Source: Adineta vaga (lineage: Eukaryota > Animalia > Rotifera). Taken from it: DNA of 64,000 nt. Location of the stretch: positions 8,370,001 through 8,434,000 of the forward strand of contig CP075495.1 of the NCBI GenBank assembly GCA_021613535.1, written 5' to 3'. The position numbers and the translations under genes were made by a program. Shown in pieces: positions 1 to 64,000 of the stretch; the first letter of the stretch is position 1, and each line of letters opens with the position of its first letter. The notes beneath the pieces were generated by a model that saw only the letters and a program-made list of their open reading frames with translations, made no database searches and was not told where the DNA came from.

Positions 1-525
1 AAAATCAGATATGTGTATGCGAACATATTGAATAAACGATTGTGTTTTTTTTTATCTTTATTCTTAATCCAATCTTATACTTGACATTAAGTTTTCTTTT
101 TTAAGTATAAAAGGATTAGATTGTTTTTCTGCATGAAAGATTAAATTTTATGCGAATTTTGTAAAATGATTTTTGACTATTCATATGATTAATCATTGAA
201 AACATGAAACTTTATCTTGAGAACATATCATTGAGTACATATAATGAAAAATAAAATGCTATAAAAGAAGTTTAGTCATATTTATTGATGATATTCATTA
301 AGATATTGTACAGTGAAAAGAACATAATATGTCGATTCTATTTCATGGTTATGTTTAACATTTGATTGAGAAAGAAAATGTATGTACAAGGAAAATGAAA
401 ACTTCTCTTCCACACTATTCAAGGTTATCATTGATATCAATTTATATGTATACATACATTTTTCTATGTTTATTTCAGTGACATGTACCTTCTAGTATAA
501 GTCGTAAGATATAGATAAATAAAAG

Positions 526-1167
526 ATGTATTGGTCTTCCTATCCTTATCAGTTATATGGACGAAATTATTACATGGGTCGTTTAATTGGTGAAGTAATG
601 CCATATACTGGCGCTCATTTTTTAATGCGTCAAGGACGTGAAATGCAAGAATATCCTGATTATATGCTTGCTGCACTAAATATTCAACCAGGTATGGTTG
701 TTGCTGATATTGGTGCTGGTACTGGTTTTAATTCATTACGTCTTGCACGTCTTGTTGGTCCATATGGACGTGTTTATTCCACAGAAATTCAACCTGATAT
801 GCTCAATCATTTAATGATGAATGCCTATATATATGGTCATTCACATAACATTGTTCCTGTTGTTTCGTCTCATACAAATGCGAATCTTCCACCAAATTCT
901 TGTGATCTTATTTTGATGGTTGATACATATCATGAATGTATCAATCCACCAGCTGTCTTGCATGGAATACGTCAAGCATTGAAACCTCATGGTCAACTTA
1001 TTTTAGTTGAATATCGTTTAGAAGATAGTTGGATGCCTAACATGTATGATGATCATCGAATGTCTGTTTCGCAAGCGAAATTTGAATTAGAATCTAATGG
1101 TTTTGTTTTACGCCAAGTTTTAGAATTTCTACCTTGGCAACATATCATGATTTTTAATAAAATATAA
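526..1167 (+). CDS. Class I SAM-dependent methyltransferase, bacterial-like, intronless CDS (HGT candidate)
   Basis: Motif I VVADIGAGTG, followed by LARLVGPYGRVYSTEIQ, DLILMVDTYHE and ALKPHGQLILVEY, ending LPWQH. The N-terminal YMGRxIxxVM...R...E segment resembles a family of uncharacterised bacterial methyltransferases. Confidence 0.9.
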   Translation: MYWSSYPYQLYGRNYYMGRLIGEVMPYTGAHFLMRQGREMQEYPDYMLAALNIQPGMVVADIGAGTGFNSLRLARLVGPYGRVYSTEIQPDMLNHLMMNAYIYGHSHNIVPVVSSHTNANLPPNSCDLILMVDTYHECINPPAVLHGIRQALKPHGQLILVEYRLEDSWMPNMYDDHRMSVSQAKFELESNGFVLRQVLEFLPWQHIMIFNKI

Positions 1168-1949
1168 GCGAGAGCTCTTCAATTGATATACTTACAGTCA
1201 AGAAGTTTAATTTGCTTGACGTTTTGTCTTTCTTTTGTTTCATTGTTTATTCACAACGAAATTGACAAAACGGAAATAACAATCTTGAGAAAAATCAACA
1301 TTATTTTAGCTAGAATATCATCATCATCAGCTCTATATTTTTTTTGTCTTGTTGATCAAGATGATTAGACGTATGTTGACTGACGCAATCAATCTATTTT
1401 TCTTGTCTTTGCTATACGAATACGTAGATGATTTAGCTAAGAGATCATATCGTTTACACGAGATAATTTTGTATATTTAATACGAACTTTGCTCGAGTGT
1501 TAATGAGAGGATATACATATACATACAAACAATGATATTGAGGCTTCACGTGTCTCAATACAATGTATTATTCGTCAAGTAATTATCGGTCAATCAACGA
1601 AACATCCATAGAAAATATATATGTATAATTAGAAAAAATAACAGAAGAGATTCTTTACATTCCATCAAAAAGAAAACGCAGATGCTAATAATAACCGTTT
1701 GAAAAATCAACTTGAAAACGTACTGATTATGTCATGAACATCCTCTGATAATGGGTTTATATGGCGCCTATTGAGTACAAAAACATACACGTGCGGAACA
1801 CCTGCTATTCAGATACAAACGAATGTTAATTATGGCAAAAATTATTCTTATTTTTATTTCACATAAATATGTGTAAATTATATTTTTCAAGAAGAAAAAA
1901 GATAGACTACAAATGACAATATTAACAACAACAAAAAAAATGTTTTTTT

Positions 1950-2639
1950 TTACCATGGTCTCCAAAGAGACGATGAACGCTCACTGTGATCATCGAATGA
2001 GGATGGACTCGATGTATTGGAACGTTCTGATGATGATGATGGCGATGAATTTGGTAGAGATTTTCGTTTTCCACCACAACGAGTAAACCATTCATTGACA
2101 ATAGAGTGATGACTATTCGTTGGTGGTCGATATGGTTGATAGCGACGATTATTTGCTATCGATAGTTGATGGAGAAGATTTTGTCTTTCAATATATGATA
2201 TTTCTGGTGTTGAATTCAAAAAGGTTGTAACATCATTTGTACATTGTTGATAGCCTTGTTCAAAATTTTGTTTGATTTTATTCAAACGTCCATTCGTTTG
2301 TTTAACAAATTCCACACACATTTCAAGAATTTCAGCTTTTTCTAATTTTTGATAACGTGCTTTCTATAAAAAAAAGAAAGAAATAGATAACTTCTATTTA
2401 ATTCAATTCTATTATTCATTTTACTTACATCACAATGTACAGACAATAAATCTTTTAAATCATCTAAACTTCGATTTATACGATCACGTCGTTTTTTTTC
2501 AACATGCGTTTTAGCAATCTAAAATAATGGAATAATATTCGTTTTTTGTTGTTTAATAAATATCTTTACTTACTTTACGTGAACCAGAATGGTATTCGAA
2601 TTCTTCCATATCGATATCACTTCCACTTGTATTGTACAT
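1950..2639 (-). CDS. hes: Hes/hairy/E(spl) family bHLH-Orange repressor (copy 1), 3 exons: 2639-2574, 2518-2429, 2363-1950; about 189 aa
   Basis: Spliced translation MYNTSGSD...SRK|IAKTHVEKKRRDRINRSLDDLKDLLSVHCD|KARYQKLEKAEILEMCV. Orange domain FEQGYQQCTNDVTTFL; C-terminal WRPW; canonical GT-AG phase-0 introns. Confidence 0.95.
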
Positions 2640-2951
2640 TTTTTTTCTCGACTAACTGACTTCGTATTCAATATTGAACTGATATATGAAATGAAGAAAA
2701 GAGAAAGAAAAAAAAAGTATACGTTCAATGTTCGTTATTTTTCTTTTCTCTTTTGCGTTCTTTGGCGTTCTGTATTGGTCAATTGTATGTTAAATAACCA
2801 ATCTTCTTTCGTTCTTTTAATCTGTTCTGTCCACATATCCGTTCCTTTTGACTCAAAATAAGGTGTGACAAGAGAGATGGTCAAACTTAACCGGCTTTTG
2901 TCACTATGTACATACACGTAAGAGATGTGACTATGAGAACGGAAGATGTGA

Positions 2952-2959
2952 TTCCCACG
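2952..2959 (-). promoter_or_regulatory. Putative CSL/Su(H)/RBPJ binding site (CGTGGGAA) upstream of Hes copy 1
   Basis: Exact TTCCCACG on the + strand, about 310 bp upstream of the Hes ATG. Hes genes are established Notch/CSL targets. Confidence 0.55.
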
Positions 2960-5900
2960 ATTGAGATCAAAGAAGGAGACGCCTTTAGGCATACGTCGTC
3001 AATCACAAATACATATATGATATATCCCAATGTTGCACGTGTATGCACGAGTTTCACATGTTGAAAAAAAGAAGAAGTTTAAATTTCAACAGATGATGCA
3101 TATCATTTCTTCAATATGGGAAATGTAAATATCGAAACTGAAGACAAATCGGAAAGATCAAAAAACGAAATCGAATTCATGAATCGGTAACAGCAGGCAG
3201 GTGAATTTATTACTACTACGACTGCTGTGATAAATGTCTGTTCATACATATTCACGCGCTCCGCCTACTGAGTACGCGCGGACACTTGAACATTAGTAAA
3301 ACATTGAAGTTTAATGTCGGAAAAAGCAAACTACAAACACTGCGATGCCGATGCTTATTCAAGTGTATTCACTGTTGTTATATTGATAAGAGCGCATTTA
3401 CTAACATACTTTTATACATAAATCTATGTTCACTTTAGAAAAGAAAATTCGACTTCCTTTTCATTTGCATGAGAACACAAAGAAGTAGTATGGATGGAGG
3501 GCAGAATTATTTTAAAATTGAAATAAATAGCCGACCGATAACTTTGAACTTATGAACATTTATAAACGTATATACACACGACAATGACAATGTATAATTG
3601 TAAAGTGTTACCTCCCTCAAGGGATAATTGACTCGACGACAGCATACAATAGTACTTCCTTAATGAATAAAAAACTCAATTTCAATCGAATAATTTTGAA
3701 ATAAAATAAAACGAAAACGAAAAGATCAAGATTGGTGAGAAAAAAATGAGCACATCTTAAGAATATTTTAACAATCGCTCTTATGGCACTTTTTTATTGA
3801 CAAATTGGGAATTTGACTCCCTTTAGAGTTGTTGTCACCATCGACTTCTTTTTCTTTTTCATTTTCATTTGACAGCTCTAATCAGCCGTCCGAGCAAAGA
3901 TCAAACATATACCACACGTACACACCTATTGTGAACGAGACAACAGAAGAAAAAAAAAAGAAAGAACTCAAAGAATAAAAACAATCAAAACACACCCCAG
4001 ACATGTGGGCAGTGGCTTGAAACGTATGCGCGCATCGATTTTCAAAGACGACAAGCTCAACTGTACACACCAGACAATCACTGTTGCTGTTGTTGTTCTT
4101 TTCTTAGACGAAAGGTGATAATTGAAAAGCTGGGCATGTACTACCCAGGTACTACTTTAATTAGACATGCGACACTATTGTTCATTTCAATAAATATATT
4201 GTGGATGAAAAGCGGCATTTTGATCTTCGTATGAGAACTCAGTCGGTATTGAAAAAACAAAGAAGGATAGAAATATCTAAATTGAAGTCGACAACAATAC
4301 TACAGGCATGTCAAATGAATATATTTCGACAAAAATTTTCCGTGACTCATGATCATTCTATCTATATGTTCTGTCTATCATAATAATGCCGAGATTGGAA
4401 TGTATGTATATAGATGCATTCGATCATTTACGGATTTTGAATGCACGCAAGCATGATAATAGTGTATGGTCAATTCACACGATATATACGTCAATGACGA
4501 TGATGATGATGATGATGATGAGTTGAGTATGTCATTTGTTATTTGTTTGGAGAAAAGGTAGCTTGTTTGGAATGTATTGTCTTGACATCCGGACTTAACA
4601 TCTAATTGGATAATGATTGTAAAAATGTGAATAGTTTATTTTGTTTCTTTGAATATGATTCATTTAAACGGAATGAAGTGGTTTATGTTTTTTTCTTTTT
4701 TTCTAACATATAACAGGAACCCTTCAGGCTCTTTCTTTTTCTTAAGATCCCTAGTGATCATCAACTGTTTTGTTGGATGTTATGAAATCATCATACATCG
4801 TATTCATATTCAGTGAACTATGACAATCTTTTCTATCGATCTTGTATGATCGCACTCGTGTAGGCATACGTTCAATAATGCTCTTCAGGCGCCGAAGACA
4901 AACATCAAACGAATGTCATCGTCTTCTGGGAAAGAAATAAAAATCAATTGCAAATAATCTTTAAGAAGAAAAGGTGTGGACATACGTAGTCGATAGATGA
5001 TGTAAACATCTATTGTCTTCTTATCTTTTGTGTATTGATCATCATCATCATTATAATTTTAGTGTAGAAAGAGAGAGACCGCATACTAGCACATGTTCTC
5101 TTGCAAATAAGGATGAGTATATGTATATGTATATGTACACACGCACCTACTTCTTTCATCTATGTCGTGCTTTTCATAGATATATAAGAATCAGGTTCAA
5201 TTATGTAATAGATCACTACTCTTCTTTTTGCATGTTAAGACAAGTCACAAGACGATGACTTCATCAGAGAAGAAAAAGACAACAAAATATTGACGTATCT
5301 TACAACTCGTCGGCTAATATCAAATAATGAAAAATCACGAGTATCATTATGCCATTCAAAAAAAACGAAAGAAATAAAGAAACGAAAGAATAAAAAGAAT
5401 AAAAAGAAAATCTATATGATGTAGTCATGTTATCAACAGCGAAGTAGAAACGAATTGTTCTTATTAAAGACGAACGAACAATAACATACGAAGTACTACT
5501 AGTACTCATTATATATACACACACCTACCCGTCATTCGTAATGTGTACCCATCAATAGAACCATTTGGCTGGCTGACTGTCATCATATTCAACTTTTATA
5601 GGTCATCATAATGTTGAATATGAAAAAGAAAACGAAACGAAATGAAGACTATAAGCATCAATAACTAGGTGTTAGTTGATTGTGCAAGCACACTTTACTT
5701 TTCATTAGAGATGTATATTTTCATTTTTGACTTCAATTATCTCTCCGAGCGTTCGCAAAAAACGAAAAATTGAAAATGATGATGCATTCTTAACACATTT
5801 TTCATCATTATCTCAATTTTGCTCACCCCATGAACTGATATTAAAACACTTGTTAAGTGATCGAATAGGAGAAAAGAAAAATTGTCTTTTCAATTTTCAA

Positions 5901-6104
5901 GATGCTAAAAACTTTATGTTATTATTTTCTTTAACATTTCTCACGACTATTAGATGATAATCTGTTTGAATAATTTATATATTCCAAAACACACATAGAC
6001 ACATACAAAAGAAAAAGAAGAGAAAACAAGAGAGAGAGAGAAGAAAACGAAATCATTCATCACTGTGATAGAACGGTCTATTTCTTTTTTTTTCAACGGT
6101 CTAT

Positions 6105-6831
6105 TTACATATATGGTTTCCATAGTTTTGGTGATGATGGACTGAGAGAATTGGAAGAAACACTTGATGATGATGAAGATGGTAATGATGAGACTGATGA
6201 GAATGGTTTAGTCGAATTCTGTATGGAAGAATGATTTATAAGAATTTTTAGACAAGATGATGATGATTGTTGAGAATGATGATGTGAATAGGATTCAGTT
6301 GAAACGGGAACACGTCGTTGATATGGATGATGAACATATCGACGATTTGTCCACATTTGTCGACAACGTGTTGCTAAATTTTCACGTTGTTCTGGAATAA
6401 TATTTGGTAATGAATGTATTAATTTCCACATTTCTTCAGAGCATTGTCGATAACCATTTTCATAATCTTCAACGGAATTATTCATTGTTCGTTTTAAATT
6501 TCGAATATAATTTACAGTCATTTCAAGAATTTCAGCCTTTTCTAATTTTTGATATCTGGCTCTCTAGAAAAAGAGAAGAGAAAAAAAAAGCAAACATGAG
6601 AATTTAATTAAACATATCAATTAAAGCTAAACTTACTTCATCCGTTAAAGCCATCAGATCTTTAAGTTCATCAAGACTTTTATTAATACGATCACGTCGC
6701 TTCTTTTCTACACATGTCTTAGCAAACTAGAAATAAATTGAAAGGTGTCAAGAAGAAGATCAATTGTTCAAATGACTTACTTTTCGAGAAGTTTGCTCTG
6801 ATGCATCGGAATAGTCACACGTTAACATCAT
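6105..6831 (-). CDS. hes: Hes family bHLH-Orange protein (copy 2), 3 exons: 6831-6781, 6726-6637, 6563-6105; about 199 aa
   Basis: MMLTCDYSDASEQTSRK|FAKTCVEKKRRDRINKSLDELKDLMALTDE|RARYQKLEKAEILEMTV. Orange domain YENGYRQCSEEMWKLI; ends WKPYM; same intron positions and same 90-nt exon 2 as copy 1. Confidence 0.93.
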
Positions 6832-9800
6832 AACTTAGTTCAAAGAAAACAGGAAAGTGTTTGGTACAAGTTAACTACGCGTGTAGGTATATATATATAT
6901 ATATATATATATGCGTATATGTGTATTTCGAAATGTCACCCGTCGCAGCACACGTCTAATAGCAATTTGATGAAGATTTTTTTCGCTTTTTGCTTTCGCT
7001 CTCTCTCTTGTTCTCCTTCTCTTTCTCTTCTAATTTCTTTGGACGAAAAGAAAATGAGAGACGAAAAAACCTGATTGGCTACTGTTTGATAGCGTCCTTT
7101 CGCGAACGAGAAACGCGTGCGAGAGATAGATGTTTATTTTATACCATGAGAAACCTTTTCTATGTATGTTTGTATGTGCACACATACATATACACACACG
7201 GCGGCGCGCGAATTCTACCAAGCAAATGGAGCAATAATGTTACACTATCGAAAAAAAAGGAATGATCGAGAATAAAAAAAAGAACTTATGTCCATAAAAA
7301 ACGTTAGATGCTTTGTGTATAACTTTTGTCATCAATTACCTCCAATAGTATCTTTCTTTCAGATTTTTTTCCTTCTCGATCGTTTTCTATTGATTGATAC
7401 ACGCGTCTACGCGCGCGCACAGCGTGACCACCAAATTATTTCGTTAATTGCTATAAAGAAAATGAAAACGAAGTAAATATATATGTGTATATATGACAAC
7501 ACAAGCCAATGACGATCGATAAGATCCTATATATCTATTGGTTATTTAAATGTACATTAACATTGATGCATATTTCAATGATTATGCAGAGAGAAAGAGG
7601 ACGAAAAAAAAACTCTTAGGAAGTTCTGTCTTTCTTTTTTTTGATCTCGACTTATTCATTGATTGTATTTCGGTTGGGTACACAAAAAATTAGACAGACA
7701 TTTCACTGGTGTTCTCCAAAGGTTTCATTCTTCGGCCACGTGTTTTGAACTTCTAGCATCAAAAGATTTCTCCTATTCCTTTGTCCTTTGTTAATAGATT
7801 AACAACAATAGTATATTTGTCAATGCATTGAATTTGATTGTCAAGGATGGGATTCATACATCGTTTTCTCACCGCTGTCCTGCCCATCATATTTTCTTGC
7901 TTTATTTTATCAGCGGCTTGTCCATTATAGAACATACATACATAGAAAATTTTCTTTTGATGTGATCCGATATGGAAAGAAAAGTGCGTACCGTATGGGC
8001 ATTTGTTTTAATTGAGTGGATATGTGCACATTCTTTTCCCATGCTTTTCATGAGGAGAAAAAAAGTTAAGAGTGTGAATGCGAAGAAAATATCCTCGAAG
8101 ATGATTGAAAAACAACAAGAAAATCATTTGTTAGCTCATAGATATGAATATGTTCTCATATCTTGAAAAAAAATCTGTTCATATGTGAAAAGAGAAATAT
8201 TGATTGGCTTCAGAATTGATGTGTAATATTTTGTTTAAGATTTTTCCTTCATCTCTACTTGAAAGATAGACATACAGACACCTTTCTTTCTTCGCTTTCT
8301 TACATTCGATAGGAATAAAGTGGGAGTGATGAAACCTTGTAAAAAGACACTTGCAGTTTACTTCGTCACCAACTTGCTTGTATATACTTGAAATATACAG
8401 AGAAAGAAGAGAGGGAGAGAGTGCAGGCAAGGAAAAACTCGCATCAATCGTTGAAGTGTTATCTTTCTTTAGTATATACCTTGAGTAGTTTTTCTCACAC
8501 GATATCTTAGATTCATTTCTTTTTTACTAATTATCATCAGTCTCATCAATGTTTAAAGGTTTCTTGTTTTTCTTTTGTACTTTGTAAATCGTTAAGTTTC
8601 TTTAATAGTCATCAACTTTTTATTATTTGTTCAATTTGAAATATTTCATAGAAAGATATTAGCATGAATGTGTTTGTCTTATTCATACGCTTGTCGAAAC
8701 GTTTCAAAACGTAAAATAGATTTCGATTTTTCACTTACAGAGTGTCAAAAGTAAAACTACCATTCGTCACACTCGTTCATCTATGCATATACACAAGTCA
8801 TAATTCACTGATTGACTCAGTCAAGTGACATTCGAAATCAAAGATCAATATCGCACGCACGAATGTCTATTAGAGATATGTATATATTGAGTATAGATGT
8901 TGTTATTGTCTGGATTGAAATAGTGACACGATGATGAATATGTGTCATGTAATTTAACCAAGTACAGTTTCGACTTCGTTTTCTTTTTACCCATGAGATT
9001 CAATCATTTCCTTCAAATAGTTCACTACTAGATCATATACGTAGACATATCAATTAAATAGTCATTGATAATATCATGTCTTAGGAAAGAGAATGTTTTG
9101 AATCAATATGGAATCTCTTAAAATTTGTTTCTGAATATGATCAAATCGATTCAAATTTGATAATGTTTTATTTTGTATTTGATGGCCATATATATATATA
9201 TATATACAAACGTTTGAATGTTTTTCTCACAGCAATTAAAACGATAATTATTCAATTATCATAATATCATAAACGATAATAATACAAGAGAAAAGTAATG
9301 TTATTTCATCTAGGAATGTAAGCAACATTTATGCAAATATAGAAAAGAGAAAGACATGATATCAAATTATTTCCATCTCATTACAAAAGGATGCGATATC
9401 TCAGATTAGTTTTATCAAAATATAAACAAATAAATGTCCTCATTTGAACTTCAATTAGCCATTACAAACAAAATTCATGATTTCATAGTTGAAATTCTTT
9501 TACACGAGTTTTTACAAGGCATGTTTTTAAAACATGCAAAGTCATTCCGTTTCTTTTGGTAAAAATAAAGAAACGAAATGATCATCATAGTCATGTCATA
9601 TACATTGATTACGGATATTAGTATGAGAAGAACAATGTGACCAGACATATTTACTTCCTTTTCCAGATGTTTGCTAAAATATTTTAACTTCTTATCAAAA
9701 ATAGGATTTCCCATTGGTTTTAATATGTGCCAATAGTAAAGAACATTCATACCTTGAAGAAGGTATAACGGAAGAAACGTAACCCGTAATGGTTTCTTTG

Positions 9801-9992
9801 TCATTCTCGAGTCTCGCGTGATAGCAGCATAATACAGTATCCTAATGACGACTTTCTCTTCCGCCAGTTTTCCTTTTCTCATCCGTTGTCGAGACAAACC
9901 ATTTTGATTTCATAATAGCTTTTTTTAACTATCGACTCTCTTCTTTTTCTTTACTAACAAAAAAAACCGTGAATTAAAAAAACTCAAAGAAA

Positions 9993-12900
9993 ATGACGAC
10001 ATCTGGAAATACTCTACAATATATGGTTACGAAAAATACGAAATTCGAAGCAAAACTTGCTCGATACTTAATATCCGAACCAGGCGATCAACTACTTGGT
10101 TACGATGCATGTATTGAAAAGCTAGGAAAAGATATTAATTACCGTTTGATTGTTTTGGGCTTGGAATCTATTTATCTTACAGACAATCCACCAAAGATTG
10201 CTCAATTAGAACAACCATATATTTATTATCGTGATATTCTTCGTGCTGAAATGGTTTGTTCTTTTGTTTTCAATTTATAAAATATCTAATTAAAAGAAAA
10301 TATTTTATATTGAATATTTAGATTGATGATTTTCCAGAGTTTTTAACTGGCGATGAAAGATCAAATGCATTACATATGCGTTTACGTGTTATAATGCCAG
10401 AGAATAAAAAGAAAAAACGTAAAAAGAAACAACCAAAATCAACAAGTGTTGATGATATGGAAACAATTCCAAGTTTATTTGATCGATTAACTTTAGAAAA
10501 TATAAATTCGTACATGGAACATTTAACTCCACGGTAAGAACTTTCTTCGAAGATCAATATTGAGAAAATCAAGTTCGATTTTCAATCTAGACGTTCATCA
10601 TCAAATCGTGATCTTTATCAAGCACCATTATCTCAACTTTATGCAGCTATTCCTCTCCTTCTTTCTCCATCGCCAACAACAGCAACAGCAGCAGTGCCAG
10701 AAACAAATGAATCTGATCCTTTATATTTACCTCTTCATCAACTTGATGATCTATCTATAACAACAACATCAAATACTTCACCAGAATTTAAAGAACGTCT
10801 TGATCAATTAAATCTTAGTACAGATCGATCTAATTTTCAACGTTTATTTTCCTCACGACGAACATTATCCGAGGAACAAAGATCAACTTCACGATCGAGA
10901 TCTGCACGAACTTTACCGAAAAAAAAGACTACTACAGATTCTGATTGGATCACTGATACAGTAAGACTTAATCGTTATGTATTACAAAAACATGAAGATG
11001 ATCTCTATGGTACTTTGCATACACCACGAAGTACTCCTCGTCATAATCATGACGATGAAATGTTATCAACAGCTCGTTCCACATTAACGGATCTTTCGGT
11101 AACAAATAGTATGAATTCAACACATAATGATGATTCAAGTGTATATTGTCCATCAATTGAAGAAGTTCGCAGGTAGATCAAAATCATTACTATTCTCTTC
11201 ATTAGGAAATTTTTGTATGAATTCATTTATCGCTCAATATTTTTGCTTTCAGCAAGAGAAATTAAAAGATATTTTTTACGATGTATGTATCTACATTACA
11301 TTTTAGTTGTAGACTTCTAATTCTTAGTTGATATTAAAGTTTTCAAATATGCTAATATTTCTTTTTCTATGATTTTATTTAGTCTTCGAGATGATATCGA
11401 TGAAGATATGAAGGATATTGATATTTATTTTCTCAGTTTAAATGCAAAAATACCGGAAATTTTAAGTGCAGCAATAAGCAATCATATAATTGTATCAACA
11501 TTACGTTATAATGGTAATCAACAATTTTCCACATTAGCAACAGCTGATCGTCTTCAATCTTCGTAAGTTGTTTACTTTCATTTTTCTTTCTTGTTATTAT
11601 GTGAATTCATTCAGCATGGATAACATAATAATGAAATTTTCCGAATTAAAATCCGAAATCTTACAATCGCATAATAATATAACTCAATTAATAAAATTAA
11701 CCGATGAATTACATAATGCATGTGAAAAATATTCGAAAGTCAAAGAACTTTTTTGGAAGGTAAAAAATAAAAAGGAATTTTCTCTTAAACTCATCTTTTC
11801 TCATATATAACTATCTATTTTTAGGATACAGATTTATTTGTTTACTATATTGCACAATTTCAATCATGTTGTCAATTAATATCAAATAATGAATTCAATG
11901 ATAATAGTTTAAAGTAAGATAATTCAACAAATTGATAATTAAATATGTAAATTCTTCTATGCAATAGTTTGTCTTTCTCAATTATGCAATTGTTGAATCA
12001 AGTTTTTTTAAATAGTTTTGCATCCATTGAACGATTAGCACGTTTAACACATGATCAGTAAGTAGATTTCTATGAACAGTTTTACTCCATAGTAGACTAC
12101 TTTCATTCAGACTAAATAATTATATAAGATAAATGTCAGATTCTTAATCCTTATCGTGTAGTTATCTTCAATTTTCATTGACATTTATCTACTCATTGAA
12201 CTACGTCGAAACTAATGAGACCATTAGTTAATTGATAGAGATGTTTGAAATTGATTTATGAAGTTAGAAATAGAAAACCGCCCTTTTGTTTTATTTAGAT
12301 GTTCACGATTTCAAGTTTTGGTTCATTGTCTTCTAACACCTCCGATAACGGTACTGTCTGGCCAATCAACCTCAACATCGGATAATTCAATAACGAATGA
12401 AATATTAAAAGTACATCGAAGATTATTCCATACAAAAAAAAGAGTACCTTTTTCTTCTCTAGGACACATATAAATTAGTATTGAAATGGATGTTTATATC
12501 AGGTACTGTCCTATGGCAAATCGGTGACATCCTTAGTCGACCATCTTGGACAACAAAAAATTTTCGTTTTCAACACTTTATTGAATTGTTTGAAAGACAA
12601 CAACAAAAAGTAAGCAAATATCTAGGGTTTATAATTGTATCTTTTTTTTTTGAAAAAGAACAATGGGAGATTTACATTCCTTTTTCAAGAAAACATCACG
12701 TATCTTGTTCCGGAAGGATGGATATAGTTTTGAAAAAGTCTTGATTATATTCTCATTCAATTTGAGTAGATTCATTCTAGAGACAATTAAGATCTATTAT
12801 ATTGTTGGAATTTGCTTCGCTCATTAGTTATGCACTAAAATATCAACATTATATACGTATATTTCCATTTCTAGGATGATTATTTTGATTTATTTATTGA

Positions 12901-13331
12901 TTCTTTATCAAGATTAACAATGAATAATGAAAATAAAGTAAAAGAAATCTTCAGAGAATAATTTGTTTTCATTCTCATGAATTTTTCATTTTAGGATCCA
13001 TTAAGTCCAAAACATGCATTATATGTCTATCAATTATTTTCTATACTTTCAATGATGTTAATTAATTCTACATCACTTTCGGAATATCTTCGAGATCGAT
13101 ATCTTGAAGATTTTAAGTATATATATATATTTGATTTTCTTCCAATTGATCCAATGTTTCTTTTCTCGTAGATATTTTTTAAAAGAAGACATTATACTTT
13201 CACGAATACCTGTTCAATATCCAGTGTACCGTTTTATTCCTGATTTGATTCATAGTGTCTATCATCGTATTATCTATGGTGGACCAAATTTAAATTCATC
13301 CACACGTACAAAACATCGGCAACTTATTTAA
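9993..13331 (+). CDS. C12orf56-like (DUF4551) protein, multi-exon
   Basis: N-terminal YDAC...IYLTDNPPK...IDDFPEFL and C-terminal SEYLRDRYLEDFK|YFLKEDIILSRIPVQYPV match my recollection of vertebrate C12orf56. Many short GT-AG introns link the ORF fragments. Confidence 0.75.
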
Positions 13332-13538
13332 GAAAAATAATAAAACAAGCTTTTTTCCAACATCGATTTATTTGGGCAATAATATTTTTCCTTTTTTTTA
13401 CTATGTATGTGATTGGGAATGAGCATTTCATTCTTTTTCTATAGTCCTTCACTAATTTCTCACGTTTGTCGTTTCATCGTCTTTTTTTTCAGGATTAACA
13501 TTTTTTTATTTTATGGAAGAAAAGTAGAATCGGAAAAT

Positions 13539-16424
13539 TTATTCCACAATATATTTTATTAGAACACTATAATGAGGATTTTGACCATATTTTGCACAAA
13601 TAGTAACATCTTCGGAACCCACAGTTATTTGTCGTTGTAATATTGAATTAGCAAAACCTTCTTCTCGAAGCATTCGAGAATCATTTGTCATTGTAACAGA
13701 TACGGCATCAGGTATATAACAATGAAATCTAACTACTGAATGTTTTTTTAATCGTTTGTATAAAGGTGTATATATACAACATTTCGTTGTTTGAAATTTC
13801 GTATAAGTAAAAGGAAACTTCATTGCTTGTTGAAAATGTGTAACATTAAGAGGAAACATAACAACTACATTGGCTGATTTGTCCTTATCATCGATTTTTC
13901 GTGCATAGACGAATAACTCATGTTTACCGGTATGTTCAGGTGCAAATAAAAGTTGCCAAAACTTTTTTTCATGATTGTATTGTGCTAACGAACCATTTTC
14001 TATAACTCCATCATTATATTTAATCGCGCAAGATAATTCAATATGATCTGGTGCTTGAATATGAACTTCTGAGTAGCACGCATTCTCTGACCATATTGCT
14101 GTAGCTCGTGAACGTGGTGATTTGATTTTCAAATCGAAGTTATAAAAAGGCTGCGACGTTTTTGGAAAGGACAATGGAGGTTTACGAATATGATTAGCCT
14201 CAAGATGATATGTTACAACTGAATAATAAAAACCATCGTCTGATTTCTTTGCTAGAATTAAAGCATCGAAGAAACCAGCTTCATTCGGTGCAAATCGACA
14301 ATGCCAAATACCTTGACGTCGATCATAATAAACTTGACTTCCACCTTCAATTTGTTTTTCTTGACGATTTTGCAATTCACCCATAAGTTCCACATCTGAA
14401 GGAGTTTTTAAACATATTTCAATGAAAGATGCTTCTTCTGACAGAAGAATTTTGCTACCACCTTCTGGAGACAAAACTTCAAGATTAAGATCGTAGAAAA
14501 GTTGTGTGGTATCCAGCAGAGAGTCTTTTTGAAAGGATAGTTGTCTAGCATCAATAATATACGACACAACAGAAGAAGAATTACCAGAATCAGATTTTCT
14601 CTTTGCATAAATATATCCTTCAAACATGCCATTTTCATTTGGGGCAAACGTACATCGCCATATGTCATTATCTCGATCATAATATATTTTGTGACTATTT
14701 AAAAGCTTTTCATTTCTATTGTTTTTAAGTTGACAACTAAGATCAATATCAAGAGGAGCTTTAATACGAACTTCCACAAAAGGTTTGTCTTCACGTACAA
14801 CAATAATACCTCGGCTAACTGGTGAAAGAATTTTAAGATCGAAATCATAGAATAATTGCCAAGTCTTTGGAAAGGAAAAAGGAGGTAATGGTATATGATT
14901 TGCATGGATCTTAAACGATATAGCTGATTGATATTTACCAGAATCAGTTTTTTTCTTTGCAAATATGATAGCATTGAAAATTCCATCTGCATCAGGAGCA
15001 AACTTACATCTCCAACAATCTTTCTGTCGATCATAATAAACTCGATCACCACATGAAACTGTTTGTTCATTCTTAGTTTCCAGTTTACCTATTAATTCTA
15101 CATCTGATGGTGTACTTATTGTTATTTGAGTAGATTTTTCACCATTGTTAAGATCGATGAAATGTGTTCCTAGTGGTGAAAGTACTTTCATTCCGAGATC
15201 ATAGAAAAGTTTCCAAGTGCGTGGATAACTAATAGGATTTATAGGCATTTCTTTGACTTTAAAAGTTAAATCAAGAACAGGATTGAATACGTCAACATCT
15301 ACATTTCCACGTTTGGCATAAATACTTATTTTATGATCACCAGTACTAGCAGGAGCAAAATAACAATTATAAACACGTTTTCTTTTATCGAAAATAACAG
15401 AGTCACCACCTTCGACTGTTCGATCATTTCGTTTTAAATGAGCCATTAAAGAAATATCTAATGATGTTTTTAAAATAACTAATGCATATGGTTTCTCCGG
15501 CTCAAGATGGACAAAACCTTGATTACGAGGTTGAATTATTTCGAGACCGTATTCAAAATATAGAGGACGAAGTTTAGGCATCATCATATACTGATTCATC
15601 TTGATCGGCGTTTCTAATAGTTGCCATTTTTCTTCTTTCGGTAAATGATGATAGATCATCTCATTAGGACGAGCAAGAAAATAATATGTGTCCAAACGAC
15701 GTTCAAACAGTTTCTCATCATTCAAGTGACCTGCACCCCATGTTGAGTCGAGTAAATACCAATGATTATAGATCTCAACAGCATTCCATGCGTGATCAGT
15801 TTCAGCTGGTGCACCTTCTCGATCATCGAACCCATAACCTTTTGAATATCCGCCAACGATTTCACATGGTATTTGCATTTGATCACAGAGATGTTTGTAA
15901 ATATTAGCATAACCAGCACAAACACCTTTTCGTGTCCGAAAGACTCCTTCAGCTGTTTGATCTGCATAGTTTTTTGTAAAATATGAGACAGTATCGTATT
16001 CAATGTTGATTGCAGTCCAATAGTAAATAAACCAATGTCGATCAATAATAGATTTTCCCTCAGAAAATCTTCTTAGTATATCTGCAAGATCTGGAAGCGA
16101 TTTTGGTTGCCATGATTCTATGATAGATCGATAAGCTATTTTATTTATTTTCTTTTCACGTTGTGGAATAAAAACATGATTAAACGCCTCAGGATCAACA
16201 ACTTTAATGTCAATAAATTCATCATCTTTTTTATCGTTTGTGGATTCTACAATTGAAATTTCTATTGAGTCAAAATTCGTATCTGGAAAAAGATCCGGAA
16301 TCGGTTTTCGAACAGGATCTGGAGTTGGTTTTTGAATAAGGTCAGGAATTTGATCATGGGATGTTGCTGGCTTAGAAACAGGTTCAGTAACTTTAACAGA
16401 TTCTTTAGATCTGCAAATGCCCAT
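13539..16424 (-). CDS. Kyphoscoliosis peptidase (KY)/hillarin-like transglutaminase-fold protein with six C-terminal Ig-like repeats; intronless, 961 aa
   Basis: Catalytic triad motifs GVCAGYA, HAWNAV and LLDSTWGAG. Repeats of about 118 aa (LxxxSP...WxCxFAP...FPKTW). N-terminal MGIC suggests lipidation. Confidence 0.9.
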   Translation of the reverse strand: MGICRSKESVKVTEPVSKPATSHDQIPDLIQKPTPDPVRKPIPDLFPDTNFDSIEISIVESTNDKKDDEFIDIKVVDPEAFNHVFIPQREKKINKIAYRSIIESWQPKSLPDLADILRRFSEGKSIIDRHWFIYYWTAINIEYDTVSYFTKNYADQTAEGVFRTRKGVCAGYANIYKHLCDQMQIPCEIVGGYSKGYGFDDREGAPAETDHAWNAVEIYNHWYLLDSTWGAGHLNDEKLFERRLDTYYFLARPNEMIYHHLPKEEKWQLLETPIKMNQYMMMPKLRPLYFEYGLEIIQPRNQGFVHLEPEKPYALVILKTSLDISLMAHLKRNDRTVEGGDSVIFDKRKRVYNCYFAPASTGDHKISIYAKRGNVDVDVFNPVLDLTFKVKEMPINPISYPRTWKLFYDLGMKVLSPLGTHFIDLNNGEKSTQITISTPSDVELIGKLETKNEQTVSCGDRVYYDRQKDCWRCKFAPDADGIFNAIIFAKKKTDSGKYQSAISFKIHANHIPLPPFSFPKTWQLFYDFDLKILSPVSRGIIVVREDKPFVEVRIKAPLDIDLSCQLKNNRNEKLLNSHKIYYDRDNDIWRCTFAPNENGMFEGYIYAKRKSDSGNSSSVVSYIIDARQLSFQKDSLLDTTQLFYDLNLEVLSPEGGSKILLSEEASFIEICLKTPSDVELMGELQNRQEKQIEGGSQVYYDRRQGIWHCRFAPNEAGFFDALILAKKSDDGFYYSVVTYHLEANHIRKPPLSFPKTSQPFYNFDLKIKSPRSRATAIWSENACYSEVHIQAPDHIELSCAIKYNDGVIENGSLAQYNHEKKFWQLLFAPEHTGKHELFVYARKIDDKDKSANVVVMFPLNVTHFQQAMKFPFTYTKFQTTKCCIYTPLYKRLKKHSVVRFHCYIPDAVSVTMTNDSRMLREEGFANSILQRQITVGSEDVTICAKYGQNPHYSVLIKYIVE
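15551..16052. repeat. About 500 bp near-identical direct repeat, copy A (KY catalytic core)
   Basis: Matches 21317-21818 at a constant offset of 5766. I count about 4 mismatches over 15551-16046. Confidence 0.95.
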
Positions 16425-16839
16425 ATTTCTTACTTTATATATTTATTTAAACACTTTAGTTTTGATAAAAGAAACAAAAGAAACTATTGACGTAAAAAGA
16501 TCTTCATATCTCATGTCTATGCATTATATTTATTATCAATCTCGAGAAGGACAACATGGCGCTCCTGTCGTAAAAAATACAGGTGAATATTCTGTAGGAA
16601 GTAGAAACAGACGACAATATCAATCATAAAAGCAAGTTTGTGCATTCTAATGACGAATACATTTGATTACTCGTCGTAAACTTTTTTCCACGAATTTGAT
16701 TATTTTTACATATCAATACAATTATCTCTATATAGAATACTCTCATAAATATTACATATATATATACCACATTAAACTATATATTTTAAATTCATAGCAT
16801 TGAATAGAACAGTTTTTTGTTCATTTTTTGCCCAAGTTT

Positions 16840-18314
16840 CAAAATTGTCATATAATACTGTTTGTTTTCACTACATGCTATTCATACTAACCTACCCCAT
16901 GATTTATCGTATTCAATATGCCGATTGCACAAATATTTTTTAAATCGAATGAATAGAATTCTTTCATGTTAGAGAATAAATACCAGAGTTTTGTGGAAGT
17001 ATATCAACATTTAATGTTAAACTAGGAACTTGATCATTTAGCGAAGGTAAAAATTCTATGTTTACCCACATTTGTTGGAGTGAAATAACAATGATAGAGT
17101 TGTCTTTTAGTTTCGAAAACGTGAACAGATGGACATTTGATGGTGCTCGAAGAAATACTAAAGCATAGGATTGACCTTTCACTAAAGATACATGTGTTAG
17201 ATAACGTGGACCGACTAGTTCTAGATTAAGATCAAAATATCGTAAAGAAACTGTTGGCATATGTAAATATTGTTCTATACTAATTGATGTCTTTAATAAT
17301 TGCCATTTATCATCTTTAGGGAAATGATTATATATCATTTGATGGAGTAGAACAAGGAAATAATACGATTCCAATACTTTTTCAAAACCATGTTCTTTAG
17401 TTATACGACCAGCATCCAGGTCATATCTAATGGATACCGATGATTTTGAATTTTAACAACATTCCATCTATGAGTAGTTTTAAGATATGTATCAACATAG
17501 TCTTGTTCTTCAGATTCATAATCTCTGGCATATCCAGAAACTTCGAAACATGTCAAATCTAATTTAGTACACAAATGTCTATACAAAGTACTAAACCAAT
17601 ACATAGATCTGTTCGTTTATGGAAAATATCTTTTGCTGATTGAACATAAAAATTTTCATTAAAATACGATGCAGCATCAAATGTGATATTGCATGCAATC
17701 CAATAGAATATTATCCAATAACAATCGATTTCAGGTTTTGTTTTTGATAAATTTCTAATTAGTTTAACAAGTTGACGAAGTTTAGCAGGTTTCCAAGATT
17801 CTATAGCTGTTCGATAATATGTATTATTTATAGCATCATGACGTTGTTGAACGAACACAGGATTAAATGCTTCAAGATCAACGTCTACAATTTCAACAGA
17901 ATCATTAGTTGAAGAAGGAAGTCCATCAATGATGAATGTATCGGATGCTACTATAATATCATTTTCTAATACATCATTAGAGTTACTATTTTTGACTGAA
18001 GATAATGTATGCTCATGAAATATATCATCGGTAGATCTTTGAGATCGATGCTCATATAATGGTTCTAAATTAGACGATAGCCGATTTGTAACATCGTCAT
18101 TTGGATGTTTCGGTGGTTGATCTATTGTTAAAGATTGTGGTAGAAAATTATCTACTACTATCTGTTTAACATTTTTCTCTTGTGTATCAGTCGACGAAAT
18201 AGGCTTTCGATGTTGCTTTTCATCAATGATTGTATTTGATAACGATTGATGAAAGGATTCATCGACGGGAACTATTTTCGTAGGTATCTAAAACTTAGTG
18301 CATTCACAGCCCAT
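16840..18314 (-). pseudogene. Decayed KY-like transglutaminase paralogue
   Basis: MGCECTKF then a stop. Homologous fragments lie in different frames: WIIFYWIACNITFD, EVSGYARDY...THRWNVVKIQNH, YYFL...MIYNHFPKDDKWQLL. C-terminal repeats are largely lost. Confidence 0.85.
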
Positions 18315-19209
18315 TTTATTGTATTTCACTTGTGATGTGTAATAATTGAAATCATGCACTTAGACGTTCTTTTAAATGTATAACAACTGCCACTTTATAA
18401 TGAAGTAACACTTATCTCTTTGCTAACTTGATGCAAAAGAAATTTATATTCAATTAAAAATGAGAAAAAAAGACACAATGGAATAGAACCATTAGAGAAA
18501 GTTTCGATATTCTTGTTACTTTTTGTTATTATCGGTGACGTATGAAGTAGGTGTGAAAATCTAATAGATCGAAATCATTCTATAGACTCGTTAAGAACTA
18601 GACGATATATTAATAGTTTTTCTGAGAGAAAACCTTCTAAACCAAAATTATTTTTCTATGATTAGCATTCTAAATCTATTGAAACTTTTATTGATTAAGA
18701 TTAACTTTCCTCTCTCTCTCTCTGGATTGAATGTCAAACTACCATATTTATATTAAGCAAAAGTTATTCTACATTGCATTTGAAGTTATTCTTCGTAATT
18801 ATTTGAAATCAGATACTAAAAATAATGACTTTTGTCTTACAAGAAATCTAAGATTTGTTTTCGAATATTTTTTTCTTCATCAAACTATTTGATTAATGTC
18901 TATGAATGTATCTACATAAGAGAAATAGTAGAAGATCATTCGTTAACAATGACTGATGTGACCATCGATAGCAAACAGACTAGAAAGAAAGGATGTCATC
19001 GAATAGTCTGTTTTTACATGTAATCTAAGAACTATGAAGAAAGATGTCAATAATAGAGAAAAAAAGACGAAGAAAAAAAAACAGAACAGAATATATAAAT
19101 AAATAGCTAATGCAATAGTTCTTCTTCTTTCATTTCTTGAGAAAGCTGTTGACACTTTAGGTACTTGATTATTGTTTGGAAATTTAGAGCCACGAATCGA
19201 TATATCCAA

Positions 19210-19909
19210 ATGGAAATAGATATACATTTAACACATGATCGAAAAGAAAAAGACAAGGAAGAAAATAAAACTTTCAAATCATCCAATAGAAAGACGAATC
19301 TTTTTATTGATGTATGTCAATCATCTTCAATCTTTATTTTTCTAATCATTATTGCAATTATTCCAAGTAAGTTTATTTTCATAAAATGTTTTAGATAGGT
19401 TCTTTTTTGTTTTAGTCTTACAAATATTTATGGGTTGGCGGTATTCTGATGCATGTCCAATAAATAAATTAATTCCACATTATTCTATTGTAGCTGGTAT
19501 TGTTAGTCTTTTTCTAGTTATTCTTATTTCAATTACACAATTCATCACCCGAGTATATGGAAGAAAAATGTTTGATGATAATAGTGATAAAGCAAATCCG
19601 AATCGTGCAACAATGCTGGTTGGTTGTGGAATATGTAGTATTATGTGTATAAATCTATCTCTATTTATATTTTTACTTGGTTGGTCTATTACTGGTTTAG
19701 TATGGGTGGTTGAAGTATGGCATCGTGTTCAATATTTATATGTCGACAAAGATGATTATTGTCATCCTATACTTTATCAATTTACTTTTTCAATTCTGTT
19801 AATTACAACAATCCTTAAACTAATATTTTTTTGTTTTGTTTGCAAGAAAACATGTGTTAAAGTGGCTACTACGAGAAGAAAAGATACTATTACATCAGAA
19901 GATGGTTAA
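19210..19909 (+). CDS. TMEM272-like four-pass membrane protein, 2 exons (19210-19366, 19416-19909)
   Basis: MGWRYSDACPINKLIPHYSIVAGIV, FLLGWSITGLVWV and DDYCHPILYQFTF match the TMEM272-family pattern; 49-nt GT-AG intron. Confidence 0.75.
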
Positions 19910-20003
19910 AAGTATAACATTTATTTCATATATATTTTGAATGATTTTTTTCAAATGGATATATAATTTTAAATAAGATGTAGAGTATAACTTGGACAAA
20001 TAT

Positions 20004-22142
20004 TTATTGAACAGTATATTTCACAAGACCACTATATTTTGTATCTTCATCATATTTGGCGTAAATGACAACTTCTTTTGAACCGTCAGTAATTTGTCGT
20101 TGAAGAACAGGATGTGTATAACCTTCCTTTTCAAGCCATTTGGAATCGACTTTTAAAGTGACTTCTTTTGCACCGGGAATTATACAATTGATTGAAACGA
20201 CAGAGTTGCTATTTAAAATTCCATCTATAGGTGTATAAATATGACACTTAGTTGTTTGAAATCGAGTATAAATTGTAGGAAATTTCATTGATTGTTGAAG
20301 TGTAGTTGCATTCAGATTGAATTCGACGACGGATGTATAGTCTGATTCATTATTATTATTATTATTCCGTTTACCATAAACGATTAGTCTATGTTGTCCA
20401 ATACGTTCAGGTGCAAATAAAAGTTGCCAAAGATTTTTTTCTCTATAGTATTGTACTAATGATCCGTTTTCAATTTTAACATCATTGTATTTTATTATAC
20501 TTGAAAATTGAACATCATCAGGTGCTTTAATTAAAACTTCAGCATAGGATGCATCATCAGCCCAGACGGCGTTAGCACGATTCAAAGGAGCTACTATTTC
20601 AAGATCTAGATCGTAGAACTCTTGCCATGTACGTGGATATGAAATGGTAGATGTCGGAATATCTTTCGCATCAATTTTAAATGACACAGCTGACGAATAA
20701 TGTCCCGAGTCTGATGTTTTCTTTGCCAAAATCTCAGCTTGAAATACTCCATCATGATTCGGTGCAAAATTACATTGCCAAATATTTTTTCGCCGTCGAT
20801 AATAAACTTGATGCCTATTCTCTACTTTTTCTCCTTTATCATTCTTTAACATTCCATGAAGTTCGATGTTTTCGGGTGTTTTGATTAAGATCTGTGCACA
20901 ACCCTCTCCATTGGTGAGTTTAATTAAATGTGTGTTTTGCGGCGAGATGACTTCCAAACCTAAATCAGAAAATCTATCTCAAGTTTTGGGAAAAGTAACG
21001 GATTCTTTTAATATTTGTTTGACATCTAAGATTAAACCGAGTACTGAATGATGTATACTATTCTCAGTGGTACCACATTTGCCATAAATTGTTATTTTAT
21101 GTTTACCTGCATTAGCTGGAGCAAAATAACAACAGTAAACTTTCTTTAATTTATCTAAGACAAGACGATGGCCACCTTCTATCTTTTTATCATTCAATTT
21201 TAAATCAGCCAAGAGATGTATATCAGTTGGTATTCGTATAAGAACTAGAGCATAAGACTTACCTGGAAGAAGGTCAACATGAGCTTTATTATATGGACTA
21301 ATTAATTCTAAATTCAATTCAAAATATGGAGGACGAAGTTTAGGCATCATCATATACTGATTCATCTTGATCGGCGTTTCTAATAGTTGCCATTTTTCTT
21401 CTTTTGGTAAATGATGATAGATCATCTCATTAGGACGAGTAAGAAAATAATATGTGTCCAAACGACGTTCAAACAGTTTCTCATCATTCAAGTGACCTGC
21501 ACCCCATGTTGAGTCGAGTAAATACCAATGATTATAGATCTCAACAGCATTCCATGCGTGATCAGTTTCAGCTGGTGCACCTTCTCGATCATCGAACCCA
21601 TAACCTTTTGAATATCCGCCAACGATTTCACATGGTATTTGCATTTGATCACAGAGATGTTTGTAAATATTAGCATAACCAGCACAAACACCTTTTCGTG
21701 TCCGAAAGACTCCTTCAGCTGTTTGATCTGCATAGTTTTTTGTAAAATATGAGACAGTATCGTATTCAATGTTGATTGCAGTCCAATAGTAAATAAACCA
21801 ATATCGATCAATGATAGACTTGTCTTTTGAAAAAGCTTTTATAGTGTTGACTAGCTCTGGAAGTGAAGTCGATTTCCATGTTTCGATCGTTGATCGATAC
21901 GATTGATTATCAATGACTTGTTGTCGTTGTTGAATAAATGATTCATTGAATGCATCTGGATCAGCAAGTTGAGAATTAAAAGTATTTTTTTTCATAAGAA
22001 GTTTTGTAATAATTGCATCATCTGTTTCTGTAGTGATACGTTTCTGAACGACACTTTCATCATACTGGTCATCAGGCTGATTGTCAGCTTGGCGAACCCA
22101 TGGTTCGGGAACTACAGCTATTTTTCTATTGCAACAACCCAT
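20004..22142 (-). pseudogene. KY-like transglutaminase paralogue with four Ig-like repeats, interrupted by one in-frame TGA at 20981-20979
   Basis: The two ORFs are in the same frame (...FPKT*DRFSDLGLEVISP...), where the paralogue reads YPRTWKLFYDLGMKVLSP. Triad intact; N-terminus MGCC. Confidence 0.85.
21317..21818. repeat. About 500 bp near-identical direct repeat, copy B (KY catalytic core)
   Basis: Partner of 15551-16052. Both copies give identical shadow ORFs (15686/21452 and 15722/21488). Confidence 0.95.
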
Positions 22143-23306
22143 TTGTTACTTGTATAAGATATCGGTAATGTGATTAATATTGATGAAGACGCTTTATTTT
22201 CATTTTGAAACGTATCCGTTTTTCGTACCTTCTTTTATAGTAAAATTGTAGAAGAAAATATGTTTTATGTTATATAAACAGTCAGCTTTGGCTGTTTTAC
22301 TTGTGTTGATTCCTATGTTTTGAAATTGATCGACTTTGACGACGTCGAGTAAGATGAAAGAAAAAAAGGGGAAAACCTTCATGAAAGTATTTTTTAAAAA
22401 TCAACACACTCTCTACATCACTTGTTGTGTTCTTCGAAATAATTGACGGTTGTTGGAAAAATAAAATATGTAAATTATGCTTTCTCTACGGACGGGAAAT
22501 ATCTAACGTTGAACGAAATATTCAACGTTAAAACAAAAAAAGCGAAGTATACCATTACAGTTTTAATTGATCATACGAAAATCCTTTTTGCGAAACATTT
22601 CAATATATTCTATTATAATAATTTTACGGTGAATTGTTGAATGACATAATTTTTAAAGTACATGTTCATTGTAAACGCTATTTTCATCCTTGTAGCATGC
22701 ATCTAACAGTCACAAAGTATTATAAAATTGCCTACTGATATTAAGAATGAATAAGTTAATATTTTCTCAAAACTCAAAAAAAACGTTTAATTTTGCTTTT
22801 ACAAGATAAAAAGAAGAATTATGCGTATTCTTGATAAAAGATAAGACCAATCATGAAGTGTCTATAATCTATTCATATATATATATATATATATGTCTAT
22901 TCAAGTCATCAAGAGTAGAGACAAGAGTGGTAGTCGACTCTTGATACGGCAGATGACGCTAATTTCCCGAAACTATCAAGCGGATTGATTGTTCAGCTCA
23001 TTGGGCGAATAACGTTGTCGTAAATAATTCGCATCATATCACATTATAGTATAGTGTAATGTATGTTATTCTTTTTTCTCTTTGAAAAACACTGATTGAT
23101 CATCAACAACTATTCTCTACTTCTCTATTTTAAGATATTGCATTAAATAAAATATATATGAAATAAATCAATTGAAACGAAGAAGTTCATAATAATGTTT
23201 CTGATATTCAGAACACAAACTGGTTGATTTGTTTTCTTTTTCATCGATGATTTCTTGCACTTTATTTATGTGTTTAACAAATATTATTAATATCTCACCG
23301 ACAAAT

Positions 23307-26969
<3,663 letters not shown>

Positions 26970-27462
26970 AAGAATGCATTTCATTTTTAGTCTATAAAAT
27001 CTTATACATATCTTGCATTATTATTTAATTGCTTTTTTCTTTGACTTTTATGTATTGATATATATATATATATATGCATGTGTGTATGGTAACAAAAACA
27101 TTCGTTTATTTTGACTATTTGTTGTTTCGTGAAATAGAACAAAAATTCTTTTGAAATTAATGTACGTGTGTAAATAGAACAGATAAGAAATAAATAAATA
27201 AATAAGAGAATTTTATTGCATTTATGAACTATACTCACTTTACTTACGACCTGCATATATCAGTAATACATATCAGATAAAAATGAATCATTATATTAGT
27301 ATCTATAATCTATATTGACATATGATGTCGCTAATAAATAAACTAGAAGAACAGAATCATTTTCTTTTCGTTTATTTTGCCTTTTTTTCCTCCTTATTCT
27401 GACGTCGTATATATAGTTTTGTAAGAAAACATACTAACATCACAGATTATATATATTCTCCA

Positions 27463-28020
27463 ATGACTACAATTGCAACAATTCGAGAACGATTGATTCA
27501 AATGAAGATGAATTATTCTTATTAAATAATATATTAATTGAAATTGAACGAGAAAATAAAAGATATTTAATCGAGCATCTTTGTTTCATGCTATTGAAAG
27601 TGGCAAATCATTGAATTTTCTCAAACAATTACTTGATTTTCATGTTCGAATAACTAGTCGAATATTAATTTGTATTATTCGTTATGGCAATTTACAAATC
27701 TTAACATTATTTCATCATAGTCATGCTGATTTTCGTCAAACATATCATGATTTATCTCTTATTCTACATGAATGTATCATACTTCATAAAAATAATCTAG
27801 TCACTTTTTTAACTGAACAAGGAGCGTGTAAGTTAAATTCTTTGAAATGATTTTCTTTTCAGTTAAAAATTCGACAACGACCTTAGATCGATCCAAATAG
27901 TTCTGATCTTGATTATCAAACTCCATTATTATATGCGACATTTTGAACAAATCTTGATTGAAGCCATTTATATCCTTTGTTGTTATGCTTTGATAGATTC
28001 GTATTATGCACGAAAAAATT
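27463..28020 (+). pseudogene. Frameshifted ankyrin-repeat gene, 5' fragment
   Basis: Coding-like sequence from ATG 27463 changes frame twice. It contains LHECIILHKNNLVTFLTEQGA|IDPNSSDLDYQTPLLYA followed by a stop. Confidence 0.6.
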
Positions 28021-28079
28021 GAACATATACATAATTCATTTTTAGGAAATCACGAATAGTGTAGAAATCGTTAACTCGA

Positions 28080-28235
28080 TTCGAGTATTAAACTTCTTCT
28101 TCGACTTCTCAACTTACAATATCTAGAAGTCGAAGCTGCGAGTTTTCGAGCTTTAAACTATTCAACCTCCACATTTTGCTCTTTACCTTCGAACACCCAC
28201 ACCCATAACTAAACTTTAAAAGTTTAATACTCGAA
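28080..28235. mobile_element. 156-bp MITE-like/foldback element
   Basis: Perfect 16-bp inverted ends TTCGAGTATTAAACTT (28080-28095) and AAGTTTAATACTCGAA (28220-28235), plus an internal 11-bp hairpin (28099-28109/28125-28135). No TSD visible. Confidence 0.55.
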
Positions 28236-28239
28236 ACGT

Positions 28240-28930
28240 CTTTTAGAGTTGTACATGTATGTTAAATCACGAATGATTTCTTGATTTTCTTGCTCTTTTT
28301 TCTATAATTCATTACGTAAATCATTTACAGTTTCCAGAATATCTTCATAGATTCCAGGACGACGAATTTGATCGGTAGTTAATTGTTTGCCATATTCTTT
28401 CGTATTCAAATGTAAACCATCGAAAAATTTTTCCACATGAAACGTATCTTCCATTATATTTGTTCTAGACTGGAATAAGTTTACGTTCAAAAGTCAGTTA
28501 CATTCTATTTTTTTCTTACTTGAATATCATTGTTTATCGGAGGTGATAAAACATTAACGTATGTATCGTCGAGAGCATTGTACATCTTGTCTTCAATTAA
28601 ACATATTGCTAAAGAATGATTGATGATGAGATAATGACTAAAAAAGTATGCCTTGTTGATAACAAGCTAAAATTGAGTTCTACCTGAATAGATGATGCTG
28701 TTCCCAGTAGTTACATATGACCAATCCACAAGTTGAAAATTTGAACAGATGCTAAAGAAAAAGACAACATGATACTCAGCTCTGATATAACGGTAAAATT
28801 CAAACTGCACAAGTTGATAGAGAGAAGTACATACGGTTGTTACAAAACACTGAGCGCATAAACACATATTTACAAAATTTTTTCTCTACATATTCATTTA
28901 ATTTGGAACAATCAACTAATGAACATTATC
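28240..28930 (-). pseudogene. Decayed multi-exon gene with Cys/His-rich N-terminus and coiled-coil-like tail
   Basis: Plausible splice sites and fragments CLCAQCF, STCGLVICNYWEQHHLF and ILETVNDLRNEL*KKEQENQEII with an in-frame stop. Confidence 0.35.
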
Positions 28931-28970
28931 GAAAAAAACAGCCACACGATGATGGCGAAATAAAATGATA

Positions 28971-29248
28971 CCCTAGGTCGAATCGTACGACCCGGAAACG
29001 GGAGGTTCTATGGACTTCCGAGAATTTCATAGAAGCAGTATTCCGGCCGCAAATTTTTCCAGTAAGTTTCTGTCAAAAAGCACATGAAGTTGCCAAGAAT
29101 CCATGGAGAAAAATTGCGAAAGCTTCGGGCCGGAATACTGCATCCATGTTCCAGAGATTTCCGGTGTTTTCCTACAGGATCCGGCGATATTCCCGCATCT
29201 TTCCAGCCAGATCCCGTGGGGCCCGATGGGTGGAAGCATAGTCCTGGG
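28971..29248. mobile_element. About 280 bp GC-enriched non-autonomous repeat with degenerate terminal inverted repeats
   Basis: Abrupt rise in GC with many CCGG/GGATCC words. Ends CCCTAGGTCG...GTCCTGGG; preceded by TA; no credible protein product. Confidence 0.55.
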
Positions 29249-29929
29249 ACGTTAAAGTATTATTCTTATTCTTGTGAACGTCGATTGAGATATATATATA
29301 TATATATGGAAAATAAAGCAAGAAAACAATAAAAGCTATAACTGGACTAGAAACACAAAGAAAAAACGAATATAAACAAACCAGACGAAATAGGTGAACG
29401 ATAATAAAATGAACTATTTGTACAGTTTTGTCCAAAGAAAATTCTTACAGAAAGAAAGATCTACAAATCGATCCATATGTTCTGAACTATGTTCAACGAA
29501 TAATCTGCGTTTTCTTTTGTTCTCAGAAGGAGAAGAGAAGTACGAGGAGATTTATCCGTGAACAATATTGTTGAACAAATCTTTATTCTAATGAAAATAC
29601 TACACTAAACGAATATTTCATTCGAATGAAATAGTGATTGATCAAATACATCTCTTTTTGAAAACAAGGTATTTCATAATGAAAATAAAATTAAACTAAA
29701 TAGTAACTAAATTATAATACTCTTCAACACAATCCATTTCAATTAATATTTTATTAATTAAGAAAAATATGAAGAAGTGATAGTCAATATGAGTGTCCTC
29801 GTTCCTATTGTTATTTGCTTGGTAACAGATGACAAAACGAAAGGAATGTTGTACATGTACATGATATTAATGATTAATTTTAATATACATATTCGAAATA
29901 AAAATATAATTGTTATTTGTTTAACCATA

Positions 29930-30627
29930 AGATAAGACACGCCGATCACCATATATTTATCCATTCTGTGGAATATTTTATTTAACTAGTCATCCAGCAT
30001 TATGGAGACATTTAGTTTGTGGTAAAATCATAATGATATTAACATCAATAATTATATCAGTATTGATATTTGTATTCATATTTCCATCACAAGCATATGT
30101 ATTTGAAGAATATATGACTGATTGTTTATCATGGTTAATAAGTTTTTTTGTGTCACATTATTTGAAATAGGTGTATCAATTCTTGTTATTTCTTGCATGT
30201 TATATAGATATTATTTGATTCAGTGTGAAGACAAGAACCAATGGGATTAAATGAAGGTGAAACACAACGACGGTCCACAGCAACTTATACATGTATTGAA
30301 TTATTTTTTTTAATATTAGTTTTATTTCATGTAGCACTTCTTGTTATCACATCACCATTAAATTTAATTCCAATTCTTGGAACTATCCTTTATATTTATA
30401 TCCATGAATATTATTATGCACGGTCATTACATTGTCGATACTTTCATTCACTTGGTTTAACATTTTTACAAGAAAGACATTTTGTTGAAGAAAATCGAAA
30501 TTATTATACACAATTTGGTATTGTTGGAATTCTCTTCGAAATACTTCCATTTCTTAATTTAATAACACCTATAACAAATATTATTGGAAGTGTATTATGG
30601 GCTTGTGATATTGAAAGATATAAATAA
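29930..30627 (+). pseudogene. EI24/CysZ-domain membrane protein of fungal RRT8/LDS type, decayed, intronless
   Basis: YIYPFCGIFYLTSHPALW, then a frameshift, LFDSV*RQE, then LHCRYF..LGLTF...FVEENRNYYTQFG...ILPFLN...TNIIGSVLWACDIE. No intact start codon seen. Confidence 0.7.
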
Positions 30628-30679
30628 ACAAAGAGAAGAAGAAGAATAGTCACCGGATAAAGTGAATAAGATATTTAAA

Positions 30680-31920
30680 ATTGATGAGAATCATCAAAAT
30701 TTGTTCGTTAAAATCTAACATTAGTTCAATATCTAAATCAAATGTTGAAGTTGTATTTAATTATGATTGTTCAATGGTCGATGGTGGTGGTGTTGAATGA
30801 ATTTTTTTTCTCTTGGATTTATTAATTTACTTTTATCTATTCGATGAAGCATTATTGTAAAAACCATTCGACGAAATAATGGATTTGAACGATCAATTGT
30901 TCACTTAGTTTTGATGATATCATATCATAATCAATTATTGAATAAGTTTCATTGAAATTTATTTGCGATTTTGTTGTTGATGAACAGCTTTGATCCACTA
31001 AATAATTTAAACAGAAATTTTATTCAATTTTTTTAGTTGTTCATTCTTGTTTTCATACGACAAGGTTACATCATGCATACTATCAAAATGATCTGATTTA
31101 TCTTATCATTATATTATTAATTACATACTTTGGGTGGCTTTTTATTCAAGATTAGTATTAAAGTTCATTATATATAAAAATGGTCGTCATTGAAATATAA
31201 ACCAAAACAAATCACACTGATTTATTAGACGAAGGAGTGACGTCATATTTATGGTTATCATATCCATAGTATCTTGATGAATTTCTCAATCCATACGGTT
31301 TAAGATTAAGACTCTTTGTAAAACGTCTTTTATTATATCTATGTTCAATAAGTACACGAATAAAAGAATTCACGTGTTTTCAAGTGGCATGTGAATTGGG
31401 TAATGATGAATCATATCCAATTAGATAACATCAATAAACTTTCTCGTAGTGATCAAACACCATTTGATCTATTTTTATCGTGTTATGTATTTACAACGAA
31501 TAATTTATATACGAACGATGAACCATTACAAAACTTTTCCTCTTTATTTTGTTTATTTGTATCATATGGGGCCAAATTACATCATTTAACTAAAGCTTAT
31601 CGACGAACAGTGATTGGCCTTATCTTATAGAATCGAATGACGATAGAACAATGAAACAACGTCAAATTATACTTCGGCAACTCTATGAATTATTTCTTTT
31701 TACTTATTATAAATCGAAAAATTGTCAAACAATGAATAAGAAATTATTAACAAGATGTTGTTTAGCTAGTGAAAAAAGATTGAAAATGAAGCGTATCTTA
31801 TGGTTATTTATTCAAAATTTTCTTGAACCGAAAAAACAAGCTGGATCATTGAAATCAATCTGTCCAACAAGGATTCTATTAAATATCGATTCAATCGTGA
31901 TGAAAACAAACAAATTTGGA
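30680..31920 (+). pseudogene. Heavily decayed ankyrin/SOCS-box-like gene, 3' fragment
   Basis: Fragments NINKLSRSDQTPFDLFL...LFVSYGAKL (ankyrin-like) and GSLKSICPTRILLNI (BC/SOCS-box-like); many stops and frameshifts. Confidence 0.45.
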
Positions 31921-32035
31921 ATATATCTTTTATTTTGTTTTAAAAACGGAAAATATAATCGAAAAAAACGAATATTCGAAATAAAAAAAAAGTATGCAAA
32001 AAACGAATAAAACTCTCAGTTTAATGTACATTCAT

Positions 32036-35000
32036 TTATGATGAACGAGGTGCCCATGATCCGAAAACTTTTGGTGGTGTTGCTTCTATGAAGATCAAAT
32101 AGAAATTTTTAAATTATGATTATCAAAAAAACCTACGAAATGTTTTTCGTTGTTCTGTGATGGGTTGTTGACTAAATTGGTTATTGTTATTGAATTGAGT
32201 ATGGTCAACTGTTTGAAATGATGTTTGTCCAGGGAAATTTTGGGCTACAAGTCCTGAACAAGAAAAGATATCACACACCGATTTTACATAGTTTTACAAT
32301 ACCTTGGTTAACACCTTTATTGGTTGATGGTATGGTTGTTGCTGTTGTTTCAAAATTATTACCAACTATTTGTCCTAAGGAAATAATAATTGAGAGATAG
32401 ACGGTAAGAGATTGTGTATATTTACCGTTTTGTGGTCGAAATTGAGTTTGAGTAGATAGAGGTGCACGATCGGTAAAATCTTGAGTTGATTGAAGTTTTG
32501 GATCAGAAGAATCAATGAATTTAGCGTCTTTAAATGGGAAATAGTTTGTTTCATTTTAAAAGCTACATGTAGAAGTTTACCTAAAACTCGATGATTTGGC
32601 CATGTTCGTGATTGTCCGAAAGTATTAGAAGTTGATGTTTCTAAAATAACAAGTAGGTGTCGATCAAATAAACATCTAGTTTCAATACGAAACCTTTTTG
32701 TTGTTGTTGTTGAGGAAATGCAAACTGTGTATTTTGTGTTTGAAACGAAGTATCGGTGTTCAATGATTGTTGATCTAAATATTATAATGAGATAAGTGAT
32801 TGGAATTGAGATGTATTCATTTACCTTGTGATAAGCGAGATTGAGATGAAAATGTTTTCTCTTGTTTTGGTGTTTCTATATTCAAAACAAAATAGATCTA
32901 TAGTAATATCGAAGAGAAAAAGCTTACCTGACCATTGTGTTGGTTTGAAAGCAAATACTTGACTTGTTTGAGTTTTCACTGGTTGTTCTATAAAAAATTC
33001 TTTGATTAAAAAAGATAAACATTTCAATCAATGGATTACTTGTGAATTTATTTTCCCATGATTGTTCTTGTTCTTGAAAGTTTTGTAAAGGAACAACTTT
33101 TTGTGGTCGTGTTGTTGTTTCAACGAATTTGCCTTGATTTTGACCTAAAATTAGTTCAAAGAATCGTTAAAATAATGTTTTAGAAAAATAAAACCAAACT
33201 TTACTTTGGAATCGATTTTGCCATGGTTGTTCTTGACCTTGAAAGCTTTGTGAGGGAACAACCTTTTGTGATTTCATCACTGTATCGACAACAGTTGGTT
33301 GGTTTTGAGCTAAAGGAAAAGGTTAATTTAACGTTTTGGTAAAGTAAAGCCAAATTTTACTTTGAAATCGATTTTCCCATGATTGTTCTTGATCTTGAAA
33401 ATCTTGTGAAAGAATGACCTTTTGTGGTTTCGCTCCTGTTTCAACCAATGTTTCTTGATTTTGAGCTAAAATCAGTTGTAAAACGTGACTGCATTCACTG
33501 TTGAATATTAAAGCTTACTTTGAAATTGTTGTGGATTTCCTAAGGTTTGTTTTTCTATGCATCATATAAAAAATACTTCAAATCAAGGAAGAAAGAAGTA
33601 AAAAAATTTACCTTGCCAAGTTTGTGGTTGTGTAGTAAATCGTTGATTAGTTTTTTGAAATCCTATTTTCAAAACAAAAAGAATTTAACAAAATTTCATC
33701 AGAAATATTTCTACCGGTATTGAAACGATTTCCATTATCAATAGATGTGACTTCGCGAAGATTTGATCCTGCTTGTTCTTCAGTTTGGAATAGCTGATTA
33801 TCTGATTCTGATAGAAGAAAGAATAGTAACGCATGGTTTTATTAGAGAGATTATACTTTGCCATGTTTGTGGTTGTGTAGCCATATTATTTGATCGTTGT
33901 TGCCACGATTGTTCTTGATCTTGAAAATTTTTATTCCGAAAATCTAAAGACAAATATTTGATGATCATGAGATCAAGCTAAAGGATCAAGACAAACCTTG
34001 TAAACGGATCATATTTTGTGTTGGTTTATCTGTTTCAATCATTTTTTTTTCGGAAAAGTCTAAACAAATCAGATAGAATGAAAATTTAACAGAAGAATTA
34101 TGAATTAACAATGGTACCTTGTGTTTGTGGTCGATTTTGAAAAGCTAATAGATTAAAATACAAAAATCATTAATGATAGTACCAAGAAAACCTTTACTTT
34201 GTGATGTTTGTGCGAATTGATTTGGTCTGATTTGCCGGGTTTGTTCATGTTCAAAGGAATTTTGCTTTTGAAATCCTAAATGTTTAAGAAAAAAAAGTGA
34301 AGAAGAAATGAATAAAATGAGCGACAAACCTTGTAAATTGTGTGTGTTTTGAGGAGTTTTTGAGAAACTACGGAATGCATTTTGATTGTCTTCTAAGAAT
34401 ATTCATTCTGTTAGATTACAATGTTCGATTTCCAAAAAGAAATATACCTGGAAAGTGTTCTTGATTTTGAACAGTTTGTGAGGCTATGATTTTAATGAAA
34501 TTAATAGAAATATAGATGAGAAACACAAATACTTACTTCGTTGCAATTGTGGTTGTACAGCAAAACGTTGATTATTTTGTGTATTACCATCTTGTAATTG
34601 ATCTAATATCAAATATTTCTCATATTATATAACTCAATTTAAATCATTATTTACCTATCCATTGTTTTGTACCAAAAGCTTGATTTTTTTGTTGAAAATC
34701 TATAAGAAGATAAGTTACATTATTGATTAATGAATAAAGAAAAGACATACTTTGTTGTGGTTGATTTTCATGTTCATGTTCAGATTCTGATTCATCCATA
34801 TTCGATTGAAGAAATGATCGTTCTGTAGAAGATGGTGTCCATTTCTGTTGAGCTACAAAGAAGAAAATAAGTGCATTGTTTCACTGAACATCTATATCAT
34901 ATCTAGTAAATTGCATAGAATCAACTGTATGTATCGCGTCAAAGGAATGATTTATCATGCAAGTTAATATCAATACATACTGTTTTGCTTTGTAAATTGA

Positions 35001-36715
35001 GTTTGGTCGGATTGTCTGTGACCATTGTTAGTTGGTACAACTGAAATATTGAAAATAGTAGATTTTTTCTTGGATTAAGATGAAAGAAAGGTTTACATTG
35101 CCATTTTTTAGGTACAGTTAATGAATCTTGACGGATTTGATTGCTATCGGTGATGGATGGTAATTGAGCTAAGCAAATAAGAATCAATTTAGACATTCAA
35201 TCACTTGCTAAGAATAATGAAAATTTACTTATGAATTCTTGATTTTTTTGTTCTTTTTCATGTAAATTTTGATTTGAAACTCCTAGATAATCAAAACTAA
35301 TGAATGATATTTTCTAGAAGATTTGTTACCTTGTTGATTATTCATATTTGCTAATAATTGTTGTCGATTTGCTACACGAGCTGGAACAAAACTAAGAAAA
35401 CCATCTTTATCTTGTTTATTATCTTGAGTCAATGGTCTAAAATCATAAATAATGAAAAATCTTTCTTGAACAATTTATTTTTATATACTTTTCTCGTTCG
35501 ATTTGCATGCGTGTTTTTACAACCATTTCTTCCTTGTCACTGTTGTCAACGGTCTGTTCTTGATTTGAATTTTTAGTATTATCTGATGATACTTTTGTCA
35601 AAAAAGCCGGTAAATCGATTTTTGCTGGTCGTTTACGATCACAAATTTTCTCTTCTTGACTCCAATAGAGTAATGGACCACATGGTTGAAAATAGATCAA
35701 TTCACCATCACATTGAATATATGCATGTTGACTGAATGCAAACGGATAAAATTGTTCAGTTGTTGTTAAACATGGATTTGGCACAGCTATTTAAAAAAAA
35801 GTTTTTTCGATATATGCATGAATTTGTTTTCTGTAAAAAAACCAACCTTCTCGACAATTGAGACCATAACCTTTCAATGTATGACATACACAAACATAAT
35901 CTTGTTCATAATCATTTGTTGCCAATGGTCGACATTCAGCATTTGGACCGCAAGGTTTGTTCACACAGGAATTCATTGGTGTTTCACATCGATCACCAGT
36001 CCAATCTGGACGACAAGTACATTTAAATGTTGAATTTGATAATACGGAACAAACACCCTCATTTAAACATGGTTTAAGTGTTTCACATCTATTTACTAAT
36101 GGTATAGTAGCAGAAACATCACATGCATTGGTTTGTTCATTAAATTCAACACCATCTGGACATGTTAAGATTTCATAATGAAATTCATCGCGACAGAAAA
36201 TATATTTCGTTTTATCTTTGGAATAAGCAATTTTTGATGATGGTTGAGAACCACCACAGGGTGATGGTACTACAAAGAAATCACTTAGTAATTATTTAGA
36301 AAAACAAATTCGATACTAACATGGTTGAACATTTGATGTATCAGCGGATTTTTGGTTTGATCGTGGAATTTCGCTAAAAATCAAAAAAATATATGAAGTA
36401 AATTTATCAAGTTAGTATATACCTATTATCTGATGCTATTAATTCTTCGGTTTTGCCGTCTTCCAAAATCCGAAGTTTACCGAAAGGATAACCTTTTTCT
36501 ATGTTATCTGCATTGTTATCATCTATGAACATAAAGGCAAAGGTTATATTCATAAGAAACTTGTTAAATAATACGAACTATTATCATTGGTTTGTCCATG
36601 CACACCAAAGGCAATAAGTAGAACTAAGATAAAACTTAGTGAACGCTATAAAATGTAACCATAAAGTTTTGAAATAAAAACATTCTATAGGGAAAAATGT
36701 CATTTAACTAACCAT
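32036..36715 (-). CDS. Secreted protein: signal peptide, chitin-binding type 2 (CBM14)-like domain, 2 EGF domains, second CBM14-like domain, then a long Q/N/F/T-rich tail; about 34 exons
   Basis: Coding part of exon 1 is ATG only, giving MRSLSFILVLLIAFGVHG. Domains: KYIFC...TCPDGVEFNEQTNACD; PCLNEGVC...FKCTCRPDWTGDRCE; AYIQC...QPCGPLLYWSQEEKICD. A chain of phase-1 exons runs to ...GSWAPRSS*. Confidence 0.85.
33040..33465 (-). repeat. Three tandemly duplicated 105-nt exons
   Basis: 33465-33361, 33309-33205 and 33144-33040 each encode QNQxxxV(E/D)TxxxxQKVxxxQxFQxQEQxWxNxF. Confidence 0.85.
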
Positions 36716-37897
36716 TCGTATAATCACGCAAAAGATTGTTTGTTAAGATCAAAACAAGATAGTCTTCGAATAGTCGATAAAATGAACACGAAACTAGTCG
36801 AATCATTCTTCTTATAGTTTCGAAGAACAGAGACTATAGATGAAGAAAGAACTACCTCGATTGTTATTGTTCACAATGATTCTAATATATTCATTTCATA
36901 CGAACACATAACAAATGACATATAGATTTCTAGAACATCATCTCGTCTGAACAGAAAAAGAAAATCAAATGTTATATTGGTGTACTGTCAGAGGAGTGAA
37001 ATATCGTTTCTTTCGTGAAATTAATAGTAAATGCACTTCTCACCAGTGACACCTATATATCGTTGACTATAGAAACTAGTAGATTTTAGAAAAACTTTTA
37101 TGAAACGGATTGTTGTTATACATACATATGATTTCATTGTAATATTTAACAAATATACAATTATTTCGTGTGAAAATAGTATATAAAAATATCTATTATG
37201 AAAGAAATAGCGATACAGTACTGCAAGTGAATGAAATGATCTAAATATATGGAAATGTAATGGAAATCAACTTGGGAATTTTCAACATTGATCTAACCTG
37301 ACTGATGGTATATGACTTGTGTTGTTGTATTCTTTGTGGAGGTTGTGGGTGGGTAAGGGTGAGGATGACAATAAGAAGAACACCCTCACCCTCAAACTGT
37401 ACGTACTACTAGATGATACCACCATTCAGGGGTCCCTTAATATTGTTAAAGTACTTGTGAAAATTTTACACGAACACAATTTTTGTCAATTGTCGAAAGT
37501 CAACACGGCGAAATTCTTGTTTTCCGAACAGATAACGACGAATAATTAAATGATTAATCTTTCGTCTGATATTCTTTTTTTCTTTTTTTCTCCTTTCAAG
37601 CAATAGTACTTCATTCTGATTCATCTTTTCATATGTATACATATACGATTTATGTTGATTTTTGACATATGAAACTATTTCACGCGTGTATAGAAATATG
37701 TCATCAATAACTTTTCTGCTCGTCTTCATTCTAAACATGATTTTAAAGACCTTGTCCCTATGTATCGTTCGATTTTCATTTCGAATAATTATGCAGTCAA
37801 CCGGAACATTAACTCTTCTTTTTCTTCTTTTCTGTTCAATCGTATTTTATATCTATAACAAACATTAACTAACCGATATTAAATACACAAAACTCCA

Positions 37898-38704
37898 ATG
37901 ATCTATACAATTGAAAATGTTTATATTCAACCTGTCAATCATAATATCTTATTTAATACGATAACAGCACCACAACCACCTATCATTTATCTACCAACAT
38001 CTGTTACATCTTATACATATTCTCAACCGATTCAAACTCAATATATTTATCCAATTCATACAATAAATCAGCAAACAAATGAATTTAAAAAAGTTTCTCA
38101 AGATTTTGTACAAAAAGAAAGAGCTAAAACTCCGGTTAAACGACCTCCGACACCATTATCCTCTGATGAACAATTGAATTTAAATCTTTCACGTTATGGT
38201 TATCGACGACAGTTAGTCAATGGAGATGGAAACTGTTTTTTTACTGCTATCGCTAGTCAATTAATAACATTATACAATCAAGATCGATATTTTCGTATAG
38301 CTATAAAACAACGTTTAAATCTTCCGGAGAATTTATTTACCAATATAACACAGTTAGCTCGAACATTAAGAAAATTAGTTTGTTTAGAATGGAAAATTAA
38401 TGATACAAAATATAAACCATATATCAATGATGTGAATTATTATGATGAAATACGAAAATTTCGTTCGGATAAATTTTATTCATCCATTCTAGGTGATATT
38501 TTACCATTAACAATCAGTAATTTAATAGGAGTACATATTAAAATAATTACCAATCTTAGTCAATGTCCATTGATTGATGTTTGTCCACAAGATGAACCAT
38601 TATTATCAATGAAATCGATGCCGATATTGACATTAGCATACAATCAAGAAAATGATGGACATTATGATATTGCTTTGGAAAAAAGAGACAAAGAAAGATT
38701 TTGA
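37898..38704 (+). CDS. OTU-domain cysteine protease (deubiquitinase-like), intronless
   Basis: Cys box VNGDGNCFFTAIASQL and His box GHYD; P/Q/Y/T-rich N-terminus. Confidence 0.85.
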   Translation: MIYTIENVYIQPVNHNILFNTITAPQPPIIYLPTSVTSYTYSQPIQTQYIYPIHTINQQTNEFKKVSQDFVQKERAKTPVKRPPTPLSSDEQLNLNLSRYGYRRQLVNGDGNCFFTAIASQLITLYNQDRYFRIAIKQRLNLPENLFTNITQLARTLRKLVCLEWKINDTKYKPYINDVNYYDEIRKFRSDKFYSSILGDILPLTISNLIGVHIKIITNLSQCPLIDVCPQDEPLLSMKSMPILTLAYNQENDGHYDIALEKRDKERF

Positions 38705-39364
38705 TGATCAATTTCAGTATGTGAGATATGAATAAAAGCAAAACATTTATTTCATTTCCTTGCAGAAAATGAGAAAAGTATAGATATAAATTACACGGTT
38801 CTAATAATCAATAGTTATTCAAAATGTGTTCTATATCATTTTTGATAATATCGAGACAGAAAAGGTCAACAGAATTCGTTTTCTATATTTCTTTTTATAA
38901 ATCAATAATGGTTGCTTCTTTAACCTTATTTTATAAATAACAACCACAGTCATTACGCCATAACATCAGAATATGTATTGATTCAAAGAAAAAAACATAT
39001 TTCCTGTGAAAATCATTGTTGGTGAAATTCGTAAAACTGCTTCAATCTTAACAATTACTGATACGATATTATGCAAACAATCTAGAATATTATTTCTAGG
39101 TACTTTCATGTTATCGGTAGAAGTTATTTTTGTAGTGATAAACATTTTGTAAATATAATTCCTTGCATGCTAAGCAAAAGTTTATTTTGATCCAAAATAT
39201 AATAGATTACCTTTCGATATATGTAAAATATCACAGTTTTTGAATTACGAACAATTATAAAATGTCTGGCAGAATCACATGTGCGAGAAAGAGAAAGGAA
39301 AGATTGATGTCTATATATAAATCATGAATCTGAATTGATTGATTCAGTTTTAGTGAAGAACAAT

Positions 39365-39640
39365 ATGGGTGCTGAATATAGTCATCAAGGGAAAAATACT
39401 GCTGTCGGAAGACATCTCATATATGAAACGTATGGCGGACGAGGAAAAAGTCGATCTACTGAACGTTGTTGGAAATGTGGTGGTCATGGAAGACTTTATG
39501 TTGAATATGAATGTAATTCATGTCGTTTAGAAGAACGAACAACGTGGTCAAATTATACACGAAGTTGTTCATGCAATGGCTATGGTCGCCAAACATCGAC
39601 TGAAATTTGTGATGATTGTCGTGGCCGTGGTTGTCAATAG
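39365..39640 (+). CDS. Small stand-alone DnaJ-type (CxxCxGxG) zinc-finger protein, 91 aa
   Basis: CWKCGGHG, CNSC, CSCNGYG and CDDCRGRG; TATA-like TATATAAA about 50 bp upstream; no J domain. Confidence 0.75.
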   Translation: MGAEYSHQGKNTAVGRHLIYETYGGRGKSRSTERCWKCGGHGRLYVEYECNSCRLEERTTWSNYTRSCSCNGYGRQTSTEICDDCRGRGCQ

Positions 39641-39745
39641 GAAGAAAAGGAAAAGAAACTATTATTTTTGGGAATATTTCTTCTTGTTCGTTTTTATTTT
39701 ACTAACTGAAGAATAAAACAAAAGAAATGCTTTGTGTAGAAACAA

Positions 39746-41218
39746 TTATTTTGCTTTAGATGCAGCTTTTTGTTCTTTAAGAATGGGTGGTGGAGGCGGA
39801 ATAACAGTTGTTGTTGCTGCTGTTGTAGGTGCTGAGCCTTTTTCTGCTTGGACAATACTTGGTGATATTGATGAACGAATTAAACGTTGTTTTGGATTTG
39901 AAAGCGGTGTTGTTTCTTTATCTTTTCTTGAACTACTTGGCGATCTTGATGCTCTTACTACTTGTTGTTTAATTAGAGCAGGAGGCACAGGAGGAGCTGG
40001 TGGTATACATGTTGGTACAGATGCTTGAACAGATGGAACAGGTGGTACTGAATCTTTTTCATTAGTTAGAACACTTGGCGATTTCGATGATTTTTCTGAA
40101 TGATGTTTTGAATGTGATAATGGTGTTGGTTCTTTTGAGTTTTGTCGACGATGATATTGACAATGATAATGATGATGATGATGATGTTTAGATTTATGTC
40201 TTTCATCAGATCTATGCCGATGATGTTGACGATGAGAACTTGTATGTGGTGTAGGTGAATTTGTTCGACGACGATATACATGCGGTGATTTATGACGCTG
40301 ATGTTTATCAGATTCTGTTTCTTTTGATTTATTAAAATTAGCGATACCAGGATGTTTTTGTAATTGTCGCCGTGCTTCTTTTAAATGTGTGTAGTTTTCT
40401 AATAAATTTGTATCAATGCTAATCAGATAATTGATTGTACTATAAACTATCAGATCTGCTAATGATATATGTGAACCTAGATAGAATGGGCCATGACGAT
40501 CAAATACAGTATAAAGCTCTTCAAATTGTTTTAAATAATTTGATGCTAATTCAACTATTGATTGTTGTAGCGTTTGATCTTCTGTAGAAGCAGAAGAATC
40601 TGTTCGTTCAGAGATTTTTTCTTGTAATTGTCGAGCAATTTCAGTAACTATGTCAACAATAGCATGATCATGTTTACCTGTACCATATAAATGAAATTCC
40701 CGTGCTAAATAACGTACAATGGCATGTAAATGAAAGATTCGAAATTGATTATTTACACGCAAAATGGGTAATTGCTGAAACGGTATTTGTTCTTTTATAT
40801 GCATCCAATCCTCTGATTTCAAATGTTTATCTTTGTAAGATACGCCAACAAATGCAAATATTAATCGAATAATATCACTTTGTGTACTTGTAATTAGATC
40901 GTATAATTTGAATGAATTATTATTTTCATTAGTTTGTTGACTAATCGGTCGTTGTTGATTTTGCGATGATTTCTGTTGTTGCGGCTGTAGTTGTTGTTGT
41001 TGTTGTTGAGGCGGTGGCTGATACTGCTGCTGCTGTTGTTGTTGCTGTTGAGAAGGTGGTGCTTTTTGTGGTTCAGATTTTGGTCTTGGATGTAGATATG
41101 GTGAATTGTAATAGTGTGGAATTGGAGGCGAAGTAATGCCATAATTATTTGGTAGTCCAGAATAAGGCGCGGGTCCATATGGTGATGGATAGAAATTGAT
41201 ACCATTGTTCATGATCAT
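39746..41218 (-). CDS. Sigma-class-like glutathione S-transferase fold flanked by low-complexity extensions; intronless, 490 aa
   Basis: IIRLIFAFVGVSYKD, IPFQQLPIL, AIVRYLAREFHLYG and FYLGSHISLADL. P/Y and polyQ N-terminus; H/R/S/P-rich C-terminus. Confidence 0.85.
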   Translation of the reverse strand: MIMNNGINFYPSPYGPAPYSGLPNNYGITSPPIPHYYNSPYLHPRPKSEPQKAPPSQQQQQQQQQYQPPPQQQQQQLQPQQQKSSQNQQRPISQQTNENNNSFKLYDLITSTQSDIIRLIFAFVGVSYKDKHLKSEDWMHIKEQIPFQQLPILRVNNQFRIFHLHAIVRYLAREFHLYGTGKHDHAIVDIVTEIARQLQEKISERTDSSASTEDQTLQQSIVELASNYLKQFEELYTVFDRHGPFYLGSHISLADLIVYSTINYLISIDTNLLENYTHLKEARRQLQKHPGIANFNKSKETESDKHQRHKSPHVYRRRTNSPTPHTSSHRQHHRHRSDERHKSKHHHHHHYHCQYHRRQNSKEPTPLSHSKHHSEKSSKSPSVLTNEKDSVPPVPSVQASVPTCIPPAPPVPPALIKQQVVRASRSPSSSRKDKETTPLSNPKQRLIRSSISPSIVQAEKGSAPTTAATTTVIPPPPPILKEQKAASKAK

Positions 41219-41815
41219 CTTTCTACGCTCGAATATATGTAGATAGAACGGAAGTTGTGTTAATGTGTCGAGTTAGATCGATGATAATGATGATGTAAGA
41301 GTTTGCAAACGAAATGAATATATCAAAGCATCTATCAGTGAACCGTCCCTTTTTTTCAATATATATATATATATATATGCGCTGTATATGAAAGGTACAG
41401 TCACTAATAGATAGGTGATGATGAAGATCGATGACACGTACATATGTCGATGTATGTAATAAATTTTCAAATGATATCTGATTGATTGCAGTGAGAAAGT
41501 AAAAAAAAGACTATATCAGTGATAATAATGCATATCTGCAATTTTGATCAATTCGAATTTATAGATCTATCATTAATAAATGACTTTCAGAGGTGACTAT
41601 CATTAATAAAATAGTTTCGAACACATTTGGTCATCTTTCATTGCTATTCCTACAGAGAATGATTGTTCGATTGACATATTAGAATTTAAAAAGACTTCCT
41701 TTTTATTTAAGTTTTCTCCATATCATGACAAAGGGTTTACAAACAATCGGTATAGGAACAAGAGTACAATTCACACACATACATGCACAATGTAATACTA
41801 GAAAACAAATTTGAA

Positions 41816-44800
41816 TCAATGTATTCGTGAAAGTTCTTCAATGATTTTGACTAGTTCTTCAACAGTTATATTCGATTGATTCTGATTGTCTTCATTCTAA
41901 ATATGAACAAATCAATAGTGATTTCAATAAATAAAATGAATGAAAAACATACATGTAAATCTTTGATTAGTTCAACTTGAACTATTTTCGGTAAGTCAAG
42001 GTACAATTCAATTAGATCACCATCAATAAAACCAGAAGAACTATTTGAATATCTGTCAATTTTCAATGAACGCCACACATTATAATCAATTTTACCAACA
42101 CTTGGTATATGTCGAGCAAGGACTTTTTCTAATGACAGTAGTAATAAATATAATGATGATGATAGCTGAAGAACAAGACCAATGTAACCAGATATTGCAC
42201 CCATTAATGTGCATGTTTCAAAAGAAATAGACGATTCAGTTGTTTGTTGTGTAACAAGATGACCTAAATAAAGATCATTGATTTAGTCATAGCTCATATG
42301 ACATCGAATCGTGACGAAACTTTGCTTGCTATGAATCATTTCTTTTTTCGTTACAATTTATAACTTGTTATTTTATGAAATCATTAGAATAGTTCAAGTT
42401 TCTTTTTCTCTATATAGATGTATCGCAGATTCATGACCATGACATGAAAAATTAACCTTTACTAATAGTTTACGTCGTATAGAAAAAGAAACGTGCATAT
42501 TTACCATGTCGAAATACGTTAATCTCTTCTCCTAAATGGAATTGTCCAAATTGATTTAACATATTTCTTTCTAATTCTTTCGTTGCATCACTATTCTTAT
42601 GGTATGATATTAAATTTCCACAACTTTCTGCACAAATGAAAGTATCATCATCAATAAATTGACAGGCGGTAGTCAATTGTGGATAGACATTATGAGCAAT
42701 CTAGATATTAATTGATGAAAATTAAAGAGAAAGTGTTAATAAGAAAGTAACTACTTCTTCAAATATATGTTCATCAGTCTTGTAGCGAAGAACAGTCATT
42801 GAACCTAATAGATCATTAAATAAAATAAAATCATCTTTGACTTTTAATTCTAAACATTCAACACGAGCAATATAAGATTTCGATAATTGAGTTAATTCAG
42901 ATTTTTGTGAGGAATATTCAAATAATTGAATCTAAATTTAGATATTAAAAAAGACAATTTATATACATCACAGAAAAATGAAGTTTTCTTACAGAATTGT
43001 CAATGGCAACAAGTAATCTTCCTTGAAATGGTACAATTCGATGTGGTATGCCATTCACTTCTTTCTCCGTAATTATTGTCAATTGATTATCTTTATAACG
43101 AAATAGAATCAATCGACCAAGTCTTTGTCCATCCTCATCATCATTGTCATCATTTTCTGAGATAAATGTAGTACCAATTACAATATATGATGTTGGAAGA
43201 TCATCCGTAAAGATTGTCGTACATAAACTTATTGCTTCTTCACCGTTCAATAGTTTCATCGAGATACGAGCTAAAACATGATTTGATATATGATATATTT
43301 TGCAAACGAGACAACTCGAAGTTCAAAACGACATTTTCTTCTATCAAACTCAGTGTCATAAGACATACATATCTTTCGTTTAAACTCTAGACAAGAATAC
43401 CTTCATGTGTAAGTTGATCTAAAATTACAATTGAACTACAAATATTATTGCATTGTTGATGTGCCATATCTTCAATTGTTTTTATTTTCGTTGTACAATC
43501 GATTTTTTTATGTGTTTGTTTACTAATCGATACAATACTATCGGTTTGACATTCACCATTCGATTGAGTTAAAATAACATAAACTTTTTCTTCATCCATA
43601 AACGTAATACGTCGTGCAGATTCACCTAATCCTAATGAACGTATATGTAACTTTTGTATATCATCAATTCGACCAAGTATAACACCCATATCAGTAACTA
43701 ACGTTAAACATGCTCCATATAATTCCGAATTAAATGAACACATACAAACAATTTCACGTAAATTAACAGATGAAAAAATAAGTTTATTATTAACTGTAGA
43801 TATTACTGATGGATGATCACTACAAGCAAAGAGAACCGTCCGTGAATGATTCATTATCGAAGATAAATCTGGATGTTGACAAATTGTTAATGTCGTTGGT
43901 TTTGTACCTAAGGAGACTTTTTTACGATCAAATAATATACCTTGTTCAGGATTAAGTAAATAATATAGAATAGGACCATCAGCTAAGGAAATAAATACAT
44001 ATGGTTGAGAATCAAATGTTATCATTACAACAGATCGTGGTAATGAATCTAATAGAAAGAAAAATCAAATTTAGAATTTGATTGAAAGAAAAAATATTTT
44101 ACCTGAAATAAGTGATTCTTTGTGCAGAATTTCAAGAGTCGGTAATCGACCTATCCAAATAGATATTTGTGTCCAAAGACCAATTACACAAAGATCAGTT
44201 CGTTCATCTTGAGAATTTAATGGTGTTATATCCAAACAAGCAATATTATATGGTAATTGACATTGACTAGACGAAATTATTATTTCCATTTTGAATTTCT
44301 TTTTCAATAATTTGATTTACCTGATTTGTGTTAGACTATGAAATCCAATTTCAAAATAAAACAATTCATTTCCACTAGCACATACACATTGTGTTGTATT
44401 TACCGATGCTACTGTGATTTCTTTATTTTCATTTCTCCATTCGATTACTAAATCATGACCATGATTACCAATTAAACGAATCGAATGAGTTGTTATCTAA
44501 TAAAATAAACGTAACTATTTTTTCTTGACAAAAGAAGAATTTCGTGATTTTACTTGTAAATATTGATTGGATATGACATTTGTACAAAATAATGTCTGAT
44601 GTTGAAAATCAAAAGCAACTAATTCGATTTCTTCAATTTCGTCATTTTGTAATTGAAATAATCTATTTGAAAGACAAGAAAGTAGTAGAAAAGATAGAAC
44701 ATAAATGAAATTGACCTTGTTTGATCGAAGAATGCAACAACAAGATGATTATCATATTGATTATTAATTTTTAATGGCCAAATACCTTGAAAAAAAACAA

Positions 44801-46633
44801 AAGATATTTTCAATAAACAATAAATGAATGAGAACCTTTAATATTTCGTAAATCAATAACTGCATGTTCATGAATTCCAATTCCTGTTCGAATAAAACGT
44901 AATGTTGAATCTTTTCTACAACCTGAGCATGTAACTAACTACAATAAATCATTTCGATTAATTCCTGATAATTTTTGTTTTGTCTTTCTTACTTGACGAT
45001 TTTGTCGATCAAGATCAACAAAACACATATCAAGAATCGGTCCAAGATTTGTATACGATTCAAGTACTTCGAAATAACTACCATTCTGTTGTTGTTGTTG
45101 TTCAGGAAGAAGCTGAAGTATTGAATAGATAAATTCAATTTAAGAAAAGACAACAACTGTATAATACTCGAATTAGTTGACTATCACCCAAATGTGAACC
45201 AATAAAAACAACACTATTATCAATGTACGTCAAATATCGACTAATGGATACTTCACCGAGAAAATTTAACTGAAACATTGAAATGTAAAAAGAATCGATA
45301 GATTAATTGCTAAAATTTCTTTTGTTTACTTTCATATCAGATATTGTTGATAAGCTTTCATTTTGTTTTTTATGTTCAAGAACGAGTAAATAAAGTTTTC
45401 CACTATCATCAAGTAACAAGTATCGATAACAATGATCAATGCAACAATAACTAATGATTGATGATGTTTCCTAAAGAATTCACAAAATAAAGTTATATCA
45501 ATTGAATTTCCATACACATAAATATAAAAGTCGATTGGTGAGTATTCTTACTTGTAAGAGAGGTAATTTCATTTGTAATTTTGTCTCGTTTTCTCTAAAT
45601 ATTACAATAAAATTTCGACCGAGAACAATACAGGTGATATTGTTTTGTCCAACTAAATATTAAGATAGATTAGCAATGAGTAATTAACTTTATTAATTCA
45701 CCTGAAATAAGAAATAATGCTTTTGATAATGTCAACTTTTCTTTCCAAGAAAGTCGTTTTGTATCACGTTCTTTTAATTCGATTTCATACGTTTGTAAAT
45801 AGTATTCTTCTGGTTCATTTCCATTTATAAAATAAAATTCTGATTTTCTCTAATTGATAGAAAAAGCAAATTATAATGAAAAAAGAAATCAAAACAAAGA
45901 TATTACTGAATGTAAAATAATGAATGTTGGTCTTTGATGATCGAATAGAAATTGAATATCGATTATATTCTGTTCGTCAATTCTAAAGCACAATAATTTC
46001 GTATCGATTAATGAAGAAGATTTGAACATACTTTATATTAAAAGTTTCAAAATTTTTAGAAGAAGATTCATTAGAAGCGAAATCTTTTACAAAGATCACT
46101 TTGAGAATTCCTTCTAAAATATGTAATAGAATAAGACCATGTTTAGTATCAATTGTACAAAATGGTGAATGAGTTGAAACTTTGCCAGTGTCCTAAATCA
46201 ATGTGTGTTAAGTTTTATAAAAAAATTTATCATTCAAATTCCTACCTCTAGTAAACCATGACATTTCGTTAATATTTCATATGGTTCATTATCAGTTTTT
46301 TGACAATCCAGTATCATTCCATGACATTTTTCTGTTAGAATAAATAGAACATCTTTGTTCATACACTAATTGAATAAAAACAATATAAATCAGTTGTTAA
46401 ATATTCAAAATTTTCATTACAGGTAAACGAAAACATTTGAGAATTTTGATTCTTCCATATATACAAACATCTTTGACTAGCTTTAAACCATCGGATCCAA
46501 TAATATAGATTTCAAAATGTGTATTTTTAGCAACAATCAAATTCAATTCAATTGATGATGTGAAATAACCTGTAGCTAATGCTGTTATTTCAGTAGGTTT
46601 TTGTACTGTTACCACGTAATTTGTTGCAGTCAT
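41816..46633 (-). CDS. DDB1: DNA damage-binding protein 1 (CUL4 adaptor), multi-exon, divergent
   Basis: [74 protein letters not shown]; ends IIEELSRIH*. Confidence 0.93.
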
Positions 46634-46881
46634 CTTCAAAATAAAAAATCTAATATTTTCGTCTAATTTTTGCCCCGGTCGGAACACATGCGTTAAAATC
46701 CATAGGATAGGAAATACATGACATCTAGTTTTGATTGGTACTCACATATTAGCCAATGACAAAGGATAGTAAGATGCCACTAATGTTATTCAGGTTGCTT
46801 AGATACGTTTATAAAGTAATCACTTGTAATGGTCTGTAACATAGTTTAGTTTTTGTTACGATTAAATCTTGAAAGAAAAAC
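46634..46881. promoter_or_regulatory. Bidirectional promoter with opposed CCAAT boxes and an RFX X-box-like motif
   Basis: About 250 bp between divergent ATGs. GATTGG near 46734, AGCCAAT near 46751, and GTTGCTTAGATAC at 46794-46806. Confidence 0.55.
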
Positions 46882-48533
46882 ATGGCATCAAGTACCATAC
46901 CAACACATTATCCTCAATTGGTCGACCCAACACGAACACCACTTGCATTTCTTAATCGAGCTGTTCCTCGTCTAGTAAGCATGAAAAATGACTTCGATAT
47001 CCGTGTCGTCAAGTAGCCATAAGCCTTCAATTAGAAATCAGATTTCATTCTGAACAAAGGATTGTTTCAATGTAACTTTTGACGATGAAATATTTAACAG
47101 AGCAAAGCTATTTATTTGAATTTTCAATACAAAACATCTTTTAGAATCGAGAACTCAAAAGCGAAGATCTTCTCTTACGTCAACGCGCAGTACGATCATT
47201 ATGTGATTATCTTCATGATCCTGAACATATAGTACCATGTCTAGAAGAAGGTTCGCTATATTTATAAACGAATCATTTTATCTTTACTTTCTTTATTATA
47301 TTTCAGATATTCCAGCAACTTTACTTGCATTATTAAAGGACAAAGATCAGTTCTGTCGGTTAAAAGCTGCTGAATGTTATTATGTTATTGCAAGTAAAGA
47401 GTCTCGAAAATCGTGAACCAACCTTTTCTGTATCATTCGTATTTTTAGGCCATGCTATCGGTCGTCAAGCGATGCTTGCCTGTCATGTTATTCCACGTTT
47501 AGCTGATCTATTTAACGATAAAGAAGCATCAGTAAGACGAAATGCTCATAAAGCTGTATCGATGTACAGCGAAGCACCACCTGGTAGAGAAGTCCATAGA
47601 ATCAAATAGATATGAATAAAATGTCGATTACTTTTTATGTTTAGGAGCACAAAATCTAATTGAACTTCGTCTAGTTGATACATTGCTAAAAAAATTAGTT
47701 ACTGAACTTGATGAAATCAAAGTATGAAAATAATTCATTTGTTGATTCGTAAAATTTTGATTCTATTCACAGGAATTGATTTTAAATACAATACATTTCT
47801 GTTTAATATGTGATGTTGAACAAGCATTGACATCGGATGCAATGACAATATTAACATCATTACTTGAACATCCATCTGATAAAATAAAAACACTTGCCGC
47901 TCTAACAATATTTCATTTAAGGTTTGAAAATAAAATAATTTTCAATTCTTAATTCCTAATTCAATTGAATATTAATTGCTTTTAGTGTTTCATTGAAAGG
48001 CAAAGAACGTGCCGTTGAAATTGGTACAGTCGATCGATTAGTTAAATTACTTGATGCAAAAGATGATGGATTGAAAAGTAAAACAGCTCTTGCTCTTTCC
48101 GTGTATGTTCTTCTTCTTCTTAATTTTGACAAAGTCTGATAAAATAATCTTTATTGTTTTCTCCTAGCATTTGTATTATTACACCAGGAAAATATTGTAC
48201 AATCAAAGCTGGTGCAATACCAAAACTTTTAGCCCTACTTGAAACTGAATCAACAGAATTAATTGTCAATGCACTCAAAGTAAAACTTCTTTATTTGATT
48301 GATAAAATTCATGAACAAGAATTTATTTAGGCTATAACATGTGTTGCTGAAGCACCAGAAGGAAGAAAACAATTTCTTGAATCTGTTGATCGAGTAAAAG
48401 AGAGTTTATTTTTATATTTTCAGAATACATGATTTGATATTTTTTTTAGATTGATCAATATGTTAATCATCGATTACCAAATATTGCAAAACATGCACAA
48501 ATTGCCGCGAAAGTTATCAAATGGAAGCCTTGA
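46882..48533 (+). CDS. RSPH14: Radial spoke head 14 homolog (armadillo repeats), multi-exon
   Basis: AFLNRAVPRL|NRELKSEDLLLRQRAVRSLCDYLHDPEHI, AITCVAEAPEGRK; ends VIKWKP*. Confidence 0.88.
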
Positions 48534-50051
48534 ATGAAATGAGAACTATTTTACCAATTTATTCATTTGATTATTTTTTTTCTTGTCCCTTTTTTTAATA
48601 AATAATAAATAATGTCACATATATATTCCATCGTCATCGATGAAATTTTTTATAAATAATCACACTAATGAATTATAACAAAAAAAACAAGGAGAAGTTG
48701 TTATTATCATGTAAACGAATCTATTAAACACTTCAGTCAAAACGACTCTATTTTGTTATCATCATCTTATTTCTTCACACCTAGAACTTATATTCTTCCA
48801 TCATTTATTGATTGGTTTCAATAAGCAACAAAATCTATAGTCAATTCATGATTATCAAAGACACCTTCGAGGCATTATGAACGAATGAATCGAATAAGAA
48901 AACAAATTCTCTCTATTTGAAATGTCTATTTATATCGAACTTCATCTACCGGCTATATAGATTTGTTTGATGCAGTGCTTCAGTTTTTTTCGTCTTTTTT
49001 TTCTATAACAAGTAATGATCCGTTCCCATCCGATACACTTTCTACGGTATCAGATTGAATAAAATATAATAAAACAAGAGAAAAATCACAAAAATAACTT
49101 ACGAGACACGTTCGTTGATTGAGAAATGTCTTCTTAAGATGGCACGTGAACTTTCTTTGATCTCTGATTTTCACAGAGAATAAAATAAAATAAAATAAAA
49201 TACAAAGAAAGAAAGAAAGGTAATCAGTCATCAATTCTAATCGCTGCTCTTGACCACTAACAAACAAAAATGTCTTCATTGATTCACATCTTATCATAAA
49301 AGCGTCATTTAAAGCAATGTCTATACACTTGACTATATTCACATATTTATCAACGAAGATTTTAGTGGCAAAAAACAATTAGAAATATAAATACGGATTT
49401 CACAAATGATAGCATTCGTGTAATAAAATATGTTTTCTCTATTTCATTTTACGTTATCCTCGAGTTTAATCAAGCGTCAATGACGTAAAAAAGACGATGA
49501 AATACTTAAGCTAGAAAAGATCGTTATCTTTATGAGTAATGATAGAAAAATGAAAATAGACTATATATGTGTCAATGACACAACAAGTAATGCAAAGGGA
49601 GAGAGAGAGAGACCAAGAGAAGAAAAAGTATTCAAACAAGTTGATTCTTATTCGTCTGATGGAATAAGGATGAAGGAGACAAAATCAGTATTTGCTCACA
49701 CTTTTTGAGGATGCTGTGTATACAGTTATTGATTGCCTTTTCTTCTTTTCTTACTTTCACCTGTATATAACGTCGTCAACCAGTCATTATTTCTTTTTTT
49801 TTCTCTTTCTCCGCAGGCTTTTTCATTCGTCCAATTGCTCCTGTCGTCATAGACTTTTTTCTTATTGGCTTGAAATGTTACATTTCGATAACGTAAAACA
49901 AATACGTATACTTTAGAGAAGGGAGAGAAAAGAAGAAAAAAGCGCGACAAACAACCGAGGTGAAGCGTGAAGCTCTTGCACACTTGACAAAGCGAATATA
50001 TCGACAGATTTATACATACATACCTACACAGACACACACATACCTACACAC

Positions 50052-53000
50052 ATGCGTATGGGTTTTCGACCTCTTGTTAATTTATCAGCACCACTCAGTG
50101 GAAATATGAATTCAATCTTTTCAACAACAACACGATCATTTGTTAATCCATTTCTTAATCAATCATCGTATTCGGTTGATAATAATCATCCACAACAACA
50201 ACATAAAGATGATGATCAAATCAATGATGATAATGATGATCCTGATCTTAAAGTTGAATTAGAAAATAAACAACTATGGGATGCTTTTCATACACATGGT
50301 ACAGAGATGGTATGAACTAAACTATTTTCTCATATCATTGTTTTATTGTCTAAATTGTTGTTTTTTTTGTCATATAGGTTATTACCAAAAGTGGCCGGTA
50401 GAAAAGTTTCATCTTTATCAAACCAATTTAAAAACTTGTCCTTTTCATTTAGACGAATCTTTCCAGCTTTTAAAGTAAAAGTAACTGGTTTGAATCCACA
50501 AGCCAAATATGTTTTTTTGATGGACATTCAAGCTGCTGATTCTCATCGATACAAATTTCACAATTCAAAATGGATGATTGCTGGCAATGCTGATCCTGAA
50601 ATGTCTAAACGTCTCTATGTCCATCCTGATTCACCAGCAACAGGTTTGCTAACAAATATATTTTTGTTTCATAAATTCTTATTGAAAAAAACAACTGAAA
50701 TTATCTAGGTGAACAATGGATGTCAAAATCGGTTTCATTTCATAAATTGAAATTAACCAATAACCTTTCTGATAAAAATTCTTATGTAAGTAAAAGTTCT
50801 TTCATATATATATATATATATATTAAACGAAGAAGAAGGCAATCTGTTCATTAATCATCATATTTGATATTCGTTTTTCTCCATCCATTATCATTTACTC
50901 AAAAGTAATAAACAAGTTAATGTTTTGTTTCGATCAGTTTATTTGATATCGTCGCCGTATGTTTGTCTATCTTGACAATCGATCGTTACTATATTTCACC
51001 TTAAAGATTCTCTTTATGAATCTAATGAGCCATAGAGAATGCATAGGAAAAAAAAGAGCGAGCGAATAAAGAACTGTTCTTCCAACTAAGTACGAAAGAA
51101 AGAAAGAAAAAACGAAACCTCCCCATTCATCTAACATCAATTTGAGAAATTGATTTGTTTGCTTGTCATAAAATGTGTTGATAAAGGAGATTTCTTATTT
51201 GACGTTTTCTTTTTTTACCTACTAATAACACTCTATTAACAACACCCATCCAGGTGCAAGTCAAGTTTGCCTTTTTACGATGCCAGTGGCAGACAAGAAA
51301 GAATAAGAAAAAACGAAAGATGATTCATTTTGTCTTTAGACAATACTTAATTCAATGCATCGTTATCAACCACGATTACATATTGTTAAAACGAATGATT
51401 TAATTAAAATTCCCTGGTCACCAATCAAAACATTTATATTTAAAGAAACACAATTTATTGCTGTTACTGCTTATCAGAATGAAAAAGTAAGAAAATTTAT
51501 CATAAAACTATTTCGTCTTTCTTTTTCTCTTCTCTTCTCTTCTCTTATTTGATTTAATGTAATGATATGCTTCATAGATTACCCAATTGAAAATAGACAA
51601 TAATCCTTTTGCAAAAGGTTTTCGAGACAATGGAGCAGCAAGCAAGCGTGATAAAAGGTATGTGTGCATACTATACATATATATATATATATATATTTCG
51701 TTATTCTTTTTCATTCTTTTTTTCTCTCTCATTGAATAATGCACATATGAAAAGATCGGTTAGGTAGATCAACTTCGATTAGTATCCGTGTAAAAGCGAT
51801 ACATCACAGGTGTGCTTATGTAATCGTATACGTATATGTAAATAGATAGAGATGAATATGTACATGTATAGAAGAAACAAAATGAGTGAATACCGATAGT
51901 CTCCTTCCTTTCTCTCCTTCTCTCTAGTCATTTATATTATCTTTTGAAAGACAAAATAAAACCGAAAAATTCAAGTGGAGTTCATCAATTTTTTCCCTCT
52001 CTTTTGATCATCTATCACTTTTGCTTTTCTCGAGGCATTCAATCTCTCATCTCATTTACATTACTCTATCATAGATACACAATATATATCTCGATCAATA
52101 AAGTAGCTTCCTTCATTTGTCGTTTATCATCATTTGATATATATATATATACATATATTAAAAGGAAAGATGTGTATTTTGTTGTGATTTGAACGTGTGC
52201 GTGCGAATGTCTGATGTGTCACGTTCAATTTGCGATCTCACTCTCTGTCTGACTCTCTGATCGATCCGTCGTCCATTTATATCAATACATTTGTCTAGTG
52301 ACAAAAACCTGACTGTGATCACTTATTTTTCAATGTGTGATAATGGATGCAAATGGATAGAAAGAAATAAGAGACAATACACTTCTTTTCATACATATAT
52401 CTATATATATATTTTTCTTGTGTTTAAAATGATAAAACCAGATGCCTTTAAATGAACATGAAAAGAAAAAGAAGAAGAAGAAGCATTTCTTGCTTATTTG
52501 ATTTAAACGGACAGATTGATTTATAAATTCATTGGATTCCGAGTTCAAAATCAAAATGTTCTTAGTTTTCTACCAATCATTTGCAATTCATGAATATTTA
52601 TCTTAATGTTTAATCTAAAAATCATTTGACTATGTAATTATACTTGAATCTTGTCAAACATCAATTTTTTAGACGACTCAATTTTGATCTTTCTTCAAAT
52701 GCAACGTCATCATCATCATCAGCAACAACAACGACGACGACGACGACGACGATGACAGGACTTTTATTTGACAAACCTCCATTACCTCTCCTACACAATT
52801 ATCACTCCCTTGAGAATTCAACTGAGAAAAATGATGATTTTATTGATATTGAATCACACAATCAATATGAGAATGACTCTCTACATGTTAAACGTACACC
52901 GAGTTTATCATCACCAACATCGACTAGTACATGTTCACCAACAATGAGTCATCATCGACCATTTCCAATTATTTCACCGACTTATCCATATGATCATCGA

Positions 53001-53321
53001 CCATTGAAAAGATCGCGTTCACCTTCGACAACAGATGAAGAAACAAATAAACGAGTTTGTTCAAATAATATTCCTCGTCCAATTGTGAAAAATGATCTAC
53101 GAAATATCGAATCACTAATCGAACGAGTACCAGAAAAACCTATTTCAACACCTCCAACTATCTTTGATCCAAATTATCTTTATCTATTCTATATGGCACA
53201 ATTTCAAAATCATCAAAAACCACCATTATTACATCCACATGCTTTACAACGTTATTTCTTATATAATCAACAACAATTACAAAATTATTATCAATATTCT
53301 TCTATACCGAACACTAAATAA
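50052..53321 (+). CDS. tbx2/3: T-box transcription factor, Tbx2/3 (omb) subfamily, multi-exon
   Basis: [12 protein letters not shown]|[36 protein letters not shown]|[15 protein letters not shown]|[17 protein letters not shown]; last exon starts at about 52673. Confidence 0.93.
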
Positions 53322-53520
53322 GACATTTGTTAACATTGTTCATTTTTTTTGTATATATTTCTATTTTTTATCACTGTGTGCTAGCTTGATTTTGTTTTCT
53401 CTTCTTCCTCCTTTTGTTTTCTTTCTTGTCAGTGATTTTTGTGTTTTGCCTTTTTTTTTCTCAAATAAATAATATCGAGCGCAAATTGATATATTTTATT
53501 TGGTATTTATCGAATTCGAA

Positions 53521-55031
53521 ATGGAACATTTACTTCCAGCAAATTATCAAATGTTTGCTAGCAGTGAAAAAGATGAAGTAGTCATGTCAGGAATGTATAA
53601 ATGTGAAGGATTATTTGCAGATTTTATACACAAATTCAAACCTGGTTATGGTCAAATGAAATCTGTATGTATGAAGAAAACTGAATCATTTGAACGTTAT
53701 TCTTTTTCAGGTCTTAACAGAAACGGATCGTTCTGCAAAACCAACTATGATTCTTTCTGCACCTGATGTTAATTTAACAGATGTACAAACAGCGGAAATT
53801 ACTCATTTAACTCAACTATATTGTTTAGGCAATAATCCATCACAACGACGTCGTTATGCTTTGATTATTTTTCAACATTTTGCATTTATCATTGGTGGTT
53901 ATGATTTTGATGTGAAGACTAAAATACGTTCTCAACCATTACATGATTTCGTCTATGATGTTGTAAGTATTCAATAAACAGTTGAAAAAATTTCCTTCTT
54001 TTTTTTGAATGAAATATTATAGAATAAAAAGACATGTCGATCTATTCCAACTTTTCCACCGCCGGGTCGTGTTTCTTTTGGTGTAGCACCATCAGAACGA
54101 TATATTTTAGTCATTGGAGGACATACATATGATAATATATCGTTATCAAGTGTGTTTATTTTAGATACACAAAATATCGATAAAGGTTTGATTTGAATTT
54201 ACAGTTTTGATTATGAATATTTTGTGGATTTTATGTTGGTTGGGAAAAATTCCCATCGTATCCACATCCAATTTTGGCACCTGGAGTTACTTTTATCGAC
54301 AAACGAATAATTGTGATTGGTGGTTTCGATATTGTTGTCGGTATGAATGTTCATCCGATTGTCGTAATTACTATTATCTGTTCATACAGGAGAAACAGAT
54401 ATGTTATCGAGTCATTATCAAATGGAGTAAGAAAACATTTGTTTTCTTTTGAAATTTCTTCATCATGATTTATTATTTAGTTTCCGTGAGAAAGTTTGGC
54501 GTCAATATGCAGATCTTAATCCACCACGAGCTCGAACATTGGTTATTTGTATTGATAATGGAAATGAGTTAGAAATCTATAGTAGGAATCTCATTGAAAT
54601 AGTTTGATCGTATATGTATTTATGATTTTTCGGTCATTTTAGCGGCAGGTGGTTATACATTAGTTCACGATAAAGCTCTCGTGATCGGTAAATTGATTGT
54701 CATTCTATTTCTTGAACAATCTAATTGGTTTTTGAAGACAAAATACATTCGTATGATGCTCAAAAAGATCAATGGAATAGATTAACTGATATACCTGATC
54801 TTCGAATAGATCATGCGATTACTATAGCACAAACAAAACTGATTATTAGTGAAGAAATACCTAATTTGGATGAAACAGATCAACCAATTATGATTCCAGT
54901 ATGTATAAAGATCGTATTATTCTTTGATTTCTGATTATTTTTTCTATTCTATTAAGATTCGTATGTATGATTTTGAAAGTGGAATATGGAAAAATATTCA
55001 GAATGACGAAAATTCGAATACTGAGAAATGA
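53521..55031 (+). CDS. Kelch-repeat beta-propeller protein, multi-exon; possibly disrupted
   Basis: Repeats FIIGGYD, LVIGGHT, IVIGGFD and YTAGGYT with downstream Y/W. The expected splice acceptor near 54238 lacks AG. Confidence 0.7.
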
Positions 55032-55139
55032 CTTCATATAAGATGTCGTGAATGAAATAGCAAGAAGATCATCATCACTTTTGTTAATTTATACATATAC
55101 CTCACTAAAAGATAAAGTGTACTTCAATGCAACTAGTCT

Positions 55140-55590
55140 TGAAATCTTCATTCTGTATATTGGAGTCAATGTTTAAACATTTCTATATTAAATGTTTTGT
55201 TATCATGTACCATACGATGGGAAGGTGTTTTTGAAGTACAGAAAGTGACCCAGTGATTAAAACTCTTTGCCAATTTCCAATACTTTTGTTCCATGTTGAA
55301 TGTGTGATGGGGGTAGAAATGGAATATTTATGAGCACGATACATTACTAATCTACAATTATAATACGTGATACTAATAATGATTTGTCTGTACCATCTGC
55401 ATTCTGATAGATTTGAAAAATTCAGATTCTGGCATATTTTCATCGTCTGCTTCATCAAATAGGACTTCGATTTTTCGTGTAGCTGCCTCTTGTTTTGTTA
55501 TTTTGTTATACTTATTACGAATTATATAATCTGCATATTTCTCAAGTAAAAGTCGAACAATATTCGTATGAGCATAATAGGTCACTTGTC
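55140..55590 (-). pseudogene. Ankyrin-repeat gene fragment
   Basis: YYAHTNIVRLLLEKYADYIIRNKYNKIT is ankyrin-like; no start; frame breaks downstream. Confidence 0.5.
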
Positions 55591-56540
55591 TTCTGATGAG
55601 ACATATCGTTTGATAGTTACGAAAAAATAGTTTTTAATGAACTTTGATTCGTTTTATACATTGCATGTTCACGGAACAGAGTTTAGACAGCTTGCGAACG
55701 AACATATTTGTTGAACTTCATACTGTCAACGAAAATTGAATATATTTACGAATTGAAAAAGTGCTCAGAACGAAAAAAAATCTTTTGAAATCGAATGCTC
55801 GTATAGATTTCTACGGCATATATTAAATAGAGCATGACAAGTCGTTATCAACATCACGAATTTATCGCAATAACTGCAACAGATCAATTCACAGTACCGT
55901 AAAAATTATTTTAATGTGATAATTGTTGCTATAACAAAAAAAATTGCAATAGAATAGGAATGAATGTTTTTGTATTGAAGCGTAAGAAGATTGCTAATCA
56001 CTACTAATGTCAGTAGTGAGCGCAGAACTCGAGAAAGACATCGAATTAAGTATGCATGAACTTCCATCAATATCCTTTAGAATGTCATATAAGTTTATAA
56101 TATCTTAAGATAAATTTTTTTTTTAATTGAAGCATTACACATAGAATATGGCTCATTAATATGCATGACATGTATACAAATATTAACTGAAAGCAATCGA
56201 TAGTTTTATCAAATCATTCTATTAACGAAACCAAATTGATAGACACATGACAAGAAAAGGAAACTAATGATTTGACTCTCGACAGATGACATTAACGGAA
56301 TCTAAGTTAATTATGAATTTCGATATCTGTATAGAGAGATTTCATTCATTTTGTCAATAAATTTAAAAGAGAGAAAGAGAAAACAAATTCCATGGAGAGA
56401 TTATATTTAATATCAGGAAAACAACAGCAAAATACGATATGTATTTGATATAGATGAAAGAGAGAAGACACAAAAAAAAGAGAAAAACATAATATTATTC
56501 TAAATGATTTTCGAATAACGTACGAGTGAACGAAGTTATA

Positions 56541-59500
56541 TTAAGAACACATAGGGGGGTTGACAAAACCAAAAACATTGAGTTCAATTAATAAGGAGAA
56601 AATAACGAAAACTCCATAAATACAAATGAAAAATATGCCGAGATTTTTATCCAAATACCATTGACGACGATGAAAACTAATTACCTAACAAAGAAAACAT
56701 TTCAAATATAAAATCAGATCGAAATCTCCTCCTTACTGTTAAAGCGACAATACCAAGTAAAAGAACAGAATCATACATTAATCCATTTGAATTAATATGT
56801 ACTGCTTCTCCACTAATTAATGATTTAAAAAACCATGGTAATGCAAGACCAACAAGTAAATCAAATACATTTGAACCAAATGTATTCGATACACCCATAT
56901 CAACCAAGCCTAATCGAATTTATTCTTTCTATAAATTATCTATTAATATATTTCATTTTCTTACCTTGACGAACAACTAAAACACTACTCATCGCATCAG
57001 GTACACTACTGCCTGCAGCTAAAAATGTTATACCCATAACACTATCCGGTATACCGAAAGTAAAACCAATGATGGTAACCATCCAAACCATTAAATAAGT
57101 CAATAGGCACAACCATACAATAGACATAATAAATGTAAATGGATACCATTTGAACCATCTGTTCAATAGAATGAATTGATTTCCATCAGATAAAATAGAT
57201 TGACTTACCGTGGATTACGACAATCAGGAATGGTAAAATGAAAAACAATCTTAATCGGTGCTGTTACTGCCCATTTAGCAAAATTCATTGGATCATAATT
57301 ATAATTTGGAATAGTTTTCCAATCATCATAATTTTCATCGATTGCCAAAAGACTAAATATAGAAAGATTTTTACGATGACATATTATAGAATATGCATCC
57401 AAATTAAAGATTTTACCTCGGTGTTCGACCTTGATAAAACGAAAATCGTCTTTCATTTGCTGGTTTTTGAGGACGTGATATTCCTTGACTTTGAATTCGT
57501 AACTAAAAAACCAAATAAATTATTTTATTCTATACTTTTTTTTGCAGTCAATTTTTATCTATCTTACATGACTAATAACAAATCGAACGGCCATTCGAAA
57601 TCGAGTACGACTTCGAAAATATCTTGACATCATGATTTTCAATGCTGCTGTTTCAAAATCAATTGGTGGATGTGATCTTCCAATAAGTTCATCAAGTGGC
57701 ATTTGATTTTGTTGCATTGTTGAATTATTATAATTAATACCATCATCATCATCGAACCGTTCTACGAAAAAAGAGTAAAAACGAACATTCTTTTATCTAC
57801 GGAAATAGACTCGACATTGATTAATTAAATTACCATAAGTACTTTTGACTCCATATGTTTTCTGTGTATTAGCAGGAGTAATGATTGGTTCATCTGGATA
57901 ATTAAATGCTTGAAAAACTTGCCATCGACCAACAACTAATTGTCTTAATCGTTGATTATTACTAAAATGAAGTAATGAAATTTTTCAGATAAATAATAAA
58001 CGAAATAATCAATTCTTACCACATAATGGCAATATATCCTGCGTACATAAGAAGAAGAAATGTCGATTCAAATAAAGTTATTCGTCCATCAGATAAACAC
58101 TATGACATAAATAGAATATCATTCAATGTCATTTCATTAGTTTAGTGACATTTACCATGATTAAAATTAAGATTGACAAAGAATAGTAGATTGAATCACG
58201 ACATAATGGCCTATAATAGATCAAATATACACATAGAGAAAAAATCGAATGAGTTAGTTTAATGAATATTATTATTACATACCACCAAGTTAATCGAATT
58301 GCCTACAAAATAAATATAATTAAATAATAAAGATCTTTCTGTTTGATTTTCTAAACTTACAGCATTGACAAATAAACCACATACACCAATAACACAAACA
58401 ATATTGAAAACAGCTGAACCGACAATTGTTCCAACACCAACATCACCTTTAGCCACAAAGATTCCTGATCAGAAAAACGAAATTTCTTCTTTCGACCAAA
58501 ATTTACACCTATTCATCAAACTAATTTACCGATAATAGCAGTAAAGAGTTCTGGTGATGATGATCCACCTGCCATAAATGTTGCACCGGCAACATCTTCA
58601 TCAAGGCCCAATGTCTACAGACAAAAACAAATTATCATTTGAGTGCTAAATTTCAAAATTAATCATCTACTTACTGCGCATAATTTGTCTAATGCTGATA
58701 TGAAATAGTCATCGACAACAAGAGCAATAGCAAGAAAAATATATAAACAAGCAATAAAGTGAAATAGAATTGCTCCCTAGACGGCAGAGATATATTAATC
58801 GCTAATCAAACTAATTTAATTGACTTACACTACGTCGTTGTGATTGACTGAAAAGATCTTCAGGAAATTCACTAATAGCTGGAATGAAAAAAAACAGAAA
58901 ATAAAAAATGTTATTTTTACGTAATGTATGCTTTTAGAAATTCCTTCTCTGAGCAAAAGAGAGAGAGAGAGAGAACGAAAGAAGCATATAAAGATTAGAT
59001 TAGATGATAAGACTTCTTTATTTGATAATTTAATTTGACATAAATTATTGAAGAAGAAAGAAGATTTCTTTTATTTTATATTATCGAGTACAGAAGAGAA
59101 GAATATTTTATTCACCTGGTTCTGTACAATTTTTCAATTGACCAGGTTGCCAACTAGTAGTAGTGGGTAGAATAGTTGTACTGATGATCGTCGTTGTTTT
59201 TTCGTCGTCATCTTGCTCTAAATAAATACAATATTACCTTTCTACTCTTGTTATATTCAATCAATGGGAAAAGAATTTAACCGCAATTCTCCAGGGATAT
59301 TATCTAATAAAGTATCATGCTAGGCTATTTTCATATGGTTGTCAAATAAAGATGATGGCCTGTATTCATTGTCGTCTTTTCCGGTGTCAATAAACAAATC
59401 GAACATGATGATTGTCAATATAAAAAAGAAACTAAATTATTTACCATTCAATGGAGTTGTTGATTGTATTTTTTGTGGTCGATGTTTCCAATTTGATTTC

Positions 59501-59667
59501 GTACTACTGGGTGCTGCATCACTCGGTCGAAAACGTTGTCCAATGACCTGTGCCAAAGCAAGTCCAACGAGAATTCGAATGAAAAATTTCACATTATGTC
59601 GATTGAAAAATTGATTCCTTGCGGAATGTTGTTGTTTGTGCAACAACGAATATGATGATTTTTGCAT
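56541..59667 (-). CDS. K+-dependent Na+/Ca2+ exchanger (NCKX, SLC24 family), multi-exon
   Basis: Alpha-1 repeat [18 protein letters not shown]...[12 protein letters not shown]; alpha-2 repeat [13 protein letters not shown]...[14 protein letters not shown]; ends NPPMCS*. Confidence 0.93.
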
Positions 59668-60738
59668 GTCGATTAGAAGAGGATGTACTCAACGATTACT
59701 AGTTAAGACATCGTTTTGTCCTCTCCTTTTCTAACTGTTGTATTATTGTTGTCATTGTAATGAACCTTGACTAAAGATATGTTTGTAGTGTGTCACTCAA
59801 TTCTTTCGACTATTTTTGCATTTGCTCATCGCATCTTACACTCTCGAGTTTTTCTTTTTTGTATGTTTCTTTATCAAGTATTGTAGAGAGCGCGACTTCT
59901 CCTTAGAGTGAAAGAGAGAACCGGAAAATTTTCTGGCGAACTGAGAAGAATAGTAAAAAGAAGAGCATAGAGACATAGAGAGAGAGAGAGAGGGAAAGAC
60001 GAGAAACTGCTCGGAAAGAGATAAAGAAAAAAAAGACCGCTATACAATTAATTATCGCAAATAGAGGGGGCGACCGAGAAGAGAGAAGAAAAATGCATTT
60101 TAACGGAAAACTAGAGAAAAACGAGAATCGTATTGTTGATAATTCATAAGGAAAAAGACAGGAAAAACGACAGTGACACGGAGCAGATATACAAAAGTTG
60201 AACGAGTTAATGTGACGAAAGAGAAAAAAGAAGAAAAAAAAAAGAAAAAATGTCGATGGCGATCGACATGTTTACGCGAAATCAGTAAAAGTCGCTTCTT
60301 TAATATCGAAGAGAGAGAGAGAGAAAGGAAAATAAAAAGAAAGCAGACAACTAAGATACGTTCACATATTCAGTGCCTTCCTACTAGTCTCGTTATTTTC
60401 TTGTCGGAATTCTGACAGGAAAATTGTGCTTTTTCTGTCTCTTCGTCTCGGTTTCATTGCTGTCAAATTTCTAGCCGAGCAATTCAACATGAATGATGAA
60501 CGGGCATGCGGCCGAGTGAAAAAGCCGCAATAAGAAATGCATATAAAAGACAACGACAAGATAGAATTCCAATCGAATGTCAATTCTATTTTTAGTTGGA
60601 ATAAAATCAAAAATTCAATAAGAAAGCAGGAGCACACGTCCATAATTCTATATATGAAGAGAAAAAAAATAAAATTTCTTTCAAATAATAATCGGTTGTT
60701 ATGCATTTTAATGACACTCTTCGTTTTCATTTGTAATT

Positions 60739-62210
60739 ATGTTTCTCATCAATACTAATCATCAACCACAAAAAGATATAAAAAATCATGCAAGGATTCA
60801 ACGAAAATATCGAAGTATTCTTCCACTAGCATCATCGTCAGCTATGTTGAGAGAAAATAATAATTCCTCAATTCTTAAAGAAAAACAATCAAAAAAATTT
60901 GATTACGATATCAAATATTCTCCACATATATCTAAACTAGCTCAAATACAATTTGCTCAATTTCTCAATCATCTCTTAGAATATTCCAGTGAATTAACTT
61001 ATTTTGCTATCAATGCATTTCAAACATCATCCTTACGACGTGTGCAAATAAATACCTTGGTAAAACAATTCAATAGAATATAAATGAAGATTTTCAATGC
61101 TTGAAACTATTTTTCTTTAGCAACGTTTCACTGACTTTTCTATACCTCGTACATGTGCATTTTATTACAATCTTGATAAAGAATTTGATAATGTCGTTCA
61201 GAAAATGCGTTTACTTTGTGGATTAGGTATAGAAAATGGAAAGAAATTATTTGATAATTATATTTGTTTTTTTCGATCAAAGCTAAACGAACATTTTCGG
61301 AATAAGTGTCACACGAATTCATTCTTCAGATAGTAAATTACTAAATTTACCAATTATTCGTCGATCTATGAATGTATTTAAGTGCAATATCAATCGATTA
61401 CGTGATTTAAAAGAAATTCATCAAAATATTGGTTATGATCTTCTACTTCCTAATGATCAATTATATTTAGCACTTGATTTACTTGTCATAGATTTTGATT
61501 TATTAAATTGCGAATTAGATGATGAAGTATGTAAAATAGATATCGACTATCCAGGTTTCTTCATTTTAATTTTTCAAAGATCAAATTTGGTGATTCAATG
61601 ATTTTACAAACAATTATTAAAGGTATTTTTCGATTTGTCATTAATAGAAACTTAATTCTGTTAATCAGTAGTTCTTTTTTGTTAAAAACTATCATCTTAT
61701 TGTTAATGCACGACTTATTCTTTTCTTTTTTCTCAGAACTTCTTTCATAAAAGATTACATTTGCTATGCCGATGAACCATATAAAAGTTACAGATGATAC
61801 AAATAGTTCTGTTTTTTTTCCTCATAGATATATTTCTTCAATTCCGTCTCGTATTAACATGGATTTATCCAGCTATAAAATATGCAGCATATCGTCCCGG
61901 TGATCCTAATAAAGAACAGGAAGTACAGAAATGTGATCAAAACACAGGTATTACTCACGTAGATAATTATTGTGTAAATAAGAAGAAAACAAGAAAAAGA
62001 AAATTAATTAAAAGTTCAAGTTTACGTAACATTCTTTCATTGTTACATTTGAAAAATGCGAATAGAAATATAAATCAAAATTTTCTCAAGGAAACAATCA
62101 ACCAGAATTGTTCATTACGGAATGAGAAGAAAGTTCATAATGTGGGAAGAATTCATTTAGAAAAGTCTCAATCAAATCGAAATATTCATACAATAGTAAA
62201 TATCTATTAA
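60739..62210 (+). CDS. Uncharacterised multi-exon gene, apparent 1-nt frameshift near 61285; 3' end uncertain
   Basis: Open segments joined by short GT-AG introns (...VQINTL|QRFTDFSIPRTCAFYY...|...LNCELDDE|IKFGDSM...|...FRLVLTWIYPAIKY). Family not recognised. Confidence 0.5.
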
Positions 62211-62844
62211 TAATATACTAGATATTCAAATTTTTCTTTTTTTCTTAGATTAAAAACATATCAGAAATAAATCATTTATGATCTGATTTTATTTTGGACA
62301 AAGAAAGATCTATTTTCCTTGTAGTTATTCTCTATGATGTACTTCAGATGCTTGTTGTATTTACATTCTTTTCAAATGTAAAAGAAAAAGACTGTTTTTT
62401 TTCCTTAATGCATCTCAACGACGGTTTCAGTATTAATTAAACAGTACTTGTTCAACATTGATACTAACTTCCTTATATTTGAACGGAAATGTTGTTATTA
62501 AGAAATAAAAAGTGCCGAACAAATGGTCTAATATTCAAATATTGAGTTTTTATCGGAAGAAGTATTTTTATTATGAGAAATTCTAAAATTAGATTTCTTC
62601 ACTTGCGCGTTAATCGAAAATAGAGAAAAGAAGAATTTTCAATCATTAAACACTTTTGTAAAAAAAATATTTTACAAATAGAATGTGAAATAATATTTAC
62701 TTTTCTTCTTCTTCTTTGACAATAATTAATATAAAATTGTTCAAAATACACTGTTATTATCTCTGAAAAACTAACTGAACGACTTCTTTTTATTAACAAT
62801 GCAATATGTTTACATCATTTTCTTTCTCTATATTTTCCTAAAAA

Positions 62845-64000
62845 TTAACATTGACAAGAATTAGTGATGAGACGAATCGCACGTGTCCATCCTTTTGCTT
62901 TACAACAAGGAAATAACCAAGGAAGTGCTAATTTTTCGAGTTGATTAGATACAGGAATCAGTGTTGTTTTATGTTCTTGTAATGCCATGTCCATCTTAGT
63001 TAATATATGAGAATATTTCTCAACATTCAATGGTGATTCTTCGGCAGGATCAGTTTCAATGTCAAATAATAGTGGTGGTGAATGTTGGATACTGAGACAA
63101 GGACAAATAGTAACACTAGGACATGCACGCATACCTTCATCCCATTTTGGAGTCCAATAATGTGCTTTATATTTACCATGACGTACGGCTGTTACAGTTG
63201 AGCCACAATAATGAAATAATGTGTCACGTTCTTCTTGTGCATTAAATGAAGACGTTGTTAACTTCAATTGTGACCATAGACTAATACCATCGAGAGGACG
63301 ACTAGTATCTGATTTAGTATTCCATAGTTCCAAAAGTGTAGGATATAAATCTAATAGAGATGAGATACTATTTATCATCTGACCAGAAATGACATGTCCT
63401 GGCCAACGAATAATACCAGGTACACGAATACCACATTCCCATGTTTGTCCTTTGGCACCTCGTAATGGTTCACTGAGTTTACCAGCTGTTGTTAAAGCAC
63501 GACCACAAAATCCAGCTTCCACTCCACGCTCAAGAAATGGTCCATTATCGGACGAAAAGAAAACTATAGTTTCGTTTTCAATATTAAGATTTTTCAATGC
63601 TTGAAGAATCTTTCCAACACTCCAATCTAATTCTTCAATATTATCACCATAAGCACCATGGCGACTGCGTCCAGCATTTTCAGGCAAAGTAAATAAAGCT
63701 GTATGTACTTTTACATATGCCATATAGAGAAAAAATGGTTTCTTATGATTGTAAATTGTATCCTTCATAAATTCAACTGCTTCATTGGTATTACGAAGTG
63801 TCAGATCTTCAAGATGAACAGGCTGTTCAATGATTGTTTCATTTCGATACAATAAACACGAAGAACGACTAAGTAATGTAAAAGAAACTGTATACCACAT
63901 ACCACCGAAAAACCCCATAGCACCACAAAATAATATAATCAAAGCTAATTTACGAGAATATAATAACCATGTTGTTAATGCTATACCAATAAATGCTAAC
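62845..64000 (-). CDS. Arylsulfatase of the steroid-sulfatase (STS/ARSD/E/F/H) type; 5' end lies beyond the window
   Basis: Internal hydrophobic helices followed by PFFLYMAYVKVHT, YGDNIEELDWSVG, FFSSDNG, GAKGQTWECGIRVP and PLLFDIETDPAE. Confidence 0.9.
   Translation of the reverse strand, partial: LAFIGIALTTWLLYSRKLALIILFCGAMGFFGGMWYTVSFTLLSRSSCLLYRNETIIEQPVHLEDLTLRNTNEAVEFMKDTIYNHKKPFFLYMAYVKVHTALFTLPENAGRSRHGAYGDNIEELDWSVGKILQALKNLNIENETIVFFSSDNGPFLERGVEAGFCGRALTTAGKLSEPLRGAKGQTWECGIRVPGIIRWPGHVISGQMINSISSLLDLYPTLLELWNTKSDTSRPLDGISLWSQLKLTTSSFNAQEERDTLFHYCGSTVTAVRHGKYKAHYWTPKWDEGMRACPSVTICPCLSIQHSPPLLFDIETDPAEESPLNVEKYSHILTKMDMALQEHKTTLIPVSNQLEKLALPWLFPCCKAKGWTRAIRLITNSCQC

Follow-up and report, generated by a model that had tools for sequence, protein, structure and literature searches.

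In the bdelloid rotifer Adineta vaga, a real and expressed gene encodes a putative secreted chitin-binding protein whose long tail is assembled from a run of small exons in a single intron phase. Within the window (the whole stretch of 64,000 nucleotides that was analyzed), a dynamic-programming model of splice sites places one gene of 33 exons on the minus strand, from 36715 to 32036, with a coding sequence of 2892 nt and a product of 963 amino acids (Table 1). The modelled product is identical to I4U23_008371 [Adineta vaga], which is already in NCBI as an uncharacterized hypothetical protein. We think it probable that the gene is spliced constitutively and that its product belongs to the matrix of a chitin-containing structure, with a putative disordered tail that grew by duplication of phase-1 exons.

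Gene structure and protein domains

The preliminary description had counted about 28 small exons between 32036 and 35436. The limits of that range are exactly the stop codon and the first base of exon 7, and 27 exons were found inside it. The description of every junction as phase 1 and every exon length as a multiple of three holds for introns 7 to 32 (26 of 26) and for the 25 exons from exon 8 to exon 32 (27 to 117 nt, median 63 nt, all phase 1-1), but not at the border of the array, where intron 6, directly upstream of the range, is phase 2 and exon 7 is entered in phase 2 and left in phase 1. Introns 7 to 32 measure 47 to 60 nt, close to the 50 to 60 nt first given, with the single exception of one at 128 nt. 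Phase-1 introns typically have a frequency of about 0.3, and 26 in succession are far beyond chance; they do not represent independent events, because the exons are related to each other through duplication. The two large head exons, 5 and 6, hold 721 nt of the coding sequence. Apart from one ohnologue, the gene is single-copy in its own genome, with no expanded family of near-identical members.

Table 1. Exons of the A. vaga gene, in order of transcription
Feature	Positions	Strand	Evidence
Exon 1, coding part (ATG only; then 67-nt phase-0 intron)	36713..36715	-	Model identical to NCBI protein; RNA contigs stop short
Exon 2, putative signal peptide (hydrophobic core, small residues before Gln19)	36579..36645	-	Model; joint 36522/36579 in three RNA runs
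Exon 3, conserved N-terminal segment, EKGYPFG..LR motif, without Pfam match	36423..36522	-	Joints 36522/36579, 36373/36423
Exon 4, short linker	36321..36373	-	Model; joints 36373/36423, 36269/36321
Exon 5, 423 nt, phase 1-1, CBM14 + EGF + second EGF-like domain	35847..36269	-	Pfam; RNA joints
Exon 6, second CBM14, conserved CDRKR, acidic/polar linker	35489..35786	-	Pfam; joints 35786/35847, 35436/35489
Exon 7, 107 nt, phase 2 to 1, tail start, conserved F.PAR.A.R.Q.L motif	35330..35436	-	Model; RNA joints
Exon 8, 54 nt, phase 1-1	35229..35282	-	Joints 35281/35329 (cut +1), 35168/35229
Exon 9, 72 nt, phase 1-1, KKWQ at end	35097..35168	-	Joints 35168/35229, 35040/35097
Exon 10, 60 nt, phase 1-1, then sole long intron (128 nt)	34981..35040	-	Model; contig ends
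Exon 11, 102 nt, phase 1-1, acidic/His stretch	34751..34852	-	Model identical to NCBI; placed in 1621-nt X5 contig from exon lengths
Exon 12, 45 nt, phase 1-1, ..AFGTKQW., conserved in three species	34655..34699	-	Model; orthologues
Exon 13, 66 nt, phase 1-1	34537..34602	-	Model; orthologues
Exon 14, 36 nt, phase 1-1	34448..34483	-	Model; NCBI protein
Exon 15, 63 nt, phase 1-1	34330..34392	-	Model; orthologues
Exon 16, 78 nt, phase 1-1	34198..34275	-	Joint 34142/34198 in X5, synonymous allele
Exon 17, 27 nt, phase 1-1, smallest; A. ricciae has 27-nt orthologue	34118..34144	-	Model; orthologues; RNA contig
Exon 18, 63 nt, phase 1-1	33997..34059	-	Model; NCBI protein
Exon 19, 87 nt, phase 1-1, EQSWQ ... 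QPQTWQ; motifs common to exons 21, 23-25	33857..33943	-	Model
Exon 20, 93 nt, phase 1-1	33715..33807	-	Model; orthologues
Exon 21, 51 nt, phase 1-1, ..QPQTWQ	33612..33662	-	Model; orthologues
Exon 22, 36 nt, phase 1-1	33519..33554	-	Model; orthologues
Exon 23, 105 nt, phase 1-1, first of three tandem duplicates	33361..33465	-	X5 contig piece 33361-33465
Exon 24, 105 nt, phase 1-1, second tandem duplicate	33205..33309	-	Model; X5 contig
Exon 25, 105 nt, phase 1-1, third tandem duplicate	33040..33144	-	Model; X5 contig
Exon 26, 60 nt, phase 1-1, ..AFKPTQW., conserved in three species	32928..32987	-	Joints 32987/33040, 32875/32928
Exon 27, 51 nt, phase 1-1	32825..32875	-	Joints 32875/32928, 32774/32825
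Exon 28, 81 nt, phase 1-1, poly-Gln run at end	32694..32774	-	Joint 32774/32825
Exon 29, 60 nt, phase 1-1	32581..32640	-	Model; joint 32527/32581
Exon 30, 102 nt, phase 1-1	32426..32527	-	Contig piece 32425-32527 and its joints
Exon 31, 72 nt, phase 1-1	32303..32374	-	Joints 32373/32425, 32252/32302 (both cut +1)
Exon 32, 117 nt, phase 1-1, array's largest	32137..32253	-	Model; X5 contig begins at 32144
Exon 33, last 16 codons + TAA, C-terminus not hydrophobic	32036..32085	-	Model; NCBI protein

The head was initially read as CBM14-EGF-EGF-CBM14. Pfam recovered both CBM14 domains and one EGF domain of this order. CBM_14 (PF01607) scored 32.5 bits over two stretches of the whole protein (cutoff, 22.1); with the exons scanned singly, exon 5 (23.5 bits) and exon 6 (22.2 bits) were only just above that cutoff. 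The first EGF domain (PF00008) reached 24.6 bits with exon 5 alone, against a cutoff of 21.5, and 21.0 bits in the whole-protein scan. The second EGF-like stretch has six cysteines, and its matches lie below the cutoffs (Pvs28 EGF, E = 0.017; EGF_3, two stretches). All 20 cysteines of the head are invariant across four orthologues, and each CBM14 domain contains six. The signal peptide, called by eye, agrees with the secretion proposed earlier, and no membrane or GPI-type hydrophobic end was found in the protein.

As first described, the tail (exons 7 to 33, about 648 amino acids) is free of Cys, and it also lacks Tyr; Q (20%), T (10.8%), N (9%), and S (7.9%) together make up 48% of it, accompanied by F (7%), P (5.5%), and W (2%). 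The regular spacing of F and W that had been reported proved only moderate: the coefficient of variation is 0.66 versus 0.93 ± 0.11 in shuffled sequences, a value reached in 0.08% of shuffles. Comparison of the tail with Pfam and the PDB gave no match and no relative. Predicted secondary structure is absent past residue 265; the AlphaFold model, built from four sequences, is poor throughout (mean pLDDT, 31), and therefore the designation of the tail as disordered rests mainly on its composition. Exons 23 to 25 are mutually 58 to 66% identical in amino acids and 73 to 79% identical in nucleotides, and their matches in the own genome are just these three exons. Shorter motifs are common to exons 12, 13, 19, 21, 28, and 32, and conserved Trp-Gln motifs ([ST]WQ, KQW) often stand at exon ends.

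Splicing of the array

The RNA evidence consists of assembled contigs, not raw reads, from runs X1, X5, and X11 of three studies, with DNA run X8 for contrast. GT..AG joints occur at the modelled positions in the contigs of all three RNA runs; no spliced joints were found in the X8 contigs. The 30 RNA joints correspond to 29 introns of the model plus one allelic duplicate; therefore, none is left over for an exon-skipping junction, and no such joint was seen in the contigs of the three runs. That the transcript continues through the array, as had been expected, is borne out by a single unbroken and unbranched X5 contig of 1621 nt, which spans 21 junctions and has the length of the summed exons 11 to 32. 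It comprises exactly 20 nt of exon 10, exons 11 to 31, 110 nt of exon 32, and one extra codon, apparently the 3 nt by which it exceeds the model at exon 28; positions 182, 540, 643, and 750 in the contig record agree with the exon-sum arithmetic. In X1, X5, and X11, loose contig ends at 34981, in exon 10, continue into exon 11. Since X1 and X11 yielded no tail contig, direct evidence for the inclusion of all exons comes from one run, X5, and since the X5 contig begins inside exon 32, the last intron is placed by the model and the NCBI annotation, without RNA evidence.

Depth in X5 is similar on the tail contig (33.5) and the head (43.6). In other RNA-like runs, word shares were 0.34 to 0.38, which fits the presence of head and tail exons (expected, about 0.40) rather than the head alone (about 0.20). 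The two haplotypes are about 5% different locally, and no difference in exon number was seen in the contigs. The RNA assemblies show one full-length product, not a mix-and-match set; contigs drop rare variants, and rare isoforms, whether from skipping at a low level or under particular conditions, are beyond their reach.

These results bear on the earlier proposal of a splice-tunable polymer, in which cassette skipping would generate many tail-length isoforms set by hydration, drying, or infection, and for which a single isoform had been named beforehand as a contrary outcome. Loss of any of exons 8 to 32 would preserve the reading frame, and the contigs might conceal rare variants; however, a single isoform is what the contigs of the three RNA studies show. 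The long X5 contig is unbranched, whereas an allelic bubble of equal depth at 35001-35107 broke the RNA contigs, which means that abundant variants do break them, and individual exons are conserved one-to-one between species. We regard combinatorial splicing as unlikely. We are similarly skeptical of a two-way version, in which the Trp-Gln mini-exon units would be an undescribed matrix module of the Adineta lineage, tuned in number between species and also by tissue- or state-specific skipping hidden from bulk contigs; exon gain and loss between species was shown by the comparison of Adineta orthologues, and if the whole idea were true, the module would be a rotifer counterpart of cassette-spliced structural polymers.

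Evolution of the tail and alternative readings

The uncharacterized orthologues of Adineta ricciae (CAF0737184.1 / A0A813NKV8 and CAF1587606.1) have 32 and 30 exons and that of Adineta steineri (CAF3993687.1 / A0A819NCR7) has 30, compared with 33 in A. vaga. They share its first six exons, including the ATG-only exon; an identical 3-nt first coding exon is annotated in Rotaria as well. Tail exons are one-to-one orthologous across the Adineta species, and 22 of the 26 tail intron positions are common to A. vaga and A. ricciae and 16 of 26 to A. vaga and A. steineri, all in phase 1. Unit number nevertheless differs: the three 105-nt exons of A. vaga are matched in A. ricciae by two units, one of 105 nt and the other of 132 or 123 nt, and in A. 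steineri the unit is divided into two exons. All-phase-1 tails are also found in a syntenic metagenomic bdelloid orthologue (L016) and in the ohnologue on C5, where the tail is much shorter. The syntenic gene of Rotaria sp. Silwood2 stops after exon 6 and has no array; therefore, at least one lineage can dispense with the tail. Identity to A. vaga is 85% (A. ricciae) and 71% (A. steineri) in the head versus 43% and 38% in the tail, and omega is 0.12 in the head versus 0.46 to 0.59 (about 0.5) in the tail, which evolves about four times faster. Tail Trp residues are invariant at 8 of 12 sites, compared with 16.5% of sites overall (odds ratio, 10.8; p = 1e-4).

The faster rate of the tail and its varying exon number would suit a protein that faces pathogens or serves in immune recognition, its tail changing so as to evade or match, for example, fungi, whose walls the chitin-binding domains could also bind. 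However, tail omega does not exceed 1, the Trp-Gln motifs are kept, as are most intron positions, the gene has one ohnologue rather than an expanded family, and the diverged haplotypes agree in exon number as far as seen. We consider this reading highly improbable, and the one-to-one exons across Adineta and the lack of a membrane or GPI end also speak against the variable surface protein suggested at the outset. Somewhat less improbable, though still doubtful, is that the tail is a nearly neutral extension of low complexity with little function of its own, produced by replication or recombination slippage of exon units. The tailless Rotaria gene, the short tail of the ohnologue, and the low tail identity within the genus are as this would predict, yet at least four genomes maintain an open frame through 648 codons and 26 splice junctions, omega does not reach 1, Trp is strongly conserved, and X5 depth on the tail approaches that on the head.

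A further alternative concerns the dibasic sequence C264-D-R-K-R-P269 after the second CBM14 domain, which is invariant in four Adineta orthologues; CDRKR is found in the metagenomic bdelloid orthologue and Rotaria, too. As a candidate convertase site, it could free the tail from its chitin anchor, so that the head would stay on chitin and the tail would serve in soluble form as a lubricant, a glue, or part of a coat, or vice versa. However, the site has no Arg at P4 and has Pro at P1' (Ser in Rotaria), a poor context for furin, and CDR is part of the domain itself, being present in paralogues without KR. We give cleavage little credence.

A probable matrix protein built exon by exon

Under the matrix protein explanation that we favor, the folded Cys-rich head would most likely dock the protein on chitin, which in rotifers is found in the jaws (trophi) and the egg shell. 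The 648-amino-acid tail, probably disordered, would run along the polysaccharide or link neighboring molecules through aromatic and amide contacts, and may fill space in the matrix or act as its binding phase. It would have been built by repeated tandem duplication, and occasional splitting, of a unit flanked by phase-1 introns; because of this flanking, every duplicated copy is in frame. The exon array does not appear to be an isoform device, because all exons are included together in the RNA seen.

CBM14 domains also occur with long unstructured regions in insect peritrophins, invertebrate intestinal mucins, peritrophin-analogous cuticular proteins, and the Caenorhabditis elegans eggshell proteins CPG-1 and CPG-2, in which the long polar low-complexity region fills or coats a chitin matrix. 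There the unstructured part is a Pro/Thr/Ser mucin or bears glycosaminoglycans, whereas in A. vaga the tail is rich in Gln and contains Phe and Trp; a pair of EGF domains flanked by the CBM14 domains is atypical of those families. The A. vaga tail has no long Pro/Thr/Ser stretches and no long Thr runs; the latter occur in the metagenomic orthologue, and brief ones occur in A. ricciae and A. steineri. In tropoelastin-type genes, all exons are in one phase and cassette-like, with documented alternative splicing. The A. vaga gene resembles them in devoting many short, duplication-related exons of one phase to a long, predicted disordered extracellular domain, but it is not similar to them in sequence, its exons do not alternate between hydrophobic and Lys-Ala cross-linking types, and the contigs show no alternative splicing. 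Schistosome micro-exon genes have exons mostly of 6 to 36 nt, which make up most of a small protein and are known to vary by skipping. Like them, the A. vaga gene has symmetric exons in series, with a signal-peptide exon before them and a terminal exon after them, and a predicted secreted product; unlike them, it encodes a large protein with a folded head, only 3 of its 25 symmetric exons (14, 17, and 22) are ≤36 nt, and skipping is absent from the contigs of the three RNA runs, where rare isoforms could escape notice.

In the human genome, disordered regions are preferentially built from symmetric exons, often via internal tandem duplication (Schad, Kalmar and Tompa 2013, PMC3632108). The A. 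vaga tail conforms to this pattern in its 25 consecutive 1-1 exons, its low-complexity sequence, and the similarity of neighboring exons 23 to 25, and differs from the human cases as a lineage-specific rotifer array with very short introns (about 53 nt). This is a known way of building genes; no new mechanism is opened, and combinatorial splicing is unsupported. The gene is, however, a clean, RNA-backed example of a long extracellular tail, predicted to be disordered, that is assembled exon by exon in one intron phase. The array is stable within the genus, the number of its units shifts from one species to another, and the sister genus lacks it; the protein is a concrete, unstudied candidate component of a rotifer chitin structure, which may be the jaws or the egg shell.

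Structure of the gene and its exon array

The window is AT-rich (GC content of about 0.30), and the region considered here is a eukaryotic gene on the minus strand with very short introns. A dynamic-programming model scored on splice sites resolved 33 exons, from the ATG at 36715-36713 to the TAA at 32038-32036, with a coding sequence of 2892 nt and a product of 963 amino acids; it agrees with every RNA joint that we found and superseded an earlier dynamic-programming model that had been scored by coding length through introns. A protein search showed that the product is identical, residue for residue, to the NCBI entry "hypothetical protein I4U23_008371 [Adineta vaga]" (P0193 in our set). The gene is already in the NCBI annotation, without a name or a study: no paper was found by its locus tag or probable FUN number, and nothing was found in the literature on rotifer jaw or eggshell proteomes. 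In the searches, exons were queried singly, and the full-length protein was queried as database protein P0193.

The coding part of exon 1 is the ATG alone, directly followed by a 67-nt intron; an ATG-only first exon is also annotated in the orthologues from A. ricciae, A. steineri, and Rotaria sp. Silwood2. Coverage by RNA contigs ends at 36643, beside a heterozygous site at 36644, and this first intron is predicted from the model and the annotation.

Exon 7 (107 nt) passes from phase 2 to phase 1 and is followed by 25 exons in succession (exons 8 to 32), every one a multiple of three in length (27 to 117 nt; median, 63 nt). All 26 of the introns from 7 to 32 are in phase 1, and these introns are 47 to 60 nt long, with the exception of intron 10 (128 nt). 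Extracellular modules are classically of the 1-1 phase class. The preliminary description had reported, for 32036-35436, phase 1 at every junction that could be read and divisibility by three for every exon length counted; the gene model bears this out for exons 8 to 32 and introns 7 to 32, and the range is bounded exactly by the stop codon and the first base of exon 7. Gln stands directly before the split codon at the end of 14 of the 26 tail exons. Exons 23 to 25 are three tandem exons of 105 nt, with 58 to 66% amino acid and 73 to 79% nucleotide identity. Recent duplication of whole exon-intron units was considered as their origin; the introns flanking these exons are 0.60 to 0.68 alike, compared with 0.61 +/- 0.08 for unrelated introns, and recent duplication of this kind is therefore not shown.

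The head of the protein (exons 1 to 6) begins with a hydrophobic N terminus that, judged by eye, resembles a signal peptide. Pfam searches placed a CBM_14 domain and an EGF domain in exon 5, which also holds a second, six-Cys EGF-like stretch that scored below its cutoff, and a second CBM_14 domain in exon 6; this is the CBM14-EGF-EGF-CBM14 order originally proposed. The tail, from exon 7 onward, comprises 648 amino acids with no Cys and no Tyr and is made up of 20.0% Q, 10.8% T, 9.2% N, 7.9% S, 7.4% F, and 1.8% W. Its early characterization as Cys-free and rich in polar residues was correct, but the regular spacing claimed for Phe and Trp holds only loosely: the coefficient of variation of aromatic spacing was 0.66, compared with 0.93 +/- 0.11 for shuffled tails, and 0.08% of the shuffles were equally low. 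No usable match to the tail was found in Pfam (with single tail exons and the whole tail), PDB sequences, or an ESM Atlas feature search. The AlphaFold2 model built from the four orthologues was poor (mean pLDDT, 31) and was used solely for the missing secondary structure in the tail; the predicted helices and strands are confined to residues 1 to 265, and the remaining 700 residues are modeled without any. The motif CDRKR (C264 to R268) immediately follows the final Cys of the second CBM14 domain; it does not vary among the four Adineta orthologues, and the metagenomic and Rotaria orthologues have it as well. As a candidate dibasic processing site, it may part the tail from the chitin anchor, though Pro or Ser follows it.

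Transcript evidence for the tail exons

Assembled contigs from three RNA-like runs from three studies (X1, X5, and X11) and from one DNA run (X8) were aligned to 31950-36750 (4801 nt). Word shares were 0.34 to 0.38 for RNA-like runs and 0.78 to 0.81 for DNA runs. The contigs of all three RNA-like runs contained CT..AC joints on the plus strand, equivalent to GT..AG on the minus strand, and no spliced joint was found in X8 over the same interval. All of the displayed joints coincided with model introns (introns 2 to 9, 16, 25 to 27, and 29 to 31). In total, 30 joints were found, against 30 model introns (introns 2 to 31) that the contigs could reach. Intron 10 was visible as loose ends only, continuing into exon 11, and the joint 35039/35097 is a second allele of intron 9. 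The 30 joints thus represent 29 introns and one allelic duplicate, leaving no joint that could stem from exon skipping.

Much of the tail is spanned in X5 by a single 1621-nt contig that starts at 32144. Exactly this length results when 110 nt of exon 32, the whole of exons 31 to 11, 20 nt of exon 10, and an additional poly-Gln codon are added up, and the summed-exon layout also gives the record positions reported for the pieces of the contig (182, 540, 643, and 750). The contig stops one base short of a heterozygous site at 35001, where two allelic contigs of equal depth split the assembly; abundant variants therefore do break these contigs. The depth in X5 was similar for the tail contig (33.5) and the head (43.6).

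It had been suggested that the array is splice-tunable, or combinatorial, an idea against which, by the same account, a single constitutive isoform would count. This idea fails that test on the available contigs: the dominant transcript holds all of the tail exons. Contigs drop rare variants, and low-level skipping may have escaped them for that reason. X1 and X11 contributed no contig on the tail (32036-34980). By our own arithmetic, the word shares of these two runs (0.36 to 0.38) are close to the value expected for head plus tail exons (about 0.40 of the sampled words), versus about 0.20 for the head alone, and imply that both runs contain the tail exons; the missing tail contigs may reflect aligner trouble with many short exons or a filter.

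Allelic differences were also apparent. Over 34941-35336, X8 yielded two haplotype contigs that were about 5% divergent (10 differences in 197 nt and 5 in 124 nt). The RNA contigs from runs X1, X5, and X11 carry the two haplotypes at near-equal depth, so both alleles are expressed. Separately, the 1621-nt contig of X5 is 3 nt longer than the summed window exons, with the extra codon between record positions 284 and 540. This codon most likely sits in the CAA run at 32692-32719 (the poly-Gln end of exon 28), where reads seem to be cut, and would then mark either a length allele of one codon or a difference between strains.

Orthologues, paralogues, and rate of change

An exhaustive search of representatives with the head, together with cluster look-ups, identified full-length orthologues in A. 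ricciae (875 and 881 amino acids) and A. steineri (951 amino acids), all labeled "unnamed" or "uncharacterized," as well as paralogues in Didymodactylos and Rotaria; exon 5 alone matched metagenomic open reading frame fragments at 64 to 72% identity. Exact mapping of these three annotated Adineta orthologues onto their loci gave 32, 30, and 30 exons. Their tails are wholly phase 1, the sole exception being a doubtful pair of tiny exons in A. ricciae. Counterparts that match in both alignment column and phase exist for 22 of the 26 A. vaga tail introns in A. ricciae and for 16 of the 26 in A. steineri. The 105-nt unit, present as three tandem exons in A. vaga, occurs as two in A. ricciae and is split by an extra phase 1 intron in A. 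steineri.

Positions of gene features, orthologues, and paralogues
Feature	Position	Sequence	Remark
Exon 1, coding part	36713-36715 (-)	window	ATG alone
First intron	36646-36712	window	67 nt
CDRKR motif	35629-35643 (-)	window	C264-R268
L016 orthologue	8975-11212	metagenome scaffold KANT15-1, ENA ERZ28594250	metagenomic bdelloid
L024 syntenic orthologue	6001-8077	GCA_905330535.1	Rotaria sp. Silwood2
L012 paralogue	10019000-10028000	C5	closest; expected ohnologue position
L013 paralogue	6558000-6567000	C5	more distant
L014 paralogue	13352500-13362499	C2	more distant
L015 paralogue	1748500-1757500	C6	more distant

Within 23984-44902, the gene order is kinase, ankyrin gene, unnamed gene, I4U23_008371, unnamed gene, GST_C gene, and RSE1/CPSF_A gene, and it is kept in a metagenomic bdelloid scaffold and largely in Rotaria. 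The metagenomic locus L016 has the same neighbors in the same order (RSE1/CPSF_A gene, GST_C gene, two unnamed genes, ankyrin gene, and kinase), which identifies it as an orthologue. Its predicted tail is entirely in phase 1 and appears to consist of units of about 60 amino acids with long, mucin-like Thr runs, each ending in SWQ; in the prediction, most units occupy one exon each, and several units run uninterrupted by introns in a single exon of 456 nt. A 100-nt length difference between the loci L016 and L018 was considered as an exon-number polymorphism and proved to be a scaffold gap of Ns. In Rotaria sp. Silwood2, the first six exons are as in A. vaga, and a short Lys-rich tail closes the gene after exon 6. 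The gene lacks the mini-exon array: no Gln-rich open stretch was found in the approximately 870 nt before the next gene, a distance that leaves no room for a hidden array.

Four paralogues with the CBM14-EGF-EGF-CBM14 block were found in the A. vaga genome itself. Their gene models overran true stops into neighboring genes, and only stretches that were checked by eye or bounded by stops were kept. The probable ohnologue, L012, has a short tail of eight phase 1 mini-exons, and the other three have repeat tails rich in Gln and Tyr that are encoded by one to three large exons.

Identity to the A. ricciae and A. steineri proteins was 85% and 71%, respectively, for the head and 43% and 38% for the tail. 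Nei-Gojobori omega values were 0.12 for the head and 0.46 to 0.59 for the tail in two unsaturated comparisons; dN/dS values against A. steineri were erratic, with a dS below that for the closer species, and were left out. Among the four orthologues, 16.5% of tail residues are invariant overall, compared with 8 of 12 Trp residues (odds ratio, 10.8; p = 1e-4) and 32% of Gln residues; Phe is at background. The conserved cores of the tail are Trp-Gln motifs.

Interpretation of the exon array

Extracellular, mostly disordered regions are preferentially built from symmetric exons via internal tandem duplication (PMC3632108), and I4U23_008371 fits this known pattern as an unstudied example. The array would be the trace of tail growth, in which a phase-1-flanked unit was duplicated. 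The protein is probably a component of the matrix in a structure that contains chitin, possibly the jaws, the egg shell, or another structure; the head would dock on chitin, and the Trp/Gln tail would lie along the polysaccharide or bind neighboring chains. The absence of the tail in Rotaria and the possible processing site at CDRKR are caveats on this reading. The preliminary description had also raised a variable surface protein facing pathogens; this alternative is not favored, because the exons are one-to-one orthologues across species, the omega of the tail is below 1, and there is no membrane anchor.

In conclusion, the architecture originally proposed for this gene holds, but combinatorial splicing is not supported. 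The significance of the finding is modest: I4U23_008371 is an unstudied gene of a known architecture.
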